Part shown: positions 1-64,000 of the stretch, piece after piece | Layout of the letters: each line of letters starts with the position of its first letter | Numbering within the stretch: the stretch's first letter is position 1 | Assembly: GCA_050298595.1 (NCBI GenBank) | Contig: JBNKUM010000094.1 | Location: forward strand, 128,001-192,000 | From: Gammaproteobacteria bacterium | GTDB lineage: Bacteria > Pseudomonadota > Gammaproteobacteria > GCA-001735895 | Reading direction: 5' to 3' | DNA length: 64,000 bases | Made by a program: the position numbers and the translations under genes | The notes under the pieces: generated by a model | What the model was told of the DNA's origin: nothing | Database searches by the model: none | What the model saw: only the letters and a program-made list of their open reading frames with translations

Positions 1-290
1 AAAGAATCATTCGCGTCCTTATCCACAAATATAATCCAGCCATCTTTCCAATTTCCACTACAAGTAGAACCAGAGCTGCTGGAACAGACGATCACCTGAC
101 TGTTACGTGTGACAGACTCGTTTCGTGCAAATTGTAAATGACTATTTAATGAATTGATTTGAGAAGTCAGTCGTTCGTTTTTTATAAAGTCTGACATATT
201 AGGTAACCCGATAAGGAGCAATATGCCGACGATAGCAATTGTTACCATCAGTTCAATCAATGAGAAAGCTTGTTGTCGGAATGTTTTCAT
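1..290 (-). CDS. GspH/FimT-family type IV minor pilin (runs off window edge)
   Basis: Not in the ORF track. Manual translation from ATG at 290 gives MKTFRQQAFSLIELMVTIAIVGILLLIGLPNM...ARNESVTRNSQVIVC...C..NWKDGW: prepilin N-methylation motif plus FimT-type body. Confidence 0.85.
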   Translation of the reverse strand, partial: MKTFRQQAFSLIELMVTIAIVGILLLIGLPNMSDFIKNERLTSQINSLNSHLQFARNESVTRNSQVIVCSSSSGSTCSGNWKDGWIIFVDKDANDS

Positions 291-341
291 ATTTGTATCC
301 TAGGTTACTGGTAATAAATTGCATCAAGCTGTAGATGGGTA

Positions 342-1472
342 TCAGGTTTGTACGGATGAACGGTCATACGCCTGAATATTAACGTGATCTACGTCTGCTG
401 GTGCGTAATGCTGTTGTGTCAGACTGGACTCTTGTTGGGTCATGGTTTCGACTAACAAACGGGCTGAGGCCGGGGCCATGACAACGCCATTTCGATAGTG
501 GCCGCTATTGATAAAAAGGTTTGCGAGTTCAGGGTGTTGCCCAATAACAGGAATACCATCTGAGGATGAGGGGCGTAGGCCCGCCCAGTGTCGCTCTATT
601 TCATATCGTTTTAGCTCGGGTATGGTTGATATGGCGTAATCGTATAATTCCTGCTTTACCGGGACGGTAGTTTTTTTGTCGAATCCAGCATCCTCGGTGG
701 TACTCCCTACCAGTATGCGCCCATCTTTTCTTGGAATGATGTAATGATCATCTGACAGGGTGATATGTCTAACAGCATCGGGTTCGCCTTTGAGTAATAG
801 CATCTGGCCTTTTATGGGTTTAACCGTTCTGTCGATGGGGTGTTTATCTATGATACTTGATGTCCAGGCGCCACCAGCAACTACTACGGCATCTGCGTCA
901 TAAGTGGCCTGTTGTGTTTTAACACCAGTGATCTTGCCAGTTTTGGTGAGGATTTCGTCGACGGGCTGATTTTCGATCAGGCGGATATCGCAGAGCTTTA
1001 AATAGGTTAAGGCCAAAGCGACTAATCGTGGGTTACGCACCTGATGCACCTGTGGGAACCAGTAACCATTTTGATAGACGTCAGATAGCTCTGGAGCAAG
1101 CTGACTCAATTCTGTCTTATCTACAAGTTGCATATTGATCTGGGTGCGTTGAGCCCATTCATAGGGGTGTTCAGAGTCATAATCGCCGACAACTAACATA
1201 CCACTAGGCAGAAACTCGGCCTCAAGACCGGTAGCCTGTTGCATTTCATCTATGATGTCGGGGTAAAGCTGCTGACTGATGCGAGCCAGATCAGTAATTT
1301 CGTCAGGATAACGCCAGGGAAACAGGGGGGAAACAATTCCTCCACCAGCCCAGGAAGATTCCTGACCAAATTGTTGTCGGTCTATGACGGTGACTTCAAA
1401 GCCGTTTTTGTGCAACTCATACGCGCTTAATAAGCCGATGATTCCTCCACCGACGATAATTACTTTTTTCAT
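342..1472 (-). CDS. thiO: Glycine oxidase ThiO
   Basis: GxGxxG FAD motif, ESSWAGGGI, WAGLRP, GHYRNG; divergent from thiS-thiG. Confidence 0.9.
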   Translation of the reverse strand: MKKVIIVGGGIIGLLSAYELHKNGFEVTVIDRQQFGQESSWAGGGIVSPLFPWRYPDEITDLARISQQLYPDIIDEMQQATGLEAEFLPSGMLVVGDYDSEHPYEWAQRTQINMQLVDKTELSQLAPELSDVYQNGYWFPQVHQVRNPRLVALALTYLKLCDIRLIENQPVDEILTKTGKITGVKTQQATYDADAVVVAGGAWTSSIIDKHPIDRTVKPIKGQMLLLKGEPDAVRHITLSDDHYIIPRKDGRILVGSTTEDAGFDKKTTVPVKQELYDYAISTIPELKRYEIERHWAGLRPSSSDGIPVIGQHPELANLFINSGHYRNGVVMAPASARLLVETMTQQESSLTQQHYAPADVDHVNIQAYDRSSVQT

Positions 1473-1563
1473 TTATTTGTACTGATTATTTAAGGGTGAA
1501 TCTGCGCTCACATCATATCGCTTTTGGTGTAAAATCGCACACCGGTTTAATCGAGGTCAGTTA

Positions 1564-1764
1564 ATGCAGATCATAATTAATGGCGAAGACCATACATTAA
1601 ATGATGGCATCTTGCTTTCTACATTGTTAACTCAGCTAGAGATTTCAGGCAAACGCATTGCAGTAGAAATCAATGAATCCATCGTGCCTAAAAGTCAGCA
1701 CGATGCTACGGTTATCCAGCAGGGTGACAAAATCGAAATTATTCATGCAATTGGAGGAGGCTAA
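1564..1764 (+). CDS. thiS: Sulfur carrier protein ThiS
   Basis: 66 aa ubiquitin-like protein, C-terminal GGG, directly before thiG. Confidence 0.95.
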   Translation: MQIIINGEDHTLNDGILLSTLLTQLEISGKRIAVEINESIVPKSQHDATVIQQGDKIEIIHAIGGG

Positions 1765-2553
1765 GTGGCCGGTTCAAAAGACATTTTAACGATAGCAGGT
1801 AAGCAGTATCACTCACGTTTACTGGTGGGTTCCGGAAAATATAAAGATCTGGAAGAAACCCGGCTGGCGACTGAAGCCAGTGAGGCTGAGATCATTACCG
1901 TAGCAATACGTCGAACCAATATTGGCCAGAATGCTGATGAGCCTAATTTGCTGGATGTGGTGCCACCTGATCGCTATACCATCTTACCCAACACAGCAGG
2001 TTGTTTTAATGCCAAAGATGCTGTGCGTACCTGTCAGCTTGCGCGCGAATTACTGGATGGTCACAACCTGGTCAAACTTGAAGTATTAGCCGATCAAAAG
2101 ACACTGTTTCCCCATGTTCTGGATACCTTGAAAGCGGCTGAGACGCTGGTAGCGGATGGTTTTGATGTTATGGTTTATACCAATGATGACCCCATCATCG
2201 CAAAATTACTGGAAGAGATTGGTTGTGTTGCAGTAATGCCATTGGCTGCACCGATAGGTTCTGGTCTGGGTATTCGAAACCCCTACAATATTCTGGAAAT
2301 TATCGAAAATGCCAATGTGCCTGTGATTGTTGATGCGGGTGTGGGTACGGCATCAGATGCTGCAATTGCGATGGAGCTGGGTTGTGATGGTGTATTAATG
2401 AATACCGCCATAGCAGCAGCAAAAGATCCTGTGTTAATGGCGTCGGCTATGAAAAAAGGTATTCAGGCAGGACGCGAAGCATTCCTTGCTGGGCGTATGC
2501 CAAAGAAGCGCTATGCATCGGCTTCTTCGCCCATTGAAGGCATTATTTCCTAA
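1765..2553 (+). CDS. thiG: Thiazole synthase
   Basis: [30 protein letters not shown] motifs; GTG start. Confidence 0.97.
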
Positions 2554-2567
2554 ACTAATTACGTTGT

Positions 2568-3275
2568 ATGAATTTAGATGATCAGGAGACGCTAAAAAAG
2601 CGTTCAATCAGAAGTTTTGTTAAGCGTACTGGCCGCCTAACCAGCGGGCAGGAGTTTGCGCTAACGGAATATTGGCCGCTGTATGGGATTGATTATAAAC
2701 CTCAGGCGCAGATAGATATTCAACGGCTTTTTCCAGGCCTGAATCGCTTGAAGCTGGAGATCGGTTTCGGTAATGGTGACTCTCTGGTGCAGATGGCGGT
2801 AGCCGATCCAGATTCGGCCTATATCGGCATCGAAGTGCATGAGCCTGGTGTCGGTCATTGTCTGAAACTGATTCATGAGCAAAGTATTCCTAACTTAAAA
2901 CTGATGACGCATGATGCGATTGAGGTTTTGCAAAATATGATGCCTGAGCAATGTCTTGAACGCGTATTTCTGTTTTTCCCCGATCCCTGGCATAAGAAAA
3001 GGCATCACAAGCGGCGTATTGTAAATCAGCAGTTTCGCGATTTATTGTTCCGCTCATTAAAGCCTGAAGGCGTTTTACATATGGCGACTGACTGGCAGGA
3101 GTATGCTAAGCATATGGCGGCAGATCTATTCTCAGATTCTCGCTTTAAAAATCTTGGTGATGCTCAGGGGTATTGCGCTAAACCCGATTATCGACCTGTG
3201 ACCCGGTTCGAACGCCGTGGACACCGTCTGGGGCATGGTGTGTGGGACTTAATGTTTCAGAAACTTCCGAATTAA
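2568..3275 (+). CDS. trmB: tRNA (guanine46-N7)-methyltransferase
   Basis: LEIGFGNG, FFPDPWHKKRHHKRR, ATDW motifs; usual thiG-trmB order. Confidence 0.96.
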   Translation: MNLDDQETLKKRSIRSFVKRTGRLTSGQEFALTEYWPLYGIDYKPQAQIDIQRLFPGLNRLKLEIGFGNGDSLVQMAVADPDSAYIGIEVHEPGVGHCLKLIHEQSIPNLKLMTHDAIEVLQNMMPEQCLERVFLFFPDPWHKKRHHKRRIVNQQFRDLLFRSLKPEGVLHMATDWQEYAKHMAADLFSDSRFKNLGDAQGYCAKPDYRPVTRFERRGHRLGHGVWDLMFQKLPN

Positions 3276-3278
3276 AAT

Positions 3279-4187
3279 CTAATTTTTAGAAGTTAAGTTT
3301 CTGAGCGATTGTACAAAGGCTTCGGCTACAGGGTTGTTGATGTTGGCACGGTTACGCGCAATCCATAGCGTGATGATTATTTTGAGTGGTTCGACCCTGA
3401 TTTGTTGTAACTGATGATTGGCTAGTGCATCGGCTACAGCAAATCTGGGTAGAAAACTCATATGCCTTCCTCGGTTGAGTATCTCAACAATCGTGTCGGT
3501 TGACCCTACCTCAAGCGAAATATCCAGACTTGCAATCCCTGCGTCCTGCAAAACTTGATCAAGAATTCTACGTATAGATGAATTGGTCTCGCGTAGCACA
3601 AATTTCTGTTCATTCAATTGTTGTAGAGAAATACTGTCATACCCACTGAGTGCATGATTGGGTGCGCACACCAGGATTAACTCATCATCAATCCATTTCT
3701 GTACCAGAATGTCAGGGTGGTCTGGTGCCAGTTCCAGTAAAGCCAGATCGACCAGGCCGGTTGCCAGTCGGGTTTGAATCCTGCGTGAATACCCCATGCG
3801 ACTTTGAATCTGATATTCAGGGAAGTTGTCAGAAAAGCTAAGCAGCAGCTCTGGAAGCAGGTGTTCGCCAATAGCAAAAGTAACTTCCAGGCGTAACTTG
3901 TTCTTTCCCTGAGTCAGGCTCTGCAGATCCTCCAGCAGTGTTGTCTGGTGGTCGAGAGCCAAGCGAGCAAATGCATATACCCGGTCTCCGGCTGCAGTCA
4001 GTTCCAGTTTGCGACCTTTGCGCAGCATTAAAGAGGTGCCGTAGCATTCATCCAGAGCACGCAAACGTTTGGTCACGGCTGGTTGACCAATGTGTAAAAA
4101 ATGAGCCGCCTGTTCGGTGCCGCCCAGTTCAACAACAGCACGTAATGCTGCCAGGCCTTTTAAGTCAGGTAGGTTTCTATATTCCAT
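3279..4187 (-). CDS. LysR-family transcriptional regulator
   Basis: N-terminal HTH (IGQPAVTKRLRALD) and LysR substrate domain; divergent from the transporter cluster. Confidence 0.9.
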   Translation of the reverse strand: MEYRNLPDLKGLAALRAVVELGGTEQAAHFLHIGQPAVTKRLRALDECYGTSLMLRKGRKLELTAAGDRVYAFARLALDHQTTLLEDLQSLTQGKNKLRLEVTFAIGEHLLPELLLSFSDNFPEYQIQSRMGYSRRIQTRLATGLVDLALLELAPDHPDILVQKWIDDELILVCAPNHALSGYDSISLQQLNEQKFVLRETNSSIRRILDQVLQDAGIASLDISLEVGSTDTIVEILNRGRHMSFLPRFAVADALANHQLQQIRVEPLKIIITLWIARNRANINNPVAEAFVQSLRNLTSKN

Positions 4188-4197
4188 ATTGGAATAT
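4179..4197. promoter_or_regulatory. Putative LysR operator (T-N11-A palindrome) over the regulator's own start codon
   Basis: Perfect IR ATATTCCA-tat-TGGAATAT containing TTCCATATTGGAA (T-N11-A); related ATATTCCTTTTGGAC at 4282-4296. Confidence 0.55.
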
Positions 4198-4413
4198 TAA
4201 TGTATTCTATATCATTTGATGTTTCCACTAATAATATTCATGATTTCTAAGTTTTTTTGGATAGTAAAAATATAGTTAGATATATTCCTTTTGGACGTTT
4301 TACATTCTCTGCCAGGAATGGTCTCATATATAAATAAAACAGACGCACAGAGTGTGCAGGCAAAATCTCCGGATTGGTTTTGCTGATAAGTTTGTAACAA
4401 CTGAGGTAAATAA

Positions 4414-6420
4414 ATGAATGCATCAACACAGTCTGTTGCGTCCTCTTCAGACAGTACTTCATCATCATCTGTAACTTCCTACTTTTCACCTAAACAGATA
4501 ATTGCCGCTTTAGTGTTTGCACTACTGGGGGGGTATCTCGCGACTGTTGTGCCTTCTGTGCAGATTGCCTGGGTCACTGGCATCCTGATGCTAACCATTT
4601 ATCTTTTTGCCTTTGAGGTTGTTGGTGTTGACGTGGCGGCTGCGTCGATCATGGTTTTGTTGGGATTAACCTCATTATTAGCACCCTATATGGGGTTGGA
4701 GCAGGGCCTGGTTGATACCAACCATCTTTTTGATGGCTTCAGTTCCAATGCGGTTATGTCGATTATTGCCGTCATGATTATCGGATCTGGTCTGGATCGA
4801 ACCGGTTTAATGAGTAAGGTGGCGTCCTTTATTCTAAGAATTGGGGGAACAACTGAGACGCGAATAATCCCTATCATCTCAGGTACAGTCGGAATCATTT
4901 CTTCATTTATGCAAAATGTGGGCGCAGCAGCGTTATTTCTGCCAGTGGTGAGCCGGATTTCATCGCGTTCGGGACTGCCTATGTCACGTCTGCTGATGCC
5001 TATGGGGTTTACTGCAATCCTTGGGGGTACGGTCACAATGGTTGGTTCCAGCCCTTTGATTTTGTTGAACGATTTAATTCTTACTTCCAATAAAGCATTG
5101 CCAGATGAACACCAGATGGAAACCTGGGGCCTGTTTTCGGTTACGCCGGTCGGGCTGGCATTGGTGGTGACGGGTATCATTTATTTTGTGCTGGCTGGTC
5201 GTTTTGTTTTACCGGTTAGCAAGTCAGAGAAAGGCAAGTCTTCTGATCCAATGAAATATTTTCGCGAGGTCTACAATATTGAGTACTCCCTGTACGAAGT
5301 CGTGGTTCCCGATACCAGTAAATTGATCGGCCAGAAACTGGATGATGTTGAAACCAAATATCGTATTCGTATTATTGCAAACAAGATAGGTGGACAGGAA
5401 AGTCAGGTGGGGCCAGGTACCCTGGCGCGTGATACCGAGTTTCAGCCGGGTATGGTACTGGGTGTTGTGGCGGCACCAGGACATCTTGAGCACTTTGTTG
5501 AAAAATATCAGCTACTCAAACGCGATTCGTTAAGAACATTTGTGGAAGTTTTATCCACTGCCAAGGCAGGTATCGCAGAAGTAGTTATTCCCCCAGGCTC
5601 TAATCTGGTAGGAAAGTCAGCGCGCGATGTCTGGATGCGTAAAACCTATGGTCTGGCACTGGTTGCCCTGCATCGAAATGGGGAAACGCTACGTGAAGGG
5701 GATTATATCCGAGACATGCCTTTTAATGCGGGTGATACACTGGTCGTGCATACCACCTGGTTATCACTTGAACGACTGAGCCATGACCGAAATTTTGTGG
5801 TGGTAACCACCGAATACCCACACGAAGAAAAGCTGCGTCCAGAAAAATTAAAGTGGGCAGGCCTGTTTTTTTCCATCGCGCTAGGACTCGTTTTATTTTC
5901 TGATCTCCGCCTGTCGATTGCACTGTTAACCGGTGCCATCGGAATGGTGTTATCGGGGGTGTTGAAGATTGAAGAAGCCTATGAGGCGGTGAGCTGGAAA
6001 ACGGTTTTTCTGCTGGCTTCATTAATCCCGCTGGGGCTGGCTGTTGAAACCAGTGGAACAGCTAAATGGATTGCTGAACAGGTGCTTTATGTGGTCGGCG
6101 ATGCATCAATTTGGGTCATCCAGTTATCAGTGGCGGCACTGGCGACATTTTTTACACTGGTCATGTCTAATGTCGGGGCGACGGTTTTACTGGTGCCATT
6201 GGCGGTAAATATAGCGATAGGCGTGGGTGCCAGCCCAGCATTGTTTGCTTTAACAGTCGCTATTGCTACTTCCAATTCTTTTATCATACCAACTCATCAG
6301 GTTAATGCATTGATCATGGGGCCTGCAGGGTATAGAGTCCCTGATTTTATGAAAGCAGGAGGCATCATGACCGTGCTATTTTTAATTGTAATGATGCTGA
6401 TGATGGGTTTGATTTTTTAG
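4414..6420 (+). CDS. SLC13/DASS-family permease with TrkA-C (RCK-C) domains
   Basis: Two TM blocks flanking soluble EVVVP..SKLIG / EVVIPPGSNLVG repeats; SSFMQNVGA and MSNVGA motifs; PTHQVN..GY...DF. Confidence 0.88.
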   Translation: MNASTQSVASSSDSTSSSSVTSYFSPKQIIAALVFALLGGYLATVVPSVQIAWVTGILMLTIYLFAFEVVGVDVAAASIMVLLGLTSLLAPYMGLEQGLVDTNHLFDGFSSNAVMSIIAVMIIGSGLDRTGLMSKVASFILRIGGTTETRIIPIISGTVGIISSFMQNVGAAALFLPVVSRISSRSGLPMSRLLMPMGFTAILGGTVTMVGSSPLILLNDLILTSNKALPDEHQMETWGLFSVTPVGLALVVTGIIYFVLAGRFVLPVSKSEKGKSSDPMKYFREVYNIEYSLYEVVVPDTSKLIGQKLDDVETKYRIRIIANKIGGQESQVGPGTLARDTEFQPGMVLGVVAAPGHLEHFVEKYQLLKRDSLRTFVEVLSTAKAGIAEVVIPPGSNLVGKSARDVWMRKTYGLALVALHRNGETLREGDYIRDMPFNAGDTLVVHTTWLSLERLSHDRNFVVVTTEYPHEEKLRPEKLKWAGLFFSIALGLVLFSDLRLSIALLTGAIGMVLSGVLKIEEAYEAVSWKTVFLLASLIPLGLAVETSGTAKWIAEQVLYVVGDASIWVIQLSVAALATFFTLVMSNVGATVLLVPLAVNIAIGVGASPALFALTVAIATSNSFIIPTHQVNALIMGPAGYRVPDFMKAGGIMTVLFLIVMMLMMGLIF

Positions 6421-6433
6421 GTTTCAGATTTGT

Positions 6434-7849
6434 ATGAATAAATTGCTGGTGTTGTTATCAGGATTGGTCGCCATGATCATTCCAGGGTTAGGTGTGGCTG
6501 CGGCCGAAGTTATTGAAAAACCACTGGATCTCACGTCCAGTACGGTGGGCTATGCAGCCATATTAATTTTTGTAGTGGCCTACCTGTTTGTCATGGCTGA
6601 GGAATTCACCCATTTGCGTAAATCCAAGCCTGTAATACTGGCTGCAGGTTTGATCTGGGGAATGATTGCTCTGGTGTATCAGGGGCATCCGGGTATGGAA
6701 GCGCTACCTGAGCATGCGATTCGCCACAACCTCCTCGAGTATGCAGAATTAATGCTGTTTCTGCTGGTTGCTATGACCTATGTAAACAGTATGGATGAGC
6801 ATCGGGTTTTTGATGTGCTGAGGGTTAAACTGGTCAGCTCTGGACTGGGATTTAGAGCAGTGTTCTGGATTACCGGCCTATTGGCATTTTTTATCTCACC
6901 AGTTGCAGATAACCTGACAACAGCGCTGTTGATGTGTGCGGTAGTGATGGCTGTTGGAGGCACTAATACCAGGTTTGTCACGCTTTCCTGTATCAATATT
7001 GTGATTGGTGCTAATGCCGGAGGTGCCTACTCTCCATTTGGTGACATTACTACTTTAATGGTATGGCAGAAAGGTTTAGTCCATTTCTGGGGTTTCTTTG
7101 CGCTATTTGCACCTGCGGCGGTCAATTTTCTGGTGCCTGCTGCTTTCATGCATTTCGCGATACCGAATGAAAAACCTGAGCCGAATACTGAAGATATTCA
7201 AATGAAACGTGGTGCGAAACGCATCATTATACTTTTTCTGCTAACGATTATTACTGCGGTTTCTTTTCATAACTTTCTGCACTTGCCTCCAGTCATTGGC
7301 ATGTTGACGGGGCTTTCCTATCTGCAAATCTTTGGCTATTACCTGAAAAAGACCAGCAAGGTGGCTCAGGCAGGGCCGAATAACTCGCTGGGAGAGATTG
7401 TACCTTTTGATGTGTTTGTGCCTGTGGCTCGTGCAGAGTGGGACACGCTGCTGTTTTTCTACGGCGTGGTTGCCTGTGTGGGTGGCCTGGGATTTCTGGG
7501 ATATCTAGGTCTGGTATCTGAGCTGATGTATACGCAATGGGGCGCTACTACTGCCAATGTGACTGTTGGAGTCCTTTCGGCCATCGTTGATAATATTCCG
7601 GTTATGTTTGCGGTATTGACGATGAACCCGGAAATGTCTACCGGCCAATGGTTGCTGGTTACCTTGACTGCTGGCGTAGGAGGTTCATTGCTCTCAATCG
7701 GATCAGCCGCAGGTGTTGCTTTGATGGGTCAGGCTCGCGGACAGTATACCTTTTTTGGGCATTTGAAATGGATGCCGGTTATCGCCCTGGGCTATGCCGC
7801 CAGCATTTGGGTTCACTTTTGGGTTAACGCATCACTGTTTAATCTCTGA
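6434..7849 (+). CDS. nhaD: Na+/H+ antiporter NhaD (copy 1)
   Basis: EEFTHLRKSKP, ISPVADNLTTAL, ANAGGAYSPFGDITT, SAIVDNIP, SIGSAAGVALMG. Confidence 0.92.
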   Translation: MNKLLVLLSGLVAMIIPGLGVAAAEVIEKPLDLTSSTVGYAAILIFVVAYLFVMAEEFTHLRKSKPVILAAGLIWGMIALVYQGHPGMEALPEHAIRHNLLEYAELMLFLLVAMTYVNSMDEHRVFDVLRVKLVSSGLGFRAVFWITGLLAFFISPVADNLTTALLMCAVVMAVGGTNTRFVTLSCINIVIGANAGGAYSPFGDITTLMVWQKGLVHFWGFFALFAPAAVNFLVPAAFMHFAIPNEKPEPNTEDIQMKRGAKRIIILFLLTIITAVSFHNFLHLPPVIGMLTGLSYLQIFGYYLKKTSKVAQAGPNNSLGEIVPFDVFVPVARAEWDTLLFFYGVVACVGGLGFLGYLGLVSELMYTQWGATTANVTVGVLSAIVDNIPVMFAVLTMNPEMSTGQWLLVTLTAGVGGSLLSIGSAAGVALMGQARGQYTFFGHLKWMPVIALGYAASIWVHFWVNASLFNL

Positions 7850-8005
7850 ACATTATTTCAAGGCGGTCCAGGTGCTGGGGCAGTACTGGACCGTTGAGTA
7901 TTCATTACTCAATCCTTCCTGTATAAAAAAACCAGCCTTGACACCACAATTTCATCTAAGCAAGATAGGGTCTTCTGTGCATATTTAACAGGACTCTCAG
8001 GGCTT

Positions 8006-9427
8006 ATGAAAAGACTGATATTGGTTCCAGCACTTATATTACTTTGTCTGTTTCCCGTCACCAGTTTTGCTATTGAAGAATTGATAGCTCTGGACCTTAC
8101 TGCTGACACTGTCGGCATCTTCTCCTTAATCGTTTTCATCTTCGCCTATCTATTGGTGATGGCAGAGGAGTTCACCCGCCTGCGTAAATCCAAGCCTGTA
8201 ATTATTGCTGCCGGTATTATCTGGGCTTCCATAGCCTGGGTATATCGTGGTCACCCAGGCATGGAAATTCTGCCGGAGAATGCCGTGCGTCATAATCTGT
8301 TGGAGTATGCAGAATTGATGTTGTTTCTGCTGGCAGCTATGACCTACATCAATGCCATGGATGAGCGTAATGTGTTCGAAGCACTACGTTCAAAACTGGT
8401 CGCGACCGGATTTGGTTTTCGCAGCTTATTCTGGATCACAGGTATGCTGTCTTTCTTTATCTCTCCAGTGGCAGATAATCTGACCACAGCGTTATTAATG
8501 TGTGCAGTGGTGATCGCAGTGGCAGGAGATAATGATCGTTTTGTGTTATTAGGCTGTATCAATATCGTCATTGCGGCCAATGCGGGTGGTGCCTTTTCTC
8601 CATTTGGTGATATCACGACCTTGATGGTGTGGCAGAAAGGTATTGTCGATTTCTGGGGCTTTTTTGCACTGTTTGTTCCTTCGCTAGTGAATTATCTGGT
8701 GCCTGCGGCTTTTATGCATTTTGCGGTACCCAATGAGAAGCCAGAGGCTGCGGATGATAATGTGGCGATGAAGCGCGGTGCTAAACGTATCATACTGTTG
8801 TTTCTGTGTACCATCATCACTGCGGTAAGCTTTCATAACTTCCTGCATCTGCCTCCGGTGATAGGTATGTTGACCGGTCTGGGTTATCTGAAAGTGTTTG
8901 GGTATTATCTAAAAGTAACGCATAAAAATGGAGGAGACAAAAACGAGCCGACTACTCTGCATCCTGCAGTGGGAGATGTTGTGCCCTTCGACGTTTTTCA
9001 GGGTGTTGCACGAGCGGAGTGGGATACCTTATTGTTCTTTTATGGTGTGGTTGCCTGTGTAGGAGGATTGGGTTTTATAGGTTATCTGGAATTGGTGTCA
9101 GAGTTGATGTACACCCAGTGGGGTGCGACTTCAGCCAATATTACGGTCGGCCTGTTGTCGGCAATCGTTGATAATATTCCAGTTATGTTTGCTGTACTCA
9201 CCATGCTGCCAGAGATGTCGCAGGGGCAATGGTTGTTGGTTACCCTGACAGCCGGTGTGGGTGGGTCACTACTCTCAATTGGTTCGGCAGCAGGGGTAGC
9301 GCTTATGGGCCAGGCAAGGGGAAAATATACCTTCTTCGGTCACCTCAAATGGTCACCTGTCATTGCTATAGGGTATGCAACCAGCATTGCAGTTCACCTG
9401 TGGCTGAATGAATCGTTATTCATTTAA
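8006..9427 (+). CDS. nhaD: Na+/H+ antiporter NhaD (copy 2, tandem paralog)
   Basis: Same NhaD motifs, with long identical stretches shared with copy 1. Confidence 0.92.
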   Translation: MKRLILVPALILLCLFPVTSFAIEELIALDLTADTVGIFSLIVFIFAYLLVMAEEFTRLRKSKPVIIAAGIIWASIAWVYRGHPGMEILPENAVRHNLLEYAELMLFLLAAMTYINAMDERNVFEALRSKLVATGFGFRSLFWITGMLSFFISPVADNLTTALLMCAVVIAVAGDNDRFVLLGCINIVIAANAGGAFSPFGDITTLMVWQKGIVDFWGFFALFVPSLVNYLVPAAFMHFAVPNEKPEAADDNVAMKRGAKRIILLFLCTIITAVSFHNFLHLPPVIGMLTGLGYLKVFGYYLKVTHKNGGDKNEPTTLHPAVGDVVPFDVFQGVARAEWDTLLFFYGVVACVGGLGFIGYLELVSELMYTQWGATSANITVGLLSAIVDNIPVMFAVLTMLPEMSQGQWLLVTLTAGVGGSLLSIGSAAGVALMGQARGKYTFFGHLKWSPVIAIGYATSIAVHLWLNESLFI

Positions 9428-9459
9428 ATCCTTTGTCGATAATTATCCCCGCTTAGAAA

Positions 9460-11199
9460 TCAGGGGCATTCCTCAAATATCTGGGAATGACATTTCAGGC
9501 AAATTTCTGTATCCATTTTTTTGTAGATAGTTTTAATTGCCTGAGTTTTAGAATCGAAGAAGTTACTACTACCTACATGTTTGATAAACCCAGCGCGAGC
9601 AGCAAATTCGTAAACAGAGGATTTAAGTCCGAGAAAATACAGGCCCCCACCAAGTTTCTTTAGTCGTATTTGCTCAGCTTCCAGAGCCTCTATACCTGCC
9701 AGGTCGATAAAATTGATGCCACTTCCAATAATCAAAATATGATAAATCCTTTCGTTATCGACAATGGTAGTCAATCGTTTTTGAATGTGATTGATCGACC
9801 CGAAATAGACAGACATGTCAATGCGGATAATCTTGAGTTGTGGGCATTGCTTAATGGGCTTGCTGTCAATATTGACCAGCTTGCGATGGGAGGCACCGGG
9901 TGGTTCATCAAAAGATAGCGTAGGAATTCTTGGGGTAGATGTTTTAGCCAGAAAGAAAATTAACGACAGCAAGACACCGAGATAAATGGCAAATTCCAGC
10001 TCCAGGAATAAGGTGGCAAAAAAGGTCGTCAGCAATACTGCAGATTCAGATTTACTTAAAGCCAGGGTGGTTTTTATATGGTGAACATCGACCAGGTTGT
10101 AAGCCACCAGAAGAATGACACCGCCCATTGCCGCAATTGGAAGATAAGCGGTTAGGGGAGCAATGAGTAATACTATGATCATAAGCGAGAGTGCAGCAAA
10201 AATTGCTGACATCGGTGTTCTGGCTCCCGCATCATAGTTAATACCAGAACGCGTAAAAGATCCTGACCCCGCATAACTGGAGAGGAAGCTTCCGACGGTA
10301 TTGGAAAGCCCCTGACCGATGAATTCCTGATTAGGATCGATGCGCTGGCTGGATTTTGTGGCAACCGCACGACTTATGGATACAGCTTCAATGAGACCAA
10401 GAAGTGCCACCGCAAATGCCTCAGGGGCTAACATGCGGATGGTTTCAAAGCTGAATTCAGGGACGGAGAAAGGAGGTAAGTGTGCAGGTATTTCACCGAC
10501 CAGTTTAATGCTGTCGGAATAATTTTTTAATATCAGGGCCAGAAGACTTCCAACTACCATGCCGGCGAGTAAATTCGGTATCTTTGGAGTGTATTTTTTT
10601 ACTGCCAAAGCAGAGATCAGGGTGATTATTGCTATACCAAAGAGATAGGGGTTTATATCCCCAATACCATTAAACATATCAATCCAGGTATGTAAAAAAG
10701 ATTCTCCTTTGGGTACGTAAATACCTGTAATACTCTTCATCTGGCTGGTTGCTATCAAAATTGCTGCACCAGCGGTAAATCCTATTACCACGGTATGAGA
10801 AACAAAATTAACCAGCACACCAAGTCGGGCTAAACCAAACCCCAGCTGATAGATACCGGCGAGAAAAGTAAGCGTTAGTGATAAAGAGATAAATTCAGCT
10901 GATCCGGGGTCTGCATAGTTGCTGATGGCAGAAAAGACAACGATAGAAATGGCGGTTGTAGGACCAGATACCAGATGAAAGGATGAGCCAAAAAGCGCTG
11001 CGATAATTGGGGTCACCATTGCGGTGTATAAGCCATACTCAGGAGGCAGGCCGGCAATGGTGGCAAATGCGACGCCCTGTGGTAACACAATCACGGCACC
11101 CGTAAGGCCAGCTGATAGATCAGCCTTGATAGTCTCTTTGGAAACTAACCGGAACCATTTTAAAAATGGAAGAAAACTTAATAAATTCATAGGTTGCAC
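9460..11199 (-). CDS. SulP/SLC26 inorganic anion transporter with STAS domain
   Basis: LPQGVAFATIAGLPPEYGLY, GPT, NQEFIGQG, GSFTRS, C-terminal STAS (INFIDLAG). Confidence 0.92.
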   Translation of the reverse strand: MQPMNLLSFLPFLKWFRLVSKETIKADLSAGLTGAVIVLPQGVAFATIAGLPPEYGLYTAMVTPIIAALFGSSFHLVSGPTTAISIVVFSAISNYADPGSAEFISLSLTLTFLAGIYQLGFGLARLGVLVNFVSHTVVIGFTAGAAILIATSQMKSITGIYVPKGESFLHTWIDMFNGIGDINPYLFGIAIITLISALAVKKYTPKIPNLLAGMVVGSLLALILKNYSDSIKLVGEIPAHLPPFSVPEFSFETIRMLAPEAFAVALLGLIEAVSISRAVATKSSQRIDPNQEFIGQGLSNTVGSFLSSYAGSGSFTRSGINYDAGARTPMSAIFAALSLMIIVLLIAPLTAYLPIAAMGGVILLVAYNLVDVHHIKTTLALSKSESAVLLTTFFATLFLELEFAIYLGVLLSLIFFLAKTSTPRIPTLSFDEPPGASHRKLVNIDSKPIKQCPQLKIIRIDMSVYFGSINHIQKRLTTIVDNERIYHILIIGSGINFIDLAGIEALEAEQIRLKKLGGGLYFLGLKSSVYEFAARAGFIKHVGSSNFFDSKTQAIKTIYKKMDTEICLKCHSQIFEECP

Positions 11200-11625
11200 A
11201 AATAATTATCAGAATCACCAGGCATTAGGAGCTAGGCCCTGAAACCGGGATGTGAGTGTTAATTTAAGTAGTTTCAGTCCCTTGACGCCTTTGAGAACTG
11301 ATTGATGCCTTTAAAAAATCAGATTTATCGCCAGGCTTAGGTGAATGTAGGGCCGCATACGTAAAACAGTATATTATTATAATTAAATGTTTGGTTTTTT
11401 GATAGGGATAATATCCATCCTGTGAAGAATTTATGCACATTATTTAAGTAATTATCCCCATTTTTTCAAATTACTCATCGATAAAAAGAATATGAGTAAT
11501 TTTTAACGAACACACGAGTTTTAAATGCTTCACATTATTAAGGGCATAAAAATAAGGTTGTCCCTTTCAGTAAACACTGAGCGCTAGAATCCAGGTTGAA
11601 AACAGTATGAATACCTGATTATGTG

Positions 11626-12906
11626 TTAAAAAACTAATCGGGTTGAAAGATAAAATTTTGAATATTCACTTTTCGGGTCATAGGCATAATCGATTACAAG
11701 GTCTGTCTTGACGAAGGACTTTAACTTCCAGCGCAATCCGATACCTATCGTTTGTCTCCACTCATCTTCATCGATGTAACTGGAGTCTTCGAACAGGTAG
11801 CCCATGTCTGTGAATAGCGAGGTACGCAATGAAGGCCAGCTTTCATATCCAGTAACATATTCGATATTCGCCAGATACAGGCTGTTCCCCGATATACTTC
11901 CTGACTCAATGCCGCGCAGGCTATTCGCACCACCAATCGAATAATTGAACTGATTGAAGATTTTTTCAGAGGTGAAGTCTACGATAAAGCGGATATTCAG
12001 GTTATCCAGCTGATTAAGTGGATAGTAGTAGCGTGTTTCAAAGCGTAAGCGATAAGCATTGAAATCGCTGCCTAGAAGGCTTGTGCCCTGACTCAGTTCA
12101 AGACTGTGATACCGTCCAATACGACGATAAATCTGCTCGCTCACCTTGTCATATTCGAGCTGGACTCCAAGGGTATTGTAGTCACCGGGCTCTATGGATA
12201 CGTTTTCGTCTGATCCGTCTATAGCCCTGTTGTGTAAAATCATTTTGGCGAATACCCCAACAGGTTGAGTAGTCCAGGGTGTATGCCACACTCTGCCAAC
12301 TAGAAAGGAAAACTCCCTGTTCTGATCAGTGACTGACTGAGCTGTGTCTGCCAGCAGGGTATCAGTGGATTGATAACCCCAGCGTAATTCATAGGCCAGG
12401 TTGAGAGGATTCAGCTCGTAATACGCATTGAAGCGATTAGCCGTATTTCCATTGGCATAATCTTTTTTGGATACCAGCATTGACAGGTTCTGATCAACTC
12501 CAAATAACTGATATCCGCGAAATTCGAATCCTGTATCAATATCGCCATTGCCGTTACGGCTGATCCTTGGGTAGGCAAGGAAAAACCTTTTTTCCTTGAT
12601 ATGAATAGAAATTACAGTCTGCTCGCTACATAGGCCCTGATACTCAACATTGACTTCTGAAAAGTAGCCGGTATTTAGTATTTCCTGTCGCACCTGATCT
12701 ATATCCTGCTGAGATACCTGTTGTCCTTTGTGTAGCTTCGACCACTTTAACAGATAGTCGGGTTTGATCTTCTGGTTGCCGCTAAACACAATATCCTGAA
12801 TGGTCGATTGGCAATCTGTTTCAGCAACTGCGGGAAATGGAGTTGCACTGCTCAATAACAGTAACAGGATGAGAAACTTTTGTGGGGACAAAGAAACTGG
12901 TCTCAA
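11626..12906 (-). CDS. Omp85/BamA-TamA-family outer membrane protein (single POTRA)
   Basis: Signal peptide, POTRA-like IVFSGNQKI...TGYFSEV, GGANSLRG loop motif, GIGLRW, terminal Phe. Confidence 0.8.
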   Translation of the reverse strand: MRPVSLSPQKFLILLLLLSSATPFPAVAETDCQSTIQDIVFSGNQKIKPDYLLKWSKLHKGQQVSQQDIDQVRQEILNTGYFSEVNVEYQGLCSEQTVISIHIKEKRFFLAYPRISRNGNGDIDTGFEFRGYQLFGVDQNLSMLVSKKDYANGNTANRFNAYYELNPLNLAYELRWGYQSTDTLLADTAQSVTDQNREFSFLVGRVWHTPWTTQPVGVFAKMILHNRAIDGSDENVSIEPGDYNTLGVQLEYDKVSEQIYRRIGRYHSLELSQGTSLLGSDFNAYRLRFETRYYYPLNQLDNLNIRFIVDFTSEKIFNQFNYSIGGANSLRGIESGSISGNSLYLANIEYVTGYESWPSLRTSLFTDMGYLFEDSSYIDEDEWRQTIGIGLRWKLKSFVKTDLVIDYAYDPKSEYSKFYLSTRLVF

Positions 12907-12911
12907 CTTAA

Positions 12912-13832
12912 TTACAGTGCAGGTTTAAATAAGTGAGCCTGTTGTAACACATAATCACGAAATTTTTCTGCCAATGGCGACAGGCGTTTGTCCTTACGCT
13001 GAACCAGATACCAGCTACGAATGATTGGGAACCCTTCGGCTTTGATAATCTTTAAGCGCTGCTCTTTGAGTTCATGTTCAAGCGTATGAATCGATACTAC
13101 ACCAAGGCCGAGGCCGACAGCGACAGCCTGTTTGATAGCTTCATTGCTGTTCATTTCCATGGTCGGATTTAAGGCTTTATCATTTTCATTAAAGAATCGT
13201 TCCATTGCCTGCCGGGTGCCGGAGCCGGGTTCGCGTACCACAAAGCCATGTTCCAGCAACTGATTAATAGTGGCAGGGTGCTTTTGCTGGTTTAGCTGGT
13301 GCTCAGGTGAGGCAATAACGACTAGTGGATTTTCCATAAAGGCAACGGTATGCAGGTTCATATTCTCTGGTGGCTGCCCCATCAATACGATATCGGCCTG
13401 ATTATTAGCTAGCTGTTCGATCAATCCTGCACGATTAGTCACATCAAAGCTGATATGCATGTCCGGGTTGAGTGCATTAAAACTGGCCAGTAGTCGGGTG
13501 GCAACCGCAGATACAGTGGAGGCAACTACCAGTTTTAATTTCCCCTGATGACCTTCATTGATCAGTTTAAGTTGCTGTTCAGTTTGCTCAATCTGCTGCA
13601 GTATATTGTGACTAAGCAGCAGCATTTCTTCACCGGCATCAGTGAGTTGAACCTTTCTGCCCTGTTTATTAAGCAAGGGAGTGCCCACCATTTCTTCCAG
13701 TTGTTTGACTTGCATGGATACCGCTGGTTGGGTCAGATGCAAATGCCTGGCCGCCTGAGTAAAGGTTTTATGTCTGGCGACTTCTGAGAAAACCTTAAGC
13801 TGTCTGATTGTAATATTCATGTAAAATGTCAA
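12912..13832 (-). CDS. cbbR: CbbR-type LysR regulator
   Basis: TIRQLKVF..LHLTQPAVSMQVKQLE, D(I)VLMGQPP, REPGSGTR, SNEAIKQAV: CbbR-like motifs; divergent from cbbM. Confidence 0.82.
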   Translation of the reverse strand: MTFYMNITIRQLKVFSEVARHKTFTQAARHLHLTQPAVSMQVKQLEEMVGTPLLNKQGRKVQLTDAGEEMLLLSHNILQQIEQTEQQLKLINEGHQGKLKLVVASTVSAVATRLLASFNALNPDMHISFDVTNRAGLIEQLANNQADIVLMGQPPENMNLHTVAFMENPLVVIASPEHQLNQQKHPATINQLLEHGFVVREPGSGTRQAMERFFNENDKALNPTMEMNSNEAIKQAVAVGLGLGVVSIHTLEHELKEQRLKIIKAEGFPIIRSWYLVQRKDKRLSPLAEKFRDYVLQQAHLFKPAL

Positions 13833-13929
13833 TTATTAGTTATGGTTTGATTATAATGTATTGCTTATATTTTTTATTAAAACTGTGGGCGTTACTTATA
13901 TATTTAAATCATTATCTTTGATCACCTAA

Positions 13930-14265
13930 ATGACAGCGACTGCGTTGATGCTGTCAGCCTGTGGTGGCAATGGCAATGATAACGACATTGATAACGGCAA
14001 AACTGTTGATGTCAACAAACCAGGTTTGCCAGTAGGCCTGGGCTATGAGCTGTATGTGGCTATCTCTTATCTTGACAAATACCCACTGCCAGCACAGGAC
14101 TATCTGCATTTGAATGATGGCAATGGTCATTTCAATCGCGACGAGAATCCTGTGGTGACAGCTTCAGCGGATATGGTGGCAAGCTGGATTCAACTTCATT
14201 GCTCCGAATATCAAGGGATCGTAATCATCGAATCTGTCCCCTTAAATTCTTCGCTATTAGTTTAA
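13930..14265 (+). pseudogene. Probable lipoprotein gene remnant
   Basis: LSAC-GG lipobox without a full signal peptide; short, overlaps the 3' end of the kinase, lies at the insertion boundary. Confidence 0.3.
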
Positions 14266-17157
14266 AAACGGTTTTATAAAAGCGGTTATCCCCTCAATTT
14301 CAAATCCTTTGGCCAGCTTCTGTAGTTTCTGGACAAACGGGATGTAAGCTTCATTCTCTGCTTGCAGGCGAGACAGCAACTCCTGTATTTCAAAGATCTG
14401 TCCTGTATCGGCTAATTGATACAGCTCACGCAGCTGTTCAGCGGGCGGTGTGACCATAGGTGCTTTGTCTTCGCTTTCTGCGCTGGCGTATGCCCATGTC
14501 AGTCCCAGCTGCTGTTCCAGGCAGTGGTATATCTCATCCAGGCGGTAGGGTTTGCTGATGTAGTCGTCCATTCCGGCTTTACGCATTTCCTGCTCTTCCT
14601 CAGAGAACGCCGAAGCTGTTACTGCCACAATTTTCACGTCACGACCTTCGGGAAGTGCGCGTATGCGTCGAGTGGCCTCCATGCCGTCCATGACTGGCAT
14701 ACGCCAGTCCATCCAGATCAAATCCGGCTGCCATTGCTGGAATAGCTCCACGCATTCCTCCCCATTTGATACCACCTTCACATCGAGGGAAATTCTGCTC
14801 ATGAGTTCGGTCAGAAGTAGCTGGTTTTCACTCTGATCCTCGGCGATCAGGATGCGGCGGTGAGGCTGCCCAGGAGCAAGACCTACTATGTCTCCCCTGT
14901 CGCTCTGCTCCACTTCGGCAATGGCCGCACTCTCGACCAGTTCGACAGGTAGTTCGACCCGGAACACGGAGCCTCTGCCAGGCTCACTTTCAACAACGAT
15001 AGTGCCGCCCATCAACTCAACAAACTGGTGGGTGATGGTCAGGCCCAGGCCGGTACCCTTCTGTCCCGCGCTCTGGGTCAGCTGCACGAAGGGCTGGAAG
15101 ATATGCTGCAGCCCTTCCTGATCCATACCGGGGCCGCTATCCTCGACTTCGATCAGTATATGGTAACGCTCTTTCTGCTTCACGCCCAGTCGAATGGTGA
15201 TGCCCCCGGTTTTGGTGAACTTGACCGCATTGCCGACCAGGTTGACCAGGATCTGTCGTAGCCGTGCCTCGTCGCTCCTGATTAATCGGGGGAACTCTGA
15301 CGATTGATCCAGCTTCAGTTGCAGTCCCTTCTGTTGAGCCCGCAGCCTCATCATGCCACTCACTTCCTTGATCAGTTTACTGAGGTCAAAGGTGGCGATT
15401 TCCAGTTGCAGTTTGCCCGCCTCGATTTTGGAGATCTCCAATACATCATTGATCAGATTGAGCAGGTGCTCACCGCTACGGTTGATGATGTCCAGTGTCT
15501 CGGCGTTGCTGGCCGTCACCAGAGGATCCTGCCGCATCAAGCTGGAGAAACCGAGAATGGCGTTGAGGGGAGTGCGCAATTCATGGCTCATATTGGCCAG
15601 AAAGGTGCTCTTGGCCAGATTGGCTTGCTCAGCCTGTTCTTTGGCGATCTCCAGCTGCCCTGTCCGTTCTTTGACCAGATCTTCAAGATTGTCCCGATGT
15701 TGCCTCAAGGCTTGTTCGGCCTGCTTGAGCTCAGTGATATCCATGATCGTGCCGATGACTTTACTGACCCGACCATCCTGGCGTACTGCCGTCGCCGTGG
15801 TTCGAATCCATTTGTGCTGGCCATCGGCAGAGGTAAAAGGTAATTCCAGATCGTAGGGTTCCCCCTGTTGTACGCAGCGTTGAAATGCAGCCGATACAGT
15901 GGGACGATCATTGGGGGCAAAACAGGAAAGGCTGCGCTCAAGATATTCAACCGATCCCGGGGGCTCCGGCTCGAAGCCATGGATGCGAAAAGCCTCCGCA
16001 GTCCAGAATGCGGTCTGGTGTTCGGTATCCCATTCCCATCCGCCGATTCTGGCGAGCCGTTGCGTCGCATTCAGCAGGGCTTCGCTTGCCTGCAGCGCTG
16101 CCTGGCGCGACTCCAGTGCATCGCTCATTTGTTCAAAGTCCTGCGCCAGTGCCGTCAATTCGGTAAAGCTGTCAGGAATGGAGGCCAGGGCTTTGTCCTG
16201 GCTAAAGTCTCCACTTGCCAGCGCACTGGTCCTGCGGCTAAGTTGCGTCAATGGGATGGCAACGAGCTGTTCAAGCTGGCGGCGTTGGCTCCAGGCCAGG
16301 ACCAGCCAGATGACCAGGGAGGTCAGGAGGGTCATGCCCAGTGCCAATAGATACGGGCCCATGGCGAGCAACAGCGGGGTTTGATCAACGACAACCCATC
16401 CCGAGCGCTGGATCCGGATAGCGCTACCCAGAACCAGTCTGTCAGCGTATCGATAAAACAGTGTGGCATCCCCGCTCAGCCCGCGACGAAATACCTCCAA
16501 CTGGCTCTGGTTGGTTTGTTGCTTAACCAGATCGAAGGAAGGGTGCGCCAGCAGTGTTCCGAACTGATCCAGAATGAAGATCAAGTCCTGGGTGTGTGCG
16601 CCGCTGCCGTGGGTGATTTCCTCCTGAAGTGCTCCCAGGCTCAATTCGCCAATGATCTGACCGCCCCGATCAAGCTGTCTGATCAGGTAAACCATAGGAT
16701 TGCCTGTACGAACCGATACAAAGGGCCTGGAGATGGTGAGCCTGTTCTGCTGCGTCGACTGAAGGTAAGACAGGTTGGACATATCCAGACCCTTGGAGCG
16801 CGGATCGGGAGGCGTGAGCAGTGTGATCCTGTTGCTGCTGTCCAGGTAGTAGACGGTATCAAAGTACCCGTACGCCTTCCATGTGCCTTGCATGAACGCC
16901 GACAGGTTCTCCGATACTGTAACCTCGGCGACCTGGCCTACTGCATCCAGCGTTCGAGTCGCCTGATCCAGGTAGCGGTCAACGGTTCGGGCTACCCATT
17001 GCACGGTTTGGTGTTGCCGAGCTTCCAGTCTTTGCTCTTCCAGATAGCCTGCCCCACCGATGGCGATCACACTCAACGCCACCAGTGGTACAAACAGGCG
17101 CAACAGCACTACACGTTGCAGTACTTCGGCAAGTGCAGGCGATTCTTTCTGGTTCAA
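14257..17157 (-). CDS. Hybrid sensor histidine kinase/response regulator (Cache-like, HAMP, PAS, HisKA, HATPase, REC)
   Basis: FLANMSHELRTPLNAILGF H-box, NLVGNAVKFT, GTGLGL, receiver IWMDWRMPVMDG, GGWEWD PAS; two TM helices. Confidence 0.93.
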   Translation of the reverse strand: MNQKESPALAEVLQRVVLLRLFVPLVALSVIAIGGAGYLEEQRLEARQHQTVQWVARTVDRYLDQATRTLDAVGQVAEVTVSENLSAFMQGTWKAYGYFDTVYYLDSSNRITLLTPPDPRSKGLDMSNLSYLQSTQQNRLTISRPFVSVRTGNPMVYLIRQLDRGGQIIGELSLGALQEEITHGSGAHTQDLIFILDQFGTLLAHPSFDLVKQQTNQSQLEVFRRGLSGDATLFYRYADRLVLGSAIRIQRSGWVVVDQTPLLLAMGPYLLALGMTLLTSLVIWLVLAWSQRRQLEQLVAIPLTQLSRRTSALASGDFSQDKALASIPDSFTELTALAQDFEQMSDALESRQAALQASEALLNATQRLARIGGWEWDTEHQTAFWTAEAFRIHGFEPEPPGSVEYLERSLSCFAPNDRPTVSAAFQRCVQQGEPYDLELPFTSADGQHKWIRTTATAVRQDGRVSKVIGTIMDITELKQAEQALRQHRDNLEDLVKERTGQLEIAKEQAEQANLAKSTFLANMSHELRTPLNAILGFSSLMRQDPLVTASNAETLDIINRSGEHLLNLINDVLEISKIEAGKLQLEIATFDLSKLIKEVSGMMRLRAQQKGLQLKLDQSSEFPRLIRSDEARLRQILVNLVGNAVKFTKTGGITIRLGVKQKERYHILIEVEDSGPGMDQEGLQHIFQPFVQLTQSAGQKGTGLGLTITHQFVELMGGTIVVESEPGRGSVFRVELPVELVESAAIAEVEQSDRGDIVGLAPGQPHRRILIAEDQSENQLLLTELMSRISLDVKVVSNGEECVELFQQWQPDLIWMDWRMPVMDGMEATRRIRALPEGRDVKIVAVTASAFSEEEQEMRKAGMDDYISKPYRLDEIYHCLEQQLGLTWAYASAESEDKAPMVTPPAEQLRELYQLADTGQIFEIQELLSRLQAENEAYIPFVQKLQKLAKGFEIEGITAFIKPFLN

Positions 17158-17181
17158 CAGGACGAGCCTCTCAATGTTCTG

Positions 17182-18348
17182 TTAATGTTGTATTGCTGGT
17201 GCAGCATCGATGCTGACATATTTGCCATTACGAATGGCTCCAATATGGATGGGGCGCAGTGCATCACCGTATTCATCGAAATGGACGGTGTCGCTCAGGC
17301 CCTGGAACTCCTTCATATTTATCAGGGCCTGCTTCAACCCGTCAGCGTTACCACCGGTCTCTCGCAAGGCGAGCGTCAGCACCTTGGCAGCTTCATAGCC
17401 CATTACCGCCCCGAATGAGGGCGCGCGGCCGAACTTGGACTGGTAGCGTGTTGCGAAATCCTGATAATCCGGGTTTTGCTTGTTGAATGCACTAGTTAAT
17501 TCGATTCCCATCCCTTCGACTGCTTTGCCGCCATTGTTGATCAATGTCTCTGTCTGCGCCCAGGATGTGGTATACAGCGGAATTTGCCAGTCCATCAGGC
17601 GGGCTCGCTGGGCAATCAGCGCAGTGTCGGCATCGGCCGCGATAATCAATAGCTGATCCGGATTACTCTCGCGCAGCTGGGTGATCAACGGGCTGAAGTC
17701 AGGTTGCGCCTTCGACGAAAAGCTTGTCCTCGCAACTACCTTGCCACCCAGAGACTCGAATGCTTCCGCAAAGGCATCCAGATAAGCTGTGGTATATGCT
17801 GCGTTATCCGTGCCGTAGATAACGGCGATGCGGGTTCTATTAAGATCCTGGAAGATGTGCTGAGCGGACTGGACAGCCTGAGCCGCAATGGGTTGGACGA
17901 CACGGAAAAAGTAATCATCCTTGCTACTGAGTACCGGGGTCGAGGTGGTGGGGCTAAGCATTATGACCTCGGCTGGATTTGTCACGGCCAGCCCCGCCAG
18001 TGACTGGCTGCTGGTTGGGTGTCCAATGATAGCGACTACACCAGCCTTGATCAGTGCGCGGTCAGCAGCCTGGGCACCTTCTGGCGTGCCCAGGTCATCC
18101 TGTACCAGCAGTTCAACAGGACGCCCTGCAATGCCGCCCGCCGCATTGACCTCCTCCATGGCCAACTGCACACCGTTGCGCTCCTGAACCCCCAGTTCGG
18201 CCTGGATGCCTGTGAGCTGGCCAGCAAAGCCCACGAGGACAGGTTGCTCCTTGCTGCAGTTCGTGAGAAGCAGAGCCGCTATCGCTATTAATAGAATTGA
18301 CGGTATCGAACGCCTTGGCGTCCTGTGCATTAGCTTTATCGTGTTCAT
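17182..18348 (-). CDS. Branched-chain amino acid-type (LivJ/PBP1) substrate-binding lipoprotein
   Basis: Lipobox LTNC, NAAGGIAGRPVEL..DD, IIGHPTS, FFR, DFSP, FQGLS..VHFDEYGD. Confidence 0.88.
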   Translation of the reverse strand: MNTIKLMHRTPRRSIPSILLIAIAALLLTNCSKEQPVLVGFAGQLTGIQAELGVQERNGVQLAMEEVNAAGGIAGRPVELLVQDDLGTPEGAQAADRALIKAGVVAIIGHPTSSQSLAGLAVTNPAEVIMLSPTTSTPVLSSKDDYFFRVVQPIAAQAVQSAQHIFQDLNRTRIAVIYGTDNAAYTTAYLDAFAEAFESLGGKVVARTSFSSKAQPDFSPLITQLRESNPDQLLIIAADADTALIAQRARLMDWQIPLYTTSWAQTETLINNGGKAVEGMGIELTSAFNKQNPDYQDFATRYQSKFGRAPSFGAVMGYEAAKVLTLALRETGGNADGLKQALINMKEFQGLSDTVHFDEYGDALRPIHIGAIRNGKYVSIDAAPAIQH

Positions 18349-18526
18349 CTGTTTGCCTCTACGCTATGAGTTCGCAGTTGTCTTTTCAGTATAGGAAATT
18401 TAAACCTTACTTACAGACGTCAATATAAAAAAACTAATCCAGCATTCCGTAGTTGATCGCTAATTTATGATGTAAGGTAATGATAGATGTTGAATCAATT
18501 ATTGAATTTTATCCACACCCATTTGG

Positions 18527-18626
18527 GTTTTCAGCATGGATGCTGTTATTTCGCGAATGCATGGATGCATAGAAGCGTTTTCAGCATGGATGCTGTTAAT
18601 TCGCGGATGCATATATGCATAGGAGC
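18527..18626. repeat. Two 50-bp tandem repeats, each built from CATGGATG-centred hairpins
   Basis: gttttcagcatggatgctgttatttcgcgaatgcatggatgcatagaagc / gttttcagcatggatgctgttaattcgcggatgcatatatgcataggagc. Confidence 0.85.
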
Positions 18627-18843
18627 ATGTACCCTGTAACGCTACAAAAATTTGTGAAAAATCCATGTTCAACATATGCCGTTGTGAGGCTTGAACTGTG
18701 AATAGGTCGAGCATATCAATCTGAACTGAGCTTATTAAATAAGGGAGGGCTAATTTAAGCTGCCCTTCGGTTTTTGGATAACTGGGGTTAATACAAATAG
18801 AAGTGACCAACTTTGTTTGCCACTTGAACTGATTCAAAACAGG

Positions 18844-18885
18844 TATAAGGTTTTACTTATAACTTGTATCAAAAACTATGAATAT
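18844..18885. promoter_or_regulatory. Putative CbbR-binding region upstream of cbbM
   Basis: IR TATAAG-N6-CTTATA (18844-18861) followed by AT-rich tatcaaaaactatgaata, about 130 bp upstream of cbbM. Confidence 0.45.
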
Positions 18886-18987
18886 CCTTTATTTTGATAA
18901 GAGAATATATTCTCAGCCTGTTTTTCAATAACCAGATAAAAACGCAGTTTTTTAGCTGATGCCTTAATACTTAAAGAGGAGCTCAAG

Positions 18988-20376
18988 ATGGCATTATTAG
19001 ATCAAACCGGACGTTACTCAGACCTGAGTTTAAACGAAGAAAATTTACTTGCTGATGGTAAACATATCCTGGTGGCATACACCATGGAACCTGCTGAAGG
19101 TCATGGGTATCTGGAAGCTGCTGCTCACTTTGCGGCGGAATCTTCTACCGGTACTAACGTAGAAGTATCAACTACCGATGATTTCACCAAGGGTGTAGAC
19201 GCTCTGGTTTACGAAATCGACGAAGCTAAAGGCATCATGAAGATTGCTTACCCGAATGAACTGTTCGATCGTAATGTGATCGATGGTCGCGCCATGATCG
19301 TTTCTTTCCTGACTTTGGCGATAGGTAACAATCAGGGCATGGGCGATATCAAAAACGCTCAAATGTTTGATTTCTATGTGCCGCCCAAAATGTTACGCCT
19401 GTTCGATGGCCCTGCGATGGATATCTCTGACATGTGGCGTGCACTGGGTCGTCCAATTAAAGATGGCGGTTATATTGCAGGTACTATCATCAAGCCTAAG
19501 TTGGGTCTGCGTCCTGAGCCTTTTGCTAATGCTGCCTACCAGTTCTGGTTAGGTGGTGATTTCATCAAGAATGACGAACCTCAGGGAAATCAGGTTTTCT
19601 GCCCAATGAAGAAGGTTATTCCTTTAGTTGCTGACGCTATGAAGCGCGCACAGGATGAAACTGGCGAAAACAAGCTTTTCTCAGCAAACATCACCGCAGA
19701 CGATCACCATGAAATGTGCGCTCGTGCAGATTTTGTACTGGAAACCTTCGGTGAAAATGCATCACAGGTAGCATTTCTGGTTGACGGCTATGTGGGTGGG
19801 CCCGGCATGGTAACAACGGCGCGTCGTAACTATCCTGGGCAATACCTGCATTATCATCGTGCGGGTCATGGTGCGGTGACTTCACCGTCTTCCAAGCGTG
19901 GTTACACAGCTTATATCCTGGCGAAAATGTCTCGTCTAATGGGGGCTTCCGGTATCCACGTAGGTACCATGGGTTACGGTAAGATGGAAGGTTCAGCGGA
20001 TGACAAGATTATTGCTTATATGATTGAGCGAGATGAGTGTCAGGGACCGGTTTACTACCAGAAGTGGTATGGCATGAAACCAACAACACCCATCATCTCT
20101 GGCGGTATGAACGCACTGCGTCTACCAGGTTTCTTTGAGAATCTGGGTCATGGTAACGTGATCAATACCTCTGGTGGTGGTGCTTACGGACATATCGATT
20201 CTCCTGCAGCAGGTGCTAAATCGCTGCATCAGGCTTATGACTGCTGGAAGCAGGGTGCAGACCCAATTGAGTACGCGAAAGAGCATCATGAATTTGCACG
20301 TGCATTCGAATCATTTGAGCATGATGCTGATGCACTGTATCCAGGTTGGAGAGACAAGCTGGGTGTTCATAAGTAA
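18988..20376 (+). CDS. cbbM: RubisCO form II
   Basis: [64 protein letters not shown]; strong RBS GAGGAG. Confidence 0.99.
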
Positions 20377-20397
20377 CAATAAGCCTGCGCTAATTAG

Positions 20398-20426
20398 AAA
20401 AGCCCCTGCTAGTCAGGGGTTTTTTT
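20398..20426 (+). terminator. Rho-independent terminator after cbbM
   Basis: aaaagcccctg-ctagt-caggggtttttt. Confidence 0.85.
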
Positions 20427-20531
20427 ATGGGAGCATAGTTCAGATAGCGGTCAGCAAAGAAATGCATATCACGCGGGTTCGATTAATCGAGATCATGTGC
20501 ATATGTTGATAATTACATTGTTTATTATAAG

Positions 20532-20657
20532 TGTAAAAATTTCTGACAGATTGGTGAGGTATTGTAAAAGTTCTTGACAGTATTTAAATTTAAATTTGAA
20601 TTTGTATTTGTAAGATTTTGATCTAAAGGTGTCATTTATTTTTGGTATGCTTAATGC
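20532..20657 (+). promoter_or_regulatory. Sigma-54 promoter with paired enhancer sites (PEP-CTERM/PrsR-type)
   Basis: TGT-N11-ACA at 20532-20548 and 20563-20579; GG-N10-GC (tGGtatgcttaatGC) at 20644-20657. Confidence 0.7.
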
Positions 20658-20698
20658 ATATAGACTTGCTGAAAAATCAACTTTGTCAGGAACATAAA

Positions 20699-21268
20699 AT
20701 GAAATTAGGGTTTTTTAAGGTGAAAAGCTTTTTTGCGATATTGTTAATCACTGTTAGCTTTAGTGCTAATTCAACAGTGATTTTTGAAATATCTGGCGTT
20801 ACAGCGGGAGTACCATTTCCCGGATATCATTCTATTTATAAAAACTCTGCTGAACTTACTTCTAACTATGGGTTTTCTCTTGATTCAATTAAAGATATAT
20901 ATTTAGGTTTGGATCTAACTGGTTACAACTATTATTTGAATGAATCCGAATTAGCTTTATTTGAAACTAATATTGGAACTGAAACTATCGTTGATAATGA
21001 TACAGGTCATTACTTAAGTGTTGTCAAAGATGCTTACATCGTTGATGTATTAACTGAAGTTAAATTATATTCTGGCACTTTATCAATTGAGTCTGAATAT
21101 GTCGATTCAACAGAAAGTACTGATGGATTTGGCTTATTTACGATGAGCTTTGATGCTCCTCTAGCTGTTCCTCAAGCTGTTCCAGAGCCAGGCGTTATTG
21201 TATTGTTTTCACTTGGTTTAGCCGGCCTTGGATTTGTCAGGAAGAGAAAACAGTCTCAACTTAAATAA
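20699..21268 (+). CDS. PEP-CTERM sorting-domain protein
   Basis: Signal peptide (..FSANS), C-terminal VPEPGVIVLFSLGLAGLGFVRKRK. Start moved to ATG 20699 (RBS AGGAA), downstream of the sigma-54 site; low GC. Confidence 0.9.
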   Translation: MKLGFFKVKSFFAILLITVSFSANSTVIFEISGVTAGVPFPGYHSIYKNSAELTSNYGFSLDSIKDIYLGLDLTGYNYYLNESELALFETNIGTETIVDNDTGHYLSVVKDAYIVDVLTEVKLYSGTLSIESEYVDSTESTDGFGLFTMSFDAPLAVPQAVPEPGVIVLFSLGLAGLGFVRKRKQSQLK

Positions 21269-21401
21269 AATTGAAAGGTTTATTATACGAAAAGAGAATA
21301 TTTACCTTTATCTCTTAATCGTTTTATTAAAGGACTAGCTTCACTTGGGAGCCGTCATCTATATGACCCTTTGATATTCTTATTAGATGTTTTCCTTTTT
21401 T

Positions 21402-21560
21402 GTAGGTCGGATAGTCCGGGCATGGATGCCCGAGAGTATAGCTATGCAGGAAGCCGGAGCCGACGAGCAAAGCACTACCCCACGTAAACAATACAAGCAC
21501 CCAATCAAACTCAAAGGCAGGTCAATGTTGGAAGGCGTCGTTCCTTCATATACAACCTAC
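21402..21560. repeat. REP-like element (GTAG...CTAC ends) with nested CATGGATG hairpin
   Basis: Starts gtaggtcgga, ends tacaacctac (8/10 inverted match); internal cgggcat-gg-atgcccg hairpin. Confidence 0.55.
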
Positions 21561-21728
21561 CATATACAACCTAAGATCCAGGGTTACATGTTGATTATGA
21601 CGCCAGGCTACCTTGTTCGGTAAACAGGCCAATGGTTGCATACAAAAATTGAACAAATTTGAATATTGGTTTTGAAATGAGGAGCCCAATATTTTATTTG
21701 AGTCCTCCTTATGAGCTATTTTTGAAAA

Positions 21729-22574
21729 TCAGTAATCATCCCTCACACGCACAAAACTGGCGAAGCGCGGGATACCATTAGCGGTAAAGCCAAAGTATTT
21801 ATAGGTAATCAACGATCCAATAGCGGGAGGATTTTTTCTTTCTTCATCAGAATATCCTGTGCCTATCCGGAAGCGTTTTTTATCTGCGGTTTCGACCAGT
21901 ATTGAGCCGAGCATGCCTTTGTATTTTCCTGACCCTGGAATGTGTTGAATCACTGTAGCTTCAGCATCAAGATAGGTTTTAAGTTTTAGTAAATCATCAG
22001 AGCGACCTTTGTTATATCTGGATGATCCCAGATGCAGCATCAGGCCTTCGCCACCCTGATGAACAATGTCATCCAGCTTTTTCATCAATGCTTCGTGACT
22101 GGAAATCCGGTATTGCTCAATCAGCTGGATATGTGAGGCGTTAATAGCTCCGATGATTTGTTTAAGCTGTTTTAGCCGCTCATCAAAAGTATCATCACTG
22201 CCGGGCAAATCAAAAACCATATACCTGATATCGCGCCAGTCAGCGTCGCTTGATGATTGTCGTCTGACCAGGCCAGAAAGCTGGGCAAACTTTTCTCGAC
22301 CTAACCATAGTTCACCATCCAGTGCGATTTGGGGTAGCGCTGCGGTAAACCATTCAGGTGCAGGGTAGATATTTCCCTGACGTGAAATTAGATGCGTCCC
22401 ATCCCAGTATGCCCTGACGCCATCGAGTTTTTCGCTTACCCAGTAATCCTGCAGATTAATGCCGGATTGATAAATATTGGCGAGCAGTAAATCTGGGGTT
22501 TGATCGACTGGATTAGAGGCATGAGAAAATGAGGGTAGTAAAAGGAACGGTAATAAAATGAAAAAAAGTTTCAT
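21729..22574 (-). CDS. Minimal ATP-dependent DNA ligase with signal peptide (Lig E type)
   Basis: SEKLDGVRAYW (KxDG), GGEGLML, LLKLK, RIGTG, GIPRF; N-terminal MKLFFILLPFLLLPSFSHA. Confidence 0.92.
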   Translation of the reverse strand: MKLFFILLPFLLLPSFSHASNPVDQTPDLLLANIYQSGINLQDYWVSEKLDGVRAYWDGTHLISRQGNIYPAPEWFTAALPQIALDGELWLGREKFAQLSGLVRRQSSSDADWRDIRYMVFDLPGSDDTFDERLKQLKQIIGAINASHIQLIEQYRISSHEALMKKLDDIVHQGGEGLMLHLGSSRYNKGRSDDLLKLKTYLDAEATVIQHIPGSGKYKGMLGSILVETADKKRFRIGTGYSDEERKNPPAIGSLITYKYFGFTANGIPRFASFVRVRDDY

Positions 22575-22809
22575 GAAATGGTTTCTCCCTGAAAATGAAA
22601 GTCCATGTTGAGATAATTAACTGGAATAATAGCATTTTGTGCTTAGGGTAAGGAGAAATTTTCCTGAAGTGCGCGCTTGCAAGATTCAGCCTTCGTAGCG
22701 TAGTCTATGGGTTGATGGGGGTGTTCAAAGATTTTAAGTTTTGGTGTGCTTTCATACCAAGTAGAATGTCCTTACTTCTTACGTACTAATTATATCCAAG
22801 GCAGCCATT

Positions 22810-23625
22810 ATGACTTCGAAAGATATCGATATAGAACAATACAAAATCACCAAAGAACCATTCTACGAAGCGCAAGAAGATGAAATACCCCTGTATGAAG
22901 CGGCGTACGAAGGTCGACTTCCGGTGATGATTAAGGGACCGACAGGTTGTGGTAAATCGCGCTTTATCGAGCACATGGCCTGGAAATTGGGCAAGCCTGT
23001 TATCACAGTGGCCTGTAATGAAGATATGACAGCATCGGATCTGGTAGGACGTTATCTGCTGGATGCAAATGGTACGCGCTGGCTGGATGGTCCGCTGACC
23101 ACTGCCGCACGTATTGGTGCCATCTGTTATCTGGATGAAATTGTAGAAGCGCGGCAGGATACGACTGTCGTCATTCATCCTCTTACCGACCATCGTAGAA
23201 CCCTGCCACTGGATAAAAAAGGCGAGTTGATTGATGCCCATCCAGATTTTCAGTTGGTTATTTCGTATAACCCCGGCTATCAAAGTCTGATGAAGGATTT
23301 AAAGCAATCCACCAAGCAACGTTTTGTAGCGCTGGATTTTGACTATCCTGATAGCGTGGTTGAAACCTCTATCGTCGCTAAAGAAGCATCGATAGATACG
23401 GATATTGCAGAGAAACTAGTCAAAGTGGCGCATACGGCCCGCAACCTGAAAGGTCATGGCCTGGACGAAGGTATCTCCACCCGATTGCTGGTGTATGCAG
23501 CGAACTTGATGAATAAAGGTGTCGAAGCCAAAGCTGCCTGCCGTATGGCATTAGTGCGACCCATTACCGATGATGCCGATATTCGTACTACCCTGTATCA
23601 CTCGATAGACAGTATTTTCGGCTGA
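22810..23625 (+). CDS. cbbQ: RubisCO activase AAA+ ATPase CbbQ
   Basis: KGPTGCGKSRF, CNEDMTASDLVGR, YLDEIVEARQD, SYNPGYQ, DLKQSTKQRF. Confidence 0.96.
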   Translation: MTSKDIDIEQYKITKEPFYEAQEDEIPLYEAAYEGRLPVMIKGPTGCGKSRFIEHMAWKLGKPVITVACNEDMTASDLVGRYLLDANGTRWLDGPLTTAARIGAICYLDEIVEARQDTTVVIHPLTDHRRTLPLDKKGELIDAHPDFQLVISYNPGYQSLMKDLKQSTKQRFVALDFDYPDSVVETSIVAKEASIDTDIAEKLVKVAHTARNLKGHGLDEGISTRLLVYAANLMNKGVEAKAACRMALVRPITDDADIRTTLYHSIDSIFG

Positions 23626-23637
23626 TCCAGATTTCAA

Positions 23638-25887
23638 ATGTACACAGATAACGTCCAACGCTATCGCGATAAACTTAAATGCAGCTTCGGGCAGATCGAT
23701 GATTGTTTCGAAGATTATCTATATGATGCATTGACCAGTTTATCGGAGAAGGGTGTTGAGCAATACCTGTCCGGTGCTTCCTTGATCTGTATGATCGGTC
23801 GTGGTTGGGAACCGGTTTCTATCTATCTGGAAGAAATGCCGCAGATGGCAAAAAAGCTGGGTGAACCGGTTTTGGAAATGGTTTCCAAAGCCGTGTGGGA
23901 TATGTCACGTACGCCTAATGGAAAGGCTATTCCACCCTTTATGCAGTGCCTGCCCGAGGCCGCACGTAGGCTGGGCTCGCTGGAACAGATGCGGCGCTTT
24001 ATCGATATCCTGTTTCAAATGATGGATGACACCACGACCTCGGTGCATGGGCATCATAAAACACATGCCAGTCAGGGCTTGCCCGAACTATTAAAACAGA
24101 TTCCATATTTACTCAATCAACTGTCGCTGGCTGGATTAAAAAGCTGGATTGATTATGGCGCGCGCAATTACGTTAATCATCCCGAGCGGCAGATGAAGTA
24201 CTTCAGCCTGCAATCTGCGGACAGCAAGGCTATGCTACAACGCGAACGTCATGGCACGCTGTTTATGGATAATGAGCGAAATCTGGATATGTATTTACGT
24301 GGTTTATGGGAGGATCAATCTTACTTTGTCCCCTATTCAGAAGGACTTGATGCATCCAGAAAACTTGTGCCTTATTACGATCAAATGGGTATCCGTATTC
24401 CTGACGTTTACGAAGATCTGAATGGTGTGTCAGGGATCGACCGCTACCGCATCACCATTGCACATATCGCAGCGCATCGAAAATGGACCACTCCAATCAT
24501 TGCCGATAACTTCAGCCCATTTCAGCGCCTGGCTATCGAACATCTGGAAGATTGTCGGATTGAGTATCTGATGCTTCAGGAGTATCCCGGGCTACGCAAA
24601 TATATGCTGGCGTTACATCCAGAGCCGATAGAAGATGATTGTGATAGCGAAAAAGAATCCTGTGTGCGACATCGTCTGGCGATGTTGTCGAGAGCGATTC
24701 TGGATCCAAATCATGGCTATCGGAATGAGTATGTTGTTGATTTTGTGAAGCGTTTTTATCAGGCCGTCGAAGTAGATGGCAGCTCTACTCAGGCCATGGC
24801 TGATCTGGCTATTTTATTTACCACAAGAACCCGCCTGCAAAGCGATCAGCAGGCGCGCATCCGTTTTGAAAATACCGTGGTCGATTACCGCGACGATAAT
24901 CGCCATATGTGGATCTATATCGAACAGGGTGATGAAGAAGAATCGTTTGATGATGAAACTAAGCCCAAACCGGAACAGCTGGATAATGATGGCTTGCCCC
25001 CCAGGCATTACGCGGAATGGGATTATGCTACGCAAACCTATAAGCCCGACTGGGTGAGTTTATATGAGTCGATCCACCCTTCAGGCAATGCGTCGGATAT
25101 CGATGAAATTCTGGATAAGCACAAAGCACTGGCAAAATTGCTGAAGCAGATTCTGGAAACCCTGAAGCCTCAGCAATATATGCGAGTGCGTTATCAGGAA
25201 GAGGGTAGTGAACTGGATCTGGATATCGCGATACGCTCGCTGATCGATTATAAATGCGGCGCACAGCCCGATCCACGCATTAATATGAGCCATGAGCACG
25301 CGGGGCGCGATATCGCGGTCATGTTGTTACTGGATCTGTCCGCCTCTTTAGCTGACATTCCTGAAGGTTGTGAGCAAAGCATTCTGGAGTTAAGTCAGGA
25401 GGCTGTCTCTTTACTGGCCTGGACTATTGAGCAGTTGGGTGATAAATACGCGATAGCCGGGTTCCATTCCGACACGCGTCACAATGTGCGTTATTACCAC
25501 TTAAAAGGTTACAGTGAGCAATTTGGCGATACGGTCAAAGGTCGATTAGCCGCTATGGATGCCGGGTTTTCAACCCGTATTGGTGCCGCCATGCGGCATG
25601 CTGCACATTATCTCGAGGGGCAGAAAGCCGATAAAAAACTGATGCTGATCCTGACTGATGGAGAACCTTCAGATATTGATGTTGAAGATGAGCAGTATCT
25701 GATCTCGGATACCAAAAAAGCGGTTGATGAATTATCCTCCAGAGGCATAAATAGTTACTGCATCTCACTGGATAAAAAGGCAGATGATTACATTCGAGAT
25801 ATTTTCGGTAATCAGTTTGCTGTTATCGATCATGTTGATCGCCTGCCTGAACAATTACCTCGATTATTTATGAGCCTGACGCGCTAA
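23638..25887 (+). CDS. cbbO: CbbO VWA-domain RubisCO activation adaptor
   Basis: YAEWDY, LLLDLSAS (MIDAS), STRIGAAMRHA, LTDGEPSD; follows cbbQ. Confidence 0.94.
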   Translation: MYTDNVQRYRDKLKCSFGQIDDCFEDYLYDALTSLSEKGVEQYLSGASLICMIGRGWEPVSIYLEEMPQMAKKLGEPVLEMVSKAVWDMSRTPNGKAIPPFMQCLPEAARRLGSLEQMRRFIDILFQMMDDTTTSVHGHHKTHASQGLPELLKQIPYLLNQLSLAGLKSWIDYGARNYVNHPERQMKYFSLQSADSKAMLQRERHGTLFMDNERNLDMYLRGLWEDQSYFVPYSEGLDASRKLVPYYDQMGIRIPDVYEDLNGVSGIDRYRITIAHIAAHRKWTTPIIADNFSPFQRLAIEHLEDCRIEYLMLQEYPGLRKYMLALHPEPIEDDCDSEKESCVRHRLAMLSRAILDPNHGYRNEYVVDFVKRFYQAVEVDGSSTQAMADLAILFTTRTRLQSDQQARIRFENTVVDYRDDNRHMWIYIEQGDEEESFDDETKPKPEQLDNDGLPPRHYAEWDYATQTYKPDWVSLYESIHPSGNASDIDEILDKHKALAKLLKQILETLKPQQYMRVRYQEEGSELDLDIAIRSLIDYKCGAQPDPRINMSHEHAGRDIAVMLLLDLSASLADIPEGCEQSILELSQEAVSLLAWTIEQLGDKYAIAGFHSDTRHNVRYYHLKGYSEQFGDTVKGRLAAMDAGFSTRIGAAMRHAAHYLEGQKADKKLMLILTDGEPSDIDVEDEQYLISDTKKAVDELSSRGINSYCISLDKKADDYIRDIFGNQFAVIDHVDRLPEQLPRLFMSLTR

Positions 25888-25891
25888 CCGT

Positions 25892-26296
25892 ATGAAGAAT
25901 TACCTTACCGTACAAATCACTTTTTCCTACCAGGGGGTTACATATAAACCTTCAAGTCGCATAGATCTGGATAGATTTTTGGAAAAAGGCGAAGCAATTC
26001 CAGAGTTTTATCAAATAGTGGCTAAAGAGAATGATATTGACCTCTATTCCTATCAATATGAAGTGATGCAAGTGGGGCAGTGTCAATATCTTGAGGCAAC
26101 TGGCCTGGCTGAAGAATTCTGTAGTGAAGATCATTTTGATATTGCCGCTTTTGAAGCGCGCTGGAAACAGTTGAATATTGAGCAAAAGCTCGCCGAAATC
26201 GCACTAAAGCAAATGAATATCATCGATCTAGATGAGAATAAACCTCTCAGGCAGGCGCTGCTTCAGGCTTATCAGCTGGGTACTGCTGAGGGCTGA
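25892..26296 (+). CDS. Hypothetical protein, co-transcribed with cbbQO
   Basis: 4-bp gap after cbbO; 134 aa; no family recognised. Confidence 0.7.
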   Translation: MKNYLTVQITFSYQGVTYKPSSRIDLDRFLEKGEAIPEFYQIVAKENDIDLYSYQYEVMQVGQCQYLEATGLAEEFCSEDHFDIAAFEARWKQLNIEQKLAEIALKQMNIIDLDENKPLRQALLQAYQLGTAEG

Positions 26297-26686
26297 TTCT
26301 TCTATATTAAAAGGGGTAGGCCTGCTCTTCAATTAGGTCAATTTAAGCTAGATCGGTTTTCAAAATACTTCAAAAAAAACTTGGTAAACTAGTCAGGTAT
26401 GGTTTTTTTCAGGCTAGATTTGTTACTTTATTTCTCATAAATATACCATTCGTCAGATTGGGACAAAATTCCCATATTAAATCATGGCTATTTAGATAAA
26501 TTTCATGCAATTTTCACGTTCGTTAATTTAAGTTAATAAGTAATAATCTGGTTATCGAGAAATGGTGCTCGACAAAAATCATAAAAATAATGTCTGGCAA
26601 GGTAATCGGGGAATAATAAATTAAGGCCAGAGCTTGGCATGGATTCTCAGTCCTTAAATTCTAACTGTAACTTAAGGAGATCTGTC

Positions 26687-29326
26687 ATGAACGTCAAAAA
26701 ATATACAACTGTTTCATCATTCAATTACCTGTTAATCGCTTTTATTACATTTGTGTTAAGTGCCTGTTCTGATGGGGCGGCATCAATTTCTGACGACCAG
26801 TCTGCTGATAGACATAACGATGGTGGGAGTTCAGACAGCTTTTCTATTAAGGAAGCCGTTTGGAACTCAGAAAGGTCGGAGCTACTTGTTAAAGGAGTCG
26901 GAGAGAGAAGGCAGGAGGTCACTATCGCAAATGCTGATACCGGTGCCAGTATTGGTTCATTGACGATCAGAAAGAGTGAGTGGAAATTTACAAAGCGCAA
27001 CCCTGATAATATTCCGTGTACCGTTAAAGCCACTCAGAGAAATGGTAAAACCGATGACCTTGCGGTTAAATATGCCCCCAGTAATTGTGATGCTGGAAAT
27101 CCCCCTGGTGGCGGAAATCCCCCTCCCCCTGGTGGCGGAAACCCCGGCACAGTTTCCATAAATTCAAGCAGTCAAAACGGTATAACCAGAGTCGTCAGTG
27201 AACAGAGTTTTAGCGGGCAGGCTGGCTACACTATTTTTGGTTCCAACGACCTTGGTATGCATTGTGGTGATCTTGATACTCGTATCTCGAGCATACTGCC
27301 TCCTTTTAATACGGTGCATTCTCAGGTAGTTCAACGCGGTCTAAGCCCAAGTATATTGTCACCATTAGACGATATCGAAGTGGTTTACTCAGCGGCTTCC
27401 AATCCTAATGACCCTATCTTAACTGGTATAAACTCGGCAGGTTCCGGGCCTGTAGCCTCCAGCCTGTTAGCCGATGGCAGTGTGTATAAAACTAACTTCT
27501 GGGATGTGGCACGTGATGCCTATGGACCTTTTTATCCTGAAGGGATTTTAAATGCTTTCTATTCAGCTCAGTCTCAGGACAATATCGACCTCGGGCTGCC
27601 AATGCCGAATGTTGAAGAATTGTTTTTGAATGAACATCTCACTGCCGAGCAACAGCAAATGCCAGCTCGAGCCACTTTGGCACAACTGAATGATCCTCTG
27701 GCATTCAAGTTTTTTGTTGCGGACCAGTTGTTCTTCACCAGTTTCCCCTTCGGTTATACCAAAAATGAGGCTAACTGGTTTGAAGCGGCGGGTATTCCTA
27801 TGACCGCTTATGATGACTATGGACGTGAAAATCCCTGGCCATTGATGCGCTTACAGGCTAAATCAAAATCTGGCGGACAGGTGCTGGCTTCGCTGGATAC
27901 GGTATTGCCAATCTCTGGAGAGGCAAACTGTGGTGCATGTCATAATGGCCCTGGAGATCTTAATGACGCCGCCGGAGTTGCGACAGAAAATCTGAGTAAA
28001 ATAGCTTATTCTGTTGATGATGATGCTGAAGTGCCGTTAGATGTTAGCCTGGAATGGGCGGCTGATATCAATATTCTTCGTTTGCACGATCAAAAACATA
28101 AAACCAACCTGATCGTGGGCACCACTATGGATGGCGGCAGCCTGCCGTTTAAAGCGGTAGTTTGCCAAACCTGCCATTACACTCCTGCACTGGATCTGGC
28201 TCAGTTGGGACCACAGGGTCCTGAAAACGATGCTCCATTGGTACTCAAGGGTGTTGAAGTATCTCCATCTATAGCTAATGGTCGTGATCAGATTAAGCAT
28301 AAATCAATGTCGAATGTGATGCATAGACATCATGGCTCTGTCACCGACAAAGATGGTAATAAGCTATTCCCTGATATGCCTCCAGCGGTGAACGCGGATG
28401 GAAGTTTTCGTGATCCTGTAGCAGCTAAAGCTGTGCTCGACGAGACCTGTTATCAATGTCACCCAGGTCGTCGTACCGACTGTCTGCGTGGTGCGATGGC
28501 CAGTGGTGGCATGCTGTGTCAGGACTGTCATGGAGACATGCAGCAGGTTGGAAGCGATTTCACCAATAATGTTCAACCCCTGGCTTCGGCTGATGGAACT
28601 AAAGGGCCAGGCAAGTTCCATCTGGATAGTGACTTTTTCAGCAATCCTGATACACCTCGAGTTCCCTGGGCCAATGAGCCAGGTTGTGGTTCCTGCCATA
28701 CCGGCGATGTAATGAATAATATGCATGGCACTCCGAATACCATTGGAGATCCTGAGGATGGTATCCGTTTGATGCAGGCCTATCGCGTCAATGATCCCAA
28801 GGCAACGCCGATTGTACCGAGTAACAAGCGTTTTGCCGAAAATGTGGTGGAAGCTGGGCCTGCAACAGGCAACCCAATGCTGTATCGAGTGAGTACCGAT
28901 GATCACGCTGGAATCTTCTGTGAAGCCTGTCATGGCGCAACTCATGGTATCTGGCCCAACAAAAATCCAGATGCTAATGATAATGTGGCTGCGCTTCAGT
29001 TACAGGGCCATTCAGGTCCAATAGCTGAATGTAGTGTTTGTCATGAAGGCGACCTGGGCAATACCCTGAAAGGACCGCATGGTATGCATCCGGTTGGTGA
29101 TACTCGATTCTCTAATGGTGGGCATGAAGATATGGCTGAAAGTAATAAAGACGCCTGTAGAGCCTGTCATGGTAAGAATGGTGAAGGTAGCGTACTCGCT
29201 CGAGCCGCTACTGACCGTGTGCTACAGAATGAACATGGCACAGTCACCTTAAATAGAGGTGATCAGGTAACCTGTAATTTATGCCATGATAATGAGTTGG
29301 CGAGTAATTCGAGCAGCTCGGATTAA
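26687..29326 (+). CDS. Multiheme c-type cytochrome lipoprotein (9 CxxCH)
   Basis: Lipobox LSAC; CGACH, CQTCH, CYQCH, CQDCH, CGSCH, CEACH, CSVCH, CRACH, CNLCH; NDLGMHC motif; Gly/Pro linker. Start at ATG 26687 after AAGGAG. Confidence 0.9.
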   Translation: MNVKKYTTVSSFNYLLIAFITFVLSACSDGAASISDDQSADRHNDGGSSDSFSIKEAVWNSERSELLVKGVGERRQEVTIANADTGASIGSLTIRKSEWKFTKRNPDNIPCTVKATQRNGKTDDLAVKYAPSNCDAGNPPGGGNPPPPGGGNPGTVSINSSSQNGITRVVSEQSFSGQAGYTIFGSNDLGMHCGDLDTRISSILPPFNTVHSQVVQRGLSPSILSPLDDIEVVYSAASNPNDPILTGINSAGSGPVASSLLADGSVYKTNFWDVARDAYGPFYPEGILNAFYSAQSQDNIDLGLPMPNVEELFLNEHLTAEQQQMPARATLAQLNDPLAFKFFVADQLFFTSFPFGYTKNEANWFEAAGIPMTAYDDYGRENPWPLMRLQAKSKSGGQVLASLDTVLPISGEANCGACHNGPGDLNDAAGVATENLSKIAYSVDDDAEVPLDVSLEWAADINILRLHDQKHKTNLIVGTTMDGGSLPFKAVVCQTCHYTPALDLAQLGPQGPENDAPLVLKGVEVSPSIANGRDQIKHKSMSNVMHRHHGSVTDKDGNKLFPDMPPAVNADGSFRDPVAAKAVLDETCYQCHPGRRTDCLRGAMASGGMLCQDCHGDMQQVGSDFTNNVQPLASADGTKGPGKFHLDSDFFSNPDTPRVPWANEPGCGSCHTGDVMNNMHGTPNTIGDPEDGIRLMQAYRVNDPKATPIVPSNKRFAENVVEAGPATGNPMLYRVSTDDHAGIFCEACHGATHGIWPNKNPDANDNVAALQLQGHSGPIAECSVCHEGDLGNTLKGPHGMHPVGDTRFSNGGHEDMAESNKDACRACHGKNGEGSVLARAATDRVLQNEHGTVTLNRGDQVTCNLCHDNELASNSSSSD

Positions 29327-29385
29327 AGTTTTGTTTTGGGATGAGTAAGAGTCTAATTGGTAAGGTCAATATTGCATGAAGGTCG

Positions 29386-29422
29386 ACAAATGACCTGTCG
29401 TAAGACAGGTCATTTGTTTTTT
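29386..29422. terminator. Terminator hairpin between convergent cytochrome and Dyp genes
   Basis: Perfect 14-bp stem acaaatgacctgtc-gtaa-gacaggtcatttgt plus T-run. Confidence 0.85.
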
Positions 29423-29452
29423 TCAGGGTTAGCAAAAAACGTATAAGAGCGG

Positions 29453-30334
29453 CTATAAGCCAAGCAGCGACAGGTCCAATGAAGAGCCTTTCATCGGCGG
29501 ACACCAGAAATAACTACCACTGATCGGATGCGTAAAACTGAAAAGGCCGTCCTGAATGCCATCTTCATTACCGCTCATTCGATGCAAGATCATTTCAAAA
29601 GCATCAAATGAATGTCCGAATGCAACAAATACCAGCCCACCTTCGGTGTCGGATGTCCAGGGCATGGAGTGGCGTAGAATAAAGGCTTCTGGCTGGAAGC
29701 TTTCCTGTGCGGTGCGCTTCACATGTGCAGATTCGGGAGCCTCATCAAATTCTTCGTTATCCTTGATGTGACGGCCAATACAGTCATCCTGTTGCTCGCT
29801 GCTCATCGCATCAAGCGTATCAAAGTCATGCAGCCACTGTTGTACAGCAACAAAACTCGAACCATCCAGGCCAGGACCTTTATGCTTGACGATAGCGGCA
29901 TTGATAGCATCCTCGCCCTGAGGGTTTTCAGTGCCATCTTCATAACCGCTCAGGTCTCGGTTTTCGTCGAAGGTAAAGCTATCAATACAGTCACACAGAG
30001 TAAATGCAGGTGTTAGCAGGGATTCAATCAGGCGAGTTTGATGAAATAACTCTCCGCGATCAGTACCGCGCAACCAGCACCATAATGCAGTTGGCGTTGC
30101 TGGAATATCCAGCCCTGCAGCGCTGATAGCCGAGAAGCTGCGTAATCCATCAACTGATTTACCCAATGCCAGGACCAGAGACTGTCCTAAGCCAATCACC
30201 AGATTTTCACCATCGACCAGATCTTTGAGTTCCTGCAAACAGTTTTGCAGCGCATCGCTGGTATGTATATTGAAAGTTAAAAACCTTGCTATTACAGGGT
30301 TTGCAGCAAGGATTCCTGCCTGTGGTTGAGTCAT
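29453..30334 (-). CDS. Dyp-type heme peroxidase
   Basis: RDLSGYEDGTENP (GxxDG), SAHVKR, ILRHSMPW, GSYFWCPP. Confidence 0.93.
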   Translation of the reverse strand: MTQPQAGILAANPVIARFLTFNIHTSDALQNCLQELKDLVDGENLVIGLGQSLVLALGKSVDGLRSFSAISAAGLDIPATPTALWCWLRGTDRGELFHQTRLIESLLTPAFTLCDCIDSFTFDENRDLSGYEDGTENPQGEDAINAAIVKHKGPGLDGSSFVAVQQWLHDFDTLDAMSSEQQDDCIGRHIKDNEEFDEAPESAHVKRTAQESFQPEAFILRHSMPWTSDTEGGLVFVAFGHSFDAFEMILHRMSGNEDGIQDGLFSFTHPISGSYFWCPPMKGSSLDLSLLGL

Positions 30335-30575
30335 ATCCGTTTCCGAGAAAATTAAAATTACTTCTTATTCAATAGTTTCTACTGTACATGTACAGACTGT
30401 AAATCATTTGCAGGAATAATTCGTTCAAATAATGAAAATAAAACACTATTGGGGCATTAATACAAACTAGTCGCAACAAAACGGTTATATGGTTAGAATG
30501 CATCGCTATATTTGAATTGGCAGGCCGGATTTTTATGGCACTGCTGCCTAAGCATATAACATTTGAGGAATATTT

Positions 30576-31463
30576 ATGTCTACAAAGCACCCCATTATTG
30601 TGGTGACGGGCTCTTCAGGGGCCGGTACCTCTACAGTAAAAAAATCTCTGGAAGCTGTTTTTGAGCGTGAAGGTATCACGCCCTGTGTGATTGAGGGTGA
30701 TAGTTTCCATCGATATGATCGTGCACAAATGAAAGTACAAATGGATAAAGCGATCAAAGATGGACGTGATTTCAGTCATTTTGGTGCAGAAGCTAATGAG
30801 TTTGATACCCTTGCCGAACTGTTTAAATCCTACTCAGAAACTGGAACCGGTAAGAAACGTTATTATCTGCATTCTGAACCAGAAGCCGCTGAGCATAATG
30901 CGCGCCTGGGCATAGATAAGAAACCAGGTGAATTCACACCCTGGGAAGATATCGAACCGAATACCGATCTGATGTTCTACGAAGGATTGCATGGTTGTGT
31001 TAAAAACGATGAAGTAGACATGACCAAGCATGTTGACCTTAAGGTTGGTGTGGTGCCGATTGTAAATCTGGAATGGATCCAGAAGATACACCGTGACAAT
31101 GCTGAGCGTGGATACAGTGCTGATGTCATTGTCGACACTATCCTGCGCCGTATGCCTGATTACATCAAATATCTTACCCCGCAATTCTCTGAAACAGATA
31201 TCAACTTCCAGCGCGTTTCAACGGTGGATACCTCGAATCCTTTTATAGCGCGCGATATTCCGACACCAGATGAAAGCTTTGTGGTTATTCGCTTTAAAGA
31301 TCCCAAGAAATTCAACACCGATTTCCCATACCTGTTAAGCATGATTCATGACTCATTTATGTCGCGTCGTAATACCATTGTGGTACCTGGCGGCAAGATG
31401 GGGCTGGCGATGGAGATTATTCTGACACCTATCATCCATAATATGCTGGAACAGCGTAAGTAA
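30576..31463 (+). CDS. prk: Phosphoribulokinase
   Basis: VTGSSGAGTS, EGDSFHRYDR, FYEGLHG, NLEWIQKIHRD, VDTSNPF. Confidence 0.97.
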   Translation: MSTKHPIIVVTGSSGAGTSTVKKSLEAVFEREGITPCVIEGDSFHRYDRAQMKVQMDKAIKDGRDFSHFGAEANEFDTLAELFKSYSETGTGKKRYYLHSEPEAAEHNARLGIDKKPGEFTPWEDIEPNTDLMFYEGLHGCVKNDEVDMTKHVDLKVGVVPIVNLEWIQKIHRDNAERGYSADVIVDTILRRMPDYIKYLTPQFSETDINFQRVSTVDTSNPFIARDIPTPDESFVVIRFKDPKKFNTDFPYLLSMIHDSFMSRRNTIVVPGGKMGLAMEIILTPIIHNMLEQRK

Positions 31464-31479
31464 GTTTTTATATTCAAGC

Positions 31480-31512
31480 CCGCTGACCGATTATCTGGTC
31501 AGCGGTTCTTTT
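31480..31512 (+). terminator. Rho-independent terminator after prk
   Basis: ccgctgacc-N8-ggtcagcgg-ttctttt. Confidence 0.75.
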
Positions 31513-31541
31513 GTGCCTGAAATAATATCCCTTGATTTACT

Positions 31542-32744
31542 TTACAGGCATATATCGTTTCCAATACTGCTGGGCTGCTCACCCCACAGAAAAGATCCCT
31601 GTAGCGTGTAACCACCTAGATATAAGCTGCGTGTAATCACCATCTGATCCAGATCAATTTCGTAAAACGTACCGTCCTGACTGGCTATTCCATAGTAGAA
31701 ATTTTCATCGGGACTGACGCTGGCAGTATGACCCTGAGATTTTCGTCCTGCCGGTGGAGTGCTGGCTACGGTGATATTTTGAATATTTGTGTGGGTAGTA
31801 ATATCGATCACGCTGATAAAGGTATCGTTGTGATTGGTAACAATGGCAATATTTCTATCTGGTGCAAATACCGTATGTCCAGCACCCTGTCCGACATCGG
31901 CTACAGCCTCCACTGTCATAGTATTACGGTTAATCACAAACAGATGTCCCTCGGTTGAGCCCATATAGATATGGATGCCATCGGGATGAAAGTCAGCGTG
32001 ATGCGAGCCCATAATCGCAGGGTCAAAGCCGGTCAGTGAAACCTGGCCGGTCTGGATCAAATGATTGCCGCGTATTTCAAAGCGAACTAGTCCAGGAGGG
32101 ATGTGCTGAAATGGGCTGCCTTCAAGTACCGCATAGTAATCAGAGCCAGCCTTCAGGATATGGTGCATTGCGGTGGGTAAAACCAGGATATCCAGCAGAT
32201 GGCCATTGGTTGAATAATATTGCAGGATACGGGTGGTGCGATCGAGTTGGAGAAAGCTGTGCTTACTCACCCAGTAAGGGTGTCCGGTAGCATTGCTGCC
32301 ACCAAAATCAACAGGTGGATTGTAAACCTCGCTGCCTACAAGCTGCTTAATTTGCGACTGTTTAACCTTCACCAGCGTGGTTTGAGGTTTATCCTTACCG
32401 GAGATTAGAGCGCTACGATTTTTCGGGTTATAACTGGAAGAACGTGGTTTATGGTTCAATGCCAGGCGGGTTTCTTCTTCGAAGGTACATACATTTATAA
32501 CACCTACCGAGGCAGCGTTCCGTGTGATGGCATAAATCTTATTGGGGCCAGCAAGATCGACCGGGTAGGGTTGATCAGCCGTATCAACAGTGGCAAGTAG
32601 CGTCATACTGGGAATGTCGATTTTATACACTCTGTCGTTATCATTATCGCTATAAAAAACGATACCCGGTTCAGTGGTTGCCATCGCCGAAAAACAGGAT
32701 AGGATCAGGCTAGCGGTTAATAGCTGAATATGTCGTTTTATCAT
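31542..32744 (-). CDS. Secreted YncE/YVTN-like beta-propeller protein, His-rich
   Basis: Signal peptide from MIKRHIQLL; blade repeats (HADFHPDG..IY, HTVFAPD..AIVTN, HTASVSPD..YY). Start inferred at the internal Met. Confidence 0.75.
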   Translation of the reverse strand: MIKRHIQLLTASLILSCFSAMATTEPGIVFYSDNDNDRVYKIDIPSMTLLATVDTADQPYPVDLAGPNKIYAITRNAASVGVINVCTFEEETRLALNHKPRSSSYNPKNRSALISGKDKPQTTLVKVKQSQIKQLVGSEVYNPPVDFGGSNATGHPYWVSKHSFLQLDRTTRILQYYSTNGHLLDILVLPTAMHHILKAGSDYYAVLEGSPFQHIPPGLVRFEIRGNHLIQTGQVSLTGFDPAIMGSHHADFHPDGIHIYMGSTEGHLFVINRNTMTVEAVADVGQGAGHTVFAPDRNIAIVTNHNDTFISVIDITTHTNIQNITVASTPPAGRKSQGHTASVSPDENFYYGIASQDGTFYEIDLDQMVITRSLYLGGYTLQGSFLWGEQPSSIGNDICL

Positions 32745-32995
32745 GATTATTTCCTGTGCTTTATTATATGAGGGTGATACAACGCATACAGATTGTTGGA
32801 GAAACAATACGGATAGTATAAAGCGGAGTTGTTATCGGCCTTGTCGGTCAAAAGCTTGACTAACCCAATGTTTATAGCAGTTCGCCGACACTATGCTGAA
32901 GATGAATATAACTGAAGCTGGCCTGAGTCCTGATATTCACAAAGGCAGCCTATTGATTTTAATACAAATTTACCACTGATCGAGATTTGTTAAAT

Positions 32996-33769
32996 ATGTA
33001 TGACCGGCTTATAGATTCTCATTGTCACCTGGATGATGATCGTTTCGATGAAGATCGTTTAGCGATGATGCAGCGTGCGCAGGCCTGCGGTATTTCCAGA
33101 ATTATAATACCTGCTACCACCGCTAAACGCTGGCCCAAAGTCAGACAGGTGGCAGATGAGTTCACCGGGGTATCGGCCAGTTATGGGCTACACCCGATGT
33201 TTATGTCAGAGCACCAGCCTGAAGATATTGCGCTGCTGGATGAATGGTTACAACAGAATGAGGCGGTAGCCGTAGGCGAATGCGGTCTGGATTTTTTTAT
33301 TTCCGATCAGGATCAGGATGCGCAGCTAATACTGTTTCGTGATCAGCTCACAGTGGCCTGTAATCATCGCTTACCGGTGATTATCCATGCACGTAAAGCG
33401 CTAGATCTGGTGATACGCGAGATTCGTAATTCCAGTATCGAATTGGGTGTAATACACAGTTTTAGTGGTAGTCTGCAACAGGCGCATCAACTGGTTGAGC
33501 TTGGGTTTAAGCTGGGCATAGCGGCGATTGTCGGGTATGAGCGGGCAAAGAAACTAAGGCAGATAGTGCGTGAGATCGATATGAATGCGCTGTTGATCGA
33601 AACCGATGCGCCTGATCAGAGTGGCCCGCAGCATCGGGGTGTTAGAAATGAACCCGCATTTATCATGGATCATCTGGTAACTGTAGCGAACTTACGTGAA
33701 ATGGATGTAGATGAGTGCGCCAGACAGTTGTCACAAAACTGTAGGCAGTTGTTCAAATTGACTGATTGA
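32996..33769 (+). CDS. TatD-family hydrolase/DNase
   Basis: DSHCHLD, GLHP, VGECGLD, IIHAR, IHSFSGS, IETDAP. Confidence 0.93.
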   Translation: MYDRLIDSHCHLDDDRFDEDRLAMMQRAQACGISRIIIPATTAKRWPKVRQVADEFTGVSASYGLHPMFMSEHQPEDIALLDEWLQQNEAVAVGECGLDFFISDQDQDAQLILFRDQLTVACNHRLPVIIHARKALDLVIREIRNSSIELGVIHSFSGSLQQAHQLVELGFKLGIAAIVGYERAKKLRQIVREIDMNALLIETDAPDQSGPQHRGVRNEPAFIMDHLVTVANLREMDVDECARQLSQNCRQLFKLTD

Positions 33770-34010
33770 CGGGCAAAACCTCAATTGTATATGCGCAGCA
33801 ACTCAGCTGAATGTAATCTGCAACTGGCGTCAGCAAGCCCTGGTCTATTTTATTTCAGGTATCGGTCACTTATGAGTAACAAGCTGGCTGTTAGCTGATT
33901 GCTGGTCTGTTTTATAATAAAAACAACTTAACATAAGCCCGAGCTGATTTGCTTCCTCAGTTTGTATATGGTTATATAAATAAGCATGTACTTAACTTAT
34001 AGAGGAATAC

Positions 34011-35021
34011 ATGCTTAAAATAATAAAACCTGGCGCAATTCTCGCGCTATCCCTTCTTTCAATGCCCTCCCATGCATCTAATTGCGGATCAATCCAGATT
34101 GCTGAAATGAACTGGGCTTCAGCCGAGTTAATGGCCAATGTCGATAAGATTATTCTGGACGATGGATATGGTTGCGATGTCAGTCTGATACCGGGGGCTA
34201 CGCAAACCACATTTGCATCCATGAATGAAAAAGGTCAGCCGGATGTCGCTCCTGAAATGTGGACTAATGCAGTTGCTGTTCCATTGAAAAAGGCAATGGG
34301 CGAAGGTCGTCTACATTCCCTTAATAAGGGCCCGATTACTGACCTTGGCGAAGGCTGGTGGATTACCCCCAAAACCGCCAAAGATCATCCTGAATTGAAA
34401 ACTGTTCTGGATATTCTTAAACACCCTGAAATTTTTCCTGACAAGGAAGATCCTGGTAAAGGCGCCTTTGTCGGCTGTCCTGCTGGTTGGGGCTGCCAGC
34501 TTATAAACGCCAACCTGTTCCGCGCTTTTGACATGGAAAAGAAAGGCTGGAAGCTGGTCGACCCAGGCTCGGCTGCCGGTCTTGATGGTTCCATGTCAAA
34601 AGCTGTTGAGCGTGGCGAGTACTGGTTTGGTTATTACTGGTCACCCACCGCCTTGATTGGTAAATACAAAATGGTCAAGGTTCCTTTTGGGGTTCCTTTT
34701 GTGGGCAGGGATCATTGGGATAACTGCCTTGTTAAAGCAGAGCAGGATTGTGCCAAACCCAAACCGAGTGCCTGGATTCAATCAGAAGTACAAACTATCG
34801 TTACCGACAAACATAAAAAAACGGCAGGTAAGGCTGTAACAGAGTATTACAGTAAGCGGATTTTTCCTGGTGAAGTCATGAACGAGATGCTGGTTTATAT
34901 GGGGGATAATCAGGCATCAGGTGAAGATGCTGCGATTGAGTTCCTGCTCAAGCATGAGGATGTGTGGACAAAATGGGTACCCGAAGACGTCGCCAGAAAA
35001 GTCACTAAATCATTGAATTGA
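34011..35021 (+). CDS. proX: Glycine betaine/proline ABC transporter substrate-binding protein
   Basis: Signal peptide, MNWAS, PEMW, CPAGWGC, GYYWSP; first gene of the ABC operon. Confidence 0.85.
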   Translation: MLKIIKPGAILALSLLSMPSHASNCGSIQIAEMNWASAELMANVDKIILDDGYGCDVSLIPGATQTTFASMNEKGQPDVAPEMWTNAVAVPLKKAMGEGRLHSLNKGPITDLGEGWWITPKTAKDHPELKTVLDILKHPEIFPDKEDPGKGAFVGCPAGWGCQLINANLFRAFDMEKKGWKLVDPGSAAGLDGSMSKAVERGEYWFGYYWSPTALIGKYKMVKVPFGVPFVGRDHWDNCLVKAEQDCAKPKPSAWIQSEVQTIVTDKHKKTAGKAVTEYYSKRIFPGEVMNEMLVYMGDNQASGEDAAIEFLLKHEDVWTKWVPEDVARKVTKSLN

Positions 35022-35046
35022 TTGTTATCAGGCCCGGTTAATTCAG

Positions 35047-35076
35047 AGCCCATCTTATTAATGATGGGCTTTATTT
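35047..35076 (+). terminator. Intra-operon hairpin after the binding-protein gene
   Basis: agcccatc-ttattaat-gatgggct-ttattt. Confidence 0.55.
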
Positions 35077-35116
35077 AACCTGAATCCGTAAAAAATAAAA
35101 ATGATCGGGAGGTCAG

Positions 35117-36007
35117 ATGGAAATTTTTGAGGACTTTCCTTCCCTGGGGCGTGCAGACCTCAGGGATTTGAAAAAAACAATTGATGCCGGGTTTCGTGAA
35201 TTCACCCGCGCATATGGTGAGGATATTGAAAATTTTTTTGATCCTCTGTTGCAATTTATGGTGTGGTTTGAAAAGTTGCTTCAGGCGACACCCTGGCCGG
35301 TGATTCTACTGGTCATTGCTGCGGTTGCATGGTTTGGATCACGCAGTATCAAGATCACTGCAGGTAGCGTACTGTCTTTTGTTGTCATTGGTTATTTCGG
35401 CATGTGGGAAGATCTGATGTCGACGCTGGCGATTATTTCGGTGGCGACCTCCCTGTGTGTGATACTGGGCATCCCTCTGGGTATCCTGATGGCGAAATCT
35501 GATCGTACGCAAATGGTTATTACCCCAGTACTGGATGTAATGCAGACCATCCCTGCTTTTGTTTATCTGATTCCGGTGGTGATGCTGCTCGGTATCGGTA
35601 AGGTGCCGGGCCTGATTGCCGTCAGTATTTATGCGATTCCTCCTATTGTGCGCCTGACTAACCTGGGAATTCGGCTGGTGGATAAAGAAGCACTGGAAGC
35701 AGCTGATGCTTTTGGGGCCAGTTATTTCCAGAAATTATTTGGCGTACAGATACCGCTCGCGCTACCCAATATCTTTGCGGGTGTAAATCAGACCATTATG
35801 ATGGCACTGTCGATGGTCGTAATTGCATCCATGATCGGTGTCGCCGGTCTGGGTGTGCCTGTTCTACGTGCGATCTCCAATCAGTATCTTGCACTGGGGC
35901 TGATGAATGGGCTGGCAATAGTTGCACTGGCAATTATCTTCGACCGGGTCTCTCAGCAATATGGAATAAGAATTCAGAAACACCGAACAGGGCAGGACAA
36001 TGGCTGA
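35117..36007 (+). CDS. proW: Glycine betaine/proline ABC permease
   Basis: PVLDVMQTIPAFVYLIP, EAADAFGAS (EAA loop), GVNQTIMMALSMVVIASMIG. Confidence 0.9.
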   Translation: MEIFEDFPSLGRADLRDLKKTIDAGFREFTRAYGEDIENFFDPLLQFMVWFEKLLQATPWPVILLVIAAVAWFGSRSIKITAGSVLSFVVIGYFGMWEDLMSTLAIISVATSLCVILGIPLGILMAKSDRTQMVITPVLDVMQTIPAFVYLIPVVMLLGIGKVPGLIAVSIYAIPPIVRLTNLGIRLVDKEALEAADAFGASYFQKLFGVQIPLALPNIFAGVNQTIMMALSMVVIASMIGVAGLGVPVLRAISNQYLALGLMNGLAIVALAIIFDRVSQQYGIRIQKHRTGQDNG

Positions 36008-37058
36008 TATTAAAATTAAGATCGAAAATCTGACCAAGATATTTGGCCCGAAACCAGCTGCTGTACTAAAGCATGTAAATGCCGGTGTAGATAAGGATCA
36101 GCTATTAAGCGAACATGGTCATGTTCTTGGCTTACACGATATAAATTTGTCGCTCGAAAACAAGAATATCGAAGTGATCATGGGCTTGTCTGGTTCAGGA
36201 AAATCTACCTTGATCCGTCATATCAATCGACTCATTGAACCCACTGCCGGATCGATTCTGGTGGATGGTGAAGACGTAATGAAAATGAATGAAAAAGAGT
36301 TACGTCATTTTCGGCAATCTAAAACTGCCATGGTATTCCAGAAGTTTGCGCTGATGCCACACCACACTATTATCGAAAATGCCGGCTTCGGTTTAAAGAT
36401 ACAGGGCAAGGAAAAAAGGGATATTCAGCAGCAGGCGCAGAAGTGGCTGGACAGAGTAGGTTTATCTGGATATGAAAACCATTATCCGGCTCAGCTTTCA
36501 GGTGGCATGCAGCAGCGTGTTGGCCTGGCTCGTGCGCTGGCCTGTGATGCCGATATTCTGATGATGGACGAGGCATTCAGCGCGCTTGATCCGCTGATTC
36601 GTTCCGACATGCAGGACCTGCTACTTGAGCTACAGGAAGAGCTGCACAAAACCATCGTCTTTATTACCCATGATCTGGATGAGGCGTTAAAGATTGGCGA
36701 CAAAATTTCGATTCTCAATCAGGGCTTGCTGGTGCAGCATGGTACCCCGCAGGAAATATTGCTTAATCCAGCAGACGACTATGTCGAACGTTTTGTGGCC
36801 GATGTGAATCGTACTCGAGTGTTGCTGGCAAAATCTATTATGATGGATGAAAGGCCAGACCATGATCATTCTCAGTCGGTCACGGTGAGGGAAACTGAAA
36901 CCGTTGATACCGTATTACATGCACTATTATCTGAAGATGGTACCTACGTAGTCGTAGAGGATCGTAAGGGGCAAAAAGTTGGGTATATTGATAAGGAAAC
37001 GCTGGCTGAGACCTTAAAGCAAAACGAAAAGGATGAGGTGATCACAGAAGTAGCCTGA
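36000..37058 (+). CDS. proV: Glycine betaine/proline ABC ATPase
   Basis: MGLSGSGKST, LSGGMQQRVGLARAL, MDEAFSALDPLIR. Confidence 0.92.
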   Translation: MADIKIKIENLTKIFGPKPAAVLKHVNAGVDKDQLLSEHGHVLGLHDINLSLENKNIEVIMGLSGSGKSTLIRHINRLIEPTAGSILVDGEDVMKMNEKELRHFRQSKTAMVFQKFALMPHHTIIENAGFGLKIQGKEKRDIQQQAQKWLDRVGLSGYENHYPAQLSGGMQQRVGLARALACDADILMMDEAFSALDPLIRSDMQDLLLELQEELHKTIVFITHDLDEALKIGDKISILNQGLLVQHGTPQEILLNPADDYVERFVADVNRTRVLLAKSIMMDERPDHDHSQSVTVRETETVDTVLHALLSEDGTYVVVEDRKGQKVGYIDKETLAETLKQNEKDEVITEVA

Positions 37059-37082
37059 TAAAGCTTTACAGGGCAGGTTGGT

Positions 37083-38051
37083 TTAATCCAGATAGGGCTT
37101 AACCAGATTAGCCATCATCTGGATATGATCTTCTCGATCATTCAGGCAGGGGATGTAATAGTATTGCTCCCCACCGTTTTCCTCAAATATCTCCTTATTT
37201 TCCATCTGGATCTCTTCCAGTGTCTCCAGGCAATCTACCGAGAAACCGGGACACACCACATCGATCTCCTTGAGCCCTTTCTGCGCCATAGCGGCGAGTA
37301 TTTCCGAGGTATAAGGCTTTAGCCAGGTCTGTTTACCAAAACGTGATTGAAAGCTCATCGCCCACTGATCTGAACCCAGTCCCATGATGGTGGCCAGCAG
37401 GTGTGCGGTCCCCATGCATTGATCGTAGTAGGGATCGCCCAGGTCAACATTACGCTGAGGCAGGCCGTGGAATGACATCAACAGGAAACGCTGGCGCTGC
37501 TGTTGTTGCCAGTGTTCCTGTATGGAGGCTGCCAGCGCATGGATATAGTCGGGGTCACCATGGTATTGATTGATAAAACATAGCTCGGGTACCTCGCGCC
37601 AGGATTTCATTACATCAGCGATATGGTCAAAGGTGGTCGCTGTGGTAGTTGCTGAGTTTTGCGGGTAGAGCGGCAGGATAATCATTTTCCTGTATTGCTC
37701 CTGCTGTAACTGGTTTAACACCGAGGCAAAGGATGGCTCACCATAACGCATCATTAATTCTACCTTTACCTCATCCCCCAGTTTTTGCTGTAGGGCCTGC
37801 TGCTGGCGGCGACTAATAGACAGAAGAGGTGAGCCTTCATCGGTCCAGATTCGATTGTATGCGGTCAGAGACTTTTTCGATCTAAAAGGCAGGATAATCA
37901 GGTTGAGAATAAACCACCAGATAAAAGCCGGTATCTCTACCACGCGTTGATCGGACAGGAATTGTTTAAGAAAGCTACGCACAGAAGGTACGGTATTATT
38001 GGCGGGTGTGCCCAGATTGGTCAGGATTACAGCGGTTTTTTGCAAGCGCAT
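37083..38051 (-). CDS. hemH: Ferrochelatase
   Basis: NLGTP, LPLYPQ, SFHGLP, FQSRFG...WLKPYT, GFSVDCLETLEEI. Confidence 0.96.
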   Translation of the reverse strand: MRLQKTAVILTNLGTPANNTVPSVRSFLKQFLSDQRVVEIPAFIWWFILNLIILPFRSKKSLTAYNRIWTDEGSPLLSISRRQQQALQQKLGDEVKVELMMRYGEPSFASVLNQLQQEQYRKMIILPLYPQNSATTTATTFDHIADVMKSWREVPELCFINQYHGDPDYIHALAASIQEHWQQQQRQRFLLMSFHGLPQRNVDLGDPYYDQCMGTAHLLATIMGLGSDQWAMSFQSRFGKQTWLKPYTSEILAAMAQKGLKEIDVVCPGFSVDCLETLEEIQMENKEIFEENGGEQYYYIPCLNDREDHIQMMANLVKPYLD

Positions 38052-38415
38052 ATTAAGAGTATGTTGGTTTTATTTTTATCAGGAGACTAAGTGTGTCAGA
38101 TTACTCCTGCAAGTCAAATTCGTTATCGGGTAATGAAAAAAAACGTTTTTAAAAAATCAGGATTCTAATAACCTGATGCTATCTATATATAAAAATAAAT
38201 AATTATAAAACAGGGGGTTTTGCTATTGACAATAGAAAGATATGCACATTTTTATTCAAGTTTTGAATAAGGGATAATACTCCAGCACATTTTTTTCTAT
38301 TGAAACATTGCTGCTTGTAAGTTATTGAATATAAAGAATAAAAAAAATTGTTCGTAAATCATACAATTTAACACAACTGTAACATTGGCGCGGGCTGGAC
38401 GACATTTTTAAATAC

Positions 38416-38450
38416 TTACACACAGACTTATCCACAGGAAATGTGGATAA
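38416..38450. promoter_or_regulatory. DnaA-box cluster (DARS-like core)
   Basis: TTACACACA-gac-TTATCCACA-ggaaa-TGTGGATAA: two perfect inverted boxes plus one degenerate tandem box in an AT-rich intergenic region of about 550 bp. Confidence 0.7.
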
Positions 38451-38609
38451 ATGAATATTGTCAATTTTGACAACAGTTTAGCTCTCGGCGCGTAGAATTT
38501 ACTTTAACAAGTGCTCGTAAGTGTTTTTTGATTAGAGGTGGAAAAAGTCGTACTACCAGATACGACTTTGCTGTTGCATAGGTGATGTTATGATGTCACT
38601 TTTAAGCCG

Positions 38610-40823
38610 GTGATTGATTTTCTTATGCCCCAAACAATGCAAGTCTGTTCCTTTGCAATGATGTTACCGGTATACCATTATTTTGATTACCTGATCGATT
38701 CCTCTATTTCCTGCCAGCCCGGGCAACGTTACATCCTGCCTTTTGGTTCCACTGAAAAAACTGGCATCCTGATCAGCTGTAATGAGAACAATGAATCTGA
38801 GCGCAAGCTTAAGCCTGTTAAACAACAGCTGGATACTCATCCCGTACTGTCGTCGCATTTAATGCAACTGGCTGAATGGATGGCAGATTATTACTGTCAG
38901 CCAGCGGGCGAATTACTGTTTCAGTTTCTTCCGCGTTATTTACGTAACAAGCAAACCCAGAAATCAGTCGCTGTTGAATACTGGTGTGCGCAAAATCTAT
39001 CAGACGAAGATTTTCAAAGCCTGCAACGCAAGGCTCCAAAGCAATGTCAGTTGTTAGAGACTGTGATGGAAAGCGAATATGGTCTGCATGCCGCGCAACT
39101 TAATGATCTGCATAGTGGATGGCGTGCACAGATGAAAGGCCTGCAGGATAAAGGGCTGGTGCGTAGTGAATTTCGTGAGCCCCTGTATGCGGTTGAAACG
39201 ATTGAAGATGAGGCTCCAGTACTTAGCGATGAGCAGCAACAGGCAGTGACATCTATAACACAGGGCTTAGGGGCATTTCGGGTAGATCTGCTTCAAGGAG
39301 TGACCGGTAGTGGTAAAACCGAGGTGTACCTGGCACTCATGCAGCAGGTTATCGCCGAGGGCAAGCAGGTGATTTATCTGGTGCCAGAGATCGGACTTAC
39401 TCCTCAATTGTTGCAGCGATTACAAAATCGCCTGGGCAAGGCTGTCGTCACTTCGCATTCCGGGCAGGCTGAATACCCGCGTTATCAAAGCTGGGATCAG
39501 TTTCGACGTGGGGCAGCTCAGGTGATGATTGGAACCCGTTCGGCGCTATTCAGTGAAGCGCCAGATCTGGGGCTGATCATTATAGATGAAGAACACGATA
39601 GCTCTTATCGACAGCAGGATGGGGTGCGCTATCACGCACGCGACGTAGCGATTAAACGCGCTCAAATGCTCAATATATCGGTAGTGTTGGGCTCAGCCAC
39701 GCCGTCGCTGGAAACACTGCATAACCTGAGCAAGCCGCATTTCTTTCATCATCAACTCAGACAGAGACCGGGTAGCGCAAAGCCGCCACAGGTTCAGCTA
39801 GTTGATTGCGGCAGTGTGAATCTGAATACGGGATGCAGTCCGCAACTGCTGCAGGCCATGCATCAGCATTTACAGCAGCAGGGGCAGGTTCTGCTGTTTT
39901 TAAATCGGCGTGGATTTGCTCCTGTGGTGATGTGTCATGAATGTGGCTGGCAGGCTGAGTGTCATCAATGCGATGCACGTATGACGCTGCATCAATCGCT
40001 TAACCGTATGGTTTGCCATCATTGTGGCTATGCAGAGCCCGTGGTCCGTAGTTGCCCTAAATGCGGCGAGAAAGAGATTCGTCATTACGGCGTAGGTACT
40101 GAACAGCTACAGCAATTTATCCAGCAGCATTTCGATAAGGTGCCGGTGATTCGCATAGACCGCGATAGCGTGAGCAATTCCAGGCAGATGGAAAACATGC
40201 TGCAACCGGTACGCGATGGCGAGCCCTGTATTCTGGTGGGTACCCAGATGCTGGCCAAGGGGCACGATTATCCGAACATTACACTGGTGGGTATTCTGGA
40301 TAGCGACCAGGCCTTATATAGCAGTTTTTATCGAGCTACAGAACGCCTGATCCAGACAGTGTTGCAGGTGGCTGGGCGCGCAGGACGGGCGGACAGGGCA
40401 GGGCAGGCGCTCTTGCAAACCGCATTCCCTCAACACGAATTGATGCAAAAGCTGTGTCATCAGGATTATGCCGAGCTGGTGCAGCCAATCATGCAGGAGC
40501 GTCAGTTGGTAGGATTTCCGCCGTATGTAAGAGTGATTACGCTAAGTGCTGATGCGCTGGAGTTGAATCTGGCGATGAATCGTTTGCATCAGATCCATAA
40601 GGTTCTGATGGCTTTAGATCAGATTTCGAACATCAAGGTGGTTGGGCCGATTCCAGCACTAATGACACGACGCATTGGACGGTATCGTGCTCAGTTATCC
40701 TTGCTAGGAGGCAATATTCGACAATTGCGCCAGATACTGAATAGTGTGTTGCCTGAAATCCAGCGCGTTAAAAATACGGCGCGTTTAAGATTGATTGTTG
40801 AAGTTGACCCTCTGGACCTGTAA
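38610..40823 (+). CDS. priA: Primosomal protein N'
   Basis: GVTGSGKTEVY, DEEHDSSY, LNRRGFAP, four CxxC pairs, GTQMLAKGHD, QVAGRAGR. Confidence 0.97.
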   Translation: MIDFLMPQTMQVCSFAMMLPVYHYFDYLIDSSISCQPGQRYILPFGSTEKTGILISCNENNESERKLKPVKQQLDTHPVLSSHLMQLAEWMADYYCQPAGELLFQFLPRYLRNKQTQKSVAVEYWCAQNLSDEDFQSLQRKAPKQCQLLETVMESEYGLHAAQLNDLHSGWRAQMKGLQDKGLVRSEFREPLYAVETIEDEAPVLSDEQQQAVTSITQGLGAFRVDLLQGVTGSGKTEVYLALMQQVIAEGKQVIYLVPEIGLTPQLLQRLQNRLGKAVVTSHSGQAEYPRYQSWDQFRRGAAQVMIGTRSALFSEAPDLGLIIIDEEHDSSYRQQDGVRYHARDVAIKRAQMLNISVVLGSATPSLETLHNLSKPHFFHHQLRQRPGSAKPPQVQLVDCGSVNLNTGCSPQLLQAMHQHLQQQGQVLLFLNRRGFAPVVMCHECGWQAECHQCDARMTLHQSLNRMVCHHCGYAEPVVRSCPKCGEKEIRHYGVGTEQLQQFIQQHFDKVPVIRIDRDSVSNSRQMENMLQPVRDGEPCILVGTQMLAKGHDYPNITLVGILDSDQALYSSFYRATERLIQTVLQVAGRAGRADRAGQALLQTAFPQHELMQKLCHQDYAELVQPIMQERQLVGFPPYVRVITLSADALELNLAMNRLHQIHKVLMALDQISNIKVVGPIPALMTRRIGRYRAQLSLLGGNIRQLRQILNSVLPEIQRVKNTARLRLIVEVDPLDL

Positions 40824-40941
40824 AAAATAATCCTCATACTGTGCTGCTTGGCCTTTAACCTGCGCTGGCACCTTTAAAAAGTGTTAACAGGCCCTAATAC
40901 CATGTAGAATTCGCATTTTTTTAATACCCGGCAGAATCCTT

Positions 40942-42693
40942 TTGAAGCAGCAAGTCGAACAATTGATAACCTCATCCATTCAACAACTGATCAGCAACGG
41001 TGACCTGGCTCAGGATTTTCAGGCGAAAGTACTGGTTACGCCTAGTAAAGATAGTTCTCAGGGTGATTTTGCATCGAATGTGGCACTGGCAGCGGCTAAA
41101 ACTGCAGGCATGTCCCCACGCCAGTTTGCCGAAAAACTAGTTGCGCACATCCAGTATCAGGACTGGTTACAGAAGATAGAGATTGCAGGCCCAGGCTTTA
41201 TCAATTTCTTTCTAAATGCCGATGTCAATCAATCTCTGGTCAATCAAATCCTGCAACAGAAGTCCGATTTTGGTCACTGTGATTTTGGCAATAAACAGCG
41301 CGTGCAGATTGAGTATGTTTCTGCAAATCCTACTGGGCCGCTGCATGTAGGCCATGGTCGTGGTGCTGCTTACGGTGCTACGCTGTCCAATATGCTCAAG
41401 GCAGTCGGTTATGAAGTGAGCAATGAATACTATGTCAACGATGCTGGTCGTCAGATGGATATACTGGGTACATCGGTATGGCTGCGCTATCTGGAACTGG
41501 CGGGTGAAACCCTGACCTTTCCATCCAATGGTTATAAAGGTGATTACATCTGGGATATCGCCGCCACTTTACATCGTGAAAATGGCGATACCTACCGCAA
41601 AACCACAGGCGAAGTGTTCGACAATGTAACCGCTGATGCACCAGAGGGTGACAAGGAGTTACATATCGATGACCTGATTGCTAATGCCAAAAAATTATTA
41701 GGTGCGCAAGCCTATCGAGTGGTATTCGATCTGGCATTGAATACCCTGGTGGATGTGATCAGCGCCGATCTGAAGCTGTTTGGCGTCGAGTTCGATGAAT
41801 GGTTTTCCGAACGCCAGCTTACCGATAAAGGTATCGTCGATAAAGCACTGCAAACCCTGCAGGATAAAGGGCAGGTATATGAAAAGGATGGCGCGCTATG
41901 GTTTAAATCCAGCGAGTTTGGTGATGAGAAAGATCGCGTCGTCAAACGCGAGAACGGCGCAACTACCTATTTTGCTTCGGATATTGCCTACCACATGAAT
42001 AAATTTGACCGTGGCTTTGATTTCGTGATCAATATCTGGGGTGCTGATCATCACGGCTATATCCCACGCGTAAAGGCTTCGCTGCAGGCGATGGATTATC
42101 CCGCTGACAAGCTGGAAGTACTGCTGGTGCAATTTGCTAACCTGTTCGAAAATGGTGAAAAAATGCCAATGTCGACGCGTTCCGGTGAATTTGTCACCCT
42201 GCGTACGCTACGTGAAGATGTAGGGAAAGATGCTGCGCGTTTCTTTTATGTAATGCGTAAAGCCGATCAGCATATGGATTTCGATCTGACACTGGCGCGC
42301 CAGCAATCTACTGACAACCCGGTATTCTATGTGCAATACGCACATGCTCGTATTTGTAGCGTAGAAAAACAATGCGAAGAGCAGGGTATAACACTGGACA
42401 TCGAAAACGCCGCCCTGCAAAAACTGGATAACAGCCACGAACAGGCCATTCTGAAATTGCTTGCTCTATATCCTGCACGACTGCTGAGTGCAGCACAACG
42501 TCGTGAACCGCATATTGTCGTGAATTATCTACGCGAACTGTCGAACCTGTTTCACTCCTGGTACAACGCGCATAAATTTATCGTCGATGATGTAGAGCTG
42601 ATGAATGCACGTATTGCGCTTGCCTTTGCCACCCGTCAGGTTCTGAAAAACGGACTACACATGATGGGTGTTAGCGCACCCGAGAAAATGTAA
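40942..42693 (+). CDS. argS: Arginine--tRNA ligase
   Basis: SANPTGPLHVGHGRGA (HIGH), GADHHGY, MSTRSG, YVQYAHAR; TTG start. Confidence 0.98.
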   Translation: MKQQVEQLITSSIQQLISNGDLAQDFQAKVLVTPSKDSSQGDFASNVALAAAKTAGMSPRQFAEKLVAHIQYQDWLQKIEIAGPGFINFFLNADVNQSLVNQILQQKSDFGHCDFGNKQRVQIEYVSANPTGPLHVGHGRGAAYGATLSNMLKAVGYEVSNEYYVNDAGRQMDILGTSVWLRYLELAGETLTFPSNGYKGDYIWDIAATLHRENGDTYRKTTGEVFDNVTADAPEGDKELHIDDLIANAKKLLGAQAYRVVFDLALNTLVDVISADLKLFGVEFDEWFSERQLTDKGIVDKALQTLQDKGQVYEKDGALWFKSSEFGDEKDRVVKRENGATTYFASDIAYHMNKFDRGFDFVINIWGADHHGYIPRVKASLQAMDYPADKLEVLLVQFANLFENGEKMPMSTRSGEFVTLRTLREDVGKDAARFFYVMRKADQHMDFDLTLARQQSTDNPVFYVQYAHARICSVEKQCEEQGITLDIENAALQKLDNSHEQAILKLLALYPARLLSAAQRREPHIVVNYLRELSNLFHSWYNAHKFIVDDVELMNARIALAFATRQVLKNGLHMMGVSAPEKM

Positions 42694-42696
42694 GTC

Positions 42697-43197
42697 ATGG
42701 CTGAAGCAAAAAAATCATCACCCTGGGTCTGGGTTTCACTAGGCTTGATCATTGGGTTGTTTGTCGCGTTCGTACTTTTTCTGGATCAGAAAATTGTAAA
42801 AACTACGCATCAGCCCTTGCCAGCCGATACGACTCAGGAAGACAGTAAAAAACCGATATTTGACTTTTATACGGTGTTGCCCAAGCGTGAAGTGGATATC
42901 CCTGAGCCTGATTTGAGTGAAAATAAGCGGAATAAAAAATCACCACAAAAGCAACCAGCAGCTAAGGTTCAATATATTTTACAGGCCGGTTCATTTACCA
43001 CTGCCGAAGATGCTGAGCGGCAAAAGGCGAAGCTGGCTTTAGTCGGGCTGCAGTCAGTGGTGAGCAAGGCGGATGTGAATGGTACGGTTTACTTTCGAGT
43101 TGAGCTTGGGCCCTTTGTGGACGATGGTGCCTACTCTGAGGTTAAGAACCTGCTGATTGAAAACGATATCGCTTATATCCCAAAAGCTATTCACTAG
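42697..43197 (+). CDS. SPOR-domain cell division protein (FtsN-like)
   Basis: N-terminal TM, FDFYTVLP, LQAGSF...AE..KA.L...G, RVELGPF; after argS. Confidence 0.85.
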   Translation: MAEAKKSSPWVWVSLGLIIGLFVAFVLFLDQKIVKTTHQPLPADTTQEDSKKPIFDFYTVLPKREVDIPEPDLSENKRNKKSPQKQPAAKVQYILQAGSFTTAEDAERQKAKLALVGLQSVVSKADVNGTVYFRVELGPFVDDGAYSEVKNLLIENDIAYIPKAIH

Positions 43198-43261
43198 GCT
43201 TGCTTCGATTAAGCTCGGTTTTGCCGGGTTCAGGTATTATTAAAAGAAATGGAGATCAGTA

Positions 43262-44806
43262 ATGATAGATAAAATCAGTATGGACTTTGAAGTCAATATT
43301 GACACAAACGCTCCAGCAAAATCGAATATTCGCCCAAGCAGTCCGAATAGCCCATTTTGTATTGCCATACTGGGAGATTTCAGTGGCCGTACTAATCGTT
43401 CGCAGCATGAGCCTGGGACGCTTTCCAGTCGACGTTTGATTGAAATAGATTGCGATAATTTTGAACAGGTAATGGCGCGTTTCAATATCAGTTTGAATCT
43501 GAACTTCGCTGAGGGCGAAGGCATACAGATGAGCATAAAAGAGCTGGATGATTTTCATCCCGATGAACTGTATGAAAAGCTCGAAACCTTCAGCGAGCTT
43601 CGCAGCCTGCGTCGCAGATTAAAAAACAATAATAGCTTTGCCGAAGCTGCGGCTGAGATACAGAGCTGGAACATAGTAAATGAATCTCCAGTTATCCAGC
43701 CAGCAAGCCCTGCTGATTCTGATGTAAATAAGGCAATACAGGCCGACGCGGGAAATTTACTAAATAGCATACTTGGTTCTCAACAACAATCCTCAGGCGC
43801 TTCTAATGCTGCAACAAGTCAAATCGACCGCTTGATTAAAAGAGTGGTTGCACCTTACATCGAACCTGCTGCTGACCCGCGACAGGATGAGATGATATCC
43901 AGTGTCGATCAGGCGATACAAACCCATATGCGAGATATTTTGCATCATGCTGATTTTCAGGCGCTGGAATCTGCCTGGCAATCTGTGGACTTTTTGATTA
44001 AACGTCTGGAGACCGATGCCAGTCTGAAAATAAAAATACTGGATGTCAGCAAGCAGGAGTTACAGGCCGATCTGGCGGTGGATGACCTGACGGCCTCTTC
44101 GATCTACAAACTGTTCTGCGATCCCGCTGAAGGCGATGAACCATGCAGTGTGTTGCTGGGCAACTATAGTTTCACCGACAGCATTGATGATGTACTCTCG
44201 CTGGCCAGTATAGCTGCTATTGCCAAACAGGCAGGTGCTCCGTTTATTGCGGCTGCTGAAGAAACTCTGGCTGGCTGTGAGTCATTTGCCACTACGCCCG
44301 ATTATGAAGACTGGAATCATAGTATCAGTGAAGGGGTGAGCAGCGCCTGGAAAATGTTACGCCAGTCATCTGTGGCCGCTTATATAGGTTTGGCCCTGCC
44401 GAGATTTTTACTCAGATTGCCCTATGGCAGGAAAACCAGGCCGATAGACTCATTTTCTTTTGAAGAAATGCCAGACGAGCCTTGTCATGCCTGTTATCTG
44501 TGGGGCAATGCGGCGTTCATCAAGGTTGAGTTACTGGCGCGCAATTTCAAAAAACGCGGCTGGCAGATGCGGCCGGGCGAAGAGTATCAAACCGACGGAC
44601 TGCCGGTTCATTACTATAAAGAAGATGGCGAAACCGTGGGCAAGCCTGTGGCCGAAATCCTGCTAACGGAAAAGGGCGGGGAAATCATAAGCCAGCAGGG
44701 CTTGATGCCCTTATGGTCGGTTAAAAACAGCGATGCTATTCGATCATCTGACTTTCGTTCAGTGGATGAAAATGGTCAGACAATCATCGGACGTTGGGTA
44801 TCCTAA
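43262..44806 (+). CDS. Type VI secretion contractile sheath protein, TssB-like plus TssC-like fusion
   Basis: N-terminal IAILGDFSGR...LDDFHPD (VipA-like); ILHHADFQALESAW, APFIAAA, YIGLALPRFLLRLPYG, YLWGNAA (VipB-like). Confidence 0.85.
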   Translation: MIDKISMDFEVNIDTNAPAKSNIRPSSPNSPFCIAILGDFSGRTNRSQHEPGTLSSRRLIEIDCDNFEQVMARFNISLNLNFAEGEGIQMSIKELDDFHPDELYEKLETFSELRSLRRRLKNNNSFAEAAAEIQSWNIVNESPVIQPASPADSDVNKAIQADAGNLLNSILGSQQQSSGASNAATSQIDRLIKRVVAPYIEPAADPRQDEMISSVDQAIQTHMRDILHHADFQALESAWQSVDFLIKRLETDASLKIKILDVSKQELQADLAVDDLTASSIYKLFCDPAEGDEPCSVLLGNYSFTDSIDDVLSLASIAAIAKQAGAPFIAAAEETLAGCESFATTPDYEDWNHSISEGVSSAWKMLRQSSVAAYIGLALPRFLLRLPYGRKTRPIDSFSFEEMPDEPCHACYLWGNAAFIKVELLARNFKKRGWQMRPGEEYQTDGLPVHYYKEDGETVGKPVAEILLTEKGGEIISQQGLMPLWSVKNSDAIRSSDFRSVDENGQTIIGRWVS

Positions 44807-44812
44807 CTTACG

Positions 44813-45907
44813 CTAGCCCTGTTGCAATAATTGCTTGAGGTCGATAACGGCTGCATTAGCACGTGATATGTAAGATGCCATCACCAGCGAGTGATTGGCG
44901 AACATGCCAAAGCCTGAGCCATTCATGATCATCGGTGACCACAGTGGTTCCTGGGTGGCTTCCAGTTCTCTGATGATCTGGCGCAGGCTGATCAGTGCGT
45001 TTTTCTTACGCAGGATACTGTCGAAATCCTTCTCTACGGCTTTCATAATATGTACCAGAGCCCAGGCCGCGCCACGCGTCTGATAAAACACATCATCAAT
45101 CTCGCTCCATGGGGTTTGAATATCAACCTCGTTAGCGGTATGGGTAGATTGCTCGGCGGCAGCGTCTCCCGCCAGATCTGTATTGATGCGAGTCTGGCCC
45201 ACGCTGGCACTGAGACGTTGCGACAGACTGCCAAGGCGTTTTTCAACCTGACCCAGCCAGTCAGCCAGGTTATCTGCGCGTGCATAAAACTGAGCTTCAG
45301 GGTTATTCGGATTTTGCAGGCGTTTCAGATAGCTCTGCATCGCGTTCAGGCCTTTTTGATATTCGCTTTCAGTGGCTGGGAAAAGCCAGGACTCATTATC
45401 AAAGTTGAATTGCGGTTCAGCAATAATCAAATCCTTATCCTCAACAGACTGTGATTGTGAACGGCTGAAATCGTTACGCATCGCGCGCGCCATATCTCGG
45501 CATTGAATCAAAACCCCGTATTCCCAGTTGGGTATGTTGTCCAGCCACAGGCTGGGGGGCAATACATCATTGCTGAGATAGCCGCCGGGTTTGGTTAGCA
45601 GGGTTTGCATAAGATGAATAACGGTTGCTGTGGTGGTACTGCCGATAGTGATATTCTGCGAATCCTGCGGTGCCATCTGCTGGGTAACCTGCTGTACATC
45701 GAAACTGTCGGGTTCCTGACTCCAGTACCATCCGAGCATAATCAGGCACAGCAATATTGCTACGATCAGGCCACCGGTAAAGCCGAGGGGGTATTCGCTG
45801 TTTTTGAAATTGTTAAATCCTGTTTTCAATCGGTCCATTAGGTCTTCACTGGTTATGTTCATAATCTTGAATCTTGTGAGTTTTCGTGCAACAGTCTGCG
45901 CGTTCAT
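44813..45907 (-). CDS. DUF2333-family protein
   Basis: WYWSQEP, KPGGYLSND, DNIPNWEYG, FYARADNL, ANHSLVMASYISRANAA. Confidence 0.85.
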   Translation of the reverse strand: MNAQTVARKLTRFKIMNITSEDLMDRLKTGFNNFKNSEYPLGFTGGLIVAILLCLIMLGWYWSQEPDSFDVQQVTQQMAPQDSQNITIGSTTTATVIHLMQTLLTKPGGYLSNDVLPPSLWLDNIPNWEYGVLIQCRDMARAMRNDFSRSQSQSVEDKDLIIAEPQFNFDNESWLFPATESEYQKGLNAMQSYLKRLQNPNNPEAQFYARADNLADWLGQVEKRLGSLSQRLSASVGQTRINTDLAGDAAAEQSTHTANEVDIQTPWSEIDDVFYQTRGAAWALVHIMKAVEKDFDSILRKKNALISLRQIIRELEATQEPLWSPMIMNGSGFGMFANHSLVMASYISRANAAVIDLKQLLQQG

Positions 45908-45993
45908 TAAAACAGATATCCATGTACTAAGGAACCTCTGTAAAGATCAAGATCTAAACTGCTGCTACACAACACAAAAATCAAGGACTATCC

Positions 45994-48294
45994 ATGAAAA
46001 TATTTAAATACCTGATGCTAACGCTAGGCGCGCTTATTCTACTGGTGGTTATCACTGTGGGTGTATTTCTCGCTACTTTTGATGCCAATCAATACAAGCA
46101 GGAGCTGTCAGATCTGCTGCGACAGCAAACTGGGCGTGAACTGGTCTTTCAGGGTGATATAGGCTTAACCCTGTATCCTGCACTGGGGATGAAGCTGGGT
46201 TCTCTGACCCTGTCCAATGCTGTGGGATTCGGTAATCGCCCCATGCTGTCGGTGAATAAGGTCAGTGCCAGTGTGGATGTATTATCCATTCTGTCATTAA
46301 AGCCACAGGTGGCGCAACTTGTGCTGGATGGGCTAAATGTTGATTTGCAGAAAAATGCTCAGGGCGTGACCAACTGGGATGACCTGGTCAAAAAAGCTGA
46401 GGCTCAGCCCGAATCTTCGACCACAGCCCCGGCAACCGATCAGCCTGCTGAGGGCAAGCCTATGCAAATCGGTGGAGCGTTTGGCGGATTGAATATTACT
46501 AATGCCAATATTAACTGGAACGATGCCCAGGCGGGCGCTCAATATAGCGTTAGTGACCTGTCACTGGTCAGTGGTGCGATAGAGCCAGAGAAGGCATTCC
46601 CGCTAGCGCTGAAACTATCCCTCTCCAGTGCGCAACAATTGACAAGTGATATCCAGCTGGATACCGAGGTGTTGTTCAAAAATCAAACTCTGAAGCTATC
46701 AGCCGTCAAGCTCAATGCGCGTGCAAATGGCAAACTCATCCCGCTGGATGAAGTGAAGTTATTACTCAATGCGGATGTTGAGTTTGCGTTAAACAGAAAT
46801 CAGCTGTCTGTTGAGGGGCTCAGTACACAGATCAATACGACAGGTGGTGTGCTTACCTCCTCTGAAGTGAAGCTGGCCGGTGAAGTGGGTTTTGATTTAA
46901 ATCAGCAGCATTTGACTATAGCCGTGCTGGATGTGACGGCAGATTTGGCTGGAGAATCCGTACCCAACCAGAAAATGAAAGTGGGTATGTCCTCTTCACA
47001 GCTGGATATGAGGCTAGATAAGCGCAGCATCGATTTAGCGAATCTGGTGATGATGCTAAATGACAACCGCTTCGAGGGTTTTGTTAAGGTACAGGATTAC
47101 GCACAGCCAGCGCTTAGCTTTAAACTGGCTTCAAAAAGCCTGGATGTCGATAAGCTCACCGGTTGGGTACGTCCTGAACCAGTCGAAACGCCGACCACTG
47201 TGGATGCCCCTGCTACGGAACCGGCACCCGATGTAGAGATTGCGCTACCAATGGAATTGCTGCGTAGTTTAAAAATTGATGGCGAGCTGGGTATAGGTAA
47301 ATTGGTGGCACAGGGCCTGAGCATGCAAAACCTGTTACTCAAGGTTAAGGCTGCTGATGGCGTGATTGAACTCAACCCAATCAAACTGGATTTATACGAT
47401 GGCAGCTTTGATGGCTCAGTAAAAATCAATGCCCAGGGTGAAAAGCCCGTGTATAGCGTGCACAAAAAGCTATCGGCTTTCCATATCGGTGAATTTCTGA
47501 AGGATTTCATGCAAAAAGATCCGGTTAGCGGGTTAGCTAATCTGGATGTTAATGTTACTACACAGGGTGACTGGCTCAGTCAGCTTAAGTCTAACCTGAA
47601 TGGTAAGGTTGCTGTTGCGATAGAGGATGGTGCCCTGAAAGGTTTTAATCTAAGAGCAGAAATCGATAAAGCCAAAGCCAGTTTACAGGGTGAAAAGCTA
47701 AAGGATCGTGAAGTCCAGAAAACTGATTTTAGTGCGCTGTCCTTAGGCGGTGTGATCAACAATGGCGTGTTTGCCACTGATGACCTGAATCTGCAGGCTC
47801 CGCTGCTACGGGTAGGCGGAGCGGGAACGGTCAATCTGGTAAAGGAAAGCGTGGACTATCTGGTCAATGCCAAGATTGTAGGTACGACCAAGGGGCAGGG
47901 CGCGGGTGGCCTCAATGACCTGGCTGGATTATTAATACCGGTAAAGGTCACCGGTTCCTGGCTGGATCCAAAACTTGATGTGCAACTGGATGATATTCTG
48001 AAAAAGAAATTCGATGCTGAAAAAGCAAAAATCGCGGCTGAGGTTGCTGATCAGAAGGCAGCGCTACAGGCAAAACTGGCAGCGGAAAAAGCCAAACTGA
48101 AAGCAGCACAGGAAAAGAAAATCGCCGCTGAAAAAGAAGCGCTGGCTAAAAAGCAGCAGTTGCTTGAAGCAGAGCAGAAAGCAAAGCTGGCAGCGGAAAA
48201 GAAAAAGCAACAGGATGCGCTGGAGGCAAAGAAAAAAGCAGAAGAGGAAAGGGCCAAAAGCAAGCTGGAAGAAAAGCTGAAAAAACTGTTTTAA
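45994..48294 (+). CDS. asmA: AsmA-family protein with C-terminal Lys/Ala/Glu-rich coiled coil
   Basis: FDANQYK..L...TGREL, G..NWDDL, LDLYDG, DFSAL, APLLRVGGAG; asmA-mutY adjacency. Confidence 0.85.
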   Translation: MKIFKYLMLTLGALILLVVITVGVFLATFDANQYKQELSDLLRQQTGRELVFQGDIGLTLYPALGMKLGSLTLSNAVGFGNRPMLSVNKVSASVDVLSILSLKPQVAQLVLDGLNVDLQKNAQGVTNWDDLVKKAEAQPESSTTAPATDQPAEGKPMQIGGAFGGLNITNANINWNDAQAGAQYSVSDLSLVSGAIEPEKAFPLALKLSLSSAQQLTSDIQLDTEVLFKNQTLKLSAVKLNARANGKLIPLDEVKLLLNADVEFALNRNQLSVEGLSTQINTTGGVLTSSEVKLAGEVGFDLNQQHLTIAVLDVTADLAGESVPNQKMKVGMSSSQLDMRLDKRSIDLANLVMMLNDNRFEGFVKVQDYAQPALSFKLASKSLDVDKLTGWVRPEPVETPTTVDAPATEPAPDVEIALPMELLRSLKIDGELGIGKLVAQGLSMQNLLLKVKAADGVIELNPIKLDLYDGSFDGSVKINAQGEKPVYSVHKKLSAFHIGEFLKDFMQKDPVSGLANLDVNVTTQGDWLSQLKSNLNGKVAVAIEDGALKGFNLRAEIDKAKASLQGEKLKDREVQKTDFSALSLGGVINNGVFATDDLNLQAPLLRVGGAGTVNLVKESVDYLVNAKIVGTTKGQGAGGLNDLAGLLIPVKVTGSWLDPKLDVQLDDILKKKFDAEKAKIAAEVADQKAALQAKLAAEKAKLKAAQEKKIAAEKEALAKKQQLLEAEQKAKLAAEKKKQQDALEAKKKAEEERAKSKLEEKLKKLF

Positions 48295-49346
48295 TGCCAG
48301 ATATTGCGCAATATTTGCTGCCCTGGTTTGATCAGTATGGGCGTAAGGACCTGCCCTGGCAGCAGCAGGTGAATGGATACAGGGTCTGGTTATCCGAAAT
48401 CATGCTGCAGCAAACTCAGGTCGCAACGGTTATTCCGTATTTTAATCGGTTTATCGAATCCTTTCCTGATGTAAACGCATTGGCAGACGCTGATCTGGAT
48501 TCTGTATTGAATCATTGGGCCGGTTTAGGGTATTACGCACGAGCGCGTAACCTGCATAAAACAGCCGCTATGGTGAAGGATCGGTTCAGCGGCAGTTTCC
48601 CCGAAGACTTGCAACAACTGGAGTCTTTACCGGGTATTGGTCGCTCTACAGCTGCTGCGATTCTCAGTCTGGCTTATCAACAAAAGGCTACGATTCTGGA
48701 TGGCAATGTTAAGCGCGTACTGGCAAGGGTTTATCAGGTGGATGGATGGTATGGTCAAAGCAGGACCCTGAATACATTATGGGGCATAGCAGAACAACAA
48801 ACGCCAGACCGTCGAGTGGCTCACTATAATCAGGCGATGATGGATCTGGGTGCTACCGTTTGTAAACGGAGTAAGCCGCTGTGTGAAAGTTGCCCGCTAA
48901 TAGATATATGTGCCAGTTATCAGCAGGGTACCCAGCAGCAGTATCCGGTTTCTCGTCCAGCCAGGAAGCGTCCGCATAAGCATTGCTGGGTATTACTGCA
49001 TCAATCAGAAAGTCATATTCTGCTGGAGCGCAGGCCGCCCAGTGGTATCTGGGGTGGCTTGTGGTCATTACCGGAAATGGAAGATCTGGCCCAACTGGAT
49101 AGCTGGCAGTTACAGCATCTGGGGCAGGTTAAGCAGGTTTGTGAAACGCAGGAAAACTCTTTACTACATAAATTTACTCATTTTGATTTGAGTCTTTCAG
49201 TCGCGCGAGTAGAGTTTTCACAGCAGGATAGATTGCCTGCGCCGGTAATAGTGTCAGAGCTGGAAAGATATCAATGGATAGAATGTGAGCAGCTTGCTCA
49301 ATACGGGCTGCCAACGCCTATTCAGAAAATCCTTAATCGTTATTGA
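48294..49346 (+). CDS. mutY: A/G-specific adenine glycosylase
   Basis: WLSEIMLQQTQV, WAGLGYYARARNLH, LPGIGRSTA, DGNVKRV, Fe-S C-x6-C-x2-C-x5-C. Confidence 0.97.
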   Translation: MPDIAQYLLPWFDQYGRKDLPWQQQVNGYRVWLSEIMLQQTQVATVIPYFNRFIESFPDVNALADADLDSVLNHWAGLGYYARARNLHKTAAMVKDRFSGSFPEDLQQLESLPGIGRSTAAAILSLAYQQKATILDGNVKRVLARVYQVDGWYGQSRTLNTLWGIAEQQTPDRRVAHYNQAMMDLGATVCKRSKPLCESCPLIDICASYQQGTQQQYPVSRPARKRPHKHCWVLLHQSESHILLERRPPSGIWGGLWSLPEMEDLAQLDSWQLQHLGQVKQVCETQENSLLHKFTHFDLSLSVARVEFSQQDRLPAPVIVSELERYQWIECEQLAQYGLPTPIQKILNRY

Positions 49347-49354
49347 TACAGTTC

Positions 49355-49516
49355 AGGAGCCTGTCGGATTTTGGATGAATCTACTGCGGAAAAGGCATTT
49401 TGGCCAAAAATCCAATCATTTTCGTTAAATAGGCTCACTATTCGACTCAAATGATCGAAATATTTGACTCAAAATGCCATTCCCTCGCTGCGATCACCTA
49501 AACCCGACAGTATTCT
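49355..49516. mobile_element. MITE (about 162 bp) with degenerate terminal inverted repeats
   Basis: Left aggagcctgtcggattttgg vs reverse complement of right end agaatactgtcgggtttagg (15/20); inner IR ggcattttg..caaaatgcc; non-coding. Confidence 0.7.
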
Positions 49517-49651
49517 GGCCAGTGCTTTTTAAGTTGCTGACTGCAAGGAATCCAGGCTAATGACAGCCTTTGATGTGGTGGTGATCTTCAGGGGTTAAAG
49601 TACAGATAAAAATTTGAGCGCCACCTGCTCAACAGGTTTATCAGAGGGGGG

Positions 49652-50170
49652 CTAGTCCTCCTGATGTTTCATCTCCCTGGCCAGTTGCTCCAGTTCCTGT
49701 AAGCGTTTCCATGCTATGTCATTAGCACCTGGGCCGGCAGTAGGTAACATATCTCGTGGTCTAAGCTCTCTTCCATCCAGAGCATGGACGCGGATAGGAC
49801 TAATTGGCTGGCCGCTTTCTTTATCTCGAAAAACGATGGGTTCATTACCTTCGCCATAAATCCATTTGTCGCCCCATTGGGTTAGAGCAATGAGTAATGG
49901 CATCAATTCTTTACCTTTATTGGTCAGGATATACTCATGGCGTTTGGCGCCCTCTTTGATAGGTACGCGTTCCAGAATATCATTGTCACACAGTTTTTTA
50001 AGGCGAGACGTCAGGATGTTGCGAGCAATTCCAAGATGGCGTTGAAATTCTTCGAAACGGTGGACACCAAAAAATGATTCACGGATTATCAGCATAGACC
50101 AGCCTTCTCCGATGATCTCCAGTATATGAGCAATAGACCCGTTTAGCGGGTCAAAGCGTTCCATTTTCAT
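49652..50170 (-). CDS. HxlR-family winged-helix regulator
   Basis: IIGEGWSMLIIRE, RFEEFQRHLGIARNILTSRLKKL, EYILTNKG..L.P.L.ALTQWG. Confidence 0.9.
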   Translation of the reverse strand: MKMERFDPLNGSIAHILEIIGEGWSMLIIRESFFGVHRFEEFQRHLGIARNILTSRLKKLCDNDILERVPIKEGAKRHEYILTNKGKELMPLLIALTQWGDKWIYGEGNEPIVFRDKESGQPISPIRVHALDGRELRPRDMLPTAGPGANDIAWKRLQELEQLAREMKHQED

Positions 50171-50313
50171 ATGATTTGAGTGAGTTCTTTTAAAGTTGGC
50201 AGCTATCCTATAGTTTTATTAAGAAACTGTAAATATTTCTCAGCCTTTTCGGGTTCATTTTTTGTTCAGCATTGGTGGCTCAAACTGTCACAAATCATAA
50301 TCAGGATACTTCA

Positions 50314-50853
50314 ATGAAAACTTCAATGGCCTTAATGATACCAGCTTTGCTGGCTATGCCTCTTGCGCAAGCTGACTTATACGTTGAGTTAGGTGCAGAA
50401 AGTGGCTCGAAAGAATTAATTGCTACTAGCAATGGAGATAACATTTACAGTGGAGGGGGTGTTAAGGTAGCAGCAGGTGTTCAAAATTATATTAATTATG
50501 ATACCTCTATTCGGCTGACACTGGGTTATCTGGGAGACTCGGTGGATGCAACGAATGGACACGCAGCAATAAATACGGTAACTTTTGACGCGCTGTATCT
50601 GGTCAACTCTGGCCTGCATACCTTCGGCATTGGTCCCACCGTCCATATGAGTCCGAGTTATCACGATAATGTGTCGGGTTATACTCCCGTAGATATAGAG
50701 TTCGATAATGCAGTAGGACTTATGTTTCAATACGGTTATAAATTAGTTCCGGGTATTGAAATTGGGGCTCGAGTTACCAATATCGAATATGTCAATAATG
50801 CAACTACGCTTGATGCAAGCAGTTTTGGAGTATATTTGTCGAATGGGTTTTAA
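50314..50853 (+). CDS. Small outer-membrane beta-barrel protein
   Basis: Signal peptide (..PLAQA), alternating beta-strand pattern, C-terminal Phe; start inferred at MKTSM. Confidence 0.7.
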   Translation: MKTSMALMIPALLAMPLAQADLYVELGAESGSKELIATSNGDNIYSGGGVKVAAGVQNYINYDTSIRLTLGYLGDSVDATNGHAAINTVTFDALYLVNSGLHTFGIGPTVHMSPSYHDNVSGYTPVDIEFDNAVGLMFQYGYKLVPGIEIGARVTNIEYVNNATTLDASSFGVYLSNGF

Positions 50854-51238
50854 AATTGATGAGCGCTTGATCGCTGACTGCAATGTGCTGCTGGAGCAGG
50901 ATGATATAAGCTTTCTATTTCATAATAATGCCGATGTATTGTGGTTCATTCTGGTGCCGCATACCGATGCGGTTGAGTTTTACCAGTTGTCTATGCAGCA
51001 ACAGCACAATATTTGTGCACAGATTAATCGCGTCAGTGAGTTGATCAACAACAATTTTCAGTTCGATAAGCTTAATGTTGCGACTATAGGTAATGTGGTT
51101 TCTCAAATGCATATCCATATCGTAGCCAGGCGAAAAGATGATCCTTACTGGCCGGGTGTGGTTTGGGGACAGACTGTACGAAATCAACATGATGCATCGT
51201 TTATTGATCGGGTACGCAGCCTGATAGTAAGTTGTTAA
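50843..51238 (+). CDS. HIT-family protein
   Basis: MGFKIDERL..., WFILVP, KLNVATIGNVVSQMHIHIVAR...WPGVVWG; real start at ATG 50843. Confidence 0.88.
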   Translation: MGFKIDERLIADCNVLLEQDDISFLFHNNADVLWFILVPHTDAVEFYQLSMQQQHNICAQINRVSELINNNFQFDKLNVATIGNVVSQMHIHIVARRKDDPYWPGVVWGQTVRNQHDASFIDRVRSLIVSC

Positions 51239-51326
51239 CTGCCTGTATTGGTCCCAGTTTTACATTGACATTTCACAGTCAAAGTATACAAATAGAACAT
51301 TGATATTTCTCTAGAAGCTGATTTTT

Positions 51327-52562
51327 ATGCATTACATTAACCCCGATATCTCAACGCTGAAGCGGTTGCGTCCACTTAGCCAGTTTACTGATGAGCATTT
51401 ACAAACACTTGCCAATCAGCTCCAGCTTAAGACAGCGCGAAAAAAGGAGAAACTTATCGAGCTGGGTTGTACAGATGATTACAGCTTGTTTGTGATTGAA
51501 GGTGAAGTGACTCTGAAAGCCCGCGACGGAAAAGTTCAGGAGCTGAGTTTTGACCAGAAACAGGAGCTTAACCCCATTGCTCAGCTACGCCCCTGTATCT
51601 ATGATGTAATCGCGACCAGTCAGCTTACCTATCTGAAGATAGATAAACACCTGCTCACTCAGTTTGCACAGCTAATGGAACAGGGGGAAGACGTGGATGA
51701 TATAAGCGTGCATATGTTTGAAGGGGATGTTAATGCTAACAGTTTAACCATGCATCTGTATCAGGACCTGATAGAAGATAAAATCACACTACCCAGTTTG
51801 CCCGAGGTCGCGCATAAAATTCAGCAGGTATTTAACAGTGAAGATGTTAATGCTGATAAAGTAGCCCAGGTATTGCTGGCCGACCCGGCGATGACGGGAA
51901 AACTGATCCGGGTAGCCAATAGTGCCCTGTATCGAGGCGTAGCTCAGATTGATACGCTACAGGCGGTAGTGGTTCGACTGGGTATGGATACTACTTATAA
52001 GCTGGTGATGACCTACGCAATGAATGAGCTGTTTAAAAGCCATTCTGAGTATGTGTCAAAACGTATGCATCAGTTATCGATGCATAGTCGAAAGGTTGCA
52101 GCAATCACTCGTGTGCTGGCTGAGAATAGTAAAAAATTCGACCCTGAGCAGGCTATGTTAGCTGGGCTTGTACATGACCTTGGGGTCATTGTTATCCTGA
52201 ATTACATCGACCTTCATAACGAGGAATTATCCGACACTCAGCAGTTGGAGCAAACCATTGTGACCATGCGCCCCCAGATTACCGGCATGCTGATGCAGAA
52301 ATGGAATTTCACCGATGAGATTATTCGTGTAGCCGAAGAGTGTGAGGACTGGTTTAGAAATCCAGAGGAAGAGGCAGACCTGTGTGATCTGGTCATGGTC
52401 GCTCAATATCACAGTATGATGGGTACGCCGGAGATGAAGTCATTACCACCGATTAGCACTTTACCCGCTATGGTTAAACTCCATATGGGGCCGACGGAAA
52501 GTATCGAACTGATCAAGCAATCGCGTGAGAAAATCGCTGAAATAGAGAAATTATTACAATAG
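51327..52562 (+). CDS. cNMP-binding domain plus HDOD-domain signalling protein
   Basis: N-terminal CAP-like domain; LPSLPEVA, DPAMTGKLIRVANSALY, AGLVHDLG, KWNF. Confidence 0.85.
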   Translation: MHYINPDISTLKRLRPLSQFTDEHLQTLANQLQLKTARKKEKLIELGCTDDYSLFVIEGEVTLKARDGKVQELSFDQKQELNPIAQLRPCIYDVIATSQLTYLKIDKHLLTQFAQLMEQGEDVDDISVHMFEGDVNANSLTMHLYQDLIEDKITLPSLPEVAHKIQQVFNSEDVNADKVAQVLLADPAMTGKLIRVANSALYRGVAQIDTLQAVVVRLGMDTTYKLVMTYAMNELFKSHSEYVSKRMHQLSMHSRKVAAITRVLAENSKKFDPEQAMLAGLVHDLGVIVILNYIDLHNEELSDTQQLEQTIVTMRPQITGMLMQKWNFTDEIIRVAEECEDWFRNPEEEADLCDLVMVAQYHSMMGTPEMKSLPPISTLPAMVKLHMGPTESIELIKQSREKIAEIEKLLQ

Positions 52563-52681
52563 TTCGCCGAAATAACCTTAACTTCATCAAGTTTGCTCTG
52601 TTTTTCGGTGCCATCCCTTTCATCGCCCGTTTGTTTTCTGTATGGTGTGGGGCTCTTTTACTAGTACAGACCTAAAACATC

Positions 52682-53170
52682 ATGAATATAGCAGACAACC
52701 ATGTCGTTACCCTGAATTACACCCTGACCGATAACGATGGCGAAATCATAGACCAGGCCAACGACGGCAGTTTTGTTTACCTGCATGGCGCAAGTAACAT
52801 TATCCCTGGACTGGAAAAGGAATTAACCGGTAAGGCAGTAGGTGATCAGCTGAACGTTAAGGTCTCACCTGATGAAGGATATGGTCAGCGTAATGAAGCA
52901 CTGGTTGAAGAAGTACCACGTGAAATGTTTCCAGAAGGCGATGGTGTTCAGGCCGGTATGGTATTTCACGCTGAAGGGCCAGGCGGCGAATTAATCACTG
53001 TCACTGTGCTTGAAGTGGGTGAAGAAACCGTAAAGATCGATGCCAATCATGCCCTGGCTGGAATCGAGCTTAACTTTGAGGTTGAAGTTATGGGTATCCG
53101 CGAAGCAGAAGCGGTTGAGCTGGAACATGGACATGTACACGGACCTGATGGACATCACCACGACCATTAA
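52682..53170 (+). CDS. slyD: FKBP-type peptidyl-prolyl isomerase SlyD
   Basis: YLHG..NIIPGLE, DANHALAG..LNFEVEV, His-rich tail HGHVHGPDGHHHDH. Confidence 0.95.
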   Translation: MNIADNHVVTLNYTLTDNDGEIIDQANDGSFVYLHGASNIIPGLEKELTGKAVGDQLNVKVSPDEGYGQRNEALVEEVPREMFPEGDGVQAGMVFHAEGPGGELITVTVLEVGEETVKIDANHALAGIELNFEVEVMGIREAEAVELEHGHVHGPDGHHHDH

Positions 53171-53175
53171 GTTGT

Positions 53176-53208
53176 AGTCAGTAGCCCAGGATCTCTGGGC
53201 TACTGACT
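53176..53208. repeat. Perfect 14-bp hairpin containing GTAG/CTAC (REP-like or terminator)
   Basis: agtcagtagcccag-gatct-ctgggctactgact just after slyD. Confidence 0.6.
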
Positions 53209-53506
53209 CACTATTCTCCACTGCTCCCCTCTTTTTTTATCACTAAACAGGTCTTTCTCCAGGCATTTCCTGTAATGGTGAGCACATAAGCTTAATCTGA
53301 ATTAATAAATCATCTATTCAGCTACCTTTTTCCCGCTAATAATTGGCTGTAACAAAATTTAACAAATCCATTTTAGTTTTCTGATGCATTCAAACTGGAA
53401 AAAAGATATAAAGCTCTGGTTCGTAGTGTTTTTCCCATTCCCTGGGATTATTTTTATTAAAAACCTCAGGGGCATATAGCTAATTATTATATAGACAGGA
53501 GATATC

Positions 53507-54328
53507 ATGTTTGAAAAATTAGACATAACAAAATTGACTGAGACCTACGTTATACCCTGGGGTATCAATATTGCGCTTGCTCTGCTTGTCTTTCTGGTTG
53601 GTAAATTTATCGTCAATCTTTTAACCGGTCTGTTACGCAAAGTTCTAACCAAATCGAAGATGGATTCAATTCTGGTTGAATTCGTATCATCTATTTTCAA
53701 AACTGTCCTGATGCTGTTTGTGGTGATAGCCGCACTAGATCGTTTAGGGGTTGAAACAACTTCTCTTATCGCATTGTTAGGTGCTGCTGGACTGGCTATT
53801 GGCCTGGCGCTTCAGGGTTCTTTGCAGAATTTTGCAGCAGGTGTCATGCTGATTGTTTTTAGACCGTTCAAGGCAGGTGATTTTGTCGAAGCTGGTGGAG
53901 TAGCCGGTGTGGTGGAATCAATCAGTATCTTTAGTTCAATTTTTCGCACCGGTGATAATCGCGAAGTGATTATTCCTAACGGTTCTATCTATGGTGGCAC
54001 CATTACTAACTATTCGGCGCGCGCGACCCGTCGTATAGATATGGTATTTGGTATTGGCTATGACGATGACATCAAGAAAGCCAAGGAACTGCTGCAGAAG
54101 GTAGTGACGTCTGATGAAAGAGTGCTGGCTGATCCAGCTCCGGTGATTGCAGTCTCTGAACTGGCGGATTCTTCGGTTAACTTTGTGGTTCGACCCTGGG
54201 TTAATACAGCTGATTACTGGGCGGTGTTATGGGATTTAACTGAGAAGGTTAAGCTGGAATTTGATGCCAATGGCGTATCTATTCCTTATCCTCAGATGGA
54301 TGTGCACCATCCTGACAAGGCTGCTTAA
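53507..54328 (+). CDS. mscS: Small-conductance mechanosensitive channel
   Basis: LGAAGLAIGLALQGSLQNFAAG, FRPFKAGD, IPNG, SIPYPQMDVH. Confidence 0.95.
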   Translation: MFEKLDITKLTETYVIPWGINIALALLVFLVGKFIVNLLTGLLRKVLTKSKMDSILVEFVSSIFKTVLMLFVVIAALDRLGVETTSLIALLGAAGLAIGLALQGSLQNFAAGVMLIVFRPFKAGDFVEAGGVAGVVESISIFSSIFRTGDNREVIIPNGSIYGGTITNYSARATRRIDMVFGIGYDDDIKKAKELLQKVVTSDERVLADPAPVIAVSELADSSVNFVVRPWVNTADYWAVLWDLTEKVKLEFDANGVSIPYPQMDVHHPDKAA

Positions 54329-54349
54329 TTTATTTTAGGTAGATAAATT

Positions 54350-54385
54350 AAGCCCTGCTCATGTAGTATGAGTGGGGCTTTTTTA
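54350..54385. terminator. Rho-independent terminator after mscS
   Basis: aagccctgctcat-gtagt-atgagtggggctttttt. Confidence 0.8.
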
Positions 54386-54396
54386 TGGGAGATTAT

Positions 54397-55092
54397 TTAG
54401 TCATCCTTAAGTGCGAAATCTACTGCAGCCTGAGCGTGTATGGCAGTAGTATCAAATAATGGAATACTGGTATCTGACTGTTTAACCAGTGAGGTTATTT
54501 CAGTGCAGCCAGCGATAATGCACTCAGCTCCCTTATTTACCAGGTCGTCGATAATGTTCAGGTAGTTCTGACGTGAAACCTTGTTAATTTCGCCATGACA
54601 CAATTCATTAAAAATCACTTCATCAACGAGCTTGCAGGATTCGTCGTCGGGAATAATCACTTCTAAACCATTATCCTGTAGATGTGATTTATAGTAATCC
54701 ATCTGCATGGTAAAACGGGTACCCAGTAATCCCGTCGAGCTGTAACCCTGACCCTTGATAGCTTTAGCGGTAGCATCGGCTATATGCAGAATCGGGATGT
54801 GAATATATTCCTGAATGATCGGTACCGAGATATGCATAGTGTTAGTGCCAATGATTAAAAAGTCAGCGCCAGCCTGCTGCAGCTTTAATGCCTGCTGCGC
54901 AAGTATCTCTCCAGCCTCATCCCATGCGCCCTTTTTTTGCAGTTCAGCGATTTCGGCAAAATCCACACTGGACATTAAAATCCTGGCGCTATGAAAACCG
55001 CCCAGTCGTTGCTGTATCCCTTCATTTAACAACTGGTAATACAGGGCACTGCTGTGCCAGCTCATGCCGGCCAGTAATCCTATCGCTTTCAT
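54397..55092 (-). CDS. Aspartate/glutamate racemase (YgeA-like)
   Basis: GLLAGMSW.SS..YY, TNTMH, GLLGTRFTM, AGCTEI, FDTT.IHA. Confidence 0.9.
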   Translation of the reverse strand: MKAIGLLAGMSWHSSALYYQLLNEGIQQRLGGFHSARILMSSVDFAEIAELQKKGAWDEAGEILAQQALKLQQAGADFLIIGTNTMHISVPIIQEYIHIPILHIADATAKAIKGQGYSSTGLLGTRFTMQMDYYKSHLQDNGLEVIIPDDESCKLVDEVIFNELCHGEINKVSRQNYLNIIDDLVNKGAECIIAGCTEITSLVKQSDTSIPLFDTTAIHAQAAVDFALKDD

Positions 55093-55763
55093 ATGGTTTG
55101 CTCCGCTTTTAATATGGGCAGAATTTCATCAAAGGTATGAATCGCCTGAAAATGCTCAACGTCTTTTTTGGCTGCCTTCGAGTCAGGTTGATAGATCGCA
55201 AGCAGATTGGCGATGCCGTATTGCTCGGCAGACTTCAACACGTTCAAATTATCATCTACCAGCAGTGTGCGCATACGATCAAATGGATGGATTCTATTCA
55301 CCTCATCCCAGCAGGCAATGTTTTCCTTAGGCAGGGAAAACTCATGTACGGTAATCATTCGGTCGAATTTATGTGCCAGGCCGGTTTTGTCCATCTTCAG
55401 GTTCAGACTGTCGTGGTGTGCATTAGTCACCATCACAATGTCTTTTTCGGCGGCTTTCAGCCCATCCAGAAATTCATGGCAAAAAGGCACTTCCTGCACC
55501 CGGTGACGTACCTCGTGTTTAAGCGCTACCACATCTATACCCAGTGCCTCGGTCCAGTAAGTGGTGCTGTACCATTCCAGCGTGCCCTCCAGGGCGCGAG
55601 TCTTTGCATTGATGGATGCTTTGGCCTGCTCTGGGTCGAGACCAAACTCCTGCGCATAACGTTCAGGCAGGTATTCCAGCCAGAAGTAATTATCGAAATT
55701 CAAATCCAGCAAAGTGCCATCCATGTCCAGTAGCACGGTATCAATCTGGGTCCAGTTGAGCAT
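55089..55763 (-). CDS. yrfG: GMP/IMP nucleotidase (HAD)
   Basis: IDTVLLDMDGTLLDL.FDN.FW, VTNAH, PKE, VDDN; divergent from nudE. Confidence 0.9.
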   Translation of the reverse strand: MLNWTQIDTVLLDMDGTLLDLNFDNYFWLEYLPERYAQEFGLDPEQAKASINAKTRALEGTLEWYSTTYWTEALGIDVVALKHEVRHRVQEVPFCHEFLDGLKAAEKDIVMVTNAHHDSLNLKMDKTGLAHKFDRMITVHEFSLPKENIACWDEVNRIHPFDRMRTLLVDDNLNVLKSAEQYGIANLLAIYQPDSKAAKKDVEHFQAIHTFDEILPILKAEQTI

Positions 55764-55827
55764 AGTTATCAGTGATCATTTTTAAAGAGGTTATAATCGC
55801 ATAATTAAGTGAGGGCCTGTTAACACT

Positions 55828-56379
55828 ATGAAGCAAAAACCTGAAATCAAACGTATTACAGAATTGGCAAAGTCACGCCTGTTCGCCATACAGCAGCTGG
55901 ATTTACAGTTTTCTAATGGAGTACAGGTTCAGTTTGAACGCATCAAGGCGAATGCCGGGCGAGCAGTGATGGTGGCGGCGATTACCGCCCAGAATGAGAT
56001 TATTCTGATACGCGAATATGCTGCGGGAACCGAGCGTTACGAGTTGCAATTACCCAAGGGTATAGTGGAGCCGGATGAAGATAGCATACAGGCGGCTAAC
56101 CGCGAGCTATCGGAAGAGACGGGTTATGCGGGCAGGGTGTCTAAAATGTTGCAGACTCTGCGTGTCTCTCCTGGTTATTTTCAACATGAAACCGATCTGG
56201 TGATGTTGACGGAGCTGTTTGAAAACAAACTGGAAAGTGGTGATGAGCCAGAGCCACCAGAAGTGATCAAATACCCATTGGCAAAAGTGGATGAACTGCT
56301 GGGTCGAGATGACTTTAGCGAGTCGCGCAGTATTGCCGGGTTGTTGCTGGTGATGCGAGAGCTGCGTATTCCAGGTTAA
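55828..56379 (+). CDS. nudE: ADP-compounds hydrolase NudE
   Basis: SRLF.IQQLDLQFSNG, REYAAG..RYEL.LPKG, AANRELSEETG (Nudix), GDEPEP. Confidence 0.93.
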   Translation: MKQKPEIKRITELAKSRLFAIQQLDLQFSNGVQVQFERIKANAGRAVMVAAITAQNEIILIREYAAGTERYELQLPKGIVEPDEDSIQAANRELSEETGYAGRVSKMLQTLRVSPGYFQHETDLVMLTELFENKLESGDEPEPPEVIKYPLAKVDELLGRDDFSESRSIAGLLLVMRELRIPG

Positions 56380-57440
56380 TCAATCAGTCCCGCTTCTTTC
56401 TCAAATTTCTTTAACACGATCCCCTCCGAACCACAGCAACTGGCAGTACATTTATTCATCCGTTTAACTTCATCAGCAGACTTACCCAGCCAGTCATCCA
56501 CAGTGGCGTTTTCAGAGGCGCAATCGCAGCTGATATCAGTATGAGCATACACATGCTTCAAACCGATCTCACTCGCCTGTTGAGCGGCTATGTCGATGAT
56601 TTCATGCGGGGTTTGCGGTACATGCGATAACTGATACGCCGGGAAGAATTTGGTGACATGCCAGGGGCTATCCTCACCCAGGTTATCGCGTATCCATTCG
56701 GCAATGGCCTTTAACTCAGCCGGGTCATCATTCTTACCAGGAATAACATTGGTACGCGTTTCGACATGTATACCCAGGTCGTGCGCCTTTTTGATCGATG
56801 CTAGTACCTGGCGCACATCACTCACCGGGCACACATCTTTATAAAACTCATCCGACAGACTTTTAATATCCGAACACAAAACATCGATATAGGGAGCCAC
56901 CTCTTCCAGTGCCTCGTTGGTAACAAAGCTATTGGATACATAAACCGTGTACAGCCCCGCCTCCTTTGCCAGCTTGCCGACATCGATAACATACTCCATC
57001 CACACTGCCGGTTCTGAATAGGTGAATGCAATACCATCAGCACCATGCTTTTTCGCCAGCTCGATAATCTCTTCTGGCTTTACCCAGGCATCGGTGGACT
57101 CACCGCGTGCCAGCTTGTCCAGAGCTTCCACGCCCCATGAGATATCGAGGTTATGGCAACCCTTGCAACGGAAGTTACAGCCATAGCTACCGATAGACAT
57201 CACCCTGGAGCCGGGACGATAGTGATACACGGGCTTATTCTCTATAGCCTCTACATCAATGGCTGAGATAATGCCGTAAGAAAGGTTATACAGGGTTCCG
57301 TGACGGTTAACATGAGACTGGCAAAAACCACGCTGGCCATGACGCAGGTGGCAGCGCCACAGGCACAGGTTACACACGGTATCACCGTTATCCAGTGGGG
57401 TTTGCAGGCGAGTCTCAATCAGTTGGTAATTTTCAGGCAT
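56376..57440 (-). CDS. AmmeMemoRadiSam-type radical SAM enzyme
   Basis: N-terminal C..C...C...GFC, IENKP.YH, GCNFRCKGCHN (CxxxCxxC), IAFTYSEP, PWH..FFPAY; Cys-rich C-terminal tail. Confidence 0.85.
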   Translation of the reverse strand: MPENYQLIETRLQTPLDNGDTVCNLCLWRCHLRHGQRGFCQSHVNRHGTLYNLSYGIISAIDVEAIENKPVYHYRPGSRVMSIGSYGCNFRCKGCHNLDISWGVEALDKLARGESTDAWVKPEEIIELAKKHGADGIAFTYSEPAVWMEYVIDVGKLAKEAGLYTVYVSNSFVTNEALEEVAPYIDVLCSDIKSLSDEFYKDVCPVSDVRQVLASIKKAHDLGIHVETRTNVIPGKNDDPAELKAIAEWIRDNLGEDSPWHVTKFFPAYQLSHVPQTPHEIIDIAAQQASEIGLKHVYAHTDISCDCASENATVDDWLGKSADEVKRMNKCTASCCGSEGIVLKKFEKEAGLID

Positions 57441-57576
57441 GGAATAAATCCGGGGTTGGGGATGTCATGTTTCTATCTGACTCTAACACAGAATCAGCAA
57501 ACTTGTTTGTTGTGTAAAAGATGATCAATAATAGTCAGTTATAGCCATATATTAAACATATTGTAAAAGAGGTCTT

Positions 57577-58083
57577 ATGAAAAAGTTACTGCTAAGTGTT
57601 CTGTTTTTATTCGGTTTTTCACTGAATGCACAGGCACAGGAAATGTTCGAGCTATCCGAAAACTGCTCTGAAGACGTCATGAATATGATCAAGTGCAAGG
57701 TAGCTGAAGATGTTTCAGCTGATGACGCCATCGACTCCATGAAGCTACGCGCCAACTTTCTGAATTTTAAACTGGTAGGGCATATGCCATTATCAGAGCA
57801 GGTAAAGGCCAACGGTGGCGAATCCAACCGTATGGAAATCTTCCAGTTCTGCGATGCTAATATCGCCGCCAAAATGGTCAGGTACAGCATGGCATTCGCA
57901 GGCTATCTGCCCTGCCGAATCTCACTGGTACTGGATGACAAGGGCCAGGCCTGGCTGATCACTCTGAATATGGACAAAACCATGGGCGATGCCTCCTTAC
58001 CCAAAGAGTTACAGGGGCTAGGCATGAAGGTCAGAAACAATATCTACTCGATCATTACTGCCGGTGCAGAAGGCGATCTGTAA
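57577..58083 (+). CDS. DUF302-domain periplasmic protein
   Basis: Signal peptide; IFQFCDA..A, YLPCRI motifs. Confidence 0.82.
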   Translation: MKKLLLSVLFLFGFSLNAQAQEMFELSENCSEDVMNMIKCKVAEDVSADDAIDSMKLRANFLNFKLVGHMPLSEQVKANGGESNRMEIFQFCDANIAAKMVRYSMAFAGYLPCRISLVLDDKGQAWLITLNMDKTMGDASLPKELQGLGMKVRNNIYSIITAGAEGDL

Positions 58084-58158
58084 GTAGCCCCTAAGAAAGT
58101 GCGGCAAAGGCCAGAGCCGCACAACTCTAGTTAATACTTGCTTCGAGACAGTCAAAAT

Positions 58159-58240
58159 ACCCAGGTAGCTCAGTTGGTAAAACAGAGAAGGGTTAAAATA
58201 TTTCTCACAAAATCAATTGCTTATCGGCCCCTGGGTTCAT
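58159..58240 (+). pseudogene. Degenerate tRNA-Phe copy
   Basis: Leader gcttcgagacagtcaaaat identical to that of the intact tRNA; 5' acccaggtagctcagttggta and 3' cggcccctgggt; T-arm lost. Confidence 0.7.
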
Positions 58241-58562
58241 AACAATTTTCATGTGGTAAAAAATCTGAAAAGGTCCGCCGACATGTTGCACGCTATTGGC
58301 GGAAAATGCTCAATAATTGCGATCAAGAAGGCCTGTCGCCAGAGAAGTATTCCAGAAAGACAGGATACTCTATCCTTTACAGCGACCAGAGCTAGTGATT
58401 CCATATTCGAAGCTACAAGCGGTTGCTGTGTGGTGAACTAATGATTGAAGAGCTTAGTACGCTAGCAGTGGTGCACCGAAAGCTGATCATAAGGATGATA
58501 ATCCGCGCGTAACGTTCTATGGGAATTGGCGGCGGGTGACTGCTTACAATGCCCGGCTGTGA

Positions 58563-58701
58563 TGTAAAGTTTCCTGACAAATCATCAATCAAAACCGTAA
58601 AAAATTTTTACATTTTAGGTGGTAAAAAATTCACTATATTGAAGTTCAAGGTAAAATTTGGCTTGACATCTAGGTAGTGTTTATGCTGGCTTAATTCTTG
58701 C
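58563..58701 (+). promoter_or_regulatory. Sigma-54 promoter with paired enhancer sites
   Basis: TGTAAAGTTTCCTGACA (58563-58579), CGTAAAAAATTTTTACA (58596-58612); tGGcttaattcttGC with GG at 58688 and GC at 58700. Confidence 0.75.
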
Positions 58702-58738
58702 CTTATATATTATGTCGTAAACGAAAAAGGGTATATTC

Positions 58739-59428
58739 ATGAAAAATGTATTAAAAAATATTTTATTTCTTGGACTGATTTACTCTGGAATTTCTAGTGC
58801 GGTTATAATTGATTTTGCTGGGGGGACAGCTTACTTATCAGATGGTACAAGTGTTTCAACAAGCGATACCATGTCTCCACTTTATTATAGTAATGTGGAT
58901 TACTATATTGAAGATGGGGTTAAATTTGACTTTGTCGGGGGGTATGGAATTGTTGGTCGCTACTATGATTCATTCAGCCATCCAGAAATAGAGAACAGTG
59001 TTATCCATGCACACTGGAATGCAGTAAAATCGATGGTTATTTCTATGGTCGATGGCTCGCTGTTTGATTTAAATTATATAGACTTAACCTCTAATACAAC
59101 TGTAGGAGGAGGGACAGCAACTGGAACTGAGCTTTCTTATATTTCTACAAATAGTGGCGATTCTGAGCTACTTCCTTCAAGTGATTGGGGTATTGACTAT
59201 ATATCTACTGGGGCAGCTGGTGATGGCATTGAACGGTTGTTTTTAGGTAATGAGTTTGATGGACTGTTGTCAGCTACTTTTACATCTGATAATGCATACT
59301 GTTTTGGTTTAGATAACTTTTATATTAATGAACCAGCACCTCCAATTCCTGAGCCAGCAATTATTTCTCTGTTTGTCCTGGGGCTGGCAGGATTAGGCTT
59401 ATCTCGTAGAAGAAAGATCATGAAGTAA
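58739..59428 (+). CDS. PEP-CTERM sorting-domain protein
   Basis: Signal peptide; IPEPAIISLFVLGLAGLGLSRRRK; low GC. Confidence 0.92.
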   Translation: MKNVLKNILFLGLIYSGISSAVIIDFAGGTAYLSDGTSVSTSDTMSPLYYSNVDYYIEDGVKFDFVGGYGIVGRYYDSFSHPEIENSVIHAHWNAVKSMVISMVDGSLFDLNYIDLTSNTTVGGGTATGTELSYISTNSGDSELLPSSDWGIDYISTGAAGDGIERLFLGNEFDGLLSATFTSDNAYCFGLDNFYINEPAPPIPEPAIISLFVLGLAGLGLSRRRKIMK

Positions 59429-59459
59429 TTGCTATTCCTGGTATAGCTGTTTTATTTAT

Positions 59460-59487
59460 CAAGCCGCCTCAATTTTGGGGTGGCTTG
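59460..59487 (+). terminator. Hairpin after PEP-CTERM gene
   Basis: caagccgcctc-aatttt-ggggtggcttg. Confidence 0.55.
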
Positions 59488-59589
59488 TATCTTATCTAAA
59501 AATGTCCATAACCTTCAGAATCAAATGTCCAGTAAAGTGCGGATATTTTTAATGATCAGTTTTTTTATATTATGATTTTTAAAACTGAC

Positions 59590-59618
59590 TTGACTCGAGC
59601 CGCACAACTCTATTTAAT
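59590..59618 (+). promoter_or_regulatory. Sigma-70 promoter of tRNA-Phe
   Basis: TTGACT-17 bp-TTTAAT followed by GC-rich discriminator acgcgc. Confidence 0.75.
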
Positions 59619-59669
59619 ACGCGCTTTCCAAAATTCTGAATCGAACACTCGCTTCGAGACAGTCAAAAT

Positions 59670-59745
59670 GCCCAGGTAGCTCAGTCGGTAGAGCAGGGGA
59701 CTGAAAATCCCCGTGTCGGTGGTTCGATTCCGCCCCTGGGCACCA
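59670..59745 (+). tRNA. tRNA-Phe (GAA)
   Basis: GCCCAGGTAGCTCAGTCGGTAGAGCAGGGGACTGAAAATCCCCGTGTCGGTGGTTCGATTCCGCCCCTGGGCACCA; 76 nt with encoded CCA. Confidence 0.99.
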
Positions 59746-59769
59746 TTCTAAACCGTAAATCCATCACTA

Positions 59770-60593
59770 TCGAAGCCTTGTTAATATTCGTTCATCCATC
59801 TGGAATCGAACAGAATGTTTGTCGGTGGTTCGATAATTCGGGTCATCCTTGACCCTCACCCTACAGGCTCGCTATGCTCGTGCGAAATTCGTTCCAGACG
59901 AATTTGTCCGCCCCTGGGCACCATTTTATATATTTATCTCTTAATTTTCGAAGCCCTGCTATTCACTAAATACCGTGCATGGAATCGAACAGCATTTTTG
60001 TCGGTGGTTAGATTGTTTGACTCATCCCTGAGCCAAATCCTGCGGACTCGCTATCGCTCACGTTAGCCTGTTCCGGGCAGGCTAATCCGCCCCAGGGCAC
60101 CATTTATAACCTACCCCTATCATCGCGACAGAAAACAGCTCCTGCGTTTTCTGCATACATACCATCCATGGCAATAACCGAAGCGTGGCAGGAGTGATAC
60201 AGGGATGTATCGTTTACGGAACCAAGGGAAGCCATCTTATTTCGAAGCCCTGCTATTCACCAAAGACTGTGCTTGGAATCGAACAGCATTATTGTCGGTA
60301 GTTAGATTGTTTGACTCATCCATGGGCCAAATCGTTATTACACTCATCCCTGGGTTCCACCCTTCGGCTGTTCAAATTTAATCCCGATAAATTTGTCGGA
60401 CTCTCTATCGCTCACGTTAGCCAGTTCCGGACAGGCTAATCCGCCCCTAGGTACCATTTATAACCTACCCCTGTCATCGCGACAGAAAACAGCTCCTGGT
60501 TTTCTGCATACATACCATCCATGGCAATAACCCAAGCGCGGCAGGAGTGATACAGGGAAGTATCGTTTACGGAACAAAGGGAAGCCATCTTAA
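59770..60593 (+). repeat. Tandem array of three interrupted tRNA-Phe 3'-half repeats (rtT-like)
   Basis: tgtcggt(g/a)gtt(c/a)gat-[insert]-tccgcccc(t/a)(g/a)gg(c/t)acca at 59820-59923, 59999-60102 and 60293-60456; each preceded by tcgaagcc...tggaatcgaacag. Confidence 0.9.
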
Positions 60594-60707
60594 TTCTGAG
60601 GCCTCGATCTTTCCTATCATCGTGCCATTCAAATATACTTGTTCCTGGATACTCTGAAAAAACCAAAATGAATAAATAAGTGTATTTAGTAAACTGTCAC
60701 CGTAATT

Positions 60708-61205
60708 TCGCACTGGGGAAGTTGGGCTTTTCCAGTTGAAATGGCAAGAATATTCCACTAACGATGTTCGCAAACTGCGAAGCAAAGCCTCAAATCTCTC
60801 GGCCGAATTGATTGACTGGTCTGAGAAGGTAGAATCCTGGATTGAAGAGAATGGAACCTCGGCACTAGGCAAGTCTATGAGGCTCAAACAAAAGCGCCGC
60901 GAGGTGGTGAAGAGAGTACTTCTCTTCGCCATTTCGAAATCTTCTGTTCGGACTTTGGGCTACGGCGTAAAGACTATACTCCTTGCTTAGCCATGGCAGT
61001 ATGGCCCCAGTTCGTGCGTGCCCGCTTAGAAGTAGGGCCCTCCGAGCAGCCGCTGCAAGAGATTCATGCGCAGCTAGTCAATGAGTACGACGAGGTTCCA
61101 ATCATCCAACCGATGTCGGCGTCGATTCGAGTGGCTGATATAACAATACACATTCATGATCTTTGGAATCGAACTGATGGTCCCATGCCAGGGGAGCAGG
61201 TGTGA
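60708..61205 (+). pseudogene. 5'-truncated, frameshifted remnant of a possible nuclease-domain protein
   Basis: Frame reads RTGEVGLFQLKWQEY (QxK, PD-(D/E)xK-like) with no proper start; continues across a frameshift near 60990 into MAVWPQFVRAR... Confidence 0.45.
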
Positions 61206-61209
61206 TGCC

Positions 61210-61270
61210 GTCAAACAAACAGAACAACTACGCGCCTTCGGCGCAGGACGCAGCGTTCCGCTGTGCGTGT
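61210..61270 (+). other. Truncated attC-like site
   Basis: gtcaaac (near RYYYAAC) just after a stop codon; hairpins gcgcc-ttc-ggcgc and gcagcg-ttc-cgctgt; no GTTRRRY right end. Confidence 0.4.
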
Positions 61271-61473
61271 TTTAAACAGTCTGTCCAAACAGCAGACTTT
61301 CAGGGGGTGGCTGATTTATACCCGATGTGTTGATAAAACTACCGTTGATTATTTTGTCATTGAATGAGAGCATATTGCTGCATATCACAAAATTTTAGCA
61401 GTTGCCAATATGCTTAATGCTGTATCTTTGCAGTCAGCTGTAGATGTAAAAAATAATAAATTGGAGACCAAAT

Positions 61474-61869
61474 GTGTCGAGAATAACAAAATGGTTATTG
61501 TTTGGAGTGGTATGCAGTTTACTTCCCATACTATTTAAAGTCATCACCTATGTTACTCGAGGGCAGAATATTGAACTCACAATTTTGGTAGAACATGGTG
61601 AGTTGTTTTTAATATCTACTGCAATAGCCGCTACTGGCTTGGGCGAGTTGGTAACAGAAGGACCAAAGCCAACTACCGGTGTAATACTTACAGCATTTTC
61701 ATCTTTTGCTCTAACGGCAGTTTCAGCTTATTGGTTTTCTGATTTAAATAATGCAGCACAGGTGGATCTAAATAATATCGTTAATGCATCAGTCACAATT
61801 TTCCTTGTGTCTTTGATAAGTACATTTATATGTTTTAAACAGACGGAGGTCCCAGCATGGAGAATCTAA
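61474..61869 (+). CDS. Hypothetical membrane protein (about 4 TM)
   Basis: RBS GGAG, GTG start, four hydrophobic segments, low GC. Confidence 0.75.
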   Translation: MSRITKWLLFGVVCSLLPILFKVITYVTRGQNIELTILVEHGELFLISTAIAATGLGELVTEGPKPTTGVILTAFSSFALTAVSAYWFSDLNNAAQVDLNNIVNASVTIFLVSLISTFICFKQTEVPAWRI

Positions 61870-62303
61870 CAATTTTGTATCCTGTTATCTTCGGATTAAT
61901 CTCAATTTTTGGTTTATTTCTTACTAAAAATAAAAATTCAAAAATTGAGTCGCACCTTAAGAGTATAAAGAATAACTTTATTGGTTTTCAGTCCACAGAA
62001 AGCAATGATAGTGATATTTCTGAGAAAGCGAAAGATATTGTATGGGAATTAGAAGAATCGTTGGCTGATATTAAGGAAGCTGTTGTTCAAATTGGAAACA
62101 ATCTATTTATCAAGAAATTAGGGCAAAGGGGTCCCGAAATAATTTATTTTAATCTTGAGCCAAAAATTTCAGGATTCATAAAGGATAATCCGAATCTTTT
62201 GAGGCATCCTGATAAAATCTATGAAGTTGTTATCTCAATGAGGATGGAGAAGCAATCATTAGAACGTGACCCAAAAGATAGTATAAAGATAATGAATAAC
62301 TAG
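61857..62303 (+). CDS. Hypothetical protein with N-terminal membrane anchor
   Basis: RBS GGAGG, overlaps the previous gene by 13 bp, single TM then soluble domain, low GC. Confidence 0.75.
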   Translation: MENLTILYPVIFGLISIFGLFLTKNKNSKIESHLKSIKNNFIGFQSTESNDSDISEKAKDIVWELEESLADIKEAVVQIGNNLFIKKLGQRGPEIIYFNLEPKISGFIKDNPNLLRHPDKIYEVVISMRMEKQSLERDPKDSIKIMNN

Positions 62304-62427
62304 CCAATTTGATCTTCTGAACTCAAACTTTGAATGTCGGTTCATGGTCAAGACTGTGTGAAAAGTCAAAGATTGGTATAATAGTTCATTACAACCACCG
62401 GGTCATTGTGAACGACCGCTTATTTGA

Positions 62428-62596
62428 CAGGCTGTGTGAAAACTATTTTCAATTTTTTAAAGTGGTTTTGAACAGTCTAAAACTGGCAAATGCTCATGCC
62501 ATTGTGGGTTTTATACGCTGATAATTCATCATTAAACTGGCTGGTGTAGGAAATATTTTTTGAATTTCATTTTTCTTTGAGTTTTTACACAGCCTG
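62428..62596. mobile_element. MITE with IS1182-like ends and 4-bp target duplication
   Basis: TIRs caggctgtgtgaaaact / agtttttacacagcctg (16/17); TTGA on both sides (62424-62427, 62597-62600). Confidence 0.8.
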
Positions 62597-62671
62597 TTGA
62601 CTTACCTGTCATTCCCTACGCCCTAGGGGTCAGGTCTAGCTTTTAGCCTATCAATCTGATAGTGTTTATCC

Positions 62672-62959
62672 ATGTCCAGACCTTTACGATTAGAATTCCC
62701 CGAAGCACTCTACCATCTCACCTCCAGAGGGGGTCGTCGTGAAAATATTTATGAAGACGATGAAGATAGCCTGGCTTTTCTAGAAGTGTTTTCATCTGTC
62801 ATCGAGCAGTTCAACTGGGTGTGTTATGCCTATTGCCTGATGAGCAATCATTACCATCTTCTGGTTCAGGCCCCCGATGCTCAAATAACGAGGGTCAGAT
62901 ACAAATTAAAAATATCGCGCAGAATTTTGGGGTCACGTAAGGCTGTCAATTATGATTAG
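62672..62959 (+). pseudogene. REP-associated tyrosine (Y1/HUH) transposase, N-terminal fragment
   Basis: MSRPLRLEFPEALYHLTSRG, AYCLMSNHYHLL (HUH); similarity appears to stop near 62882. Confidence 0.88.
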
Positions 62960-63100
62960 ACCCAAGCTAAACTTTATAGCAATGTATTTAATGCATGCAG
63001 GGAATTCGAGAGACGGTTTACTAAATTCAACACCACTCGGGATGCGTTAGAGGAAATGTCCAGTGGACGTTTTCCTCCATGCATCCCCATGCCGTCAGAT

Positions 63101-63544
63101 CTAAAAATGATTTCTGTAGTGCTTTTGTGTTATCCGGTCTTGCTCATGATATCCAGTTCGTTTGAAATGGCCTGATTTTTTCTTATTAGGGTTCCCACTC
63201 TCATGTAGTCTTTTACTCCGGTTGCGATCATTATGCGTCAAATCATAGATGCGATGGCTGGCCAGGTTTAGCTTCCGTTTCAGTGTCTTTCGCTCAAATC
63301 GACTTAAGTGTCCATCCTTGTTGAATTGTCTGCTCAGAGTTTTTATGTGCCGGTGTTGTTTGCGTAGCTTATGGGCTTCTTTTTTGGTTAACTCACCCAT
63401 GCGAACCCCTTTATTGATGCGCTTATGCTGTCGTTCTATTCGGTCATCGAATTGTGAATAGCCACTATGATCAACGTGAGCCATTACCGGGTTTGAGAGC
63501 ACTGCTACCAGGGGTAAAACAAAAATAGTGTTAAAAAATTTCAT
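63101..63544 (-). CDS. Secreted basic His/Arg-rich hypothetical protein
   Basis: Signal peptide ..PVMA; RI..GV..GELT..EA..L and DG.LS..ER helical repeats; RBS GGAG. Confidence 0.75.
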   Translation of the reverse strand: MKFFNTIFVLPLVAVLSNPVMAHVDHSGYSQFDDRIERQHKRINKGVRMGELTKKEAHKLRKQHRHIKTLSRQFNKDGHLSRFERKTLKRKLNLASHRIYDLTHNDRNRSKRLHESGNPNKKKSGHFKRTGYHEQDRITQKHYRNHF

Positions 63545-63789
63545 AATTATCTCCAGTTGTTCATTCGGAAATTACTTTATGATTGATATACTGAATGGAT
63601 GCTGAACTGATAATCTTGTTCGGGGAAAAGCTCTGATTTAGTTCTTAAGTGCCCCTTTTTTCCGGAAACATCTTGCTTTCAAGGTAGAGGCTTTGCCTAA
63701 AATCCATGGGAATTACTATTTACTTTTTTATTGGGTTTCGATTTCATGTTACTTGCCTGGAACTAAACCGGGTCGGACATAGGTAACTC

Positions 63790-63948
63790 CAGAAAGTGCT
63801 ACAGCATATGGGTGATGAGGTATAAAATGTGCGGATACCTAAAATACAGAAGTGATTAATCGCTAAAACTCTGACAGAGTATGAGAGAGTGACACCAGGA
63901 CGAGACGAGGAAATTGTGCAGGCGTATGCAAGCGGTATTCACTCTTAT
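63790..63948 (+). pseudogene. C-terminal fragment of RAYT-type transposase
   Basis: Manual translation QKVLQHMGDEV*NVRIPKIQK*LIAKTLTEYERVTPGRDEEIVQAYASGIHSY resembles the IPxxQxR..AYxSGxYS tail of this family; two in-frame stops. Confidence 0.6.
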
Positions 63949-64000
63949 ATGGCTGACCCTGAGACTCCTGACCTTGCGAGTATGTAATGAACAAAAGTCC

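What the first reader, a model, noticed from the sequence alone, without database searches (positions are those of the whole stretch)
59770..60593. tRNA-Phe 3'-half array, every copy split at the same T-loop base by a 72-bp hairpin element
Seen: three downstream copies of the last 32 nt of tRNA-Phe are each interrupted between ...GTT(C/A)GAT and TCCGCCCC. The inserts in copies 1 (59835-59906) and 2 (60014-60085) are both 72 bp yet differ strongly in sequence while keeping the same three-hairpin layout (CATCC-loop hairpin, central hairpins, TTCC-loop hairpin). Copy 1 to copy 2 spacing is 179 bp. Each copy is preceded by a leader containing GGAATCGAAC, the exact antisense of the tRNA T-arm GTTCGATTCC. 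Known: E. coli tyrT carries about 178-bp repeats of the tRNA 3' end that yield RtT RNA. Inference: structure is conserved over sequence, so this is either a tRNA-co-transcribed structured RNA array or the footprint of a tiny element that targets T-loops.
Basis: partly seen in the sequence, partly recalled or inferred. Interest (0 to 1): 0.72.

Follow-up and report, generated by a model that had tools for sequence, protein, structure and literature searches.

The report
Mobile hairpin inside tRNA-linked repeats
Behind this bacterium's phenylalanine tRNA gene sit three spare copies of the gene's tail, each split by a small folded DNA unit that also occurs as a clean insertion at many unrelated sites, so these repeats, built like the long-unexplained 'tRNA-linked repeats' of E. 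coli, are likely footprints of a tiny mobile element whose enzyme is still unknown.

Summary
Three tRNA-Phe 3' fragments are split at GAT^TCC by inserts of 72, 72 and 132 nt; the third holds a nested 60-nt relative. The insert is not tRNA-specific: 35 copies in this genome, most away from tRNAs, ten compared with empty paralogous sites (clean insertion before a T, at most 1 nt duplicated). Stems covary strongly (14 of 17 pairs). It was found in 74 of 149 other genomes of the class. The window misses Rfam RtT, yet E. coli RtT and lysine TLRs share its anatomy (anti-T-arm leader, T-arm half, insert, CCA end), with the insert reversed. A model of the insert hits E. coli rrB at 65 bits, and this genome's tRNA-Tyr repeat passes the RtT threshold. 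Verdict: a tRNA-linked repeat (TLR) array whose core is likely a non-autonomous micro-element moving as single-stranded DNA. No mobiliser was found, and transcription was not shown. My searches found no paper stating the mobile-core reading, but older ERIC-insertion papers could not be read. This scan reported the same family before on other genomes.

The parts
59670..59745 (+). intact tRNA-Phe(GAA), the only Phe tRNA that ARAGORN finds in the assembly
59802..59811 (+). leader 1: inverted copy of the T-arm; can pair with both flanks of the insert
59820..59834 (+). tRNA fragment 1, 5' half (variable loop to T59)
59835..59906 (+). micro-element copy 1 (72 nt; TCC-loop hairpin, short hairpin, variable hairpin, TCC-loop hairpin)
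59907..59923 (+). tRNA fragment 1, 3' half to CCA (17 of 17 identical)
59981..59990 (+). leader 2
59999..60013 (+). tRNA fragment 2, 5' half (C56 changed to A)
60014..60085 (+). micro-element copy 2 (72 nt, 59% identical to copy 1, stems kept)
60086..60102 (+). tRNA fragment 2, 3' half (16 of 17)
60119..60237 (.). tail 1: a different multi-copy palindromic repeat carrying two further micro-inserts (sister family with similar TCC/GGA loops)
60275..60284 (+). leader 3
60293..60307 (+). tRNA fragment 3, 5' half
60308..60439 (+). micro-element copy 3 (copy-2 type, 132 nt with the nested copy)
60336..60395 (+). 60-nt element of the same family nested in the second hairpin of copy 3; copy 2 is the empty form
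60440..60456 (+). tRNA fragment 3, 3' half (15 of 17)
60473..60590 (.). tail 2, duplicate of tail 1 (92%); unit 3 is a tandem duplicate of unit 2

Best explanation
This is an array of tRNA-linked repeats (TLRs) behind tRNA-Phe: each unit is a duplicated tRNA tail split by a 60-85-nt hairpin unit that is dispersed through the genome as clean insertions and is likely a non-autonomous mobile element moved as single-stranded DNA by an unidentified enzyme acting in trans. Shown: family membership, dispersal, empty/filled sites, a T after the 3' junction, covarying stems, both orientations, nesting, head-to-tail tandems, and the same anatomy in E. coli RtT, lysine and rrB repeats. Inferred, in falling confidence: (1) the two terminal TCC-loop hairpins are the ends recognised by a nuclease that cuts 5' of a T at both junctions, as HUH enzymes would; (2) single-stranded hairpin loops such as T-loops are favoured targets; (3) a hit in an essential tRNA gene survives only with a duplication that leaves one intact gene, which gives the TLR; (4) the inverted T-arm leader arises in that repair or is kept because it ties up the spare T-arm in the transcript; (5) units then expand and exchange by unequal recombination between the repeated tRNA ends. 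Read-through RNA is likely, and function as an RNA would be a secondary, lineage-specific gain.
For: 35 copies at E<0.01 in the own genome by HMM and 35 at E<=0.1 by covariance model; only the units at three tRNA genes (Phe, Leu, Tyr) are tRNA-linked. Ten filled/empty pairs give inserts of 60-78 nt; each admits a placement ending in G before a target T, 7 of 10 of them starting with T, with no duplication over 1 nt. Insertions at three different positions and in both orientations in copies of one Y1 gene family. Covariation: 94% of 492 cells paired, 14 of 17 pairs with double changes, 0 of 500 shuffles as high, slid controls 31-46%. G-T cells 7 and 3 versus A-C cells 9 and 5 in two alignments (463 and 632 cells), so no RNA-strand wobble bias. 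74 of 149 other genomes of the class have a hit. T-loop insertions at three positions (54^55 and 59^60 sense, 58^59 antisense), all before a T on the element's strand. Head-to-tail tandems with period equal to element length, and tandems of two different copies. Model R1, trained without them, hits rrB at 65.3 bits and all 10 RtT/lysine TLR inserts at 12.5-20.2 bits, always opposite to the tRNA strand; the two background hits score 8.6 and 6.1. Anti-T-arm leader: 32 of 46 Phe units beat shuffles, against 0 of 23 and 4 of 24 non-tRNA copies; the cognate T-arm scores above the non-cognate mean in 23 of 24 units.
Against: No mobiliser found: 0 hits in 41 loci around Y1 genes, no convincing pair of split ends around a gene in the own genome, no recurrent nuclease among 93 neighbouring ORFs scanned of 108 listed. 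18 of 74 element-positive genomes lack a Y1 match. The base 5' of the cut varies (T, A, C), unlike the strict C^T of E. coli TnpA-REP (PMC3333891 passages). No transposition was observed; empty and filled sites are paralogues, and several copies probably spread inside host repeats. RtT/lysine hits are weak one by one and the model's E-values are rough. The cognate T-arm is the single best match in only 12 of 24 leaders. Conservation of leader pairing from E. coli to marine taxa also fits selection on an RNA. Kin are not independent in any of these counts.
Confidence: 0.7

Rival explanations
1. The array is primarily a selected regulatory RNA: units are co-transcribed with tRNA-Phe, cut out at their CCA ends and act as small RNAs (CsrA/Hfq ligands or tRNA-processing decoys); dispersed copies are secondary.
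For: RrB, whose core is the reverse complement of this family, is transcribed, processed and binds CsrA through GGA loops in vitro (PMC8144298 passages). Leader pairing is conserved and follows the cognate tRNA, and it closes the outer stem of the RtT model. Contigs of relatives crossing a unit occur in two RNA runs (X17, X15). A Pseudoalteromonas unit scores 47.5 bits on the sRNA family BjrC1505 (threshold 50).
Against: In this window the tRNA-strand RNA has TCC loops, not GGA loops. Orientation differs between TLRs even in one genome (Phe and Leu sense, Tyr antisense). Most copies lie away from tRNAs, many inside ORFs they interrupt. No G-U excess. The RNA-run contigs give no strand and may be DNA. 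The same paper reports only modest phenotypes for RrA/B/F.
Confidence: 0.17
2. Each unit is a minimal integrative element: a roughly 180-bp att-only circle inserted by a tyrosine integrase at the 17-nt core ending in CCA, the leader, T-arm half and hairpin insert being passengers on its arm.
For: Tandem units with different spacers and inserts in same-genus genomes look modular; tRNA 3' ends are classic integrase targets (own knowledge); integrase fragments lie beside two other loci.
Against: Units are never seen at a non-cognate tRNA; each leader matches its own tRNA, so units form locally. The insert moves on its own. Unequal recombination between repeated tRNA ends explains the modularity. 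No integrase ORF lies next to the array.
Confidence: 0.08
3. A decaying local duplication without an element or function.
For: Copies 2 and 3 have substitutions in the tRNA parts, and unit 3 is a plain tandem duplicate of unit 2.
Against: Covariation, 35 dispersed copies, the same split in 40 of 63 pattern-scan loci.
Confidence: 0.03

Closest known systems
E. coli tRNA-linked repeats (TLRs), including the tyrT/tyrV RtT repeats (Rfam RF00391) and the lysT/lysV repeats
   Same: Directly behind the cognate tRNA, 1-5 units, period about 155-180, ends in the tRNA 3' end; anti-T-arm leader, T-arm 5' half and a same-family hairpin insert. This genome's tRNA-Tyr unit passes the RtT threshold.
   Different: Insert in the sense orientation at 59^60, so 17 rather than 18-19 nt of 3' identity; no RF00391 hit in the window or in 15 marine loci; full TCC-loop hairpins that the RtT/lys copies lack; nested copy. 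The TLR paper seen does not use the words mobile, insertion or duplication in its main text.
RrA/RrB/RrF small RNAs between the rRNA operon terminators (PMC8144298)
   Same: The core is this element (65.3 bits), inserted into a duplicated 5S 3' end.
   Different: Transcribed from the opposite strand of the element, giving GGA loops that bind CsrA; the window's tRNA-strand RNA would show TCC loops.
About 70-bp insertions within ERIC repeats (Sharp 1997; Cromie et al. 1997; De Gregorio et al. 2005; recalled, papers not held)
   Same: A close relative sits in a multi-copy E. coli repeat whose empty form spans 127 bp, the size given for ERIC in PMC3184786.
   Different: As I recall they were described as ERIC-internal inserts, not linked to TLRs; I could not check this. 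The name ERIC for this repeat is from recall plus size.
REP/BIME with TnpA-REP (RAYT), and IS200/IS605-derived palindromic non-autonomous elements
   Same: Hairpins, no target duplication, cut 5' of a T, tandem amplification (PMC3333891 passages).
   Different: No GTAG tag, base before the T not fixed, four hairpins, and no copy beside any of 41 Y1 loci.
SRM/NTS repeats with Ssn GIY-YIG nucleases (PMC11893778)
   Same: Small hairpin repeat dispersed across Proteobacteria; precedent for a single-strand nuclease tied to a repeat.
   Different: The SRM search motif has no match in 59700-60800; SRM-like repeats are hosts of this element, not the element.

Membership tests
tRNA-linked repeat (TLR) | lies directly downstream of a tRNA or rRNA gene | tested here: met
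   first unit ends 178 nt after tRNA-Phe
tRNA-linked repeat (TLR) | 3' end identical to the last 18-19 bp of the upstream gene | tested here: met
   17 nt (17/17, 16/17, 15/17), one to two shorter because the cut lies one base further 3'
tRNA-linked repeat (TLR) | one to five units per locus | tested here: met
   three units
tRNA-linked repeat (TLR) | co-transcribed and processed to a defined RNA (shown for RtT, RrA/B/F) | tested here: inconclusive
   only unstranded contigs of relatives in 2 of 5 RNA runs laid
RtT RNA (RF00391) | score of 45 bits or more on the Rfam model | tested here: not met
   no hit at E<=10 in 59500-60800; positive controls 46.7-137.5 bits; own tRNA-Tyr unit 46.9
RrB-type CsrA-binding sRNA | GGA in hairpin loops on the transcribed strand | tested here: not met
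   loops read TCC on the tRNA strand; GGA only on the opposite strand
MITE | terminal inverted repeats and a target-site duplication | tested here: not met
   ends are separate hairpins; no duplication over 1 nt in 10 of 10 pairs
REP/RAYT | GTAG-tagged palindrome and copies flanking a RAYT gene | tested here: not met
   no tag in alignment; 0 hits in 41 Y1 loci
REP/RAYT | cleavage at C^T | tested here: inconclusive
   T after the junction in 10 of 10 pairs, preceding base variable; chemistry not testable
IS200/IS605 non-autonomous derivative | subterminal hairpins, no target duplication | tested here: met
IS200/IS605 non-autonomous derivative | fixed 4-5-nt target and an autonomous partner with the same ends | tested here: not met
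   left flanks vary; no partner
SRM/Ssn repeat | match to the SRM motif | tested here: not met
ERIC-internal 70-bp insertions | sequence identity with the published insertion types | not testable with these tools
   papers not held

The most novel reading that the evidence does not exclude
A class-wide, gene-less 60-85-nt mobile element, moved by an unrecognised single-strand DNA enzyme that reads two TCC-loop hairpins, is the generator of all tRNA-linked repeats: it hits T-loops, a coupled repair step writes an inverted T-arm splint plus a duplicated tRNA end, and because its other strand carries CsrA-type GGA loops each insertion in that orientation seeds a ready-made CsrA-binding RNA, as in E. 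coli RrB.
Probability: 0.35. Interest if true: 0.8.

Novelty: new variant of a known kind. Interest (0 to 1): 0.52.

Why it matters
TLRs have been known since 1978 and, per PMC8144298, have no known function. Reading their core as a mobile micro-element explains their 17-19-nt end identity (it is fixed by where the element cuts the T-loop), their two orientations and their patchy spread, and turns their origin into a testable question. It would also identify one of the smallest mobile DNAs in bacteria, present in about half of the sampled genomes of the class, point to an unidentified enzyme that inserts DNA without a target duplication, and show a route by which selfish DNA becomes a CsrA-binding RNA. 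The locus itself is one more instance; the value lies in the family.

Tried and rejected
Rfam on the window: only tRNA. Rfam on 11 own-genome loci: RtT at tRNA-Tyr only, others below threshold. Pattern scan of genome contigs: of 63 loci I dropped 20 as artefacts (adjacent tRNA genes or plain duplicates) and 3 as unclassified (L050, L071, L076); 40 kept, judged by HMM score or by eye, two of them overlapping on one contig and two near-identical to units of same-genus genomes. A strict element pattern found nothing in viral contigs; blastn found nothing in plasmids and four weak hits in the phage collection. The 335-aa Y1 family as mobiliser: its intact copies have no flanking element, so it is treated as a target. 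The truncated RAYT-like ORF at 62672-62959 scores below the NF047646 cut-off and has no element beside it. Ssn/GIY-YIG: four own-genome matches, one beside sister-family hairpins, none tied to this element. RNA runs X18, X19, X20 cover only the tRNA. BjrC1505 resemblance is below threshold and partly due to the terminator; not pursued. tRNA intron rejected: inserts occur only in fragments. No protein structure or complex jobs were run, as there is no candidate protein.

Full report
Observation. tRNA-Phe(GAA) lies at 59670-59745. Its last 32 nt recur three times downstream, each split between GAT and TCC. The inserts are 72 nt (59835-59906), 72 nt (60014-60085; 43 of 73 positions identical to the first) and 132 nt (60308-60439), the last being insert 2 plus a nested 60-nt relative. 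Each unit is preceded by GGAATCGAAC, the reverse complement of the T-arm. Inserts 1 and 2 fold better than all 200 shuffles as DNA. Overlapping contigs of two DNA runs reproduce the array. Two same-genus genomes have similar arrays with other combinations of spacers and inserts. The organism is very likely a gammaproteobacterium (inference from named records with near-identical units).

The insert is a dispersed family. An iterated HMM finds 35 copies at E<0.01 in the genome; a covariance model (R1) finds 35 at E<=0.1. Besides tRNA-Phe, only tRNA-Leu(GAG) and tRNA-Tyr carry split 3' fragments, at 169 and 171 nt, the Tyr one with the insert reversed. The rest lie between genes, inside other repeats, or inside decayed copies of a 335-aa Y1 transposase gene at three positions and in both orientations. 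Fourteen copies had a paralogous empty site; I compared ten of them base by base. Inserts are 60-78 nt, each admits a placement ending in G before a target T, seven of these start with T, and no duplication over one base is seen. Some copies probably spread within their host repeat, so sites, not copies, count as events.

Structure is conserved over sequence. In 29 copies from different taxa, 94% of 492 cells pair, 14 of 17 pairs show double changes, none of 500 shuffles reaches the covariation score, and slid controls pair at 31-46%. The first and last hairpins keep TCC in the loop. G-T cells are no commoner than A-C cells, which fits a DNA hairpin or an element used in both orientations; one of the two alignments was fitted to the model and leans towards it.

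Distribution and targets. Of 63 loci from a pattern scan for a split Phe T-arm, 40 hold a family insert (marine Gammaproteobacteria such as Marinobacterium, Amphritea, Pseudoalteromonas, Alcanivorax), one reversed; 23 were dropped. R1 hits 74 of 149 other genomes of the class (one unpublished genome left out). Contexts include T-loops of Gln, Arg, Ser, Val, Leu, Gly and Glu fragments at three positions, ORFs of prophage-like and other clustered regions, other palindromic repeats, and the element itself; head-to-tail arrays have a period equal to the element length, and some tandems join two different copies. The 3' T in these model hits is partly built into the model, so the junction claim rests on the empty/filled pairs and on tRNA sites.

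It is a TLR. E. coli K-12 tyrT/tyrV and lysV/lysQ repeats read: inverted T-arm leader, T-arm 5' half, hairpin insert, T-arm 3' half to CCA; the shorter lysT-type units lack a clear leader. RF00391 hits ten such units (46.7-137.5 bits) but none of 15 marine loci nor the window; it does hit this genome's tRNA-Tyr unit at 46.9 bits, and its outer stem pairs the leader with the T-arm 3' half. R1, trained without them, hits all ten RtT/lysine inserts weakly on the strand opposite the tRNA, and the rrB repeat behind 5S rRNA at 65.3 bits. The rrB lead came from an earlier scan note and was tested here. PMC8144298 (Introduction read whole; passages) defines TLRs by 18-19 bp of 3' identity, says they have no known function, and shows RrB binding CsrA through GGA loops; those are the reverse complement of the TCC loops. 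In the window, read-through would give the TCC strand. A close relative also sits in a multi-copy E. coli repeat whose empty form is 127 bp, likely ERIC; I recall papers on 70-bp insertions in ERIC but could not read them.

The leader belongs to the TLR unit, not to the element. Upstream antisense to the uninterrupted site beats shuffles in 32 of 46 Phe units and 3 of 3 window units, against 0 of 23 and 4 of 24 non-tRNA copies. It scores higher on its own tRNA than on the mean of others in 23 of 24 units, but is the single best in only 12. It can pair with both flanks of the insert and often mismatches opposite the insertion point. Whether it is a repair scar or is selected is open.

Mechanism. 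Shown: dispersal, clean junctions, covariation, nesting, tandems, shared anatomy with TLRs. Inferred: movement as single-stranded DNA with cuts 5' of a T at both ends, by analogy with TnpA-REP, which cuts C^T in single strands and can build tandems (PMC3333891 passages); survival of tRNA hits only with a duplication; expansion by unequal recombination, as unit 3 duplicates unit 2. The enzyme was not found: no element near 41 Y1 loci, no split ends, no recurrent neighbour among 93 of 108 ORFs, and only a confounded co-occurrence with Y1 genes. I put a HUH-family enzyme at about 0.35 among possible mobilisers. Transcription of this array is not shown: two of five RNA runs hold unstranded contigs of relatives that cross a unit.

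Literature. Nine searches found no paper describing TLR or RtT cores as a mobile element. Seen as passages only: PMC11893778, PMC3733652, PMC3184786, PMC2965389, bioRxiv 2022.01.24.477521 (56) and 2024.07.17.603846 (99). Not held: Rudd 1999, Bosl and Kersten 1991, De Gregorio 2005 and 2006, Wilson and Sharp 2006. No supplements were opened. The library lacks most subscription papers, so part of this may be in print. Earlier notes of this scan describe the same family on other genomes; they are not independent evidence.

Verdict. Real, a new variant of a known kind (sense-oriented TLR array) whose core is likely an unnamed mobile micro-element. Interest 0.52: it makes the origin of TLRs testable, but the class is known, the enzyme is missing and part of the element family may already be published as ERIC insertions.

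Noticed in passing
window 58133-58185: Decayed copy of the tRNA-Phe upstream region and 5' end (89% over 53 nt), 1.5 kb before the gene, bracketing a PEP-CTERM gene (58739-59428); similar 5' copies in G010 and G002. Suggests an islet gained at the 5' side of the tRNA.
   Followed up: partly
window 60119-60237 and 60473-60590: A palindromic repeat with two nested micro-inserts of a sister family (TCC/GGA loops, other hairpin order); empty, singly and doubly filled forms occur elsewhere in the genome.
   Followed up: partly
window 62672-62959 and 60682-60710: Truncated RAYT-like Y1 ORF (PF01797; below NF047646 cut-off), and a short multi-copy motif like the ends flanking a Y1 gene in L249.
   Followed up: partly
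G000:C94:221270-224658 (outside the window): Cluster of 18 tRNA genes including a His(ATG) call, likely horizontally acquired.
   Followed up: no
G000 C23, C35, C15, C30, C85, C78, C12: Multi-copy 335-aa Y1 transposase family with short inverted end motifs; decayed copies collect the micro-element at three positions and, in C30 and C85, a further insert of about 28 nt.
   Followed up: partly
G162:C1:2951128-2975834; G175:C1:1267774-1283320: Seven and about twelve different element copies packed into a prophage-like region (portal gene) and another 16-kb region, many inside ORFs; either preferred targets or tolerated ones.
   Followed up: no
L061:1494-1634: A sense-type Phe unit scores 47.5 bits on Rfam BjrC1505 (threshold 50), with a matching last hairpin; that sRNA may contain a related hairpin.
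   Followed up: partly
window 59638-59656: The intact tRNA's own upstream region also contains GAATCGAAC within a small hairpin; relation to the leaders unknown.
   Followed up: no
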